A DNA stretch of 64,000 bases from Bigelowiella natans CCMP2755 (GCA_000320545.1 ADNK01000150.1:1-64000), one strand, 5' to 3'; positions 1 to 64,000 are shown, counted from the stretch's first letter. The notes: generated by a model not told the origin, from the sequence alone. Numbers and translations: made by a program.

Positions 1-207
1 ATATTAGAAGATAGAGGAAAAATCTTTATCAAGTAAAAAAAAATAAGCTCAATGTGACAAACCCCTCTTCCCCTCATGTGATGATATCAGTACCCCCCCC
101 CCCCGCAGATCATTTCTCCTTTCTCTCCTCCTCCTCCTCCTCCTCCTCCTCCTCCTCCTCCTCCTCTTCCCTCCTTCCCTATTCTCCTTTCTCGGTCTAT
201 CTGCTTT

Positions 208-259
<52 letters not shown>

Positions 260-284
260 TCTCTTTCTCTCTGTGTGTGTGTAA

Positions 285-496
285 TCATGTCTCATCATGC
301 ACTTGTTGGTTGCGGTAGCTAGCAAACTTAGCATAGACCTCATCAGAGTCGACGTACGTGGAGACTTCGGATTCTTCAGGGGTGGGGGCCTGGAGCGGCT
401 CACGCGATGTGAAAGTCCTTGGCAATGGCGGCAGCTCACGAGGGAGTTGACGGAACGCTAGTAAACGCACACGTTGCAAGACCTGCAAAAACAGCA

Positions 497-532
<36 letters not shown>

Positions 533-2575
533 GCGCGCAATAAATCATACCCCAATCTGCACGGGTTGCTAACACTCTACACATACAGTTCGCTTGTGAT
601 GTGGAAGGAATAGAAGTTTTGGAAATCGGGGGCAACGACGATGCTGTTTGTCGTGTCGTAGGAGGTAATACCGGATCATATATGTTAACCCGTACGGCCA
701 TTCTCACTGGAGTCGGGTCGTACCTTTGATATCCGAGAAGATTCGTTGGTCAATATTACAACATAAATCAAACATCCTTCATCGTTGTTTCCCCCCCCCA
801 CACCTCAACTTCATCTACCAAATCTACGAATAAATTGGAGCAAGGTGAGGAGGGATAAAAGGGAAAATAAGAAATAGCGAGGAGATCGGGGCTATGACCG
901 AATGTTGTGAGGATTGAGACGTGCGCTGAAGATGGGGGGCCGACCGATAAATGGAATCAATTCAATCCAGCGCGTGTTCTTCAACTGTAGGTCGTAGTTG
1001 ATAAAGTCCCTCTCCCAGTGCATGGAGCTGTGCAGTCGGAGGATGCCGATACCCACATCGTCCCTGGATTCATCGTATTCAAAGATTGTTATCAGAGGGT
1101 GGAGACCAAGCAAGAAGTAGTCTAACACAATAAGTACTATCCGTACGATTGGGCATCTTCCTGTCCATCATGTTGCTTTACAGCACTTTTTATCTATCTT
1201 ACCAAGTCCCGTTTCTCAGCTCCAGCATTTGCATTCGCGGTGCTTCAAACCATATTCGGTCCTGACAAACAATAGTAAAATGATCTCACACACGCGCCTA
1301 ATCCCATATTTCCAAAAAAATACCAAGAAAAAACCACACACCATCGCTAATACCACCATCCTTTTCCAGCCAACTTGCATCAAGGGAACAAGAGAAAAAT
1401 GAGAGAATGCCGGGAAATGAAGGAGAGGGGTGGGTGGAGAGCATGCCTGCGTTAGCGCGTTGGGAAACTTGAGTGCTTTGAATAATTCCTCGTCATTTCG
1501 CGACTTATCCAGCGCCCATCTTGCACGGGATTTTGCACCTTTTCGCTCGAAAGGATCTCCCTGGATGAGCTTCGCCTCCACCTCATTCGGAATTCTACGT
1601 CTTTGCATTGCCCAGCCCTGCCATACGAGTACAATCACAATAAGAAATGTAGTTGTGTGCTCTTTACTCTCCCTTCCCTCTTTCGTATATGAAGGCACGT
1701 ACCATGCGGACGAATTTGTCATTAAGGCGAATGGGGCCGCGATACTGAAGATGGAGTCAGTTGAAAATAAATGCAGATAATAAAACAAGTTGGCCGGGAC
1801 GAGTTGTGTTCGTGGCGAATGTATGGTAGGAATGGCACAATGATTTACCGTCTTCAGAACGTCCTTGATCTGGTCGTACTTGGCCTGTTTCGAGGGATTG
1901 AAGGTGGAGATAGAGGTTGGTTTGAGGAGGTCCTCCAGCTTTACGATGCTAGAGTTTGCCGAGTTTCTGAACTCCTCTGTCCAATTCATCTTCACTGGGG
2001 CCTCAGGATCATCATCAATGGCCTCATCTACGGCGGCTTCCAGCTCAGATGAAGTATCTTGCTCGCTCCTCATGCCCAGCCCATCGTCATCATCATCGGT
2101 GTCGTAGAAGTTGTATCCACCCCTGACTCTTCCAAGCTTCTCCTTGATAAAATTTGTCATATATAGACTACTGCGACAGGATCCTCCGCGCCGCCCAAGT
2201 GGTTCTCTCAAACGTAGCATTTCCGGGCCACATCCGCCCCAACTACGGATGAGCGCCAACGCAGTGAGTGCAGAGAGGAAGGCTAGCCGGCGCCGGGCTG
2301 ACGCCGCCTCTGCAGGGTTCCTCAGAAGAGGTATCGCTCCAGCTTTACCCCTTATTCCCTGTGTACACACTGACTCAAAAGACCGATTAGGTCGCTGCCT
2401 CCCTGCTCGGAAGGTGCAGAGGGAGAGGTCGTCGGTCGACAGAGGAGGGCTGAAAATGTCAGTCGCAGCAACAGACTCCGTACATGAGGAAAAGCACGGG
2501 TTTCATTGCCTGTGACAACCGAAATGAGTCCTCTGGAAAATGTTTTCGGCTCGGCTCAAGAAGAAGAAGATCCAT
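285..2575 (-). CDS. Spliced hypothetical protein with bipartite (signal + transit-like) plastid-targeting N-terminus
   Basis: Phase-consistent exons join to ...RRRLAFLSALTALALIRSWGG...YDQIKDVLKTYRGPIRLNDKFVRMGWAMQRRR...DYFLLGLHPLITIFEYDESRDDVGIGILRLHSSMHWERDF...HIVVAPDFQNFYSFHITSELYVLQRVRLLAFRQLP...HDET*. No family recognised. Start codon inferred. Confidence 0.6.
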
Positions 2576-3041
2576 GTTGGCAGATCCGGAGACTTCGCGT
2601 CTAATCTCGGCAGAATCTCTGCAGCTCATGTCCCCAAATAAACCAAATCTCTCTATTCTCTTCTGCTCTTTTCTCTCCGGGCTCGGAACCTATCACGTGC
2701 ATTCCCAGCTTTTCTTCATTTGCATAGCGCGAGCAGTGGTTATTCGTCGGTACAGTTTTTGGTCTAGATCTATCGGGAAAAGGATGCTTGCGGTTGATCT
2801 GAGACCACAAGAAAATGGCTGGTATTCGTTTCCAAATGTTTATTAGGCGAAAACATTAAGTTTCCGCCATCCAACCAAAAGAAACAGCACAAGGAAACAT
2901 GTCGCTGATGCACAAATATCATGGATTTATATGATAAAAGGCCCAGAACTGTCGCAAAAGCATAATAATGTGGGGAAAAGTAGTGTGACATGATCGATAG
3001 TAGCTTCTGGCAATTAAATATAAGGCGTTTCTACCACGGCA

Positions 3042-5643
3042 ATGCTCCAGGTTAAGTCTGAAAATCAAGGAGCAATGCCTCCCTTACCCTCTCCCCCCCC
3101 CTTTTCCCGAGCCGTTTGGGCCCGCCAAAGACTTTCAATGACGACCGTCATTATCATCATACAACTGGCTAATCTAGTCTGTGCTAGAGGCTTGAGAGAA
3201 ATCACGAGGATTACTTCTTCTAGAGGACGATTTGGTAGAGTAAAGCAGCAGCTGGGAAGAGGCTACTTAGACCAGGGCATAATGAGTGGATTGGGACCGA
3301 GGACTGCTGGGTGGGCGGAAGAATCATCATCTTCGAAAGAGATCGACTATGAAATGTCAACGGGATTCACTCAGAGGCCACGGGAAGGTTCTAGTGATGC
3401 AACCGTAGTGCTTAAACCGTGTTCGTACTTACCATGGCTTTATCTAGGTCGTATACGGCGGGTGATTCGAAGAATTAGATCGAAGCGGCGAAACAAAGAA
3501 CCGGCTGGACCAAGATGGTACAAGAGGGTCCTCAAGGTAGTCGTCGAATATCACATTAAAATGAAGGATGAGAAAAGATGGGTGGTAGTGAGGGTCATGA
3601 CGACCAGAATGCTCCAGCGAGTTTGATGAGTATGAGAAGCATGCCTCTGAACAGCTTTTCCCTCTGTCAGTTCTTAGGATGGTCAGCAGAGCCAGCTGCT
3701 GACAACGACGTAGCAGCACAGAATCCTTCTTCCTCCCAAGCAGGCATAGCGTTCCTCACGAACGACGAAATGGAGCCGGAGGTCATACTTCCGTACCAAT
3801 CTTACAATGGAAAATTATCCACAAATACAATCCCCAGTGGAAAGAGCGACAGCAGCATGCAGGAGACAGAGATACTAGAGCAACTTAATGGACCTGAAGA
3901 TTCACTTTCTCGCCAGTCATCCTCAGTAAAGGAGAAGACAGCAACCCCATTAACGCCTAGCGAGGTAACAGGAATACGGTGGGCAGAGATTGGTGCCAAA
4001 AAGACAATCCGTCGCGTGTTGCGTGATTCATCTGAATTAGAGCTACTACCTGGCTTTCTTGCTTCAGAGAAGGTAATAGATAACAGTATTTGTAAGCACG
4101 ATTACAGTATTTGTATGCGGTGTGCCATTAAGTTCACTGTTTTGCTTGACAGACGACGCACTATGACCTTCCTTTGCACAAAAGATATTTGTATAAATCT
4201 GATGGTGGAGATGGTGGTGTGTGTGTGTGTGTGATTGCATGTAGGGCATCCATAGCTTATTGAATCTCGAGCACATCCGAGCTTTCGACCAGTTGGATAA
4301 GACGCGATACAGGTGAATTGGACTGCTCATGTTATTCGTTTTACAACTTATTGCAAGGCTCGGTGCCACGTAGCTAGGTGCAGCAGCCTCCTCTGTGCAT
4401 GTCTCTTGGTTTTGTCTTCCTGCACGTATGAGCCATACATTAGATGACGTCACCTTAACAATGTTTTATTTTAGGGTGTACTGCGGTAGTTTCAAACTGC
4501 TGTCGTGGTACGTTGAGCCAGTGTTGGATCTGGAGGTAGTACCTGCTGTGAAGCACACAGCAGCATACTATCATATGCGTGTGTGTGTGAAGTCCATCTT
4601 CCATGTTTATGGGAATTCGGTTATTTCCAATTCAGCTTTTCACTTCCTCGTCGTTCAAATTTCGCATTACCCCTGTCCTTATTTCTTTCTTTTTGGTGGG
4701 GACTTGGATTTCTCTCCTGCCTTGAGTGCTGATGCTGAAGCAGCACCAAAACAGCAGCATTATAGCCAACAGCAACAACTAAATCTCAGGTCATTCTGAA
4801 CAATGGCTCATGCATCCTAGAAACGCGGTCGTGTGAGATCCAAGGCCGCTCGGAAAAGGTTGGGAAAGAGACAGAGTGATGATGATGATGATGATGATGA
4901 TGATGGTGATGAGTAGCACAGAACATGCTGAAAGAAATAGAGAACACTTATCACAAAATCTTACGACAAAACGTGATAATTCGAGAAATAATGATGGCTC
5001 TGAATATACCGATGATTTTGTTTGCCGGTCGTTTGGGCGGAAGCAGGTCCGAGAACAGAATAGCCGTTTCAAAGCAAATTATCGTTATCGGATAGACTGG
5101 GGAGAAGATTATTCCAGCGGAAAAGGTAGGCGGCATGCTGCAAATTTTGGCTCGTTGTTTAAAACGAATAGCGGCGGTTGAATCAGCGGCTGTTTGCTAA
5201 TCATTTCGTGGCTAGTAATATACATGAATCAACCAACTTCATAACCCCCCCCCCCCCTCCCCCTGCTCTCCTAACTAGGAAGCACACCTTTCATCCAAAC
5301 CGGGGGCGACCTGCAGATGCAGCTCCAGATCTACACGTTCCCCTTCACGAAGCTTCCCTTATCTGCGGTACAGGGTCCTGGCAACAAGCTCATGCAAGCT
5401 CTCCTGCGCTATCTCCTCCCTGCCTTCTTGGACTCGTTCCTGGAGGATTTTGCGGATTGGAAAATGAACGAGCAAGGTGATGCTGCCAACGCAGTGTTAG
5501 AGGCAGGGGACATGATGCAGCAACCTGCTTCGGTACCAGCACGAGCAGCAGCAGCAGCGGAATTACTACAGCAGGGGCAGCAGGTGAACCTAGCAGCGAA
5601 TACCCTAATGGAGGACGAATCGCTGCCTCCCCGGATGACGTGA
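3042..5643 (+). CDS. DUF1997-family (START/polyketide-cyclase-like) protein, probably plastid-targeted
   Basis: Exons give RAFDQLDKTRYR..FKLLSWYVEPVLDLEV and PFTKLPLSAVQGPGNKLMQALLRYLLPAFLDSFLEDFADWK, matching the DUF1997 pattern (VEPVxDLEV; P..LP....E..GN..L...L...L..DY..W). N-terminal hydrophobic segment (MTTVIIIIQLANLVCARG) is followed by an Arg-rich stretch. Confidence 0.7.
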
Positions 5644-6598
5644 GAGGTTAGTTGTGCGTGGTGAGCGAGGGCAAACGATAGAGCCAATGAACAACGAGAA
5701 AGAGAGAGTGAAAGGGAGAGAAGCGTGGTGGGGCTTCTGCTGCATGATAATGATGCTTATCCTTACTCCTGTGGTGGTGTTGTGCTACCAACAAATAACA
5801 CGCATCTTCGTTCCCGCCGGTCCCTTCCCCGTGGGGCTCATAGATAAGGCGTTTTTAGGATGCAAGATTTCTTTTCTACACGTTATAACTTACTCTTTCC
5901 CTCCCCGCCTTTTCCTCCTCCTCCTCCTCCTCCTCCTCCTCCTCCTCCTCCTGCATTTTTTACAATCGTGGAGAGTACGATTCATTTGCCTCGTAAACCT
6001 ATGATAAGAGTTGCGTTTCTTTTCTTTGAATACATCACTGCGCGACCTATCGAACCGCCGCTTTTATATCAGACGTTCTTTCCTTTTCTTTGGCAGGCCA
6101 CATAGTGATGGCGGCGGCGAAGGCTGGATGTTTAACAACGCTTTCTCTTTAAAGCTCGGACGACAGGGATGAAGACTAGATGATAGAATACCTCACCTAC
6201 CTGATCTCAAGTTACCCACAATCTTTAATTAAACATGGCAATGCTTGCAATGGCGACGACGGAGACGATAGGTATCGCTAGCAAGGACATGCTACTTGCA
6301 GAGGAGTAGGAGGACGACTCGTTTCCAACTATACTTCCTCGGATAAAGTAAAAATAAAGAGAAATAGAATAATCCTTTTCTCGCGCTTGTTACGATACGA
6401 GTGGACAGACACGTTTATAGTCAAACATTTTCGGGACGCCATTCTTGCAACAAGCAACGGACTTAATTAACTCTACTAGAGAGAGCCACTGTATAGAGCT
6501 TGCTTAGGTTTTTTGTACAGGGTACGCCATTGTACGCACACAGCTTGCTCGGTTTCGTTCAAGAGTAGATTAAGTGGCAGTGATAGTAAAAATAGTTT

Positions 6599-6629
<31 letters not shown>

Positions 6630-7450
6630 AGTAATAAGGATAGCAGCAGTAGCAGTAGTAATGCCTCCAGGCTACTTGTTTCTACATGTAAATGCTGCTC
6701 CATTCATTATTTTACACGAAGCCAGAATGAGATCGATGGTTTGATCTTATAGTACAAGCTTCGATAGATAAATTCTTTCACAGCAAATCGAGCATCCAAC
6801 TGCATGCACGCAACATTGCTGTGCGTGGGGATTGCGCAGGAAGAATATTTCGGCCGATATGGTGCAACATCTGATGATCGATAGACAGACAAATGCTTTC
6901 CATTGCGGTGACATTCATGTAGGCTGTGCGCAGTGATTCTTCGGCTCTACGCATCTAGCAGGCATGTACGGCTGCTAATCTTTGCCTAATTATGCGATGA
7001 TAGTAACGGTAGTAGCTGATAGCGATTCGCTGCCGCATGCTGCGATGTGATTAAGTACGTAGTTCATAGAATTATCTCGTGCTGTCAACATGTTCATAAG
7101 TGACATACGAGATGAACGATTGGCGTTAGGTAATGGGAAACAGGCAGTAAGAAAAAAAGTGTAACAAGCTTTTTCCTCTGCTGCTGACGACGATATTTTC
7201 GGCGCTTCAGAAAGCATGTAAGTCAACCGCGAGCACAACTTATCATCCTGCTGCTTCACGAAGTATTTTGTCCGTACTGCTTAAGCTTAGTGTGCTCAAG
7301 CATGGAGAAAATCTATGTCTAGATGTAGCTTTCATCATTATTTATTTCAGCCTGCGCGTAATCGCGTACGCTGATCCAGAATGCGAGCACGTGTGTGATG
7401 GTTCTTCTGTTTACGTGAGTGTGTACGTGTGTATGCGTGCGGCACCGCTG

Positions 7451-8310
7451 CTATATGGGGAGGAAGAGGTCGGTGCCTGGAATGAGATACTGAGCAATCC
7501 CTGTGATCACTGAGATGTCGTCAGGCTTCCCACCCCTATATCCGCTGCCAACTACGGCCTTGATACCCAGCTTGCGCAGGGTGCCCCCAATTACCCCGAG
7601 ACTTTCTGTCTGGCCCTTCTCCTGACGAGAGTTGGTTATTGTAGTTGCGTGAGTTAGGAGGACGCTGTGTGCGCTCTTGACGTACAACAATAACAAGAAA
7701 GAGAGGAGGAGGAGTGAGGAAGTGAAGGGGAAAAGAAAGAACCTGTGCCCACGGTGAAATGTAATTGGGATCTAACGAATGCGCTCGTGCTCGCTCGATC
7801 AACTCGCGCGAGATACCATCCGCGCCATAACCTTACCAACAGCAACAACAACAATAGTGGTAGTAGTAATAGCATTAGTGATAATACTTCAGTCTCTCCG
7901 TGATAACGGCTCATGGCTGTTCAAACTCCTCGTGTTTCTCCCACACTCGAGGGAAAGCAAAGCACGAGGAGATATCAAGAAGTTTCTGGTATTATTGCCT
8001 TGTTGCAGCTTCTCAGCCACGATCTGCTCAATCTCGTAGTCGTGCAGGTTGTCAAACAGCCCATCCGAAGCCATGACTAATACGTCACCGGGCTTGATGT
8101 CACGGACCGTGTACAGAAGTGCCTACACGGGACGAAGGGTGCGGAGAGGCGTATCATGGCAGCAGCACAGTAGGTGTGTTGTTGGGAACGAAAGGTACAG
8201 TAGCGTACACGCAATGCTGCTACGACGAGGATGTGTTTGTGTTGAATGTACGCACGATAGAAGTTCAAGGACTCTTGCCTGTATTCTCGAAAGAATCCAA
8301 AGACAAACCG

Positions 8311-8358
<48 letters not shown>

Positions 8359-8909
8359 GACAAACACAGAAACACAAACACGGACATCGTCTGGCTCACT
8401 GAATTCCCCAAACCCCTCGCTGATATCACAATCCGCCAGCTGATAGGGGGTATCGAACTCGAACTCCTGTGTAGGAGACCTGATGATGATGATGATGATG
8501 TGCCATCAAATCGAGGAGGGGGAGAAAGGGTTAGCGACGAGAGAAGGAGAATGAGAAGGAGAAGAAGAAGCAGAACGGGATATAGCGGAGAGTAGCAAAT
8601 CAGCGGTGGGGTTACTGTCACATTTATTCGCTTGAAGTAGCATCAACATTATGCATTACTTCTCACAATTATTATTAGCGTTACTATCATTATCAATTAA
8701 GATGATCCTACTTGAAGTAGATCTTGCCGTTTCGAAGTAGCACGAAAGCTGTGTCGCCGATTGTGGCTGCGGATAGCGTGTTGCCCTTGAGGCAAGCCAC
8801 GGTTGTCGTCGTGGAGCCCTTTAGCTTTGTCTACTCACAAACCATCAGCAGCATCATCACCAACCGTCCGATTTGTCTTCCCATACATTATCATTTAGCT
8901 CTCTTTTTC

Positions 8910-8951
<42 letters not shown>

Positions 8952-9280
8952 CTCTCTCTCTGTGCGAGTGCTTGTGTGTGTGTTTGTGTGTGTAATATTC
9001 CACAGCTGCAGCTCTAGCACCACCTTCGAGTGGCCGATATCAAGCAATTCTGCAGCTGACAATTCCTTAGCTCCCTGTGCATGGAGAGAAGTCAAACAGA
9101 ACAAAAGCTGACGAATCAGGGCCATATAAAATTTAAACAACTCCGTCTGTGTATTTTGTGCGTGCGTGTGTGTGCAATCATGGATGTCCATGTGCACGTG
9201 TTCTCTCTCATCGTTGCTGCTTTTCGAATCAATTGTGGGCATAGGGAAGTTGCTGCTGCTGCTGCTAGCAGGGGACTCAA

Positions 9281-9324
<44 letters not shown>

Positions 9325-10339
9325 CAGAGTAAATCGATTCAAAGCGTCGTGGAGATGCAGAAGAGAGCGAGGGCGGGCTTTACGCATATTCCATCCCCAA
9401 CCCTCCCTCACCACAGGTGACTACTACTACTACTCCTCCTCCCTCCACCTTCTTTGAGATCTCGACTGAGGCCCGAGCTGTGTTCATCATCAGCTGCTCT
9501 AAAGTTTCCAACGTGTGGTAGTAGTAATGCATCAGTGATTTATTATATTGCATATTACATATAAATGACATGTACGGATACTGCTACAACACAGGTGCAC
9601 TTATTACTTGCGTAGATGCCAGGGTCGATACGGTACTGAGACCAGCTCCCTACTCCATCCGCAACTCCCAGCACAGTTGCAGCCTTTATTCGCAACAGAC
9701 AACAACAACAACAACAACAACGATATATGCACAACAAAGAAGATGACGACGACGATGATGATGCTATTGATGATGACACTGATGAGTCTCACCTCGAGGT
9801 TAGCAACGACCATGCCCAGTTTTGACTTCTTATCCTTGTTGATACCGTCCGCGCTGTGCTTCATCAAAAGGCTTTAGGTGGATGTATTGACACCATTGAA
9901 GACGATAATAGGAGGAAGAGGAAGAGCACAACACAATCACGCAATAAGTCACTCGATGCTAGATGATATAACATACACTTTACCGAAGTTTTCTACGGAT
10001 AATGAGTGAGTAGTGCACATTATCCTAATCACGAAAAGATCCCTCCACACACACACACACACGCACACACATACACACATACACACATACACACTATTTG
10101 TGAACCACCTTGTGTCTCCAACGCCCTCTTCGCCCCCGAGCCGCGACATGAAGAAAGCATCCTGAAGAAGGAAAACATTATTTGCCAGATAATATGTATA
10201 TTTACATGTATACATAAGTGTGTGTGTGTGTGTGCGCGCGCGCGCGTGTGTGTTGAAGAAATATTGAGTAGTATTGGGTAAACACTATACATGTATTTCA
10301 CCGACAGATATAGCGGTAAATATCTAATTTAACATGTAC

Positions 10340-10380
<41 letters not shown>

Positions 10381-11193
10381 CTGCGCTGCTTCCTCAAAGA
10401 TGCTAACTAATGCGTGGCTAAGAGTACCTCCCCCCCTCTCAGTTGGCTCTCGAGCTTTGGCAGTAGCACACCGGCTGATCGGAATACCAGCACCTTCTTC
10501 TTTCCAAGATTGAGAAGTCCATCGAACCATCCCCTACGCACAGAAATAAGCACATTAATTCATTATGAAGCGCCACCGCAGGAGAGACTCGTCGTTCGTT
10601 GATATGTAGAGAATTACACTGTATTCGTGTAGCCAACGTGTTAATATGAAAGCACATGTCCACCAAATGGGAGGAATTAGGTTTTTAGTTTGAATGTTTG
10701 CTGACCGGCATTTAATGAGGTTGCCTCTTCTTCTTCTTCTCTGCTGCTTTGTGTTTTGTCTCCTGTACAGGCTTGCTTTGCTCCTAGTTGCGGATGGAAG
10801 TAACCCGCTGGCCATCATTCCCAAAGCCGAAGCAGGTACAGCAGCCCCAACATGGGAGGAAGAGGCCGAAGAAGGGAGAGGTCCCCCAAGAGGCGGAGCC
10901 ACCATGCTGTAGGTCTCCGCTATTCGAAGTCTTCTCCATTCGATACTATCCAGGGCAATGATAGCCGCAGCCAGCACCGATATAGCCATAACGGCTGAAG
11001 TGATGGGGCGGGAGACAAATCCTCGACGCTGGAAAGGCGTAAGGGGAGGGGAGCCAAAGGCATCGTTCGCCATGATGCCACCTCGAGATGCCACTTCTCT
11101 TGTGAAATTGAAGGGAATTACGGCAGTTTCCTGCAGATGTTTTTTCAATGAATAATATCTCCTCCGCTCGTTCACCTTGCAGACTATGACCAT
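7451..11193 (-). CDS. PP2C (PPM) phosphatase, PTC7/PBCP subfamily, with bipartite targeting sequence
   Basis: Motifs QDAFF, LGVADGVGSWSQYRIDPG, GSTTTTVACL..ATIGDTAF, EFEFDTPYQL, VMASDGLFDNL and GGKPDDISV occur across at least 10 exons. N-terminus has SAVMAISVLAAAIIAL. Confidence 0.9.
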
Positions 11194-11595
11194 GTTCGTT
11201 GTTTTTCATTCTGTATTTCATGGAAAATACCGATATATATAGACTATATTTTTAACTAAAAATGGGAATCTGTCCTTGTGCAGCTCAAAACCCAATCAAC
11301 ATGTTCTCAAGACTGTCGACGTGTCTTCTTGGCAAGGTGGGATGTGGTGATGTAGATCTATCCAGGAGGTGGTGGAGCATGCCCCCCATCTCCCCCACAC
11401 CCACCAGACTCCGGACCTAACCGTCACTGAATCATAAATCGGATTTATTATGAATCAACAAGGCAGGGTGCCAGGGGAAAGTGCATGTTTCACAAAGCAA
11501 ATAGTTTTTAAAAGTATGTGTGTTACATGATTTCACCCAGGCAAGCCACCATTACAGCAAAATTGCGCGGTACATTCCAAAGGATGCTCTGAATC

Positions 11596-12918
11596 ATGGA
11601 GGAAGAAGGGTCAACGATTTCAATTCCTCACGCTATGTTTCACAAAATAACATGTTGCTTTTCCGTCGGAATGAATTTCACTAATTCTCGGTCTCTAAAA
11701 TGCATCTTGACTTCTTGCGTCTCGTTTGTAAAGACATATTCGAGTTCATCGAATCATGGGGAAGGTACTCTTCAGTCGTCGAGGTGGCGGTTAGACGATC
11801 GGTGCGCAATTGTCACGGGAGGTACGAAGGGGATTGGGAAAGCTGTGGTGGAGGAACTCGGAGCGCTGGGAGCCAGTATAGTAACGTGTGCTAGAAGTGC
11901 AGACTCTCTAAAGGAACTGGAGATAGAAATGAGAGCTAAGAATGTTGACGTTGTTGGGATTCCTGCCGACGTAAGCACCTTCGAAGGTCGTCGCGAGTTT
12001 ATGGATACGGCGACAAAAATGACAGGTATCGATAGCAAACAGATGTGTGCACAACTGTTGTGCTGTCCTTGTTTTTTTACAATTTTGTACTACAATTGAT
12101 GGTATGTAATCAGTAGATAGCTGATCATGGCTGATCAGAGGTTTACTTCCCCTTATTGATGACATCTCATCAGGACCATCACTGGATCTTCTTGTGAATA
12201 ACGTCGGCACGAATATTAGGAAGCCGACAGTAGAGTACTCGGAAGCAGAATTTCATCAAATCATGCAAACAAATTGGGAAAGTGCCTTCCATCTGAGCCA
12301 GCTTGCCCAGCCCTCCCTACTTAAATCCGCAAGCTCCAATCGCAATGCATCTATTGTCTTCATATCGTCGGTTGCGGGTGGTCCTACAGGTTATAAGTGA
12401 AGCAGAGTTTTTTTAATTCTAAATGGGTTAATGATGATTCCCTCGACACAGTCTCTTTTGATGAACTTGTAGGCTGATTTTTGCCTTTTGAATAGCTATG
12501 TTCTCGGGATCGGTGTATTCTGCGACGAAGGCGGCAATGAACCAGTTCACAAAAAATCTCGCGTGCGAGTGGGGAAGGGATGGTGATATTATTACGCACT
12601 GAATTCTTACTTCCATTAGAAACGTGCATTTGAAGTAGCTTGGTTGTTCTGACTTTTAAATTCGAATTACTAGGGATACGGGTGAACTGCATTGCACCAT
12701 GGTACACAAAGACTCCTCTTGCGAATCAGGTGCTAAAGGATAAAGTTTTCGAGCAGAATGTCATAGCAAGAACGCCCATGGGGAGAGTTGGAGAGCCGGA
12801 AGAGGTTGCAAATGCAGTGGCTTTTCTGGCTCTTCCAGCTGCTTCGTACATCACTGGGCAAACATTAGCAGTAGATGGAGGCTACAGTGTCCTCGGTTTC
12901 TACATGTATGACAATTAG
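11596..12918 (+). CDS. Tropinone-reductase-like short-chain dehydrogenase/reductase
   Basis: TGGTKGIG (TGxxxGxG), [13 protein letters not shown], catalytic [40 protein letters not shown] and [14 protein letters not shown]. Four exons. Confidence 0.93.
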
Positions 12919-13064
12919 CAGACAATGCAACTTCATCATTTCACTTGCATCAATCGCACCTCAAGCAACCTGAGAAAGCAGTTTGTTCGTTGAAATATTC
13001 GCATTGTTTTGCGACTTGTCCACGCAACGATGTCACGCGTAGATGTTTTTGCGCACACACTAGA

Positions 13065-13099
<35 letters not shown>

Positions 13100-14911
13100 G
13101 TGTGTGTGTGTGCAAATGTTGCTACGTGCACACTCTGGCCATGCATGAACACAAATTTCTTGCACCTTGTGCATTGCTAAAGCACTGGTGCACAACAAAC
13201 CGTTCATCATCACGCTCATGAAATTGTCGCGCATTGATTGAAATGCTGTCATGTGAACTTTGACCAACGATTGGAGTCGTCCACGTTGCAGGCATCCGCG
13301 TTGCTTCCACACCCCATCACAGCTGAAAGTTGTTGCTCATTGAATAGAGCAACTGTTGCATTTTGCACAGGTTGCGTAGTTCTTCCACTGATGATGGTGC
13401 TGTCTGCGACACATCGTTCACACGTCGGCACTGACGAAGCGAACGAGTGAGTGAAGTGGTTCCATGGTCTGCTCATTGTAGCGCGTACCACTACGCGGGC
13501 ACAAGTCACGTGCGACAACAAAGGGGTTGTCGCGGATATAGAATATAGATAACGTAGATATTAATACAGCATAGGCACGTGGGTTCCGGCGGGACTCATG
13601 GCAGCACACCGGAAGTGTGCTGCCCCACGTGCGGCGGCATTCGCGAAAGCTTCGCGAATGATTACGCAGTGCACGATTTAATAAAAATATAATCTTTAAT
13701 AAAAATAAACACAACTCTTCAAAAGGAAGCAAACGTGCCTTTCCCCCCCCCTGCCTACTTGTGCACGTAGCGCCTCGGCCTGTGAACACCTTACGCGCAA
13801 CATCATCCATGCCCTCCCCAATCAAAAGCAACCAAAAAAATTGCGAGGGTTCGTTTCACATCCGCCGGCCACGAGCGGAGGCAACTTGAATGAATGAATG
13901 AACAAATGAGTGAATGAAGTTGTTCCAACACGCCAGCACGATTCGAAAGAAAAAAGACAATGTTGAAAAACAACGTCGAGAAGGATCATCAGACCGTCGA
14001 TTCCACACCGTCAATTCCGAGTGCATTATCCCGAGTTATCAGTATGTCGCAGAACCGAAATCGTGGTCATTTTCCTCACCTGTTATTTCACATAGCCGTT
14101 GAAGTATCTTGCTCTTGTTCGTTGGTAGTGGCCGTTGCTGCTCACAGGCAGTACACGTAGCAGCAGCAGAATTATCATCCTAATTTCACCTAAATTAAAC
14201 CTACGTTCGGCATCGGCGTCAGTGACTACGTGCAGCAACTGCGTACGTGCGTACTCTCTCTTACGTCTTCCTTTGACTACTGTGCTGTTGTACTGCACTG
14301 TACGAACAACTTAAAAGAGGAGGAGGAGCAGGAGGGGGATGCTATACTTACTACCCCCATTATCGATGACCACGAGCTTTGAATACCACCGGGGAACCGG
14401 TATCCCAGGTAAAATGTTTGGAGAACGGGATGTTTCTCCGACATTTCGCAGCTGTTCTCCTGCCGTCTTTGGCTCCTTACAACGATCTGATCTGGCAGAC
14501 TAATCCTGCCTTTTTTTTGCGAGTCCGCGCAACATCCGCCCCAAGTGCAAAAGTTCTCCAAAAGTTCTCTGTGTTCGAGTGAAAAGAGGGGCTGTTCTTC
14601 AAACGACAATCCTTCGGCTGCGTTTTTCTTCGTTATCGCCAAGCGCAGAGCGCCATTTTGAAGCATGACTTAAAATAACAACGACGATCGATCGATCTCG
14701 GGTATAGACAGCAGCACCAGGCAGAAGACAGATCGATCGACCCTCTCAAAGATAGGATCCTGCGGCAAGATTTGAGTCCCACCTACCAGTCCCACCCACC
14801 AAACAACCGACTCTCAGGGGCTTTTCGTTCGACCGATTCGAAAGCATACCTGAGACAGCTGGGAGAAACCTTCAATCCAGTGATTCGCTCCTCAGACATT
14901 AGAGTTCGAGA

Positions 14912-17293
14912 ATGGGGCAATGTGCGAGCAACGAGAGAGAGGTACGGCAGATTCAGTCTCTAAACAATATCCTCGAAAACAAGTCACAGGATACTGAATT
15001 TAACACGATGGCAAAGCTCGGATGCTCCGGATTGCAGAGCGGTCAGCATCCTGAGACCAAGAGGCCGAGGATTCGTACAGATGTCAGCTTGAGACATACA
15101 AGGAGAGCAGACGATGGAAATCGGCACCAGAAACTAATTCATTTGGATGACACGGTGCAATTTTATCGAACCTTACATATAGCAGAATAGTAACTGTGCG
15201 ATTTTCTCAGACTCTTCGCCGGAAGCGTTTAAGGAGCGTACCTGTTTCGAAAAGACATCTTTGGGATCCTCGGGAGCAGGGAGGAGCGGTCATTAGCGAG
15301 ATAACGGTGAAAATATAAAATGACATTTTTTCTATCCCAACGATGATGACAGCGACGTTATTAATATGACCTAGTCAGCCTTCTTCTAAACCATAAATTC
15401 ATCCAATCAGTTGCACCACACAAATGGAGCAACGCATAAATTTCGCAGTCATAGAAACTCGAGCTTAGGACATTGGGTGGATTTCAACGGTGCTCGACCT
15501 CTCTCTCTCTTCCTCTCTAATTGTTAAATTGCATGTTCTCGATATGACGGCAACATATCGTTTCTGATCGTCTCGCATGAATATGAGCAGAGATGGTGGA
15601 GCAGTGGACAATCGGGATCATAATCGACTCGCAATCCTCTGACTGGGAAAAGGTCAAGTAGGAGCAATCGTCACCAGATCATATCCTCTGACATTACTTA
15701 TGAGTGACCAAATCCATAATACCCTATACGCGTGTAGGTGGAAGTGCTTGTGTGGGACTCCGACACTGTTTCGACTGTCAAGGAGCTACTGGGCCGTCAA
15801 GGATACAATGCCTCAAATCCGGTAAGAAGGCTCTACCACTTGCGCAATATGTCGAGGAATAGCTGTAAATATATGGTCTATTCTGTTCAACGGAGGGTTA
15901 AGGCTTAATGTTTCTTACTGGTTCTTCAGCTGTATATCCGCTACGGGAATGAGATGGTGGAGCTGCCGAGAGACATGGTCCTTCGTAATTGCCCGGTTTG
16001 TCGAGAGATACAAGAGCACCTCCTTTCCACAGAGAACGCACCAACCCCCTCGAAACAGCAAAATTACACATTCTCAGCAGTATATCTTCTGTGCTAGAAA
16101 TATACGAGCGTCGTATTTCAACTTTGTATTGGAAAATTATTGACATGGTCCTTTGCAGGGAATGTACAAATCAAAAACTACAGTAGCATCATTAGACTCA
16201 ACCCTCTCAGCATCAACAGAGGAGTCGTCTTTGTTTCCTTTGGGCGAGGAAGAAGCAACCAAACCTCTTGATCACCAAGATTTGTACCCCAGCGACAACG
16301 ACAACAACAACAACGGCGACAACGATGGCAGAGATTCTCTACTACCTGCATCATCGAGATCATCAGCAAGCAATATTAGTTTCACATTAAATTCTGGCGG
16401 CCTCTTCTCATTAAGTATGTGATGATTTTAGTTGTGTGCTCCTATGGGTTGTGGTGCTAATTAGCCACAGATCTCGTTCACAGAAGTTTTTAACTTTGTC
16501 ATACAATATCGCAATAGATCAAAAACAATATCTTACTGATTTTGCTGTTAGATTTAATTCTTAAGTAAACATATAAGCATACACTTACACACACACACAC
16601 ACACACGCTCATGACATTCTGTTGTGCTACAGGTACCATGTCGCATGTTGCACCAGGGACGATCTTAAACTTGCGGAGGCAGTTGAGGAGCCCCAAGACA
16701 CGACAACGTTTCAAGAGAAGAAGAGAAGAAGAAGATCCAAATACATATTGCCGCCATCGAGATCTTTCTATGGTATTATCATCTGCTATACTCTATATTT
16801 CATTATCATGTCATCACGTTGTCGTTACTTAGGCGTTAGAGCCGGAAGTGGGGGCTTTCCCCTCATCATCTCTTTCCCAAACCACTGCAATAAGTCCCTT
16901 CTCTCCCTCCTTGACCCAGATTGACCTCCCAGCATCTGCCTTCGCAACAGCAGAACATGACGATGATGGTAATGGCGATGACCATGGTGGCGACGGCGAT
17001 AGTACTCGTGGCGATGGATTCTGTCACAGCATCAATTGCATCACTCTTATGCATGATACCCTCAAAGCTTCCTCCTCCCCCTCATACTCATCGTCGTCGT
17101 CGTCTCCGCTGCTACTATAATCTACCTCAACGCTATCGAGTTGTGGATACAGCACAAATGGCAAACGCTGAAGAGAGAGGGAAGATTAGGAGGAGAAGAT
17201 GCTGGAGGATATCCGAAAGAACCCACCAAAAGGGAGAACACTTCTCTGTCATCTTTGACTAGAATGTCGGGTGCAAATGGACCACATGCATAA
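14912..17293 (+). CDS. Hypothetical protein with MGxCxS acylation motif and an internal ubiquitin-like (beta-grasp) domain
   Basis: N-terminus MGQCAS. Phase-consistent exons at 15590-16070 give WTIGIIIDSQSSDWEKVEVLVWDSDTVSTVKELLGRQGYNASNPLYIRYGNEMVELPRDMVL. The 3' exons are uncertain. Confidence 0.45.
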
Positions 17294-18099
17294 AGAGGAA
17301 GGAGTAAGAGGAGCGAGTGCCAAATATTACAAGAAATAGCTTTCAGTTAAGCCCAGCAAAATACGACTTGATTCATTATGAGCAAAATATTCACCTGCAA
17401 TAATTTCTGGGAGTGACAGTTAAATGATGATCGGAGGCAGACTCTTAGATGCACTCTGACTACATAGTTGGTCTCCCGCTCTTCGAACTATTCATTATTT
17501 TCTCATTAATATCTTAACAGCATAGGCCTAAGCTAGCATGTAATAATCTTCGGTGCCTATCTTTTTATTTTAACTTGCGTCTTGCATCATCTCCTTTGCG
17601 TTTGACATCGATATCTATGGTATCGGTGTGCATGCATGACTGGATTCTTTCTGACATCATTTGTTTTGATTGTTCTGTGTTGCACTTGCGTGGCTACGCG
17701 CGGTGTGCAAGTCTTTGGTGGGATGAGCATTAAAGTGTTGTACGTAAAGTGCGTGCGACGTTTACGGTGTGCCAACATGTTACATGTGGAGGCGTTTGTT
17801 AGCAAGTAATGTAAGCTGTATCTGATATTCAAAGTGCAGAAGAATAACTGCAGACCTAGTAGAGTAATTTCGGTTGTGTACGTAGCATAGCAGGTGTAAT
17901 GGTAGTCACGTGGCATAATCTAGCGGTGTGCATCAAACAAGTACTTACGCATGTTGTGAGCAACATACATGCAGTACGTAGTGTTGATTTCCAAAAAAAG
18001 ACTTTTATTGCCAGTTACAAGTATTCGTATATGCACATCATGTGATAATATTTCGACAGACACAAATATAAAAGTTTATTCATATGTACCATCAAGCTA

Positions 18100-18330
18100 T
18101 CAGCGCAGTCAAAAAGTACAGCAGATAAACCTGCAAGTTGATTCTCACCAGAACGGTGGTCAAACAGGAATGCATCGGCAGTCTCTGTTGCCACACCAGT
18201 TGCGTGGCTCTTCACAAGCGCTGGCGTGTCGTTCACACCTTTTCCAACGAAAACTACAATTTTGTATGCTCGTTGCAAAACAGTGACTAAATGCAGATAG
18301 CTCCCCGCATTACATCTGGCGACTGCCACG
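18100..18330 (-). pseudogene. Degenerate P-type ATPase fragment (hinge/GDGxND region)
   Basis: VAVARC..YLHLVTVLQRAYKIVVFVGKGVNDTPALVKSHATGVATETADAFLFD resembles ARxSPxxKxxLVxxLQ..VAMxGDGxNDxPAL..A..GIA..AD. The essential Asp is Lys, the MG..GT segment is missing, and no other ATPase exons are nearby. Confidence 0.55.
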
Positions 18331-19159
18331 AGGTCAACAACCACCTGAATATGGAAGATGAGAAAGCGATTTCTTTTATTAAAAAATAAAAAATGCGCGA
18401 TGTTCGGGTGCATCGCCAGCTAAATTCTATACCACGATTGTCGTCGTCGTCATGTTGTCGTCACCGCCATCTTCATCATCATCATAATCGTAAGTATTGA
18501 CTTCAAACCTCGTTGGATGTCTTCTCCTCCCAGGCCTTTTTAATTGCGCTCGCGTCGACGACTCACAATTGTAGTTCCGATGCTTCGGAATGCTTCAGCA
18601 ACCGATGTTGTCGTTATCATCCTCGGAATGATTCTACCAGAAACAGAGGCCGTTCACTCCCTTTCCGACTGGCTCCGCCCGAAACCTGCGAAAAATCCTG
18701 GACAAAAAACGGTGCAGAAAATCCCCTTTAAAACAGCCAAGCTGGATACGAGCGACAGAATGAAAACCCAGGCTCCACATCACGCATTATCATTGTCGCA
18801 TTTAGAGTTCTCATCAGAGAAAATGATGATGAGACAAGTACTCGCAGATCGTACGAGATCCATCTGCCAGAAAAGTGGGAGGAATCGAGGAATCAAAATC
18901 CGGGACTCGCAGTTGTACGGTTAAGACGGAACTCCGGAGACTCTCCTCCTCCTGCTCCTCCTCGGGTAATATTCCGAATGAAATAGGTCTCGTAACAAAA
19001 TAACAACAACATCAACAACAAATAATATCATTTTACGAGCTGCAGAGATCTAGGCAAACCCACGCATAAAATTGGGCTAAAAGTTGGTTGGTTGTCCTCC
19101 TGGAAGAATCACAATCACAATGGCGCTGTTCCGCTGCTGACATCTGCTAGGGAGTGGAA

Positions 19160-19645
19160 ATGCGCAGGCCAACGAAGTCCGCTCTTTACCGTCGGGCAAC
19201 ACGGAGGTGGGCCGGAATTCTGGCGCTAATTTACTGCGGTTGTGGACTGTCTGCTGTCACAAGAGGTTTGCGTGCCAAAGAGACATGGAAGCGATTTGGG
19301 ATAACTACGACGACCGCTGCACAATGGCCACGTTATGGCTTGGGGAAATGGCGGATTAGAAATAATAGAGGAGGACAAACATTTGATAGGAGGGTCTATG
19401 GTGCTTTTTCGGCTTCGTCAACCAAATTTGGCCGTCCTCCTCCAGATGCTGGCAATGTAGCACACCACCCATATCTGATATCCGGCAACATCGTCTGTTT
19501 GCTCCTGTTTACATTTCCCCCACATACTGTTTCCTATTGTGCGCTGATGAAAAGGGGAGAGCAAAAAAGTGGAATAAAATTATGTCTTCCTCAAGTATAT
19601 AGTGCGGAGAGAAGTAGGGATAGGATGGATGGATGGACAAGCGAG

Positions 19646-19685
<40 letters not shown>

Positions 19686-21418
19686 GAGTTGAGTGCAGGG
19701 AGTGAAAGCGAGATAGTACTGGTAATACAATGAAGCTAAATACCGTCTATATACCTCCTGTTCTCGTACTCTCAGCGCACAGGTGTATTATTATCTCCAA
19801 GACGTCAGCCGATGGCAGGAGTTTCGGGATCTCAGCGATTTCCCTCTCGGAGGAGAGAAAATGTACCAGCCTTAACGAATGAGGCGACACGAAAACCTGG
19901 CTCTTTTCGGTTCAATCGATACCCTACAGATGCTTCATCGTCATCTCCTACATCCTCCTCCTCCAACGCATCCCCCCCTCAGAGCCCCGCCAACCAACAC
20001 ACAAGCAATAGTAGGAGCAACAACGCAGTAGGTTCCTCCGGTGACGGCCATGTTGGACGAATTCCACCCAATGGTCCCCCAACCGAATTTCGCTTCAAAT
20101 CCTATCCAACTCCAGCCCAAAGCTCCCGGCAGCAGCTTCCAGGTAGTTCCTATGGTAGTACCTCACTTCAATCAGCAGCTGATGTGTGCATCTTTCGTTC
20201 GTATGGTAGAGTAGTGGTGTCAATGAAAATATTGTAAATGCTATCAGCTATCGAAAGTTCATCTTGCCATGCTATATCGGTGTCGGTGTATGGCCATTTT
20301 ACATCTTCCTTTTTTACTGATAGGCCCTGCGACAGAAGTAGCAGCCTCATTCGGGGCTGTTGCTGCTTCTTCGACATCGCAGCTTCCACCGGCACCACCA
20401 CCACCACCAAGGGACCAGCAACAGCAACTGTCTCTTGACGCAAAGACTCCCATTCGTGAGCGAGAGAATGACGATGTTGTTTCACAATCGGTCTCCGTCG
20501 GCTCTTTCGCATCTGAAAACAGTCACGGCGACATGGAGGCTAAGAGCGCTCCTTTGTCAAGTCGTGCAGCTGAAGCCGCCGTTGCACCATCATCACATTC
20601 ATCATCATCTTCATCATCAACATCAACAACAACAACAACTACATCGGCATCCGCGTCATTGGCAGCAGCTAGGGCAGCGCCTGAAGGAGTCACTGTGGTG
20701 TCGAACCTGAAGCAACTGCGACATGCGCTCAAAGTCCTGTGCGAGAACCCAGACAAGATTCATGCCTGTGATACGGAAGTGGCGGACATTGACCTGAAGA
20801 AGGTAGGGCCTGTCGGCAATGGCAAGGTCATATGCGTCAGCATCTACAGCGGCCCGGACGTTGACTTCGGGGGGGGGGCCGGCAAGGCACTTTGGGTGGA
20901 CACCATGGGGAAGAACGAGGTGCTCCTGGAGGAGATGAAGGGGTGGTTTGAGGACCCCCGCTACAAGAAGGTTTGGCATAACTACGGATTCGATCGGCAC
21001 GTGCTGTACAATATGGGTGTGGATGCCCGAGGATTCTTCGGCGATACGATGCACATGGCACGCCTTTGGGACACGAGCCGTGAGAAGCGCCTCTCAGCCA
21101 AACTCACCACGTCCATGCAAAAAGAGCAACCGCACCAGCAGCAGCAGCAGCACCCGGTGCCTTCCCAAAATAATGAATACGGAATCGGCAATGCTTATCA
21201 CAGTAACGACGAGCATTTTGAGGCAGAGACCCCGCCCTCAACCGAGGAATCAACGGCCAGTGGGGATGCCAGCTCCCCCTCCTCTTCCTCCTCGTCGCCG
21301 CCCCCATCGTCGTTCGGTAAGGGGTATAGCCTGGAGGCCTTGACAATGGATCTTGTTGGAAGGAGGAAGGTTGGTTTCAGTAAGTCTAGTATAGTAATAG
21401 GAGTATTATTATTATGAT

Positions 21419-21451
<33 letters not shown>

Positions 21452-21703
21452 AGAGGAAGAAGAAGAAGAAGAAGAAGACAGACAGACAGAAGAAGGCATG
21501 AGAGGAGTAGTAGCCACAGCAGGACAGTTAAAATCATCACCGATGTGTTTGGAGCGATATTACTCTGGACTGTTGCAAATTCACGATCAACATTACTAAT
21601 ATGATCTATTTCGTCGCAAAATTTCCTGCTCCTCCTTTACTATGATAGATTCCCATGATCGAGATCTTTGGCATCCCCAAGTGATAACCATCACTCATAT
21701 CAC

Positions 21704-21735
<32 letters not shown>

Positions 21736-21870
21736 CGATGATGATGGTATATGGTAGTAGCGGATGATGACGATAGAAATAGTATGAAACAACAAGCACA
21801 ACGAAGAGTTGGCGATGAAGCTCCACAATTGGACACTACTCCAACGATATATACATGCGAAAAAAGAACA

Positions 21871-21907
<37 letters not shown>

Positions 21908-22639
21908 CGCAATCGTTGCTGTTCAACATATACTTACTACATATCTCTATGGTTGTTTTAACGGGGATTAGATTGAAGAAAGACGGCACGCCAGGTCTTC
22001 CCCCTTTCCCACTTACCACTTCCCCCCCCCCCCCCCCCTCTCTCTTGCTCTCTGTGTGCATGTGGGTGAGTGTTTGATATATTGTCACAATCGCGGGGCT
22101 GCAATGGGATGATTTCGATTCATCATCATCATCATCGTCATCATCATCATCATCATTATGTGCAGGTAAAATACTGGAGCTCCCCGCTGTGGAGGAGTTG
22201 CAGAGTAACCCGAATACCAGCGCGCAGTGGATCGAGTACAGCGCGTATGATGCGGAGGGCACATGGCTGCTGCACAGAGAACTCACGACAAAGCTCCTTG
22301 CCATGCCTTGGGAGAAAGGTGCCAGTAGCAGTAGTAGGAGTAGTAGTAATAGTACTTTAACAAACAGGTATGCATTGATGTTTTCTTTCCTCCTCCTCCT
22401 CTTCCTTTGTCTTTTTTTCTTTCTTTCTCTCTGAAGGACTGACGATGTACGACTTCTACACGAGTTATTTGGTTCCTTTCGGCGAGTTGCTGACGGATAT
22501 GGAGAGAAACGGGTAGGTGTGGTGTGCTGTGAGGAGAGGAGGAGGAATGATATGTTAGAAGAAGAAGAAGGAGGAGGAGGAGGAGGAGGGAAGGAGCAGA
22601 AGGATACGTGATACTATATACTGCAATAGTAGTACATAC

Positions 22640-22679
<40 letters not shown>

Positions 22680-23362
22680 GGTACTACGAATGAGGAGGCT
22701 GTGTAGCCTCTGCTGTCTGTAGCCAAGAGATGATAGTAGTAGTAGTAGTAGACACCACCCTTCTTCTTGTCGGAAGAAGAGAGCACAACAAATTCGTCAT
22801 TGTTGATGAAGGCCTAGACAGAACGATAATGCTAGCGTTGTTGTTGCTGCTATTGCTATTGATTGGCGGAGATGGTGATGAGGCCTCTTCTTTTCCTTCT
22901 CATTCTTCTTTGAAAAGGAGGGCTATGCTGACTCTGCTGTTGTTAAATCATAGTTGTGGTCTTCGTGTTGTTGTTGTTGTTGTTGTTATGCTCTACAAGC
23001 ATTTATGTTGACACGTCGTTCCTGTTGTTGTTATGCTCTACAAGCATTTATGTTGACACGTCGTTCCTCAAAGAGGCGGAGAAGACCGCCAGAGCCGAGA
23101 TCCAAAATGTAGCAGTAGCAGTAGTAGTAGTTGTAGTAACAATAACGTGTATTATCGTTTCTAGCCAATGCTATTACTAATTTCGCTCTCCGTCATGTGC
23201 AACACGTATACGGCTTTCATCTGATTGCCCCTAATTCGATTTGCAGTTTTCCTGATATTTGTACTTCTTCTTCCATCTCCTTTCGCATGCTGTGGGTGTC
23301 TCTTCTCACCTTTTGATCGTCTTCCTTGTGACCACCATCCTTGCAAGAATGCTTGCTACTGC

Positions 23363-23408
<46 letters not shown>

Positions 23409-23906
23409 GGCAGAGGAGACGTTTCACAAGTGGGCCGTGCGTATGGTAGTACATTAGAGATGTTACTTCATCATTATATTTCTTCATTTCCTTGAGACGG
23501 AATTTATGTCAGTATTTGATGAGAAACACGATGCCGCTTATTATGGCTTATGTTTCGTTATTATCGTCTCTGTGTGAGCATTCCTCCGTGAGTATTTTCT
23601 GCCACTACTATAACTACTACTGCTACCGCTGCTCGTACAATACTGAAATCCTCTCAACTGCCAACGTCGTTTGTCGCTCGCACCGATCATAAAGGGGAAA
23701 ATAATTGCTTATGCGTGTTCTTTCTACTGTATATTTTGACCCCATCCATGGTGCTACTACCCGTCCCTGTCCTCTACCTAACCGCAACAACAACAACAAC
23801 AACGGGCGAAGGTCGGAGATGTGGGATGGCTGCTTAACCCCCAAAGGTAGTAGGAAGCGCAAACAGATATAATAATGCGCGTAAACACCTGTGCATGTGT
23901 AAATAT

Positions 23907-23953
<47 letters not shown>

Positions 23954-25061
23954 TTTACATATATTGATCAGTGGCCCGCAGATCCAGACGCTGTTGTTTG
24001 GTGGTAGCTTTAACAGGTTTGTTCGGCTCCCCCTCCCCCACCCCCACCCACTCCAAGCATATACATAGTGCTGCTTTTCCTTTCCTCTCCCATTTTGACT
24101 CCTCTTCCTCCTCAGGAAAAGCAACAGCTACCTCCCTGAATGGCGTGAGTTTAAGATCCCCAACCCAGCTCTGAGCGGCAGCGGCAACAATAAGAACAAC
24201 GTCGAGGGCAGTAGTAGCTCCAGTTCCTCTACCTCACCTCTAATCCCTGAGGAGCTCGTGTTAAGGGCTACTGCAGAGGAGGCGAGAAAGTGTTTGAGAA
24301 CGTTCGGGCTGAAGCTGCAGGGTCATCATCACCATCATCATCACATATTAGCACCCTCATCATCCATCTATCTAGCAACCCCTATCAGCATTCATCTCCT
24401 CCTCCCTGTGGTTCTTCATCGTGCATGCTGGATACATGGTGTCTGGTGATATCAGGCAATAAGGAAGCAGTCCAGCAAAGGCTCTTGAGGGCTCTCACAG
24501 GTCTTCCTCGTGATTTCTTGTTGATAAAGATCAGTTCTCTCCTTTCTTCTTCTTCTGCTGTAACTACTTCTATTCCCCTTCTTTTGACAGGCTCTCTCAT
24601 GCAGGATGATCTGAAAAAGAAATCCAAAAGTAATCGCCCCCCCCCGCCTAAGAGCAGATACTAAAGAGAGGCAATCGCAGGATGCAGAAGGGGGGAGGGG
24701 GGGGGGGGGAGGGGGGGCAGAAGCACAAACACACCATGTGCAAATACATTCTCAATGACTACATCTGCTTGTTCTTCCCTTCGATTCTATTATAAGGCGA
24801 AAGGGACAACGAGTCAGTGGGAGAGGAGGAGGCTCTGCTTATGACAAAGTATACCCTAGACCCTGAAATCGAGGCAACCCTATCACAACGGTAGTTCGTA
24901 GCAATTGTTTCGAGTATGAGGCATGTTGCTGATGATGATGATGCTGATGATGATGATGCTGATGATGATGAGGAAGAGTGAAGGAAGGAGGAGGGAAATA
25001 AGGAGCCGACGGCGGAGAATGTGAAGAAGAAGACGACGATATACACACACATATGCAATCT

Positions 25062-25131
<70 letters not shown>

Positions 25132-25779
25132 TATGTGTGTAGAGTGTTCTCACTTGTTGGTATTGTTGATTGGATTTGAACGATGCATCGCAGAGATACT
25201 ACTGCCAAATTCATCAAAATAAACGTAACTGGGCTCGGCGTTCCCACGACGCAAACTACCGCCAAGGCATCGCAACCGTCCACACATCGCACACTATTTC
25301 ACACCGATAAATTGTCGAATGACTCTTGCGACTAATCCACCTCCCCCTCCCCTTCGTGTCGATCTTTATTCTCGTTCCCTTTTGGTCTAGGGGCTACCAG
25401 CGGTTGATGCCAACGCTCTCAAAGAGCTCTCAGGAGACCCTGTAGGATAGTCAGTCGCTGTCGTCACCTCATTCAAAGCATCATCAGCATCATCATCCAT
25501 ATCACTATCATGAACGAAAGAAAGCGCAGATCAATAATAAAGGGTGTTTATTGGGATCGATCAGGAGGAGGAATGGAAGAATGGCCGATTGTACGACTTC
25601 TTTGGCGGCGGCGAGGAGGTTGCTCCTAACGAAATCATTCTTACCCGATCCAATTATGGCAGAGATAACATGCATGCCAGCATCAACAACCGACAGCAAA
25701 GCAGCCATTCGATGACTGCAGTTGTCTTCTTCCTAGTGTTCTCATTCGTTCTCATATCATCCTCTTCTCGCCCCATAAC

Positions 25780-25810
<31 letters not shown>

Positions 25811-26454
25811 ACATGTAGGGTGTGGAGGCATGCAAAGCTATAGGTAGTGCTACCGGATGTGCGGAAGAGGAGAAGGAGAAGGAGAAGAGGGGGAGGGAAG
25901 GAGGCTAAATAACACAAATAGTCAATTCATTGACCACCCTTAACGCAACTTCCTCTCGATATTTTGCTTCTCTCAATTCTCTCTGCATCTCTTCTTCTCC
26001 TCCTCCTCCTCCTCTTCGCTCATCCCCACAGGCGCTTTAAGGAATGTTGGCACTGTCGGAGCTATGATCACGAACTTCCTAGTCCCCCTTCAGGTTGCCT
26101 GCTCGAGTGCCACACCCACGCACAAGCAAGCGCATCCACGCACAAGCAAGCACATCTCCTATTCCCCCCCTTAACTCCCTCATTTGATAGACTCTCGCGG
26201 ACAATGAGCAGCGAGTACACTGCAGCCTCAACCTCAATACAGAGACAGGCCGATTAAGTTCAAGGTCGGTGTCTGTCGCGGAATAATGCTGATTCACCCT
26301 CCCCCCCCCCTCCCAACATCGTAAACCTTCACTAGGGGTACGCGCGATATCTTTTTCCCTCTCTGAAAATAGATTCCCCCCCCTTACTACTTTCAGACGG
26401 CCAAACCTGCAGAATCAGCCTGCATTAGAGAAGGTAGCAGCAATGATGTGGCAC

Positions 26455-26504
<50 letters not shown>

Positions 26505-26795
26505 AAGTAGTAGTAGTAGTATCACACGAAGAGATCTAATAATAATATACACATAAGGACGTGTCTCTCACCACCTATCCGCCACCAAGCAAGTAGCAGC
26601 AGCAACATCGCAGTGCCGATGTCCGTAGATCTGGCGATTGTTGATGGTTTTGCTGGTGCTGCTGTTTGTGCTGTTACTGCTCTTGCTGATTTTAAGGACC
26701 AATATAAAATCCGGGAGGCGTTTCGAGCTGAGGAGGGTAACACGTTAATTGTCGCCGACTATGGCCAGCTGGAGCTTCGGATCTTAGCCCATATC

Positions 26796-26856
<61 letters not shown>

Positions 26857-28974
26857 TGTGATGATGTTGTTGTTGAGGGTGAGACGGAGGGTGGGGATAA
26901 GAAGAGGAGTTTCCGTATCTCCGGTCTTGCAAACATGTTTCTATGTACACTCTTCGGCCTTCAATCTCTGATTTTCCTCCCACTCCCCCCCACTCGCCGC
27001 CGCAAAGGCTGCGAAAGCATGATCGAGGCGTTCGCGTCGGGAGTGGACTTTCACTCCGCCACAGCGGTCGATATGTTTCCCCACGTCAAGGCAGCTGTTG
27101 ACTCCGGAGAGGTACGAAGAAGAACAACAACAACAACAACAATAACAACAATAACATGTAAGAGCGACAGGCATCCCCTCATTCTCACGATCATCATAAT
27201 CACCATCATCATGTCGTCTAAAACTATCCCTTCATCATCGTCGTCCATCATTCACTCACTATATATAATGCAGGTGCTGTTAGAATGGCATGGAGACGGC
27301 AAGCCGACGAAACCGCTAGTAAAGGAGAAATTCGGCTCGGAAAGGAGAAAGGTGCATGCAGCAAGCAGTCTCTTTTTGTGAGTGGTGTGGGAGAGGCATG
27401 GAGAGGCAAATATAGTACATATGTAAAGACAAACCTAGAGAGAAGGGATATGTGTAAACCGAGCGGAGATGACTTCACTGATCAACCTCCTCCTCCTCCT
27501 CCTCCTCAATGATAATAATAACTTAATATACCTCCTCAGGCCAAAACTCTCAATTTTTCCATAGTATATGGCAAGACTGTGCAAGGTAATGCAATACAAT
27601 GATGGGATAACGACACTGATGCTAGCTATTACGTTTTGCATGATTTTCATAAAGACATTTACCATGATTTCCCTCCCTCCCCCATCTGCATCCTCCTCTT
27701 CCTCATCGTTGTCATCATTATCGATATCAGGACTATCCAAAGACTGGGGGGTGACGATAGAGGAGGCTCAGGTGTTGATTAGAGAAGATGCAACTACAAC
27801 AACTACAAGAAAAGAAAAAGAAGAAGAAGAATAAGAAGAAATACTCTGTTTTACGATTTTATATACTGATTATTCCAATTATCCTTCGTGTCTGTGCGCG
27901 TGTGTGTAGGAGCTTCTGGACAAGTGGTTTGCTGCGAGACCTGAGGTAAAGAAACTATAAAGAGCCAGAGCGTCACCACAAGGCGCAAGGGATTTCATTG
28001 CTCTGTTGTTATCCCAACTTGCACGACAGATCGTTGATATTCTCTGTGTTCTCCCACAACACTAACTACTACTCCTCAGGTGCAAGAGTGGCAGCAGAAC
28101 ACGATTAACAACGCGAAGCGAACTGGTACGCAACTCAACAAGATACTTCCCTCTTCCACTCTTGCGTTTTTCCATTTTTCTCTCTTTCTCTCTCCATTTC
28201 TTCTGGTCGGCCTGCGCTGCCATAACGTGTCATTCGGTGAAATTCGTAAGGTTTTTGTCGCACGCTAATGGGGCGCTATAGAGCATTACCAGAGATGAGG
28301 TCTCTCAGTGGAGTTAGTTACTGACCTGCAGCATGCGAATAATGGCATGAACGACGACATGAAAGAAACCCAAAAAATGCTCTGAGATTTAGAGATTGTA
28401 GGTGTTGAAGAAAAAGAAGAAGAAGGAGGAAAAAAATGAGGATGAAGAGGAAGAGCAGGACGCCGATGATGTATGCGTCGTGTGGGTATGTGAGCGTGAT
28501 TCTCCTTCTCCACCCACCCCTTTTCATGTATATTCCAGACATCGGTCAAAGTGGGTTCGTGCGCACGGGGAGAGGGCAGCGATAAACTCTCCGGTGCAAG
28601 GCGGAGCCGCAGACATTGTGATGATGGCTATGGTCAAACTACACAAGTCTCCTGTCCTGCGCTATCTCAACTACCGCCTCCTGCTACAAGTAGTAGTAGT
28701 AGTAGTAGTAGTAGTAGCAGTGTGGAAATATACAGCGGCAAAATGTATTCTATATGGTGGTTTGTTCACTCTTGTGTGTGTGTGTGTGTGTGTGCGTGTG
28801 TGGGAGTTGCAGTACATATCTGTCGGTAATTTCTTACTATAGAAGGCTCTTCCACCACCACGGCCACCACCACCACCACCACCACACGCACGCATCCAAC
28901 GACTGACTCTTGATAGGTGCACGATGAAGTGATCATCGAGGGGCCAGAAGAACATGCAGAGGCTGCGCTGCAGG

Positions 28975-29024
<50 letters not shown>

Positions 29025-29028
29025 CTGT

Positions 29029-29070
<42 letters not shown>

Positions 29071-29280
29071 AAGTACATAAGAAATTGTGACTCTTCCTTA
29101 TCTTTACTGCCTGTTGCGTATCTTGGAGTCATTGTAGCTGATTTCTGATGTGTGTTGACTTCGGATCACAAGGTTATTTCCTGCATGACTGCTCCATTTG
29201 ATGGCGTTGGACTCCGGCCCCTCAAGGTGGATTTGGATGTCGACGCAAAATATGCTAAATCTTGGTACCAAGCCAAATAG
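19160..29280 (+). CDS. POP: Organellar family-A DNA polymerase (POP type) with 3'-5' exonuclease, bipartite plastid-type presequence
   Basis: Exonuclease motifs [30 protein letters not shown] and YSAYDAE. Polymerase motif [17 protein letters not shown], motif [31 protein letters not shown], motif [16 protein letters not shown]-terminus [12 protein letters not shown] ends at 29280. Confidence 0.93.
22979..23068 (+). repeat. Exact 45-bp tandem duplication spanning a 3' splice site of the POP gene
   Basis: gttgttgttatgctctacaagcatttatgttgacacgtcgttcct occurs at 22979-23023 and 23024-23068. Confidence 0.95.
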
Positions 29281-30368
29281 AGAATTGCATGGTCTGTAAG
29301 CGTTGCTGTCTATAAATATGTACTAGCAGCATGCAATGTACTCGTCCGAAAACAAGCAAATGCTGATGCAAGACGGATGTGATTAATCAATTAAGTTTGT
29401 CCAATGGTCATCTGATGCAACTGCCAACTTTTGATCGCCCCAAATCCTGTTCATTCATCATTGCTGTCTTGCCGTCTTGCTGTGCATGTGATGCAATCGA
29501 TTGGTCTAGCTAGCCAGCGATGTTTCCACATTCACACGTTCGCTGTGTGTGGCACGCGATGTACATGCACATGCAATGATGAATGAAGTGCATGATCGAG
29601 CCAATGCGACCACCAACTTTGCACGTTTCATTTGGTCAACATTCTCACAGGATCGTGATTTTCGCATTGTGCATATTGTCACTTTGCATGCGATGCAGCT
29701 GAATTGCACAACGCAACTTGGGCACAACTCTCGCTAGCTCGCCTGCACACACAGCATGCTGGCAGGACAGCCAGCTCGGTGTGCATCATTGCACTGTGCA
29801 TCGCAGGTTTCAGTGTTTTGCGTGTGGCACGAAAACTGCATTAGTTGTCCATGAACGCACTAGATTGCGTTCATGGGGCTGCCTAGCTGCACGTGCAGAC
29901 GTGCGTGCAGTCCACATTTGTTAGGACGTACGAGTTCGCAGCTTGACCAAACTTTGCCATTCAACCGGCAGTGTCATCCTGCCAGCCTGCCCCCCCTCTG
30001 GCCATCCGGCCATTTCTAGATTTGCAAAGAGCAGCCGGAGAATCGTTAGCAAATCTAGATGTGCTGTTGTTCAGTTTTGGGAATTTGCTGAACGAGATCT
30101 TTCTCTCCAGAAGAACTGTTGATTCCCATGCCTTCCTTCACTTGGAGCACCCTGCTTTCCGGCATCGATCCGCATCTCCTTTGCTCCGATGTCGGCTGGG
30201 ACGCGCAGAAGCCTCACGAGATAGTTTTTCGGAAAAATTCTCATGTCGCAGGGAAAGAATGCTCGAGGATACAAGCAAGTATGTAAGTAAAAAAGTGATG
30301 CTTTTTGAGAGAGGTTTGATGTACTCGTACGGCTGGGATGGGGGAAAAAAAGACCGGAAAATATCTGA

Positions 30369-33300
30369 TTGGATGCTATTTTCTCTGTGCGACAAGACTT
30401 CTTCGTAGCTCTACGAGTAGACCCGACCTGCCCCATGGTCGCCGTCCTCCTCCTCCTGCTGCTTTCGGTCCTCGCGGCTTTTGTGGTGACGCGATGGATA
30501 ACAGGGAAGGGATTTGGAGCTCTAGGAGGCCAGGGCACGAAGGAAAGCTTGTCGGTGGAGAGCGTGGGCGAAAGGTGACGGCGAGACGCCAGCATTTTAT
30601 CGAGCTAATCGAATTCAGTGGCGTTCTCAATGGCACTGCGTGCTGTCATACGAAATCCCGATATATTAGTGATTGGTTCACCCTTTATCCTTCCACCCCT
30701 CTTCCTTGCAACATTGTCGTCCTTTCTTCGAAAACCACAGGAAGGAGAGATTGACTGGGTTCATCCCATTCAAGCACTGGCAAGTTCCTCAAAGCCTCGT
30801 AGTCGATTGTACTCACCCTAAAGCGGATCAGGTCCTCCTTCTTTCCTTTTCTTCCGGCAACATCAATATCTTCATAAGAACATGAGTTAAAGTCCACCAT
30901 TCAAAAGAGATTCAAAAGATACCCTCCCCCCTGATACCCTCCCCCCTCTCTCTCGACGAATAAGCTACACTCTCATCCGGAGCAATGGAAGATTTTAAAT
31001 ATCACTTCGCATTAATTTTTGACTCTTCTTTTGACTGATGCCTCTGTTGCATATTATCACATGTTGAATGCTCTCCTTTTGTTGCGCAGATTACACACCA
31101 TAAAGAGCAATCTGTCCCCGAGGAGATCAAGAGAACCATGATGTCCAGCTCCGATGGCGTCTTGACAGCCCTGAAACTTAACCACGAGCTCATTCGCAAG
31201 CATGACTGTATCAGTACCAACCACTTTGATATTGATTCTTTCGTGAGGTGGGTATTGTAAGTCACTCAATACAACAGCGGCAGTTGTTTATAGGACATAT
31301 GTGCTACTATGTGTTTCGCTAAGCTTCGTTGTTGGCACATTATCGGTGTTATCAGAAGACTGTTTGAAGCTACTATCTGTGCCCATCTCCTACGATATCA
31401 ACAACAATTTGTGCACAACACACATACAAACCGTACAAGCACACTGTTAAATATATGTATATATACATGCACACATGTAGATGCATATGTGTGTGTGTGT
31501 ATATATATATATATATGTATATGTATTCAGTGTTTGGTGTTTCCTGAACCGAGATGAGGCCCTCCGCTATGAGCGATTGCTGCGCGAAGTGGCACGGATA
31601 GGGGACTTCCGGGAGTTGCGTCTGGATGAACCTATGCAACATAAAGCTCTGAAGTAAGTTGTTATCAACGCTTGCTGTCAAAATATAATACACGTTCTCC
31701 ATCTAGACAGAAAGAGGACTGTGGATGATCTATTTCCCTCTCTTTCTTACATAGTCGCCCTTCCATACAAACACTTGCCTGTCCTTCCCTCGGGGAACCC
31801 CCCCCCTTTCCACTCCTCTTCTTTTCTGTGTCATCGTTTTCATCAGATTGTGCTGCTGGCTGAACTCAGTCGAGAAAAGGCGCTTTTATGAGCCGTTCGG
31901 CTCTGCGATGGAGAAGGACGATTCGTTGGAGAAATTCGATTACTTCTTGCCGCGGTTTAAAGCTGTTTTGGAGGTGTTGAGAGCTGATGTTAAGAGATGA
32001 AGATGACGATGACGATGATGATGATGATGATGGTGATAACTCAAACATGGACAATTATGATAATGATCATGACAATGATGACGGCTAATTCCTAATCTCC
32101 TCTCTATAGTAATCCACCTCCTTTTCCTTCTTCCTATTATACCATAGGATGTGGAGTTCGTGCGCGAGGAGTGGAGCGCAGCCTACGAGCGTGTGGTATC
32201 AGACTATGCGGTAGTAAACAATATAGATGCTGAATCCCTGCTCATCGATGGAGGTGGGAACAGCGGAGCAGGAAAAAGTGCCAATGGGGACGGCGCAAAC
32301 AGTGATATTAACGAGGATGTTGGCATCGATGACAAGGAGAAGAAGGGAGAGACCAAGCCATCTAAGGGAGATGAGAAGAAAGAGAAGGAGGAGGAGGAGG
32401 AGGAGGAGGAGAAAGGGGTTGACGAGAAGGAAAAGAAAGCTTGCACAGTGACAACTAGGCCGAAGATGAGAGGGAAGAGTGAGGAGGAGGAGGTTAAGAA
32501 GGATCATAAGGAAAAACAGAAGGGGGGGGTGGGCGACGGTGAGGCGCGTGTGACGCAGTATCCCGGCATAGATCTTGGTTTGTGAGAGATACTACACACG
32601 AACAACAAAACAATTATCATCATCCGATGATATTATTATAACAAGCACATGATTTGCATTATATTCTACTAAGGAGATACTCATGACATTTATACGTGTG
32701 GCCGAGAAGATGATGATGATGACGATGACGATGACGATGATGGCAATTAGTAGTGTGCAATTCTAATCAAGAAAATATATGTATGATATACGGACACGCA
32801 CACAGAAAATACAAGCCAACAATATGATCTGCTACCTAAAATTCTCCTTATAATTTTCGCACTGCCTTTGTTATATCTTAATTGTGTTTTACACATCTCC
32901 TTACCACCCCCCTCCTCCTTCCCCGCCTCCCTCCAGTAATGGTTTCGTGCCCTCATCCCGTTCACTACTACGCGCTCTTTAGCGTGGGGAGGGGGTTCGA
33001 CATCGTGGTCTCTCTCTACTCTCAGAATCGTTACGAGCTTGAGCAGAAATACACAACTTACGTTGATATTAATCGCCCAGTACTACCCCGACTTGCCCTG
33101 CAGGTGGATGTAGTAGTAGTAGTAGTAGTAGTAGTAGCAGTAGGCTTGTGCATGCTTGCTTGTATTTGTGTGTGTCTGATTTGTCTTCTTGTTGGTCATC
33201 GCATCGTAATCATCATCATCGTCATCGTTTTATCATCATCAGCGTGATTTTGATTGTTTGCCGCCGATGCTGTCGTCGTCTGTACGGTTGTGTGTTTACC

Positions 33301-33535
33301 CTCCCACCATCTGTCAGCCGTTAGTCCGCGTTTTGAATTCACACGAGGAGAACGCCGAAGGGTGTGTGTGGCATGCGTCCAGCTTTGCAGATTCTGGTCA
33401 TCACCATCATCGTCATCATCAACATCATCATCGTCATCATTATCATCATTATCCATCATCGTCATCAGCATCATCATTATCATAAATCCACCATCATCCT
33501 TTATTTGACACACATTTTTCATCCTCTCCCTCTCG

Positions 33536-33578
<43 letters not shown>

Positions 33579-35611
33579 CCCTCCCTCCCTCCCTCCTCCT
33601 CAGTTTCTTCCTTCCAATATTCAATATACTTCTACACACTTACAAAAACTACACACATACTCCAAGGCCCACTCCTCCGCATTGATCCTCTCTTGGATGA
33701 TGACGACGACGATGATGATGATGATGGTAACGGAGGGACTGACGAGAACGGCGACGAAGATGATGCTGGTGACAGCAAACACACATCGCCACAAAAGCAG
33801 AAACAGCAGCAGAGGCAGTTGGGGGGGGGGATGCAGAAAAGGACTGGTGCGGTGAAGAAGTTGACAAAAGCTCAGCGATATGGACACCCCAACGAACGTC
33901 CAATCTACTCATCATCGATCAATCCCTCGCTATTCCGCACCATCGTCCTCTCCTTCTTCAGATGGTAGTTAGTCATTTTTAATAGAGGGGGAGTTGGAGA
34001 GGAGAGGGAAGAGGGGGAGGGAGGTTTCATAGCAAAATATCAATTGGGTACTGTTACTACTGCTACTACTAGTAGTAGTAGTAGCCGTAATAGAAGTAGT
34101 AGTAGCTAGCGTTAGTTGTTACAATCGTGTTAGTTTAAGATGCTGATCGAGTACTACTTAAAGTAGTATTCTTCGACACTACTCAAGTTTCAACACGCTG
34201 CTGCTTTTCCTACTTTCCCACTGTAATCTTCATCATCTTCTTCTCCTTCTTCTTCTTCTTCTTCTTCTTCTTCTTCTTCGTCTGATGTTTGTGGTGATGA
34301 TGATGGTGCTGCTACAGGAGCTACAGCTGCAACCATGGCCTCCGAAAGTATAGAAGTGAGTTTATCGACGACCCTGTGGCCAAATGCGATGCTGCAGCTA
34401 ACACTAAGATGAATGCTGCTTCTACCGACGTGAAGGCGGCCGATAAGGGCAAAGAAATCGATGAGCAGCAGCAGCAGCAGCAGCAGCACCGGGTATTGTC
34501 AGAGTCAGTATCTTCAACGCGACGACGAAGTAGAAGCATAAGTAGAAGAAGTAGTAGTAGAGGCCCCCTTCCGATAGAAGCAGCAGCATCATCAGCAGCA
34601 TCAGTACCAGGGCGCAATAATAATTCTCATCATCATCATCATCATCATCACCGTCGTCGTCGTCGTCGTATTTCCCCCTCCCCCTCCTCCTCCTCACCAT
34701 CCGCAAGACTGAGAAGCGCTGCTGGCAACGTGGTGGGAACCATTACTACAACTACGACACCTTCCCCTGGCCCCTCCCTTCGCAGCCCACGCTCCGCCTC
34801 CTCTTCCTTCTTCTCCACACCCAAAACCAACAACGACAACAGCAATAACCCCTCCCCCTTTACCCCTTCAATGGGAGGAGGAAGGCGTGGTAGAGGGGGG
34901 GCACGTTTATCCCGAGATATGTCATCGGGATCACTTCTCGGAGACCGATTTCACTTGCTCTCTTCCTCCTCCTCCTCTCTCCGCCTAGAGCTCGACACTG
35001 CAAGCAGCTCCGCAACGAACACGGCTACCTCTACTCCCACGGGAGGGGGGGGGATGAGGAGAGGTTTCTTCTTCCCTGCAGCAGAAGCAGCAGCAGCAGG
35101 AGGAGGAGGAGAGGGTGAAGAATCTTCATCATCTTCAGATGGAGAAGACAGCTACGATGATGAGCTCGAAGCGTTGCACGAGGAAGCAGATCGATTTCGG
35201 ATAAAGAGGACAAGGCGGAGGAGGAGGAGGGGGAGGGGGAGAAGCAGCAAGAGTAGGAGTAGTACGCCAGGCAATGGTGCCTCCTCCATCACGCCGACGC
35301 GTGATAATCGCAGCTTTTCCGAACTCTCCTTCGGTTCCGCCTCCTCCAACATCACCGACACCTCTTCCATCATTATTGGGGAATATGACGACGATGACGA
35401 CGACGACGATGATGATGGCGATGGTAGGTTTGACGATGAGGACGGTAGTAGCAGTGGTAGCAACGGTAGCAGCAGCAGTCCTGGCTTGTGGTCAGTGCTG
35501 CAGAAGGGACGATATAACGTTATGCAGAAACGAGAAAGATGGAGATGGAAGCAGATACGATAGTGAGGACGTTGCTAGTAGTAGTAGTAGTAGCTGTTGT
35601 TGTAGTTGTTA

Positions 35612-35643
<32 letters not shown>

Positions 35644-36434
35644 TTGTAACAATCCCTCCTAGACAATATATGCATGGGAAACAAGAAGAAGATGAGGCGA
35701 AGAACAATACACAATAGCGCCACAACGACCAGAATTCACTTACAACCTAGCATCTTTCGAAACGTGCCCCCCACACTCATACTTTTCTTCCCACCGCTTT
35801 TTCTTCTTCTTCTTCTTCCTCTTCTGATCAAAAATCCCTAATCATCACCGTGGTGCTCTTCATCATCATCACCACCACCACCACCACCACCATCATCATC
35901 ATGTCACCGATCGATGCTGCCAACCATCAGTTTCAACAAGTGCCTGGATTGGGAGACGTGGGAGCGAGGCCTTGCGCACATGGACAACGCGATCTGGGAT
36001 GCAGTCAATATGGCACTCCCAAGCCCTTCGTCATCCAACGACAAAGAAGGGGCAGAGCAACAAAATGCGATCGACACCGCCAATAAAAGCGGGGGGGGTG
36101 ACCACAACGTTTTAGCGCTGCTCTCCGAACTTGATAATGACGAGGAAGATGGGAAAGCTGCTGCCGGTAGTATACCTCCTCCTCCCCCCTTCTTCCCCCC
36201 CCCCCCTCTCGGCGATGGTGGAGTCCCTCCACCCCCCCCTGGTGTACTACCTCCCCCGCCAATGTTACTTGCTGGTGGCGGTTGTGGCATGGAAGGCAAG
36301 ACGATGATCAGGCAAAATCCTAATGGTGAACCCTCGGTCGGCTGAGCACTCACACACACACGCACACGCACACGCACACGCACACTACACCACAGTGTAC
36401 ATACAATGTGAATATATGTATAAATGTATATATT

Positions 36435-36494
<60 letters not shown>

Positions 36495-37530
36495 TTATTC
36501 ATCGTCGTCGGCTGAACTTCGATCTCACTTTAGACCGAACTGAAGCGGTTGCACTGGATACCGGTGAGGAGCGACACCAAAGGAGGATTGCCTGAGAGCT
36601 GCATATGGGCAGATATGGAAGAAGATCTTCAGCTGGACGTTTCGGAGATATCAAGACGATTCTCCTCGAAATTGCCTCGAAAGAAGAAGAAGAAGAAGAA
36701 TAAGAAAAAGGGTTAGTTTTTCCGTCATCATCATCTGGGCACTAGGATTATACTGAATGAATCAAAGTCCACAATAAATTGCTTCTGTAATCTCCTTCCC
36801 CCTCTCACACACACAATACACACGACAGGTAGCGGTGGGATGAACAAGTTTGGTGGTGGGGCGGGGAATGTAGCGCTGCTGGATCCAAAGAGAGAGATGA
36901 ACATATCCATAGCCCTCTCTGGGATGAGAATGGTGCCTGACTACTACTACTACTACTACAACTACTACTACTACTACGACAGAATAGATTATGAGGAAGG
37001 AAGGAGGCGAGAGAGGGGGGGAGAGGAGGGGCTGCAGGCGTGCACTTGAGAGAGAGAGAGAGGGAGAGAGAGAGAGAGAGTTTGACGTAATTACTCATAT
37101 ATTGGGTATCATATGTTTTGTTGGTAGATGGTGGAGGATATAAGCGAGGCAATTCTCAATGTAGATCTCTCGATATTGACGATAGAGCGCCTCCCACAGC
37201 TGCAGCTGCTCCTTCCTTCGGAGGAGGAGGCTAAGATTGTGGCAAGGTAGTGCTGTAAAAGCAAGCGACGGGAAACAAAATATTTATATTTATTAATGTA
37301 TTAATTTTGATTTGTTTGACCGTTGATATGAGCGGCAAATACAATGTAATACGATTTCTGTTACTGTTACTACTTCTACCACCACCACCACCACTGCTGC
37401 TGCTACTACTACTACTTCCACTACTGCTACTGCGACTTCTTACTGGCAGCAATATGATATCAATATCTTCTTCAACTCAACCTTAATTCGCTGAAACCTC
37501 CAATTATTACTTGTATACACACACACACGC

Positions 37531-37572
<42 letters not shown>

Positions 37573-37887
37573 TGTCCGACAAACACGCAGGCACGAGTAC
37601 TATGCGTCTGAGCTGTTATGAAACCGTCATCATCGATAACAACGAATACTTCCTCCCTCCCTCCCCCATAGATATAGCGGAGAACCGAGCAGTCTCACCC
37701 TTGCCTCACGGCTTCACTACCTTGTCCTCCTCCCCCCTCAAGACGGGAGGAAGCAGCAGGCACTGACAAGAAAGGGGAGGGGCGTCAAATACCTTGCTAC
37801 AGTGGAGGCGCTGCGGAAGGAGATCATCTCTCGCATTAACCACGTCGCATTCATCCACAATCTACCTGAAAAGTATTATGATGGCGG

Positions 37888-37931
<44 letters not shown>

Positions 37932-38657
37932 AGAGGAGGAGGAGGAAGAAGAAGAAGAAGAAGAAGATATTATAGGAGGATACGCCGTCTATATAGTAGT
38001 ATAATAATCGCAAAGAAGTATAGTGCTTTAGAAATGTGTTTCCTCTTCCACAAATGTGCTCTCATCATCATCTGATCTGTTACCCAAGATCAAGAAATCT
38101 GTTACCCAAGATCAAGAAACATATGCAATGTGTGCGTCCGTCTCTTGCTACTTGGAGAAAGACTTTTCTGTTTTTCCATCAGCAGCCACCCACCCCACCC
38201 TTCCCCTCTGCTTGTGATCGCAGCACGTTGTTCATAGCATATATGTAAACACGGGATAATAGGCTCCGAAAAGTCCATCGAGATTTGACTCACTTCAATG
38301 GAGCGATTTCTACGCTGAGAGACTCCCAGAGAATCAGGGATATAGTGCGGGTATTACATCGTAATAGGCCCCGGGGGGGGGGGGGGGGGGGGTAGCAGTA
38401 GTAGTGGTGGTTGTAGTAGTCGTCGTGGTGATAATAGTAGTAATAATAAGCGTTATCAGTTAATTTTGTGGTCTTTCTGATCTCCCCTCTTTGGTGTCGT
38501 CTGTGCTTTTAGTCATTAAATAGTTCTTATCATTACAGCATTGTCAATATATCCTCTGTGACTACTACTCTTTCAGACGACGTTGACACTCGGAAACTTC
38601 ATGAATTACAGCCTCAACGCACGAGGAAAGGGTTACACTGCGGGGTATATTATAATT

Positions 38658-38696
<39 letters not shown>

Positions 38697-38842
38697 ACGG
38701 TTCTTTTTTGCATTTGTTTTAATACTTGCTTCTGTCTTTTCAATATATTTTCAATAACTGCTGTATTATATACATCATGGATAAACAACTTTGGCACATG
38801 TTTTGAATCCATCACACACAAATAATAGCTGCTTGACATACA

Positions 38843-38880
<38 letters not shown>

Positions 38881-39115
38881 GAGGCGTCATGTGCTCGCTC
38901 TCTGCAGAAATTGCACGTGATGTTCGTGAATAGGATATATTAAATGGATACTCCTTACCCCTCCGCCCCCGCCCCCTCCCTCTTGATTCTGCTATCTTCG
39001 CTTTTCTCTCAGATTTGGCGTGGAGATTCTGACGAAACTCCACCTGTCAAAAGTAGTAGCAGATAGAAGTCTTCGGCTTGAGAGATATAAAGACATGACA
39101 ACTTCTTTGCACCGA

Positions 39116-39160
<45 letters not shown>

Positions 39161-39635
39161 CGATGATCTTCATCCAAAACACTCATCGATGCAATCGCTT
39201 CTGTGCGCCATTTGTGTTGTACCTAGCACAATTTCCTTTGATGTTATTTCGTCGCTGTTCTCCTCATCCTCCTCCTGATAAATGATCACGATGGTCAACA
39301 ATTCTGAAGGCTGCCGCTGGCACTACTAACTGACTTAAATAACAATAAGGCTACAGACCGGAAATCTTCCCTTCTGGATTTCGTCGCTTCAGTTTGCTTA
39401 AAAAGATTTCCCTCCACGTGCAGCGTACAGGAACAGCTTGCAGTAGAGCTCAGGCACGTCATCAAAGCTGCGAAGGTGCTGTCAGCATGCTTTGAAGTCT
39501 AATGAAATGCATACTCCATATATTCTTTTTGCTTTAGATATTTTTACAATAAGATAGTATATACGATAATATATATGTCGTTCTTCTCGGTCTTCGCGTT
39601 GACAATAAGCTGGTGCGTAGCTATATCTCTTGTGT

Positions 39636-39682
<47 letters not shown>

Positions 39683-41145
39683 GTTGGTCTCCTGATGGCT
39701 ATAAAGGAGGACATTGTTCATCCTCTTTAATCGTCCTTCCATTTCTCATTGCCACGGATTCTGCTGTGTTTTATTAGAACTAGCACTAGCATCAGCAGCA
39801 TGTTGTCACCATCAGCGTCGTCGCCTCCTCAACGGCCGATTAATCGCTCTCGCTATTGCTTTTTGTGTGGCACTCATTCTTTTGCGGCGTGTAGATTGAC
39901 AGCGAGCAAGCTTTCGGAGAGCTGGCAGGGGTGAAGCGGGAGTTGAAGGTGATGGGAGAGAACCTAAGACAGATCGCTGTAGCGGCAAAAAGGGCTCGAT
40001 TGACAGGGCAACGAAGCCTCAACTTCAACGATGGTGCAATCACCGGAAAGGGCGACGACAATGACCAGAATGACGTTTCTAGCAGTGGCATCATTCTGCA
40101 TGGTGTGATGGCGGCTCGCTTTTATAAGGCACTGTCTAAACGGTTAGCGATGTGCTATGATCTGTCCTCCCCCCCCTCGTTTTCCCAACGACGACAGCAG
40201 AGTCAATGTCAGCAGCGAGGGTTATATGAGTTTCGTAGAATGATCGAAAGTATTGGTAGCCATATTGGGGATGTTAAACGGCAAGCAACATATAACGGGG
40301 AGATATCTGTTAGTAAAGTATTTTGGGCTATAATGACGACCCTTCCGTCACCCCTCCTCCTCCTCCTCCTCCTCCTCCTCCTCCTTCTCTTGGCAATATC
40401 ATTCATAGGTTTATGAAGTGCGCAAGGGTTCACGATTCCCTGCAGAAAAACGTGCGACTGACTAACTCGCAATTCCAGGCTCTGCTCAAGTTTTGGTCGG
40501 TCTCTGTTTTCTCCGTGTACTCCGTCCATGCAGATGTTTGGGGTTGAGAAGGGGGGGAGGAAAGTAACAACAACAATAACAACAACAACGACGACGACGA
40601 TGGCGACGAGGACGATTTAACGACAGTCGCAACAACCGTGTAATAAGAGTACGATGATGACAGCAAAGAAACAGGCAGAGCGTTCACGGAGCGATGATGA
40701 ATCTTTCTCCCTTGACTGACTGCTGTTGTTGTATGTACTTAAAAATTCAAAGGGGAGAAGGAATTCCGGGTGGTGGAGCACACTTTAAGAAAATGGAGGG
40801 ATTCTTCGAGGTGTATACGTGTGTGTGTGTGTGACACACACACACACACACACACAAATACAAAATATAGAAGTTGAGGTGGGGGGGATGGAGAGGGGAT
40901 AAGGAAAGAAAAGTTCGGCGAATCTTATGTTGATATAATCTTTTTCATCACGAAAGATATTCGCGGAATTCGCTCCGATCTGGGACGATGTAGTCGCCCG
41001 AACCCGCCAGAGAGCTGCTCAGCAGCAGCAGCAAGAAGGAGAACGGATCAAATCGTTACTATCACCTTCCAAAAAGACCAACTATGCTAACAACAGCGAA
41101 AGCGACCGTGGTGCACTCCGGAGGCGCACTGTTAGTGCGATGTAG
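30369..41145 (+). CDS. Membrane-anchored DUF6687-like domain fused to FH1-FH2 formin (single spliced gene model)
   Basis: TM segment VAVLLLLLLSVLAAFVV. DUF6687-like motifs LVVDCTH, ITHHK, STNHFDIDSFVS, EVARIGDFREL and HYYALFS. GT-AG junctions 33964/34318, 35562/35931 and 36336/36534 are in frame and lead into a polyproline FH1 and the FH2. One FH2 junction (about 36710/36829) was not fully resolved. Confidence 0.7.
36172..41145 (+). other. Formin FH1 (polyproline) and FH2 domain portion
   Basis: IPPPPPFFPPPP..VPPPPPGVLPPPP, then ELKRLHWIP..CIW, LLDPKREMNISIAL, LLPSEEE, YSGEPSSL, LTLGNFMN, FGVEILTKLHLSKATDRKSSLLDFV and ELRHVIKAAK. Confidence 0.9.
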
Positions 41146-41149
41146 ATGA

Positions 41150-42200
41150 AGGGAACAATGACTAGCTAGCTAGATGCATGCACGCAGACTAGCAAGGGAC
41201 GCCGAAACTGTCAATCTCTAGCTCTTGCTAGCTAGATCTAGCAACACTAGACTGATAGATTAGTATGTACATGATCAAAATAATCCACGTTCTGGCAATG
41301 TTTACACGACAACTTATCTAGTTGTGCTCGATATTTCTAGATGTCTACGCTAGCTAGCTAGCTACGGTGCAAATGTGTGCACCCGGTACACCTAGCTAGC
41401 TAGCTAGTTAGCAGACACGCTAGCGCGGCAGCAGTCTCGATCCGCTTCGCTAGCTTCGTCACGCAACACTGCATGCTAGCATGTCTAGATGTGCGTGAAC
41501 AACGCTAGAATGAATGCTAGCCATCTAGAATGGGCAACTCTTGAACGCACATGCAGCTGTGATCATGCCAGCTAGCCTACATCTAGAGATTTTCAAGCGT
41601 CCATGCTGGTATGCCCAGATGTGCCTCTAGCTAGCTAGCAAGGTTGCCTCAGCGCATTAGCTGGTTCTAGAGTTAGGCATGCTAGCATGCAGATCGAGCA
41701 TCTAGCTGGCTAGTCATCTAGCCATCTCTAGATCTCTAGTTCTACACAGACACTACTTGGAGATCGTCCACAGTCGCATAGCTAGCATAGACATAGAGAT
41801 CTCTAGATGACTAGAGAGCATTTAGCTAGTTAGACGTGTGTGCACAGCTATAGACGGACTAGCTAGTCTAGGGAGGTGTCACCACATCTAAATCGACACG
41901 ATAGATGTCCAGATTTCTAGATGTGCATGATCACATGCTTCATTAAGTCGCTATAGTCAGTTCTCATCGTTCTGAGGCCATATCATGTTTAGATTTGGCA
42001 CATACATACACACGCTCAACATTTGTCTCACAACACTAATAAGTGAGTCTGAAAGTGCACTGTAGATCAATGCTAGATTCAGAGCACGTCTAGATCCTAG
42101 CTAGAGATTTTCACACTTGTCTGGCAGATTAGAGAGGCGTTTCATCCTTGGCGATGTAGCCATACAAGACACGGAGATTAAATTAAGTAGTTGCTAAAAT
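41150..42200. repeat. CTAG-rich decayed intergenic repeat tract
   Basis: About 20 CTAG counted by eye in 41161-41460, plus many CATG/TGCA. No long ORF. Confidence 0.7.
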
Positions 42201-42649
42201 TTGACCTATTTGACGTGCGAATTAGTCGTAGATACGCAGAGATAGCGTAAGTGACGTGTTCAAAAATTATTTAATGAGAAAATTATTGTGAACTTCAGCA
42301 CTTTCCAGGCTAGGCTGAAGTTCTCGTATGTAAGCATATTTGTCGCTTCCTGTCGTTACTTGAGATGCATTTCGGTCGTTCCCTTCATCTATCTGAGAAA
42401 GATATAACAAAAATGATTCAACAAGTACTGATGCATCTAGACGACGAACATCGAGAAGAATTCTGAACTCAGTTTCTTTATACTAAAAAATCAGAAGTTT
42501 GAATCTTAAGATCACATTGTCATCATTAGGAATTTGAAACGGCGCTATGCGAGATCCAGTGCTCCCGCCATTCATCCTATTCCTGTCAGCGTGTCATCGT
42601 AAAAAGTTTAGGAAGAATTTATCATGTTTAAGCAACACCAAGTCGTGAA

Positions 42650-44991
42650 CTAAATGCACCATGATGACCAATTTCTGGTTTTCAGAAACTCATGCTGAAG
42701 CAAGTTTCTAGCTTTCGGCCTCATCTTGAAGTTCTGAGTCAAAATAAAGTCACGAACCAGTGTGCCCACTAAGTGCTTATCCATGTGTACAAGGTGCATA
42801 CTGACCTTGATGAGGCAACATCGAATGAAATCACAGAATTGTTCGCTCCATTCGGAAGAAGATCCCGATGTTCCAACTGAATCCGAATTCCTTTTCATCT
42901 CAACATCGGTCTATGTTGTCAATATCCATAGAATTTAAATAGAATTGACACAATCATGTGCTATAGCTTGTCGACCTCTCCTTTGGATTCTTTGTCAAAT
43001 TTCTGCAAAAATGGAGGTTCGCCCTTGAATTGAAATAAAAAGAACTTGTTTATCAGAATCGTAAGTTCTCACTCAAGAGAGAATACTGGAATTTCAACCT
43101 TCGTTCTCCTTTTGGCAATGTATTCGTATTGCTTGTTGTTATGCGGTGGTTTTCCTTTGAGAATCGATGTAAATTTTAGAACGATCAATTCTGTGAACAA
43201 TTTGTTTACCATAGGCAAGCTCAAGAGCTGTGATGCCTGTTGCCCACACGTCCAATTTTTCATTGATTTTAACCCCCTTCAGCACGGTTTAAATCAACCA
43301 AAGATTGATGAGCAAATTGGAAATACAAATACAACGTTGAAACTTTCGGGAGCTAGATACTCTGGATTTCGAACCATTCCATTTATCTGAAACATCGTTT
43401 CATGGCAAAATTACTTTCTGATGCCTGACAATCAAAGAATATCTACCAAGAGTTCTCCATCAATTGGTGTGTATTTTGATACCCTCACATAGCGATCATC
43501 TATGCTAACATCTCCGAGCTTCACCTATTGTACAAATTGACTTATTTGTCGGTATACATCATGGTGCGAAGGTACAACCTCAAAAGTATTTGATAATAAA
43601 AGATTCGACGCGGTCACGTTCCCGTGTACGATTCCTTGAAAAAAATGAAATAATCAATCTTTATGTTGCAACGCCTGCGAAAAGCAGCAGAATCTAGGTG
43701 AAGTCCGAATTTAGATACCATAGTCACCCATGTGCGCCAGAGCCTTTTTTAACAATATGTACAAGAAATTCAATTTTATCGAAGAAAAGAAGGAATTTGT
43801 TGTCTGTGGATAGCTGATTAACCTTGAATGCGCAATGCAAAGCGTGTGCGATGTGAGGTTCCTCCAATAAACCGCAATCACGCATGTCTCGGATAGACCT
43901 GGAATAGGTTTACAGATAGAGAGAGGATATCGTCCGCAACAAATTTCTACTCTGAAATATATCTTGTTTCGTTAGCTTAGCTGACTGACCCTCCTGAAAA
44001 GTATTCTGTTATCCTCCAAAATCTATTCGAGCTATCAGGCCCCTCCCACATCTGTTGGAAATAGGCAAATGTGTATGGAAATAATGAAATTAATTATTTG
44101 GGATCAACATACCCTGCTCTGAACCAGATTCTTGTGGGGGGGTAGCCTGTTGTTTATGTAGGATGTCTGTCAAAACATGGTTTGATTAAATTAAGTGTAC
44201 AATTTTGCCTTTCGTATTTCTTATTAACGCGTTGAGTGTGCTGGCTGAAAGCTGCAACACTGTCAGATTGGACGATATAGAGGCATATCCTCTCCTGTTT
44301 TGTAAGAACCATAAAATGCACCGTATGCCTCATGACAAGTTACAATTAAGTTTCGAAGGTTTGTGCGACTCTGTTTTTTAATTTTTTCAAACCTCTTCGA
44401 CAACGTCAGATTCTCTTTTGCTGTCATACGGGACCTTCATTAAAATAAAAAAAGTAAAATTTAGATATTTTCATAGAGGCCAGCTTATAATACCGCGCTC
44501 CAAAGTTCTACGAATTTGCCTTGGCCTATCTGTCAGTGCAAGCAACCTTTAATGCCTCAAGAGCATATTTCATGTCTCACGAAAGTGTGCTTACATGTCG
44601 AAGTACCTTATCGTCATTACTCATCTTAAAAACCTCTCGTAAGCTTCGATCTCCACCAGAAATTAACCTGCATCTGAAGGACATCAGAGTCAGTGACATC
44701 CCTGAGGCCCTTCAGGGTCAAATCGTCATTTTCATCGACAAGATTGTGAACCTGTCATCCCATTCTTCAGCTGCAAATACATCTTCGACATCATTGTCAT
44801 CAGGTTCATCTTTTGTTTCCTCCTAAGTAGATGACATAGCTTTAGTGATGAAAACGCCAAGTGTGCTTCATGAAACGCACCACGGCCTTAGTCTTCAAGC
44901 CAGGACAGTGATTGCTGATGCTGAGGTCACTGAGGTCAGGCGGTGCTGAAGATGCATCTCGATGTGCTGCATCGTAGTGTGGCAAAGTCAT
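42650..44991 (-). CDS. STE20/PAK-like pseudokinase
   Basis: About 14 short exons in phase: KIGQGKFVELW, ICLYIV, PHKNLV, WRITEYFSGGS, GIVHGNVTASNLLL, VKLGDVS, PEYLAPE, KLDVWATGITALELAYGKPP, WSEQFCDFIRCCL and RPKARNLLQHEFL. Start codon inferred. Confidence 0.8.
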
Positions 44992-45199
44992 TTCTAATCC
45001 ATCTCAAAAGAGGAAGTGCAACAGATCTGCACGTTGCTTGACAAGGTACCTCCTGCACAAAGATTCCCCATCGATGAGACACGTGTAGGGAAACGGGCAA
45101 CGGGTCGCCACAATTTTTCTTGTTGCAACAAACAAACGAGACAAAATTAGATCTTGAGAATGTTTCATTGCACAGCGGCACAAATCTGCCTAATGAACC

Positions 45200-46850
45200 G
45201 AAGTGGCACTAAGAGAACAAAATTGTCACGTTACATGTAGTCGACAAACATCGAACATCGAACTTCTCCGCATTGCATTGTTACAAACAAGTGCAGCAAG
45301 AAGGTGTATGTGCGTGTGCAGCAAATTGACAACAACGCCATTCAGGTGGCTGTTGAGTTCTTGTGTCAAAGAAATCAGCATGTCGCAGAACAATGAACAA
45401 TGATGAGCAATGAACAATGAACAAAGCATTGATGCAAGTCTGCGTGCGCCAAAACCACGTGTGAAACAGGCGTGTGCATGCAGCAGTGCCTCAGCAAAAA
45501 TCATTGCGAGGACTAAATCAGCAGAAGTGAATGGCACGCTGACAGACCATGGTGAGGAATCAAAGAAAAGCACATGGATTCACAATTTGTTGTTTCAACA
45601 ATTCCAATGACGTGCCACGCCAGCACGCGATGCCGTCCAGCCGTCCAGCTGTGTTGTTTGCCAAACGATTTGGGGTCCAACAAATCCCCCTGGCACTTGA
45701 GGTTCCAGTCCAACTTGTTGGCAGTACTTGTGCATCGCACGTCTTGTCAGAACGTTTTGTGCTTTGCTGGTTTGACCTGGCTAGCTCTGGAGCTGGTGAC
45801 GTGTCAGCGCCAGAGCGTGCCTGGTGCATCCAATGACACGTTTGCAAAACGCACACCCTGCTCGTGCTGGCCTGACTGGCTAGCTGGTCTGAGCCCAGAC
45901 TTGATTTGGGACGGAGCTTTTCAGCAAGTCAACACGTGTCAAAAATGGACACAAATCTTGAACCTCAGGGGGTGCGATTGTTGTTCCAAAGTGATTGTGC
46001 ACAGACCAGCATGGGGCCGGCCCGAGGGGGCACAAGCTGGCTTGCTGGTGGCTGGACAAGGCCAGAAGGAGGCTAGCTAGCTAGGAGGGCGAGCCGTGTG
46101 AGATTGAGAGCACGAAAGTGTCGTTTTCACTCCAACTCCAAAAAGCATTGCGAGCCACGAAGGAGCTCGCATGGAGGGAAGCTAGTCACAACGTGTGCCA
46201 CTTTTGACTTTGAGAAGAACAGGTCTGTCAGCGACCAACAACAAAGTGACAGGACACGCTTGCATGCCTTTGCTCAGGTTCTCTTTTTCCGTGCACGTCA
46301 GGCCAGCAGAGGCCTCGACTCTTCTCGCCCTCAGCTAGCTCAGCTGTCTGGTTGTGAAGCGCATCGTGGGCAGTGCAAACGCTGCGATGATGAACACGCA
46401 CGCTGCACCGTTCACCTGTTCCAGTGTTGTTCGTCTGTCATGGCATTCCATGTCTAGATGTGACAGAGTGTCGGCCATGTGTGCACACTGATGTCTGGAA
46501 ATCACATTCACGTGCACTGGCTCAAATTCTCAAATTGCTAGTGCTTAGAATTGTCACACGTTGCGCTGCATCAGAAACACAAAATGAAAAACTGCGCGTG
46601 GCCTAAACGTGCGCATGCATGTCTGGATGCATGCCTGCATTGTCATCAATTGGAGATGGCTTGATCGACGTGCTAGCGTGGCGCGGCACATCATGATGAC
46701 GTGTGCAATGTTGTGCGTGATTTGCAAAAACACTCCAAATTTCAACTCAATTGAGTAGGTGAGGATGTGCTGAACAAACTGTTTGAAACGTTGCAAAATG
46801 AAATGCGGTCTCAGCCTCATTCAAGATGGCATGCTGCAAACTTGATGTCA
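45200..46850. repeat. CpG-decayed (TGCA/CATG/CACG-rich) intergenic relic, probably a dead mobile element
   Basis: High TG/CA/CTAG content. ORFs are Cys/His-rich with no recognisable motif. Element family not identifiable. Confidence 0.4.
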
Positions 46851-46853
46851 AAA

Positions 46854-49800
46854 TCACTTGCACCACACTCGAACTTTGGGCGTTTGGATGTCAATGGAGT
46901 TTTTGTCGTCTGTCTTGGGAAGTCTTGATCGCAACCATGCTGGTAGCTTAGGGTCAATGTCCAGACTGATGTCAAGTAAGATGAAAGGTTGATTCGGATC
47001 AGCTGAAGGTCCCGCATGCTTGAAGTAAATTTCCGAAATCATTTGAGTTTCTTGGGCCTTTTCACAAAGTGAGATGTCAGTTGATTCGTATATTGATGTT
47101 TTACCAACAAACATTCCCGTGACAGTCAAACCACCCTGCAGTTTCTCGTGCGAGATGATGGCTTTTGCAAGTTTACCCACCGACATATCTCCCTTAATGT
47201 CAATGAAGTCGTAGCAAGTGAAATTCTCTGGGACTGCAATTATTGAAGTCTCAGTTTCGACAACCTTGCCTCCATCTTCTCTTAACCCCTTCTGGACCCT
47301 AGAATACTTCTGGTAAGGATCTGCAGGCATCTCAGAAATGATCATGTTTGTGGCGAGGTTGATGGTGTTCCAGTTAAATTTATTGATATCATCCATTCCA
47401 AGAAGATGCTTATAGACCTCCAGAAACACGAAGCCCGTAATCGAGGCCGCCGTAGTGACAATTGACGCGCTGATGCGTCCTGCAATCATACGGCACTTAT
47501 GACGATCCTCGTTCTTGATTTTACGGGTATCAGCCTTCAAGTTGGTCGAGGAGGTAATCCAGTCAATATGGTGATTTGAGTCATCATCTTTTTCAAAGTG
47601 ACCAGGACTAATTGCAGGGAGTGAGGACACATCCAGCTTTGAGACGTCCTCCTTCAGCTTTTCAAAGAGATTTTTCTCTCCTTCTTCTTCAACCTCGACT
47701 TTCTTGGCCTTCCACTCTGGTACATCAATTTTCGCAGCGATTTCAGCACATGCCGCCTTGGTTGGGTAGCCATTCTTAGAGATGCCAAGAACATCCGCAA
47801 AGATGCAAGCCGTGTGCCAAATAAAGTCAATGTATTTATCATTGCTTGAGTCCCATTCCTGGGGGTATGGGAAACGCTTACGGCCCCGCCAGAAAGGCGT
47901 GCCGTTCTTGTCCTTGGTATCCTTAGGGTAAGAAGAGATGAGGTCCTTCACCTTATTTCTGTACTCTTCAATGAAGATATCAAGTGCCAGTTGCACACAG
48001 GATTCGAGAGATGATTTCTTAGCAAGAGCAGCCCATTTAAGCACACTCTTGAGTTTGTCGAACCCTACTCCATAGTTAGCCTCGCATTTTTCCAAGAATT
48101 TCTCGACCCCAGCCTTGCGGAGGTCTTCATACGCGGCAGGTCCATCCTCGAACATCTGGCCAAACATCGCCCTAGACCATTCGATTAAGTGGATGGATTC
48201 ATAAGGGAAGTTAACTATTGTGTCCATCATAATTTCTTGCCCTTCTCCAGGTGGAGCTCCCTCAGCATAAGAGGAGGTTTTGTGAGGGATGTGAACGGAG
48301 CTGTTCGCCTGGGTTCCATGTGTTCCAGATTCGAACAAAGGTTTAGCGTGCAAGATGCACTTTCCGTCCATGTAGACACGAGCGTGGATGTTATCAAGGG
48401 CGGTGATAACAAAATCAAGATCGGTCCAGAACTTGTTAGTGAATACGTTTTCTGTCTTAGGCTCAACACGGATCTTGTGAACGTTCATACCTAGTGAACA
48501 ATATGACCGTGTGATTGTAGATTACACGTTTCAAAGGTATTTATGATAGCGTTACCTCCCTTTAGCTCTGGGTTCATCTCGCAGGCGACCCTTGCGGACA
48601 ACTCGGACTTAAGTTTTCCAATGTGCTTGCGGCGAAACAAGAAGTGGCGACTAAGATTCGAGAGTTCGATTACGTCATCGTCGGTAATGTTGATCTTCCC
48701 CTTGCATCCCAGACCCATCATAGCAATATTCTTGAGGGACTCGCATCCAAGGGCCCCACATCCAGCGAGGAAGTAGTTGGATTTGTGAGCCTTCTCAACG
48801 AATTCCTCTCCGAACAATGTTGCATAATGGCCATATCGATCTTTACGGTCCCCTTTTCCACCGTCTCCAACTAGAAGATAGGATCATCAGACACTAAACT
48901 TTCAAGCGACATTCAAAGAAAAGCTGTACCTAGCTCAAAAGCATCGAAGTGGATAAATTGGTTGATGGGAGTGTATTTTCCTGTCTGTTTCATAGCCTCT
49001 TGTGCGACAATACCACCATTAATGGCAGCTATTGCGTTGGTTTCAGTTCGCGCGAACCTAATACATCATGACTTAAAATTTTGACCTTTCCCAGGATGAA
49101 TATTATTATCTTGTACTTTGCCATCTTCGTCATTAAAGCTTCATCGAGTGCCATGCCTTTTTCCTCTGCAAGTTTCTTCGCATATTGCACGACTTTGTCA
49201 GCATCAGCTTTATCCAGAAGTGCGGGAAGCTCCCTTTTCGCTTCGTGGAATTGCATAAGGGCAACCAATCCTAAATGTGGACATGCGTCATTAAAGACAC
49301 TTAAAGGACAAAAAAAAGGATTATCATGCCACTTACCAGTGTGGAGCATAGTAGAGACCCCAAATTTCATGAAATTCTGCACCCCTTTCTCAATTGTTGG
49401 TGCATAGAGTTGCTGCTCGAGAGATTCATAATCCATCCAGACGGAAACCTTCTTCTGGGATCCAATACCACCCTGGACGTAAGAACCAAGCTCGGAAATA
49501 TCCCCAATAAAGAACGTGCGAGGGTTTCTGCGGTGAACTTTAATCTCAAAGGTTGCGTTGATGCTGGTAGCTTTCTCGCCGTACTTATACGTGTCGACAT
49601 TTCCACTATCCTTCTTTTCCTGAATGAGAGAAACGTAATGTTGTAATATATTGAAACAAATATTGCAGGGCTATCCTTTAATTTACCATCTGAATTTCCT
49701 CCAGCTTAATATGATCTCCAGAGAACAAAAAGTGTCGCTCTCCTGCAGTAGTAATTTTACCCACCACCTTGCCCTTATTGGCAGTCTGAGAAAAGATAAC

Positions 49801-50956
49801 AAGATGAATCAGTTGCCTGAACTAGTGTATATAACCTTAATATTCTACTACCGCAGGGTTTCCTTCAGCGTAGTCTAGGATTTCTCCTACAGTGAGCCTC
49901 TTTTTGCGTTTGTCATCAAACTTGAGGCCTGCCTTTTCTTCGAGGAGTTTGACACCCTTCAACAAGAAAAACATCAAGTACTGATAATCAGAAAGCAACA
50001 ATATTAATATAACCCATTCTTTCTTTGCCGAGTAACCCATCTTTTTTACATCGAAGTAGGATGGAAGGTGAGCGAGAAGGAAGTCGTCAATTTTCTCATA
50101 CGGTGCAGGAACAGACTCGACCGAAGTAACTACGATTGATCGCTCTGGGGCACCATCCTAAATAGACGTGACAGACAACTTATCAGGTTGTGAAATTTCG
50201 ATAATTAAAGAGCGTGGTTGTTACTTTATCGAAAATTTCATGCTTCTTGCCGAAGTTGGAGAAGATGCTCGTGTGCATTCCAAAAATACCACTCCAGATG
50301 AACTTGGTTCCGTTTTCGGTACAGATCTACGACAAAACACGATATTTTTGTAATATATATTAATTATACATATATTTTCATACATATTTATAAATCCGTG
50401 CGTATGTTTGTCTATCCACATGACAAGTATTGACATGAAGCATTCAAAAAAACCTTATCGAATTCAATGAGCTTGCTCAAAGGCCATTGAGACTGCAAGT
50501 CAGTAAAAACAACCGTAGAATACTGCTTCAACAAATCTGCAGTAATCTCCCCGGTGTGCACACTGAAGTATGTGTTTGGATTGATATCTGCTAGTTCCTT
50601 TTCACAAGCTGTGCCGCGTGGCTTGCCGACATCAGATTCGTTCAAGTAGAAGTTAGCCCCAAGGTCGACTGCTTGCACGAGCTCATCGTCGTGGACCTTT
50701 TTTGCCACATAACAATTCAAATTCGGTCTTATTTGTCTTAGGATCAGTACACGCACTTAATACAATTAAAATTTTAGCAAACCATAACGGTGTGGGGTCC
50801 TGCCAACAATAGGTTCTTAGCTGTCTCAATCCCAGACCCACGGAGACCAAACACAGCAACCTTCATGGTCTTGAGCTTTTTTATCATCCTTTCACCGTAT
50901 ACACCCTTCATACGGGACAAGTCCTCTTTAACCATTTTCTTCTCTTCACTCATCAT
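46854..50956 (-). CDS. UBA1-like ubiquitin-activating enzyme E1 paralog lacking the catalytic cysteine
   Basis: Inactive adenylation domain VAVFGLRGSGIETAKNLLLAG. Active adenylation domain AGCGALGCE, DDDVIELSNLSRHFLFR, ALDNIHAR and ESGTHGT. Also FEKDDDSNHH, IAGRI and a C-terminal UFD. The active-site PxCT reads MMDT. Confidence 0.92.
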
Positions 50957-51200
50957 GTTGGTATTCAAGTAGATCGATCTCCCTTCCGGGCGATAGCGTG
51001 GTAGATCTAGATCTAGTTGGACTTGATACGTTGAAGATGCCCGGATGAGGACCTTCTAGCCGATTCTTCCATTTAGGCCGAAAATAAGAAAATTATCTCA
51101 TAGACGTTGTCGTTCCATCATAACAGTCGCCCGCCTCTCACAGATGGATGGATATCTCGGGCCGAAAGTTCTCTTCGCGTCATCACGTCGGGCAAAAATA

Positions 51201-51273
51201 TCACCGAGGCAGGACTCGAACCTGCAATCTTCGCCTCCGGAGGGCGATGCCTTATCCATTAGGCCACACGGCG
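51201..51273 (-). tRNA. tRNA-Arg (anticodon CCG)
   Basis: Cloverleaf: D-arm GCCT/AGGC, anticodon stem TCGCC/GGCGA with loop CTCCGGA, T-arm GCAGG-TTCGAGT-CCTGC. A T5 Pol III terminator follows. Confidence 0.92.
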
Positions 51274-51525
51274 TAACAGCAAAAGAAGCCACGAGAATTG
51301 GCCGCGATTTCGATTTACCTGGTCTGTGCTTACGTAAATTTAAGGATGTACTATGGACTGGTACAGAGTAATTTAATTTTCATTGGGGAAACTTCGTAAA
51401 GTGACTGACTTCTGGGGAAGAAATAGTGAAGAGGAGCGTTTCTCAGTGCGCGTCTTAGTTTAATTCTTGATTTACGTGAGAAAAGAAAGGAGGGTACGGG
51501 CTGCTGTCGAGAGAGGCGGTGGAGA

Positions 51526-52550
51526 ATGGAGGCTCCGGCTGCCCCAAACAAGCCAGCTCCCATGCTGGCCTCCCGCTACTCAGCCGCATCTCTTGGGGGA
51601 AAGCTTATCCGAGAAGCGGTTGAAATCGTTTCGTGCCTATTTAGTATGATAGAGGGTTGGGCCAAGTTTTAACAGGGGGAAGTGATACAGAATGGAATAT
51701 CTTGAGTGTGAACAATGTTGATTTGATGCTGCAATCTTTAGATACGGATACGCCATCTCAAGCAGATTTTGATGAGAAATTTGCAGGTGAGATTTTGCGC
51801 TTTCCCCTACCTCTACCGTATTAACATCTCACTTCACCCAGGGTAAGGATATCGTGGGGCCCGTTGATTGCTATTACACTCTCCTGGAAGGTGCAGTGTT
51901 TTTGCTGCATTGTGATTTCTTTTGTAAGTAGCTTCTCTCAGTAGGAAATAAGGACGAAAGCGACAGTGCGTCGATGGAGGAGGAGATCTTCAGATCAAAG
52001 ATCGAATCTCGAACCCTGGTGCTGTGTGTCTAGCATTTTATTGTTCCTGTCCAACCTACTATTGTGAGTCTGATGCCGCCGCGTGTGCCGGGGAGGAGGG
52101 GATGGATGAGGAGCTTGTGTATCATTAAAATACTCCTAATTTTATGGTTTCATCTAGAATCCGAGTTGGAGCACGATAGAAAATTGCACCCCAAAGCGGG
52201 CAACAGCAACATGTAAGTCGCACTACATGAGGAGGATGCAACAACGATCCTCGCCTAACCGCAGCCCCTCCCTCTAAAAATCATCTTAACCGTCGTGTAC
52301 CTAGAGTAGAAATGAAATGCTTCCATATTTATATTGTCAATATATCTATCAGGGATGATTTTAAGAGTCTATACGCGAGCGAGCAAGACACAAGATTGGC
52401 GTTTACACCTAGAAAAGAACTTTCACCTCCGCGATTTAGAGTATTTTCAGGTGGTAGTAATAGTAGTAGTAGTAATAGTGGTAAAAGCAGTAGCAGCCCA
52501 GCAGCTGCAGCAACAGTCGCAGTAATTGTTATTATAGTAGTGATAGTAGT

Positions 52551-52581
<31 letters not shown>

Positions 52582-52928
52582 CGGGGTGGCAATTCATCAA
52601 TGCCTCCGCTGCTGCCTCCGCAGCTGCCTCCACTGCTATTATGTCTCGACCACCTATTTCCCCACCTTTTAGTATAATGATGACAGCTTTGTGATTTATT
52701 TGCTATTGTTGTGTTGGGTGCTATGGTACGGTGCAGCCCATTCGAAGGGCGGGCCTGGGTGACCTTGGTAGTTCAACAAGATCAGAATATTCAAGAGAAC
52801 AATAAAATGAACGCGGAGAGAATTGCGCAACCCCTCCAGCTTGATACATGAGTTAAAACTATTCCTGGAGTTGAGTCTTGGGGCAACTTAGTTTGTATTG
52901 TAATAGCTGCCTGATTGTTCTTTGCTTT

Positions 52929-52971
<43 letters not shown>

Positions 52972-55900
52972 ACCAACGCGACTTCTTTGCATCGCTCGTA
53001 GGAAAATCAGGACCGAACACTGTGTATTTGGTCCTAATAGGTAGTATTTCTTTCTTATTTTTTGCCTCCATTCTCCCTCCCCTCCCAAAGCGGTGTGGTA
53101 GAGTGGCAAAAGCAAGAAGCAAGTGTAGCATCATGTATATGGTAGTTGTAGTGGTAGCACCCTGTCATCATCGACTTTGGTTTATTTACCCCCTCCCCCC
53201 CCCCACCCCCCCTCCCCCTCTTCAGATGGCGTGTATGGTTTTCCTAACGACCTCACTGCGCCGGCGAACAGGAAGCCGATGAGGGTACTTCTTACGCTTG
53301 TTCCTCCTACCATTGCTTGGAAGAAATTGTACTATCTCCTGAATGTAGTGGCATATCCACGACGACTGTTTGGTCCCACTTCTACTTTAGTGCCACAAAT
53401 ATCGTTGGCCTTTTCCTCGGAATTCGTCAAAAGAACATGGTCTGAAATCTGCGTGATGTCACCCCCCATCTTCCATCCCTCATAACAGAAACGTGGACCA
53501 CTGAAGATCACTGTGAGCGCATTATTGCAGCAGCATGCACAGCTCTCGAGGTTGGTCATAACTAACAGGACTTTTAAATATACACGGAGCGGTTGCACCA
53601 TCACAACCAAACTTGAGGAAGGACGAGAGATGTAGTGAAAGAGAAGAGTGTTATTCATGTCATTATGTGGCTTTCATGAAAAATAGCCCTTATATCAATT
53701 CCTTTCTCTTCGCTTCTGTGGCCCAGCTGTCGACCCTTAAAAGATGGTGATTGATTGTCCTTAACTTGAAACGTTTTGCAATTGTTTGTTGTTGTGGTGG
53801 GCAATCCAACAAATCACCAGCTCTGTTGAACAGTATCTGGCCAGGCTCAAATTGCGTGGAAGGTGAAGTAGTAGTAGCAGCATCAGTAGTAGTGTAAGTA
53901 GAGAAACCTGTGGTACTGTCCTCTTCCTCTTTTAACCCCATTTCATTCGCACTGCTCCATCAACACCCCCTCCCCCTTCCCTCACTCAGTCTGGAGAATC
54001 AGTGCAATGAAATCCTCAAGGGTGCAGACGCGAAGATATACAGGGTTTGTTTGTGCGTGCGAGAGGGAGAGGGAGAGGGAGAGAGAGAGAGAGAGAGAGA
54101 GAGATGTTAAATTGATGGCTGGCCTACATATGAACACCTGTAATAGTGGTCGCGAATGTTGTGGTGCTGCACGCGCTGCTGCTGCTGCTGCTGCTGTTGC
54201 TTTTACCACTTCAGAGAGCGAGCTGCAATACGGTGTTTGAATTTATGTGTTATCGTAGGCGAGACAAGTGCAAGCGTCTCTCACTGCTCTCAAGAAGGTA
54301 GTGCTGTTGTAGAGCTGTTGCTGCTACCCCTGCGACACCCTTCTCGCGCTCTCATATTACCACCATCAAGTTATGTGTCTATCAATTATTAAGGTTCATA
54401 TGGAAAAGAAGGAAGAAAAGTAAGATGTTGCCCCCCCCCCGGCCTCCCTCCCTCCCTCCCTCCCTCCCCAGAGTCGTCGTTCTGTTGGTTCAGCTTCAAT
54501 GTCTACTCGATTACCGTTCTTTTTATCATACCCTGCAATTGCATATGTCTTCTGCCTCCGCACCTACAGCCGCCGTCCCCCTACCTTGTGCTGCACAGCT
54601 AATAAAGCAACTTAAAATCCTCCTGATCATCTCTGCGATTATGACTACAGGGAGGAGCTTTCCGCACAATTAGAACTCATTAGCACTCACCGCAAAGAAC
54701 TCAAACCACGGTAAATAGCTACAGCCGGATTAGTACTGAGGCAGGAGGGGAGGGCGGGGGGTAATAGGTATCAGCTATACAGCCCGAACACCAGTAATAA
54801 TGAAGTGTAAGGAGGGCGAGGAGGAGCAAACAAATGTTATACAAAAGAAGGGTCATTTGGCGAGAATTATGTTGCTGAATATGATGTTGTTCCCAGAGCG
54901 GAATTAGTGCTCAAGATGTGCAAAGAGATGAGGCGAAAACGTGAGGCGCTCGAGAAGGTAGGAGAGAACTTATGGATGGAGAGAGAATCTTCTTTCTTCA
55001 CCACGTATCATGGAGAAATTGCAGGAAGGGGAGGAGGGTTAGCAGTAATGGTTTCTGCTACTGACTGCTGTCTTATCAGTACGGTGTCCTTCTTTCTTAC
55101 CGCGTGGTTATTACACCTGCTTTCCTTTGAGAGTTTCTGTTTCCCTTTGTCGCTCTCCTTCTCATATTTCTCTAACCCTAACCCGTCCTTCCCCCCTTCC
55201 AAATCAGGTCGCAGCCATGAGCACGGCGTTGCAGAAGAAGCGGCTTACGGCCGAAACCCGGGTGTACCTCCGGCAGCTCCGCATGCTGTCGATCCTGTAC
55301 GCTGTATACCCCGTCATTAAGAGGGGGGCTGGCGCTAGGGCTCATGCTGCTACCACGACACTAGCAGCGTCATCGTCGCACACGGCATCGTCCAACGCCT
55401 CGGACTTCAAATCAACGACTTCTGCTGCCAGCAGTAACAACGGCAATTATAGCAGCACATATAGGAAGCCGCCTTTCTACACCATCCGCGGGGTAGTTAG
55501 TAGACGACGATTACTCGTAGTAATAGCAGTAGTAGCCGTAGTAGCAGAAGCATAGCGAGTTTGCAAGGGGGGCGGCACATTATCAAGTGGAAACTTGAAT
55601 GGCGGTGTGAGTCTCCCTACGACGATGACGCAGGCTGAAAATAGAATAATATTATCAAGACATCCAATCACTCCTCATTGTTCTCATAACCCATAATCCA
55701 TTTGCTATTGCTATGTTTCTGCTCAGGTAACGTTGCCGGATTTACCAAAAGACTCCATGGCAAAGGTGTTGTGTTGTTGATGGTCACATATCATCCTTCT
55801 TGGCTGATTGAGTGTAGTTGTGATAAAACGAATCTCCATTTTTTTCATTGGTTTTCGCTGGTTCCTTGTCGGTTGTTTCCCCCCCCCCCCCCCCCATCTT

Positions 55901-56280
55901 TCCCAACCCCTCGATCTTCAGGAGATAAGCGTTGCATTAGGGTATTGCGCTCATCTTATCCTTCTCGCGGCCAAGTAAGGGAACAACGAGCGCGACACCG
56001 ACGACAACATATGCCATGGCTGATTATGATGATGAGAATACCCTCTGAATGCGATGGATGGTGCAAGACAGAATATATTTACATGTTCTCACTACTATGT
56101 GTTGTGTACTTTGTGCTTCCTTTCCCCCCCTTAACTCCTAAGGTATCTGGGTGTTATTTTGCGATATAAGATCGTGCACTTAGGGTATATATGATCCTGT
56201 CATTTTAGCCTTTGTATGCGCTACTGCTGCTGCTGTTATTACCACCATCACCAACTGGAAGACTTCTGCCCAAATAATGA

Positions 56281-56331
<51 letters not shown>

Positions 56332-56917
56332 ACTTCTTTGCCTCTTTCGCACGCACTCAGCCAAAACTTCTTTTATGTATGTTAGGTCCAAGTCCTACGT
56401 AGTCGACGGTGTGCATGACCCTCCTCAGCAAGTCCCATTGCACTTCAAAGAGTCTGCCGCAACCAGTAGAGGGTAGGATGATTGATCGAACATATTGCAT
56501 GAATGAGACATTAAACTCCACCATGATTGCTGATGGTTTCGAACAAACGAATGTGGTTAGTCTATCTAAAAACAGCAATCTTTTTGAAACAACGAAAGGG
56601 TGATCCAGAAAGGTGTTGCCATGCTGATCATCGACACTCGGCAGCTCCTCAGCGCTTGCTCGGTAAGAAATACACTTGTTTATTTCAATTTTATGTAGGG
56701 AAAGGAGGAAAATCTAGGAGTTGGCACCTTCCCCAATTTCATGCATTATGTACAAATAATAGATGGTCCAATCAGATTTGACTTTACTTACCGACGTCTT
56801 CGATCTCCCTATAACCCATCGCAGATAAAGCAGCCTGAAGAGACCTATGGTGCAGGGACTTTTCTTCTGCATCAGCTGTATGTGCTGCAGAGCCAGATTG
56901 TAACGCAATCGAAGTGA
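51526..56917 (+). CDS. UVRAG: UVRAG/Vps38 homolog (C2 + coiled coil + BARA-like C-terminus), PI3K complex II subunit
   Basis: C2 segments CYYTLL, FRSKIESRTLNPSW, ILRVY..HLRDLEYF and DGVYG. Coiled-coil exons. RQLRMLSILYAVYPV, TIRGVTLPD, EISVALGYCAHLILLAAKYLGVILRYKIVHLGSKS and KGVAMLIIDTRQL. The first exon junctions are uncertain. Confidence 0.85.
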
Positions 56918-56949
56918 AGTGTATTGCTATGTAAAAACTTGCACAAACC

Positions 56950-57700
56950 AGGCTCATACTTCTAGACGTATCGTACCTACATTTGTTATGTGGAACACAT
57001 GACATGCTAGCATGCTGCTGCGCACATGCTTCATAATCTAGCAGAGATTAGACTTGTCTGTCTAGATGTACATGATCGACATGTGTATCCGTTAACGCTT
57101 TATTCGCATTGGTGTTTTGAGACGCTTATTATGCAGGCACACTTGGGAGAGAGGAACATGTAGCTAGCGAGCTAGCTAGTTAAGGCACCAAATTGTGGTT
57201 CCTGTTCCGCCTGCTCTTTATATTAGCTAGCTTTGGCTGCGCAGGTCAGGTGGCACGCGCGCACGCTCAAATGCCCGACATTAACTCATTATAGCATTGC
57301 TGCCATACTAGCATGTGCCACGCCTGTTAGCCTGACGCACCATACATTATTGAAATTTATTAGACACCAATAACACTGCATGACTATATGACATCATCAA
57401 CCGAACAACTTCGTCTGCGATGCGATGCACGCCTGCCATCACGCATGTCATGCATCGCTAGATCGCCTACTAAGGAATAAATATGACGTCCATGCAGGCA
57501 ATGGCGCAGAGTCACGTGCATTTAGACATCTAGTAGATATGAGCTTGCTGCCCATCTAGCCATGTCAGACTACATGCATGGAGCACGGCTCCGTAGTTGT
57601 CACATCGCAAGAGTACATGACTGCATCTATATAACGTAACTATAGATACAACGCTATGATGATTAGGTTCTATTCAATGGTACTGCACCCAACATTTTAA
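56950..57700. repeat. CTAG/CATG-rich decayed intergenic tract
   Basis: Dense catg, tgca and ctag words (e.g. acatgtagctagcgagctagctagt). No ORF of 60 aa or more begins within most of it. Confidence 0.5.
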
Positions 57701-57779
57701 CATTTACAAGTTTTCATGAGTGCGGGCTCTTCACCTTAATATAATTTCTTATATCTTCTCCTCTGTGGCCCCACACTTT

Positions 57780-59100
57780 TTACGCTTGGAGATCATCGGG
57801 GATCACGTCCGCATCAGGACAGTCAAGAAGTCCATACTTAAGAAAGCGTTTAAGTCTCTTCAAGCTCAGTGTCATATCCCTGCGTCTCTTACTTCCTTCA
57901 TTTGTTCTATCGTAAGCAGCTTTAATATCATCTCGAGCCACGTAAATTTGACGGACAATGTCCATCTTTTCGGCAGGGGGCAATTGATACGTTTCCTTCT
58001 GCGAAACCTGAGGAGAGTGTACAAGTCAACGTGGTTCATAGCAGTGAAAGAATCAATAGGTAAATTCACTTAGTAAAGGAGGATTTGAAAATGGGAATAA
58101 AAGTCCATCTGCTGATTGGAATTTGAAACTAAAATTCCACCCGCAGTCACTTGCCATGCAAACAAGATCATCGTATTCAATGTGCTTAGTATCTTTAGCG
58201 TTCACGATAGAAGTTCACTCTCTTACTTATTTTCTCCATGTAATTAGTTGAGGGGGAAGGTGCGTTACCTGGTCAAGAAGTAAAGCCCAGGATTGCTGTC
58301 CAACGTCACCGGCAACAGATGCAGCAGCGGTTGGTTCTGTAATTTCACACGGTATATGTTAGAAGGGAATTAGGTCTACATTTCGGATTTCTTCTTAGCC
58401 CGATAATTCTAATGATTTTTGTTACCTTTGATTGCAAATGCTGGAAGGTATTGGCTCCTCCTCTGCATACCGTACAAGTTAAGGATGAGGAAGATAGAAT
58501 AACGAATTAATGTCAAGACAGCGAAGGAAATAAGAGAAACGCGAAATACGTAAGTTAAGGTATGGAGAAGACTCGCTCCATCTCTCTACATTTCTTCATG
58601 TAAATCATAATTGCACACCAAACACATCACAAGAAGGGTGTATGAAACGTACATGTATATGAAATGCTAGAATGCCAAACATATTTAAATTTATGAATTT
58701 ACTAGCTCATGCAAGTATATACATAAGATATGCATAAAGTATCATGTTATCTTTTATGTTTTTGTGTGCTGTGTATGTGTGTCTGTTTGTGTGGCATGCA
58801 TAAATCATAAATGTGGCTAAGTGCTACAAACCATGTTGGGGTTGCTATGGGTAGATTGAATATGCATTCTAGGCATGTTTCTGCATCTTGCTCCTGTCAT
58901 TACGGACTCTAATGCTCCTAAAAAATATACGACTATCAGATGGCATCATGGGTACAACCAGTACCAACCCCCCCCTTCACACCGCAACAGACCCTCATGC
59001 GGACATCACTATCGATCAATATTTACCGCTCTGCCGTGTTCCAGAGATGTAGACCACAGAAATAAGAATAGCACAGCATACTGCACTGCCGATTGCGAAT
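57780..59100 (-). CDS. Hypothetical spliced protein (3' exons)
   Basis: Plausible GT-AG exons: SFAIGSAVCCAILISVVYIS (hydrophobic), SWALLLDQILSTLNTMILFAWQ and VSQKETYQLPPAEKMDIVRQIYVARDDIKAAY...DDLQA*. 5' end not established. Confidence 0.4.
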
Positions 59101-60134
59101 GACCTAGATTTGACATCTGTCAGTTCGGAGCTCGGGAATTATGTAGAGGGGGTACGCTATACATAACAGATTTTCATGGTAAACCCAAATTCTCGTGGTG
59201 ACTACGTCATTTTATCGAAATATAGTCCACGTTATATCCCAGAATCTCAATACGGGAAAATTCAAGAGACAACAAGGTGGGGGGGGACAAAGGTGGTACT
59301 GAGTGCTCCTCATTGCGCGATTGGTTTGTTAAGTCACAGTTAAAACTCATACTCAGACCTGATTTAAGCTAATGTGGACATGACAAAACCCTTTTTACTC
59401 TGAAATTCACCATCTTTGACCATTATTTCAACATTTTCCACACATATCTTAAATAAGATAAAATAATTCGAGTATAGTTAATCCTGACTGAACTCTGAAC
59501 ATTTTTTCCACAACTAAAAACACTATTTATGAGTTATTAGATATAACGACACCAACATTTTCATGTCTCTTGAAAATATATACGGGAAATCGCCTTCAAC
59601 AGGCGCTGGCTGCATTTATTCTGCAGAGCCGAAGAAATATTTTCCGCGGACCATTTGGGAATGGCAAAGAATACCGGAATATCCGATGCTTTAGAAAATG
59701 CCATGTGATTTTGCTCCGAATTCTAGTAATAATATGCCGTAGCCACCAAGCCATTTTTTGTCTACGACTTCTCGCGGTTCTGGATGCCGAAAAATAATAG
59801 TTGGATTCCGGTTACCCTTTTCCAGGAACGGTTTTCGCGAACACAAGCCAAGATTAGAAACATTTTGGTACTCATTCAGCTTCCGCCACTTAAAACCAAA
59901 TATTACTAAGTATGGCGGCATTGTGTATTGTCGCTGTCGATAAATATTTTCAGTTTTCTGTCTGGTTGAGACAAGTCTTCACCTCAACCGCGCCCCTCTA
60001 ACTCTCAACGATCCCTTTGTTTTACTTTGGGAGAGCGGGAGCCACAGATAGAAACAACCAAAAAAGCCAAAACAATTTAGACTTTGTAGAATCGGAACGA
60101 AATGTTAGCGAATCCTAGGGGATGATTAAGCTCG

Positions 60135-63100
60135 ATGAAGCTTTGCGGTGAGTGCGAAGACCAACCCGCAGATTGGCATTGCCTTCCATGCAATCAAATA
60201 TACTGCTCAGATTGTTTCAAAATCTATCACAAGAAAACTTCAAAGCGAAGACACCACAAACCCGTGCCTGCAAATATCTGCAGCATCTGCGAGAAGCGCC
60301 GTGTGGCATTAGAATGTGTTCAGTGCAACAAAGATTCATGTGAAATATGCTTTGAGAACTATCATAGGAAGCCCTCAAAAATGTTCCACGAAACGCGAAG
60401 ATACGGAGTTAGGAAGGACTTGGAAACTCCCCCTAAAAATCTGAGGCTTCCCAAATTAATGAAACAACGTCCAAGGAGCGCGCCCCTTGGAAGAAAGTCA
60501 CTAAAGTGTAGCGTAGATGCAGACACGCCTCGTGATCATAATGCCGACATCTTGGTGGATGCAACAAAGAGGACTTCCGGTACACGACGGGCTGCTTCTA
60601 TAAAGAAGCGTTTGGTAAGCCCTGATATGCTCCAGTCGCCACCATTTACAGGGAACAAGCCGGCACGCAGTCTGAGCATATCTGCATCTAGGAGACAAAG
60701 AAGAGGATCGCGTGTTCCACTTTCGGCGAGAGAGAAGAAGCTTCCTCCCTTGATTAGACAGGAAACCGGTGAATTTCAGTTGATAAACCATGAGAGAAGT
60801 CAATCTAGACTTAGGATGAAGCGGTCATTCATTCGGGAATTCTCATCATCCAATGTGCGGTCCCCTGATTCCGACAGGACTGCCTCGCCTTCCGGCGGCA
60901 GAAATCGCCTGGGATTGAAACTTATTCTCGAGAGGGGTTCCCTGAACGACACCCAAACCAACCCGCTAGATAGTCGGGGAAGCAGGAGAAGCCGGGGATC
61001 TTGTGCATTGGACAGCACGAGCACAGATACGCCAGAAAGCACTAGGAGCCAAGGAAGGCATAGAAGGGAATCTTCCACGTATGCGATTCCCCGTGATCAA
61101 GACGAGGGTACCCGTGGGAGAAAAATTGTACAAAGATTAGACACATTAATTGAGGATGATCCGCCTAGGAGGAACAGGCTGGGAATTAGACTTCCTAAGT
61201 GCGACAGCGTTGTTTCCCCAAAGATTATTAGGCGAAATAAGCTGGGTCTGAGGTTAGATAGCGATGATTCTCCACATGTTGGGAGGAACAGGCTCAAATT
61301 AAAATTGAATAGATTAGATTCCACAGAAAGCAAAGGCTCGTTCTCCATTCCAGATGTGACAGCCAAAGACTCACATCGGCGTGGGATGCTCGGTAGTCCA
61401 AGTACGAACGGTTCGGTTGATTCAGGCGGCGAAGACGATCTTTTATGTAGTAGGGAAATAATACCAAACAGCTCAAATGCCACTTGGAAAATAACCAAGG
61501 GAGAGTTTAGAAAGGGTCGGTTTGCAATAAACTTCAATGGAGTGCGGAAGCTCAAGAATGAGGCACAGACACCTTTGGAGAAAACATGCTTCGAGATGGA
61601 TCAGCCCAGGACTCTTATAAACCCCAACGATATGGTTAAATTGGGAGTCCTTGGAAGTGGATTTTCGGCGAGCGTCATCAAGGCCGTGAATAAGAAGAAC
61701 TTTAATATTATGGCTCTGAAGGTGATCAACGTGTTCGACAAGAGCAAAAGGCAAATGTTGATTAAGGAATTGGAGGCATTTGAGATTGCAAAAAAAGAGA
61801 AGCACATCGTCGATTACTATGGTGCCTACTTCAGTGAGGGCGCGACCACGCTTGCCCTAGAATATATGAACCGAGGCTCTTTAGAAACAGTGCTCAAAGT
61901 TTACGGCCCAATGAAGGAAACTGTCATTAAGTCGATATGCAAACAATCTCTCATGGGCCTTAAATTCCTGCAGACAAATCGCATGATGCACCGGTGAGTA
62001 CTGTACATAGCATTCAAATTCTGCCAATTATATTACTGAGTGAGGGTGCTATCCAGCTAATGGATGTGCATATTTTACTTGGGGATTTTTTTTTTATATC
62101 AGCGATATTAAGCCGGCGAACATGTTAGTGAATCATAAGGGTCAAGTGAAGCTAGCTGATTTCGGTATTCTTGGGTTCCTCCCTTCGTCCGGTCAGCTAT
62201 CGAAAACTATGGTAGGCACGCAAAGGTAGCAAGCATTTGTCTGGTACATGAATAACTTCCCATGCATAATCGTCCCAATATTCTTTTGTTTCTTCAATCT
62301 TTGCGTGTTTATATTTCTACAAGATACATGAGCCCCGAAAGGATTCAATCCAGCGGCTACTACTACAACGCCGATATTTGGAGCTTGGGGCTGGTAGCAA
62401 TGGAAATGGCCAAGGGCCGTTTTCCGCTTGACGTAGAGCCTAATGCAGGATATTTCGCAATCGTTGGGGTATTTGCTATGTTTTGGTTGCTCCCCTTCTT
62501 AGTGCTAATGACTTTCGCTTAAAACATGGCCATCATCGTTGGACAATGATTTCTTCTCGGTGTTATTGCATGTTGGGTTACTTGGGGTGATTTCTTCTCG
62601 GTGTTATTACATGTTGTGTTGGGCATCATTCTGCAGGCAATATGCGAGGGACCTGCCCCATGTCTAGACTCAAAGAAATGGTCGAAGGACTTCTGCCGAT
62701 TTTCCAGTCTCTGCGTCCAGAGAGAACCTACAGTGCGACCTGGAGCCACGGGGTTGTTGCTACTACTTATCAAGCAGCATTTTGCGCACAGTCGATGTGC
62801 TGTTTCAAATCTACATATTTTGAATCTCTTTTCTCATCGCACAGGTTACTATTGCATGACTTTGTTCGAGATGTTGACGCGGAGGAGTGTTGTCCAGATT
62901 GGCCCTTCCTGTTGAAAAAAGACATGACTAAAGAACAGAAGGGACGTGAAGAGCGCCAAAAGGAGAAAAGATATAAAGATCTGAAGCAAGTTATGACAAT
63001 TTTTGTAAATCAGCAGATCCAGAACAAGAAGTACAAACACTCTCTCTACACCGAAGCTCTATTTCAAAATGTTGGGGAACAACTGGGGTTCGAGAAAGCT

Positions 63101-63247
63101 GAAGTGCGATCTTGTGTTGAATCGCTGATGCTCGAAGCAGTCGAAAGGAGACACGACGACAAAAACTTGAACCCGATTTTAGATGACGGTGCAAGCAACA
63201 AGGGCTCTCTGCGACTCTCGAAGGCCAATAAAGAGAGTGAGAACTAG
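60135..63247 (+). CDS. MAP kinase kinase (STE7/MEK family) with two N-terminal B-box-like zinc fingers
   Basis: CxxC..CxxC..CxxC..H twice at the N-terminus. Kinase motifs [58 protein letters not shown] and ADIWSLGL. Five exons. Confidence 0.92.
62547..62616 (+). repeat. 29-bp near-identical direct repeat in an MKK intron
   Basis: tgatttcttctcggtgttatt(g/a)catgttg at 62547-62575 and 62588-62616. Confidence 0.85.
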
Positions 63248-63259
63248 GGTTAACAAAGA

Positions 63260-64000
63260 TACACATGAAAATGCAATCGAGTGCTAACACGCCTACTTGC
63301 GAACACTCAATGATAACGCATGAACGTACGGGTGTGCGGTACTGCATGCCATTTCGGGCCAGCCATGTCTAGATGTGGCCGCATGGCACACACGCATAAA
63401 TTTGATCCAAACTGTTCAGGTGCTTGCTTGAGTGATCTAGTGATATAGCTACATCTATAGACATCTATCTGGACGTGCGTCCAGTTGCTAGAGTTGGCAA
63501 GCAGCACTAGAGCATGTGTGCATGTACTGTACCAGTTTAGTAGTCATTCGCATGATGTCCGTAATGATAGAAGGCTGTCATTGCTATGACATGCTCTTGT
63601 TATCGGCGGTAGCTTTGTCGCCTCACCCATGTTGCAATGATGCGCAACCACGCATTATTACACATGAATTACTTCCGCAAAACTTGTTGCAGCTTCCGCA
63701 CTTTGCGCGGCAATGACGATCTTGATGTAGTTTGTTGTCATCACGCACGAATGAAGCACAATGGCTGTCAGGATTGAACCAATGGCGTTCCATGCATCGG
63801 CGTCATCAGCTCACTTCTTTGCCATGGACTGCATGTGCTTCACGAAAGCTACCACAGCGTGCAACTCTGATAAATTCCAATGCAAAGTATCATAGACACT
63901 GTACTAACTATATAACTAGTGTACATAGATGTTGCCCTGGGCACGCTATCCAGAGCATTTCTTTTCGCTGTTATTCATATTCAGTTCATGTGTCTATCAA
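63260..64000. repeat. CpG-decayed intergenic tract containing a stop-interrupted coding-like relic
   Basis: TG/CA-rich. The minus strand reads ..AKK*ADDADAWNAIGSILTAIV.. with in-frame stops. Confidence 0.35.

What the first reader, a model, noticed from the sequence alone, without database searches (positions are those of the whole stretch)
30369..41145. Membrane-anchored DUF6687-like (putative DHH-type metallo-hydrolase) domain fused to a formin
Seen: the apparent stop codons at 33966 and 35561 both overlap GT donors (TG|GTAG, TA|GTGAGG). These splice in frame to acceptors at 34318 and 35931, giving FFRW-SYSC... and WRWKQIR-Y-FNKCLDWETWE, which runs into a polyproline FH1 and then (36336/36534, phase 0) into the FH2. 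The FH2 keeps the Ile (NISI) and Lys (SK) that align with the actin-binding residues of other formins. The N-terminal domain keeps acidic/His motifs (VVD, THH, NHFDIDS, GDF) that look like a permuted DHH phosphoesterase metal site (inference). Known formin accessory domains include GBD/FH3, PTEN-like, RhoGAP and TM. I do not know this architecture. It suggests an actin nucleator tethered to a membrane and coupled to a nucleotide or lipid hydrolase.
Basis: partly seen in the sequence, partly recalled or inferred. Interest (0 to 1): 0.85.

Follow-up and report, generated by a model that had tools for sequence, protein, structure and literature searches.

The report
Membrane-anchored DHH-like domain fused to formin
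One 23-exon gene of the alga Bigelowiella natans, split into two models in the public annotation, joins a membrane anchor and a phosphoesterase-like domain of unknown function (DUF6687) to an actin-nucleating formin, and two other chlorarachniophytes have the same fusion.

Summary
The window is Bigelowiella natans.

Splicing 23 exons (30435-41145, + strand) gives one open frame of 1,589 aa. In order it has an N-terminal hydrophobic anchor, DUF6687 (Pfam E 1e-52 and better), FH1 with four polyproline tracks, and FH2 (E 4e-51).

JGI's two ab initio models, 67251 and 67252, cut the DUF6687 domain in two and miss two of its exons.

The decisive evidence is two orthologues that carry DUF6687 and FH2 in one protein. 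One is a Chlorarachnion reptans transcriptome peptide; the other is an Amorphochlora amoebiformis genome model. Both read without a break through sequence conserved on either side of the two disputed junctions.

The 415-aa low-complexity exon is an insertion inside DUF6687. The family's C-terminal motif (RKR-W-x-W-x-E-I) comes after it and spans junction 35562/35931.

AlphaFold models of DUF6687 (pLDDT 90.5) match only DHH/DHHA1 phosphoesterases at the top of an exhaustive PDB comparison (Z up to 8.8). No DHH or GGGH sequence motif is present, so it is a relative by fold only.

No B. natans transcript was available. Enzyme activity, substrate and membrane topology are inferred.

I found no paper on DUF6687 or on this architecture.

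The parts
30435..30574 (+). Exon 1: start codon, hydrophobic N-terminal segment MVAVLLLLLLSVLAAFVVT (putative signal anchor) and a short linker
   Evidence: First ATG of the stop-free stretch. Same as JGI 67251. Kyte-Doolittle mean 2.96 over residues 1-19, the only strongly hydrophobic 19-mer in the protein.
30741..30831 (+). Exon 2: start of DUF6687 (FIPF...VVDCTHP)
   Evidence: Family HMM hit at 30754-30831. Pfam profile match starts at position 4. GT-AG borders.
31090..31247 (+). Exon 3: DUF6687, THH and NHFDIDSF motifs
   Evidence: HMM hit i-E 9e-17. Invariant H/D columns.
31531..31653 (+). Exon 4: DUF6687, IGDFRELRL motif
   Evidence: HMM hit i-E 1.4e-17. G-D-F-R is invariant.
31847..31973 (+). 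Exon 5: DUF6687 (KLCCWLN...FLPRF)
   Evidence: HMM hit i-E 1.9e-19.
32148..32577 (+). Exon 6: end of the DHH-like half, then a Glu/Lys/Gly-rich insertion of about 110 aa. The donor is G|GTTTGT, and TGA 32583-32585 inside the intron is where JGI model 67251 stops.
   Evidence: The orthologues and the bacterial protein continue with IDLVMVSCP / IGLVVVRTP, which is encoded in exon 7.
32937..33103 (+). Exon 7: start of the DHHA1-like half (HYYALF...KYTTYVD...LPR). It is in neither JGI model.
   Evidence: Pfam DUF6687 E 1.4e-16, profile positions 205-261. Aligns with P0023, P0024 and P0004.
33318..33396 (+). Exon 8: PLVRVLNSHEENAEGCVWHASSFADSG. It is in neither JGI model.
   Evidence: Matches PLVRVLNSYEN..WHAPSFKDSG of the C. 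reptans cDNA peptide and the A. amoebiformis model. GT-AG borders.
33667..33964 (+). Exon 9: PLLRIDP, an acidic insertion, then KKLTKAQRYGHPNERPIYSSSI...FFRW. TAG 33966-33968 overlaps the donor.
   Evidence: Pfam profile positions 293-329. JGI 67252 starts inside this exon at 33831.
34318..35562 (+). Exon 10: SYSCNHGLR, a Ser/Arg/Gly/Asp-rich disordered insertion of about 375 aa, then LWSVLQKGRYNVMQKRERWRWKQIR, which is the C-terminal element of DUF6687. TAG 35561-35563 overlaps the donor.
   Evidence: Both flanks are conserved in P0023 and P0024. The tail motif matches the bacterial P[RK]K-x-W[TS]W-x-E[IVM]. In the AlphaFold model of the C. reptans protein the insertion has pLDDT 31-45 and the tail about 80. 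JGI removes 34504-34707 as an intron; it is in frame and its status is undecided.
35931..36336 (+). Exon 11: end of the DUF6687 tail (YFNKCLDWETWERGLA), a linker, and FH1 with four polyproline tracks
   Evidence: JGI's 57-nt intron (36167-36223) removes a proline track that the C. reptans cDNA keeps, so it is probably not an intron.
36534..40142 (+). Exons 12-20: FH2 domain. Exons are 36534-36711, 36829-36932, 37128-37246, 37672-37872, 38263-38350, 38577-38644, 39013-39052, 39350-39475 and 39895-40142.
   Evidence: Exact exon map of JGI 67252. Pfam FH2 E 4.4e-51. Aligns with mDia1, FMNL3, DAAM1, INF2 and Bni1 FH2 structures, with the conserved Ile and Lys retained.
40409..41145 (+). Exons 21-23 (40409-40495, 40753-40810, 40957-41145): C-terminal end of FH2, a basic tail, and stop TAG 41143-41145
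   Evidence: Collinear with the orthologues (RFMKCAK...FEKMEDFF.IF..F).

Best explanation
Positions 30435-41145 (+ strand) are one Bigelowiella natans gene of 23 exons. It encodes a protein of about 1,589 aa, or 1,502 aa if two doubtful in-frame introns are removed. The protein has these parts in order:
- An N-terminal hydrophobic signal anchor.
- A complete DUF6687 domain: a two-lobed fold of DHH/DHHA1 phosphoesterase type that keeps every invariant His/Asp/Glu of its family. It is interrupted by three lineage-specific low-complexity insertions. The largest, about 375 aa, lies just before the domain's last structural element.
- A short FH1 with four polyproline tracks.
- An FH2 domain with the actin-binding Ile and Lys.

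Likely mechanism (inferred):
- The anchor inserts with its C-terminal side in the cytosol, because the positive charges follow the hydrophobic segment.
- The FH2 dimer therefore nucleates and elongates actin filaments at the surface of that membrane, and FH1 feeds it profilin-actin.
- This is the working principle of plant class I (transmembrane) formins.
- The DUF6687 domain takes the place that GBD/FH3 or PTEN-like domains hold in other formins. It probably binds a divalent metal and a phosphoester ligand. It could turn that ligand over as an enzyme, or use the site for regulation or localisation.

What is shown: the gene structure, the domain content, conservation of the fusion in three chlorarachniophyte genera, and the fold class.

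What is inferred: topology, catalysis, substrate, and any coupling between the two activities.
For: Gene structure:
- 22 GT-AG introns leave one 4,770-nt open frame.
- Pfam DUF6687 matches are spread over exons 2-9, covering profile positions 4-193, 205-261 and 293-332.
- JGI models 67251 and 67252 are both ab initio (fgenesh1_pg) and adjacent. Each holds part of the same domain.

Fusion:
- P0024 (C. reptans MMETSP0109 transcript peptide, 966 aa) has DUF6687 at E 5e-84 and FH2 at E 3e-60.
- P0023 (A. amoebiformis, 1,145 aa) has DUF6687 at E 1.5e-90 and FH2 at E 8e-45.
- The A. amoebiformis annotation was trained on RNA-seq with Trinity and PASA (PMC12730881).
- Sequence is conserved across both junctions: FFRW|SYSCNHGLR against FFRW-CYSTNHGLR and YFRW-GYSTNHGLR; WRWKQIR|Y|FNKCLDWETWERGLA against WTWKEIQQFNRKVCWTEWEEGLA.
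- The RKR-W-x-W-x-E-I element equals the bacterial C-terminal tail. It is predicted to be ordered after a disordered insertion.

Fold:
- The AlphaFold model of a bacterial member has pLDDT 90.5 and pTM 0.90.
- Foldseek's best hit is PAP phosphatase 8a8k (E 7e-4), and the list is almost purely DHH proteins.
- In the exhaustive VIA search the top 23 of 48,161 chains are all DHH/DHHA1, with Z 8.8, 8.4 and 7.3 at the top.
- The eukaryotic domain gives the same list.

FH2: aligns with mDia1 with Ile and Lys conserved.

Anchor.
Against: - No B. natans transcript or peptide spanning the junctions was found. There were no hits of 230-733 aa to the low-complexity exon. The FH2 tail hit only the JGI model among the library representatives. 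The junction 28-mers are absent from JGI metagenome contigs.
- Both orthologue sequences start inside the domain at profile position 47. The anchor and the VVD/THH strands are therefore seen fused to a formin only in B. natans.
- A C-terminal-tail HMM built from six bacterial sequences did not pick out exon 10 above noise.
- Fold Z-scores are middling (at most 8.8), with high rmsd over the two lobes together.
- There is no DHH or GGGH sequence motif, no Pfam DHH/DHHA1 hit, no PDB hit by sequence profile, and hhalign against E. coli RecJ gives probability below 1%. Catalysis is therefore unproven.
- Some members of the DHH fold (Cdc45, the AlaRS C-Ala domain) are not enzymes.
Confidence: 0.85

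Rival explanations
1. There are two independent genes. A DUF6687 gene ends at TAG 33966, and a formin gene starts downstream, for example at the Met of MNAAS near 34409. The fused reading would then come from chance in-frame GT-AG pairs.
For: The public annotation has two models. No B. natans transcript evidence was found.
Against: The two JGI models do not divide at the TAG. Model 67252 itself starts inside the last DUF6687 exon and uses junction 33964/34318. Two orthologues, one cDNA-derived, are continuous and conserved on both sides of both junctions. The family's C-terminal motif lies after the low-complexity exon.
Confidence: 0.03
2. The fusion is real, but DUF6687 is not an enzyme here. 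It would act as a scaffold, dimerisation or membrane/ligand-recognition module. Cdc45 is a non-catalytic DHH-fold protein, and the PTEN-like domain of plant class II formins is a phosphatase-like domain used for localisation.
For: Canonical DHH and GGGH motifs are absent. Cdc45 and AlaRS C-Ala chains are among the structural matches. No substrate clue comes from bacterial neighbourhoods, which differ between taxa.
Against: Every invariant polar residue of the family (D in VVD, HH, H-x-D-x-D, GDFRE) is kept in B. natans, and the orthologues keep those within their range. That pattern is typical of a conserved metal/active site shared with free-standing bacterial members.
Confidence: 0.3
3. The N-terminal hydrophobic stretch is a cleaved signal peptide, possibly the first half of a chlorarachniophyte bipartite plastid presequence. 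The protein would then be lumenal, secreted or plastid-targeted rather than cytosol-facing.
For: The hydrophobic run starts at residue 2, as in signal peptides.
Against: FH1/FH2 needs cytosolic actin and profilin (established formin biology). In other eukaryotic DUF6687 proteins the hydrophobic segment lies 20-50 residues from the N-terminus, as in an anchor. Positive charges (R20, K25) follow the segment. No predictor for signal peptides or topology was available.
Confidence: 0.07

Closest known systems
Plant class I formins (e.g. Arabidopsis AtFH1), transmembrane formins
   Same: FH1-FH2 is tethered to a membrane by a hydrophobic segment N-terminal to it. Actin nucleation is therefore expected at a membrane surface. 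There is no GBD/DID/DAD autoinhibition module.
   Different: Class I formins have a cleaved signal peptide, a Pro-rich extracellular domain and an internal transmembrane helix. Here the hydrophobic segment is at the extreme N-terminus, and a roughly 900-aa DUF6687 domain with insertions lies between it and FH1. No relationship of descent is implied.
Plant and moss class II formins with an N-terminal PTEN-like domain
   Same: A phosphatase-like fold takes the N-terminal accessory position of a formin, where it can provide membrane or ligand targeting.
   Different: The fold is different (PTEN/C2 against DHH/DHHA1-like). Here the conserved polar residues of the accessory domain are all retained, and a membrane anchor is added.
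DHH/DHHA1 phosphoesterases (NrnA, PggH, GdpP, archaeal PAP phosphatase, RecJ, yeast PPX1, family II pyrophosphatase)
   Same: Two-lobed architecture. The C-terminal lobe superposes on DHHA1 at about 3 Å over roughly 100 residues (Z 5-7). The N-terminal lobe has an H-x-D-x-D element after a strand at the place of DHH motif I.
   Different: No DHH (motif III) or GGGH motif. No sequence-profile similarity. Extra N-terminal strands carry conserved D and HH. The N-lobe is much more helical than a DHH domain.
Free-standing DUF6687 proteins (PF20392) of Bacteroidota such as Hymenobacter, and of various protists
   Same: Same domain from end to end, 39-42% identity in the core, and all invariant residues shared. 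The protist versions also have an N-terminal hydrophobic segment. Relatives were found in 236 genome stretches of the bacterial/archaeal species collection.
   Different: They are about 340-360 aa with no insertions and no FH1/FH2. The bacterial ones lack the anchor.
mDia1 / FMN2-type FH2 domains
   Same: These are the best solved-structure matches by sequence (mDia1 E 1.5e-21). The knob Ile and post Lys are conserved, as is the GNFMN motif.
   Different: Only 22-27% identity outside chlorarachniophytes. There is a lineage-specific insertion of about 20 aa in the FH2 core, shared with the two orthologues. No GBD/DID/DAD.

Membership tests
Formin (FH2 family, PF02181) | FH2 domain scoring above the Pfam gathering threshold | tested here: met
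   174.6 bits against a cutoff of 34.8, E 4.4e-51, residues 505-845 of P0021. The orthologues score 205 and 154 bits.
Formin (FH2 family, PF02181) | Conserved actin-binding Ile (knob) and Lys (post) | tested here: met
   NISIAL aligns with NLSIFL and HLSKATD with RDTKSAD of mDia1 in the HMMER alignment. That these columns correspond to Bni1 I1431/K1601 comes from my own knowledge.
Formin (FH2 family, PF02181) | Proline-rich FH1 directly N-terminal to FH2 | tested here: met
   Four tracks of PPPP or PPPPP at residues 1035-1063, about 25 aa before FH2.
Formin (FH2 family, PF02181) | Actin nucleation and processive capping activity | not testable with these tools
   Needs pyrene-actin or TIRF assays.
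DUF6687 (PF20392) | Profile match above the gathering threshold over the whole domain | tested here: met
   Profile positions 4-193 (195.5 bits), 205-261 (61 bits) and 293-332 (30-33 bits), cutoff 27. The orthologues cover 47-333 in one stretch.
DUF6687 (PF20392) | Invariant residues of the family retained | tested here: met
   VVD, HH, NHFDIDSF and GDFRE are all present in B. natans.
DHH/DHHA1 phosphoesterase superfamily | Two-domain DHH plus DHHA1 fold | tested here: met
   The top 23 of 48,161 PDB representatives are all DHH/DHHA1 proteins, Z 8.8 to 4.6. Foldseek E 7e-4. The eukaryotic domain gives the same result. The Z values are middling, so this shows fold class, not proven homology.
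DHH/DHHA1 phosphoesterase superfamily | Sequence motifs I-IV, including the DHH triad, in canonical order | tested here: not met
   No DHH tripeptide in any member. No Pfam DHH hit at E up to 10. Only an H-x-D-x-D element at the motif I position is inferred from alignment ranges.
DHH/DHHA1 phosphoesterase superfamily | GGGH substrate-binding motif in the DHHA1 lobe | tested here: not met
   No GGGH-like string in eight members or in the B. natans protein.
DHH/DHHA1 phosphoesterase superfamily | Metal-dependent phosphoesterase activity | not testable with these tools
   Needs a biochemical assay. Model coordinates could not be inspected, so the metal-site geometry was not checked.
Plant class I (transmembrane) formins | Signal peptide, extracellular Pro-rich domain and internal transmembrane helix before FH1-FH2 | tested here: not met
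   The only hydrophobic segment is residues 1-19, and there is no ectodomain. The resemblance is in how it works, not in membership.

The most novel reading that the evidence does not exclude
Chlorarachniophytes have their own class of formin. In it, a membrane-anchored, catalytically active enzyme of DHH-like fold (DUF6687) is hard-wired to FH1-FH2. Turnover of a phosphoester signal at one membrane, such as a nucleotide second messenger, pAp or polyphosphate, would then directly gate local actin assembly. That would be a coupling of a nucleotide or phosphate-hydrolysing enzyme to an actin nucleator not described for any formin. It would also give DUF6687 its first function.
Probability: 0.2. 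Interest if true: 0.8.

Novelty: new variant of a known kind. Interest (0 to 1): 0.55.

Why it matters
- It corrects the B. natans annotation. Two adjacent ab initio models and two unannotated exons are one gene.
- It defines a formin architecture (anchor, DUF6687, FH1, FH2) conserved in at least three chlorarachniophyte genera. Formin accessory domains decide where and when actin is made, so a new one points to a new mode of control in amoeboflagellate algae whose cytoskeleton is almost unstudied.
- It gives a domain of unknown function, present in 236 stretches of the bacterial/archaeal genome collection and in many protists, a fold assignment (DHH/DHHA1-like) and a testable catalytic-site hypothesis: H-x-D-x-D, GDFRE, VVD and HH.
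- It shows a roughly 375-aa disordered insertion tolerated inside a globular domain just before its last structural element. Domain-boundary predictors will miss this.

Tried and rejected
- A tail HMM built from six bacterial C-termini and run against all six-frame segments of the window did not rank exon 10 above noise. The link became clear only with the chlorarachniophyte orthologues.
- A search with the low-complexity exon (419 aa) found no protein of 230-733 aa.
- The single representative-library search, using the FH2 tail, returned only JGI 67252. No B. natans transcriptome peptide was visible.
- Exact look-ups of P0001, P0023 and P0004 found no contig. The A. amoebiformis locus could therefore not be checked for upstream anchor exons.
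- Spliced-junction 28-mers were absent from JGI metagenome contigs.
- A PDB sequence-profile search with the family alignment gave no hit at E up to 10.
- A Pfam scan of all members at E up to 10 gave only DUF6687.
- hhalign of the family against E. coli RecJ gave probability below 1%.
- Bacterial gene neighbourhoods differ: Peptidase_S28 directly downstream in one Bacteroidota MAG, a convergent SbcC in Hymenobacter. I saw no conserved operon and got no substrate clue.
- Literature: no paper mentions DUF6687. None links Bigelowiella with FH2 or formins in a relevant way.
- Rejected: the JGI introns 34504-34707 and 36167-36223 as certain. Both are in frame and stop-free, and the second deletes a proline track kept in the C. 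reptans cDNA.

Full report
**What the window is.** The best hit to my hand-spliced DUF6687 core was 'jgi/Bigna1/67251' at 93% identity. The window is therefore nuclear DNA of the chlorarachniophyte Bigelowiella natans. It is intron-rich and full of microsatellites.

**Checking the observation.** I read the sequence and listed all stop-free stretches on the + strand.
- The TAGs at 33966 and 35561 overlap the donors.
- Pfam confirms DUF6687 (PF20392). The spliced core scores E 1e-52 on profile positions 4-193. An exon at 32937-33103 scores 1.4e-16 on positions 205-261. The exon ending at 33964 covers positions 293-329.
- Pfam confirms FH2 at E 4.4e-51.
- The FH2 aligns with mDia1, FMNL3, DAAM1, INF2 and Bni1 structures.

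**The public annotation.** Two adjacent ab initio models exist.
- 67251 (P0001, 358 aa) runs from the ATG at 30435 to TGA 32583. That TGA lies just after a donor (G|GTTTGT at 32577/32578), so the model loses the last third of DUF6687.
- 67252 (P0021, 1,009 aa) was found with the FH2 tail as query. It starts at an internal Met at 33831, inside the last DUF6687 exon.
- Both are 'fgenesh1_pg' predictions and carry no transcript support.
- Each model holds a piece of one domain. Two domain exons, 32937-33103 and 33318-33396, are in neither.

**The full model.** I joined exons 1-9 to the exons of 67252, without its two doubtful in-frame introns. This gives 23 exons, 22 GT-AG introns and one open frame of 1,589 aa. 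With those two introns removed it is 1,502 aa.

**Is the fusion real?** A search with the FH2 half of P0021 returned two proteins that Pfam marks with both PF20392 and PF02181.
- P0023 is Amorphochlora amoebiformis AAMO2058_000088400 (1,145 aa).
- P0024 is an MMETSP0109 Chlorarachnion transcriptome peptide (966 aa).
- A fresh Pfam scan gives DUF6687 at E 1.5e-90 and 5.4e-84, and FH2 at 8e-45 and 2.6e-60.
- The A. amoebiformis annotation was trained on RNA-seq with Trinity and PASA (PMC12730881).

In the four-way alignment the B. natans model is collinear with both orthologues from residue 94, where they start, to the end. Sequence is conserved on both sides of each disputed junction.
- First junction: FFRW|SYSCNHGLR (B. 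natans), FFRW-CYSTNHGLR (A. amoebiformis) and YFRW-GYSTNHGLR (C. reptans).
- Second junction: LWSVLQKGRYNVMQKRERWRWKQIR|Y|FNKCLDWETWERGLA (B. natans), LWSALQHGEYKIIDRKRNWTWKEIQQFNRKVCWTEWEEGLA (C. reptans) and LWRFLQMGEFVATERKREWTWGELRRINKYVDTASWEQGFS (A. amoebiformis).

A cDNA from another genus that reads straight through both positions makes the two-gene reading very unlikely.

**The low-complexity exon is inside the domain.** Bacterial DUF6687 proteins end with ...FF-x-x-RYA-x-I-x-P[RK]K-x-W[TS]W-x-E[IVM]. In the chlorarachniophytes the RKR-x-W-x-W-x-E-I element comes after the insertion, which is about 375 aa in B. natans, about 230 in A. amoebiformis and about 100 in C. reptans.

In an AlphaFold model of C. 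reptans residues 1-485, the insertion has pLDDT 31-45. The tail (residues 451-480) returns to about 80, with a bridge and a helix as in the bacterial model.

The DUF6687 domain therefore ends only in exon 11, across junction 35562/35931. This ties the low-complexity exon to both neighbours. My earlier test with a tail HMM from six bacterial sequences had not detected this.

**What DUF6687 is.** No paper mentions it. Sequence methods see nothing beyond the family itself.

An AlphaFold model of the Hymenobacter protein, built with a 22-sequence alignment, is confident (pLDDT 90.5, pTM 0.90).
- Foldseek against the PDB returns almost only DHH/DHHA1 proteins. The best is archaeal PAP phosphatase 8a8k at E 7e-4.
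- VIA-align on those candidates gives Z 8.8 (PF0399 DHH domain) and 8.5 (PggH), then NrN, RecJ, Cdc45, NrnA and GdpP.
- An exhaustive VIA search that does not depend on Foldseek puts DHH/DHHA1 proteins in all of the top 23 places among 48,161 chains.
- The C-terminal lobe superposes on DHHA1 at about 3 Å over about 100 residues.
- The C. reptans domain gives the same list.

The Z values are middling, and the tool warns that such values can reflect a common arrangement. The purity of the lists is what persuades me of the fold class.

At the sequence level the canonical DHH and GGGH motifs are absent. I therefore file it as DHH-like by fold, not as a member of the family by its motifs.

**On 'permuted'.** The C. 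reptans model lacks the first 46 profile positions. Its residue 20-21 aligns with residue 5-10 of PggH, NrN and PAP phosphatase. This places the strand plus NHFDIDSF where DHH motif I (DxD) sits. With the full-length bacterial model, residue 1 aligns with residue 28-45 of the enzymes.

This fits the conserved VVD and HH strands being an N-terminal addition or a permutation. I could not see residue-level alignments or coordinates, so it stays an inference.

All invariant polar residues are kept in B. natans: D of VVD, HH, H-x-D-x-D and GDFRE. This favours a working metal or ligand site.

**The anchor.** Residues 1-19 (MVAVLLLLLLSVLAAFVVT) are the only strongly hydrophobic 19-mer in the protein. 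R20 and K25 follow, which by the positive-inside rule would leave the rest in the cytosol, where a formin must be.

Other eukaryotic DUF6687 proteins have a hydrophobic segment 20-50 residues from the N-terminus, whereas the bacterial ones have none. The orthologue sequences start too late to show theirs. I had no signal-peptide or topology predictor.

**How it most likely works.** It is a membrane-tethered formin. The anchor fixes it to a membrane, the FH2 dimer nucleates and elongates filaments there, and FH1 recruits profilin-actin.

The DHH-like domain takes the accessory position. It either hydrolyses a phosphoester, or binds one for regulation or targeting. Because free-standing protist DUF6687 proteins are already anchored, the simplest history is that a formin was fused to a pre-existing membrane enzyme, which brought actin assembly to that enzyme's membrane.

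Which membrane, which substrate, and whether the two halves talk to each other are all open. B. natans may also produce intron-retention isoforms that stop at 33966; I could not test that.

**Comparison and novelty.** It works like plant class I formins (membrane tether) and resembles class II formins (a phosphatase-like accessory domain), but belongs to neither. The databases already show both Pfam domains on the two orthologues and on JGI 67252. However, I found no publication on DUF6687 or on this architecture.

I rate it a new variant of a known kind. Interest is moderate. Formins are known for lineage-specific accessory domains. The conserved enzyme-like partner, the fold assignment for a widespread DUF and the annotation correction are the useful results.

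Noticed in passing
window 41150-41950: About 800 bp directly 3' of the formin stop codon is packed with CTAG-based palindromes (CTAGCTAGCTAG, TCTAGA, GCTAGC). CTAGCTAGCTAG occurs 5 times here and once at 46073, against 0.01 expected from shuffles.
   Followed up: partly
window 32937-33103 and 33318-33396: Two coding exons of the DUF6687 domain are absent from both JGI Bigna1 models (67251, 67252). Model 67251 stops at an intronic TGA (32583).
   Followed up: yes
window 34504-34707 and 36167-36223: JGI 67252 removes these as introns. Both are multiples of 3 and stop-free. The 57-nt one deletes a polyproline track that the C. reptans cDNA keeps, so it is probably exonic. The 204-nt one is undecided.
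   Followed up: partly
L001:8001-10299; L004:3950-8510: Bacterial DUF6687 genes show no conserved neighbourhood. A Peptidase_S28/S37 gene starts 2 nt downstream in a Bacteroidota MAG. In Hymenobacter mucosus there is a convergent SbcC-like ATPase and a small upstream ORF with a sub-threshold HNH_5 match (19.6 bits, cutoff 27.5).
   Followed up: partly
window 37672-37872 (FH2 exon 15): The FH2 core has an insertion of about 20 aa relative to mDia1 (PPQDGRKQQALTRKGRGVKY). The two chlorarachniophyte orthologues share its position but not its sequence.
   Followed up: no
window 32260-32560 and 33690-33830: Besides the large insertion in exon 10, there are two more lineage-specific low-complexity insertions inside DUF6687. 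One is Glu/Lys/Gly-rich and lies between the two lobes. The other is poly-Asp and lies in the DHHA1-like lobe. Both are much shorter or absent in the orthologues.
   Followed up: partly
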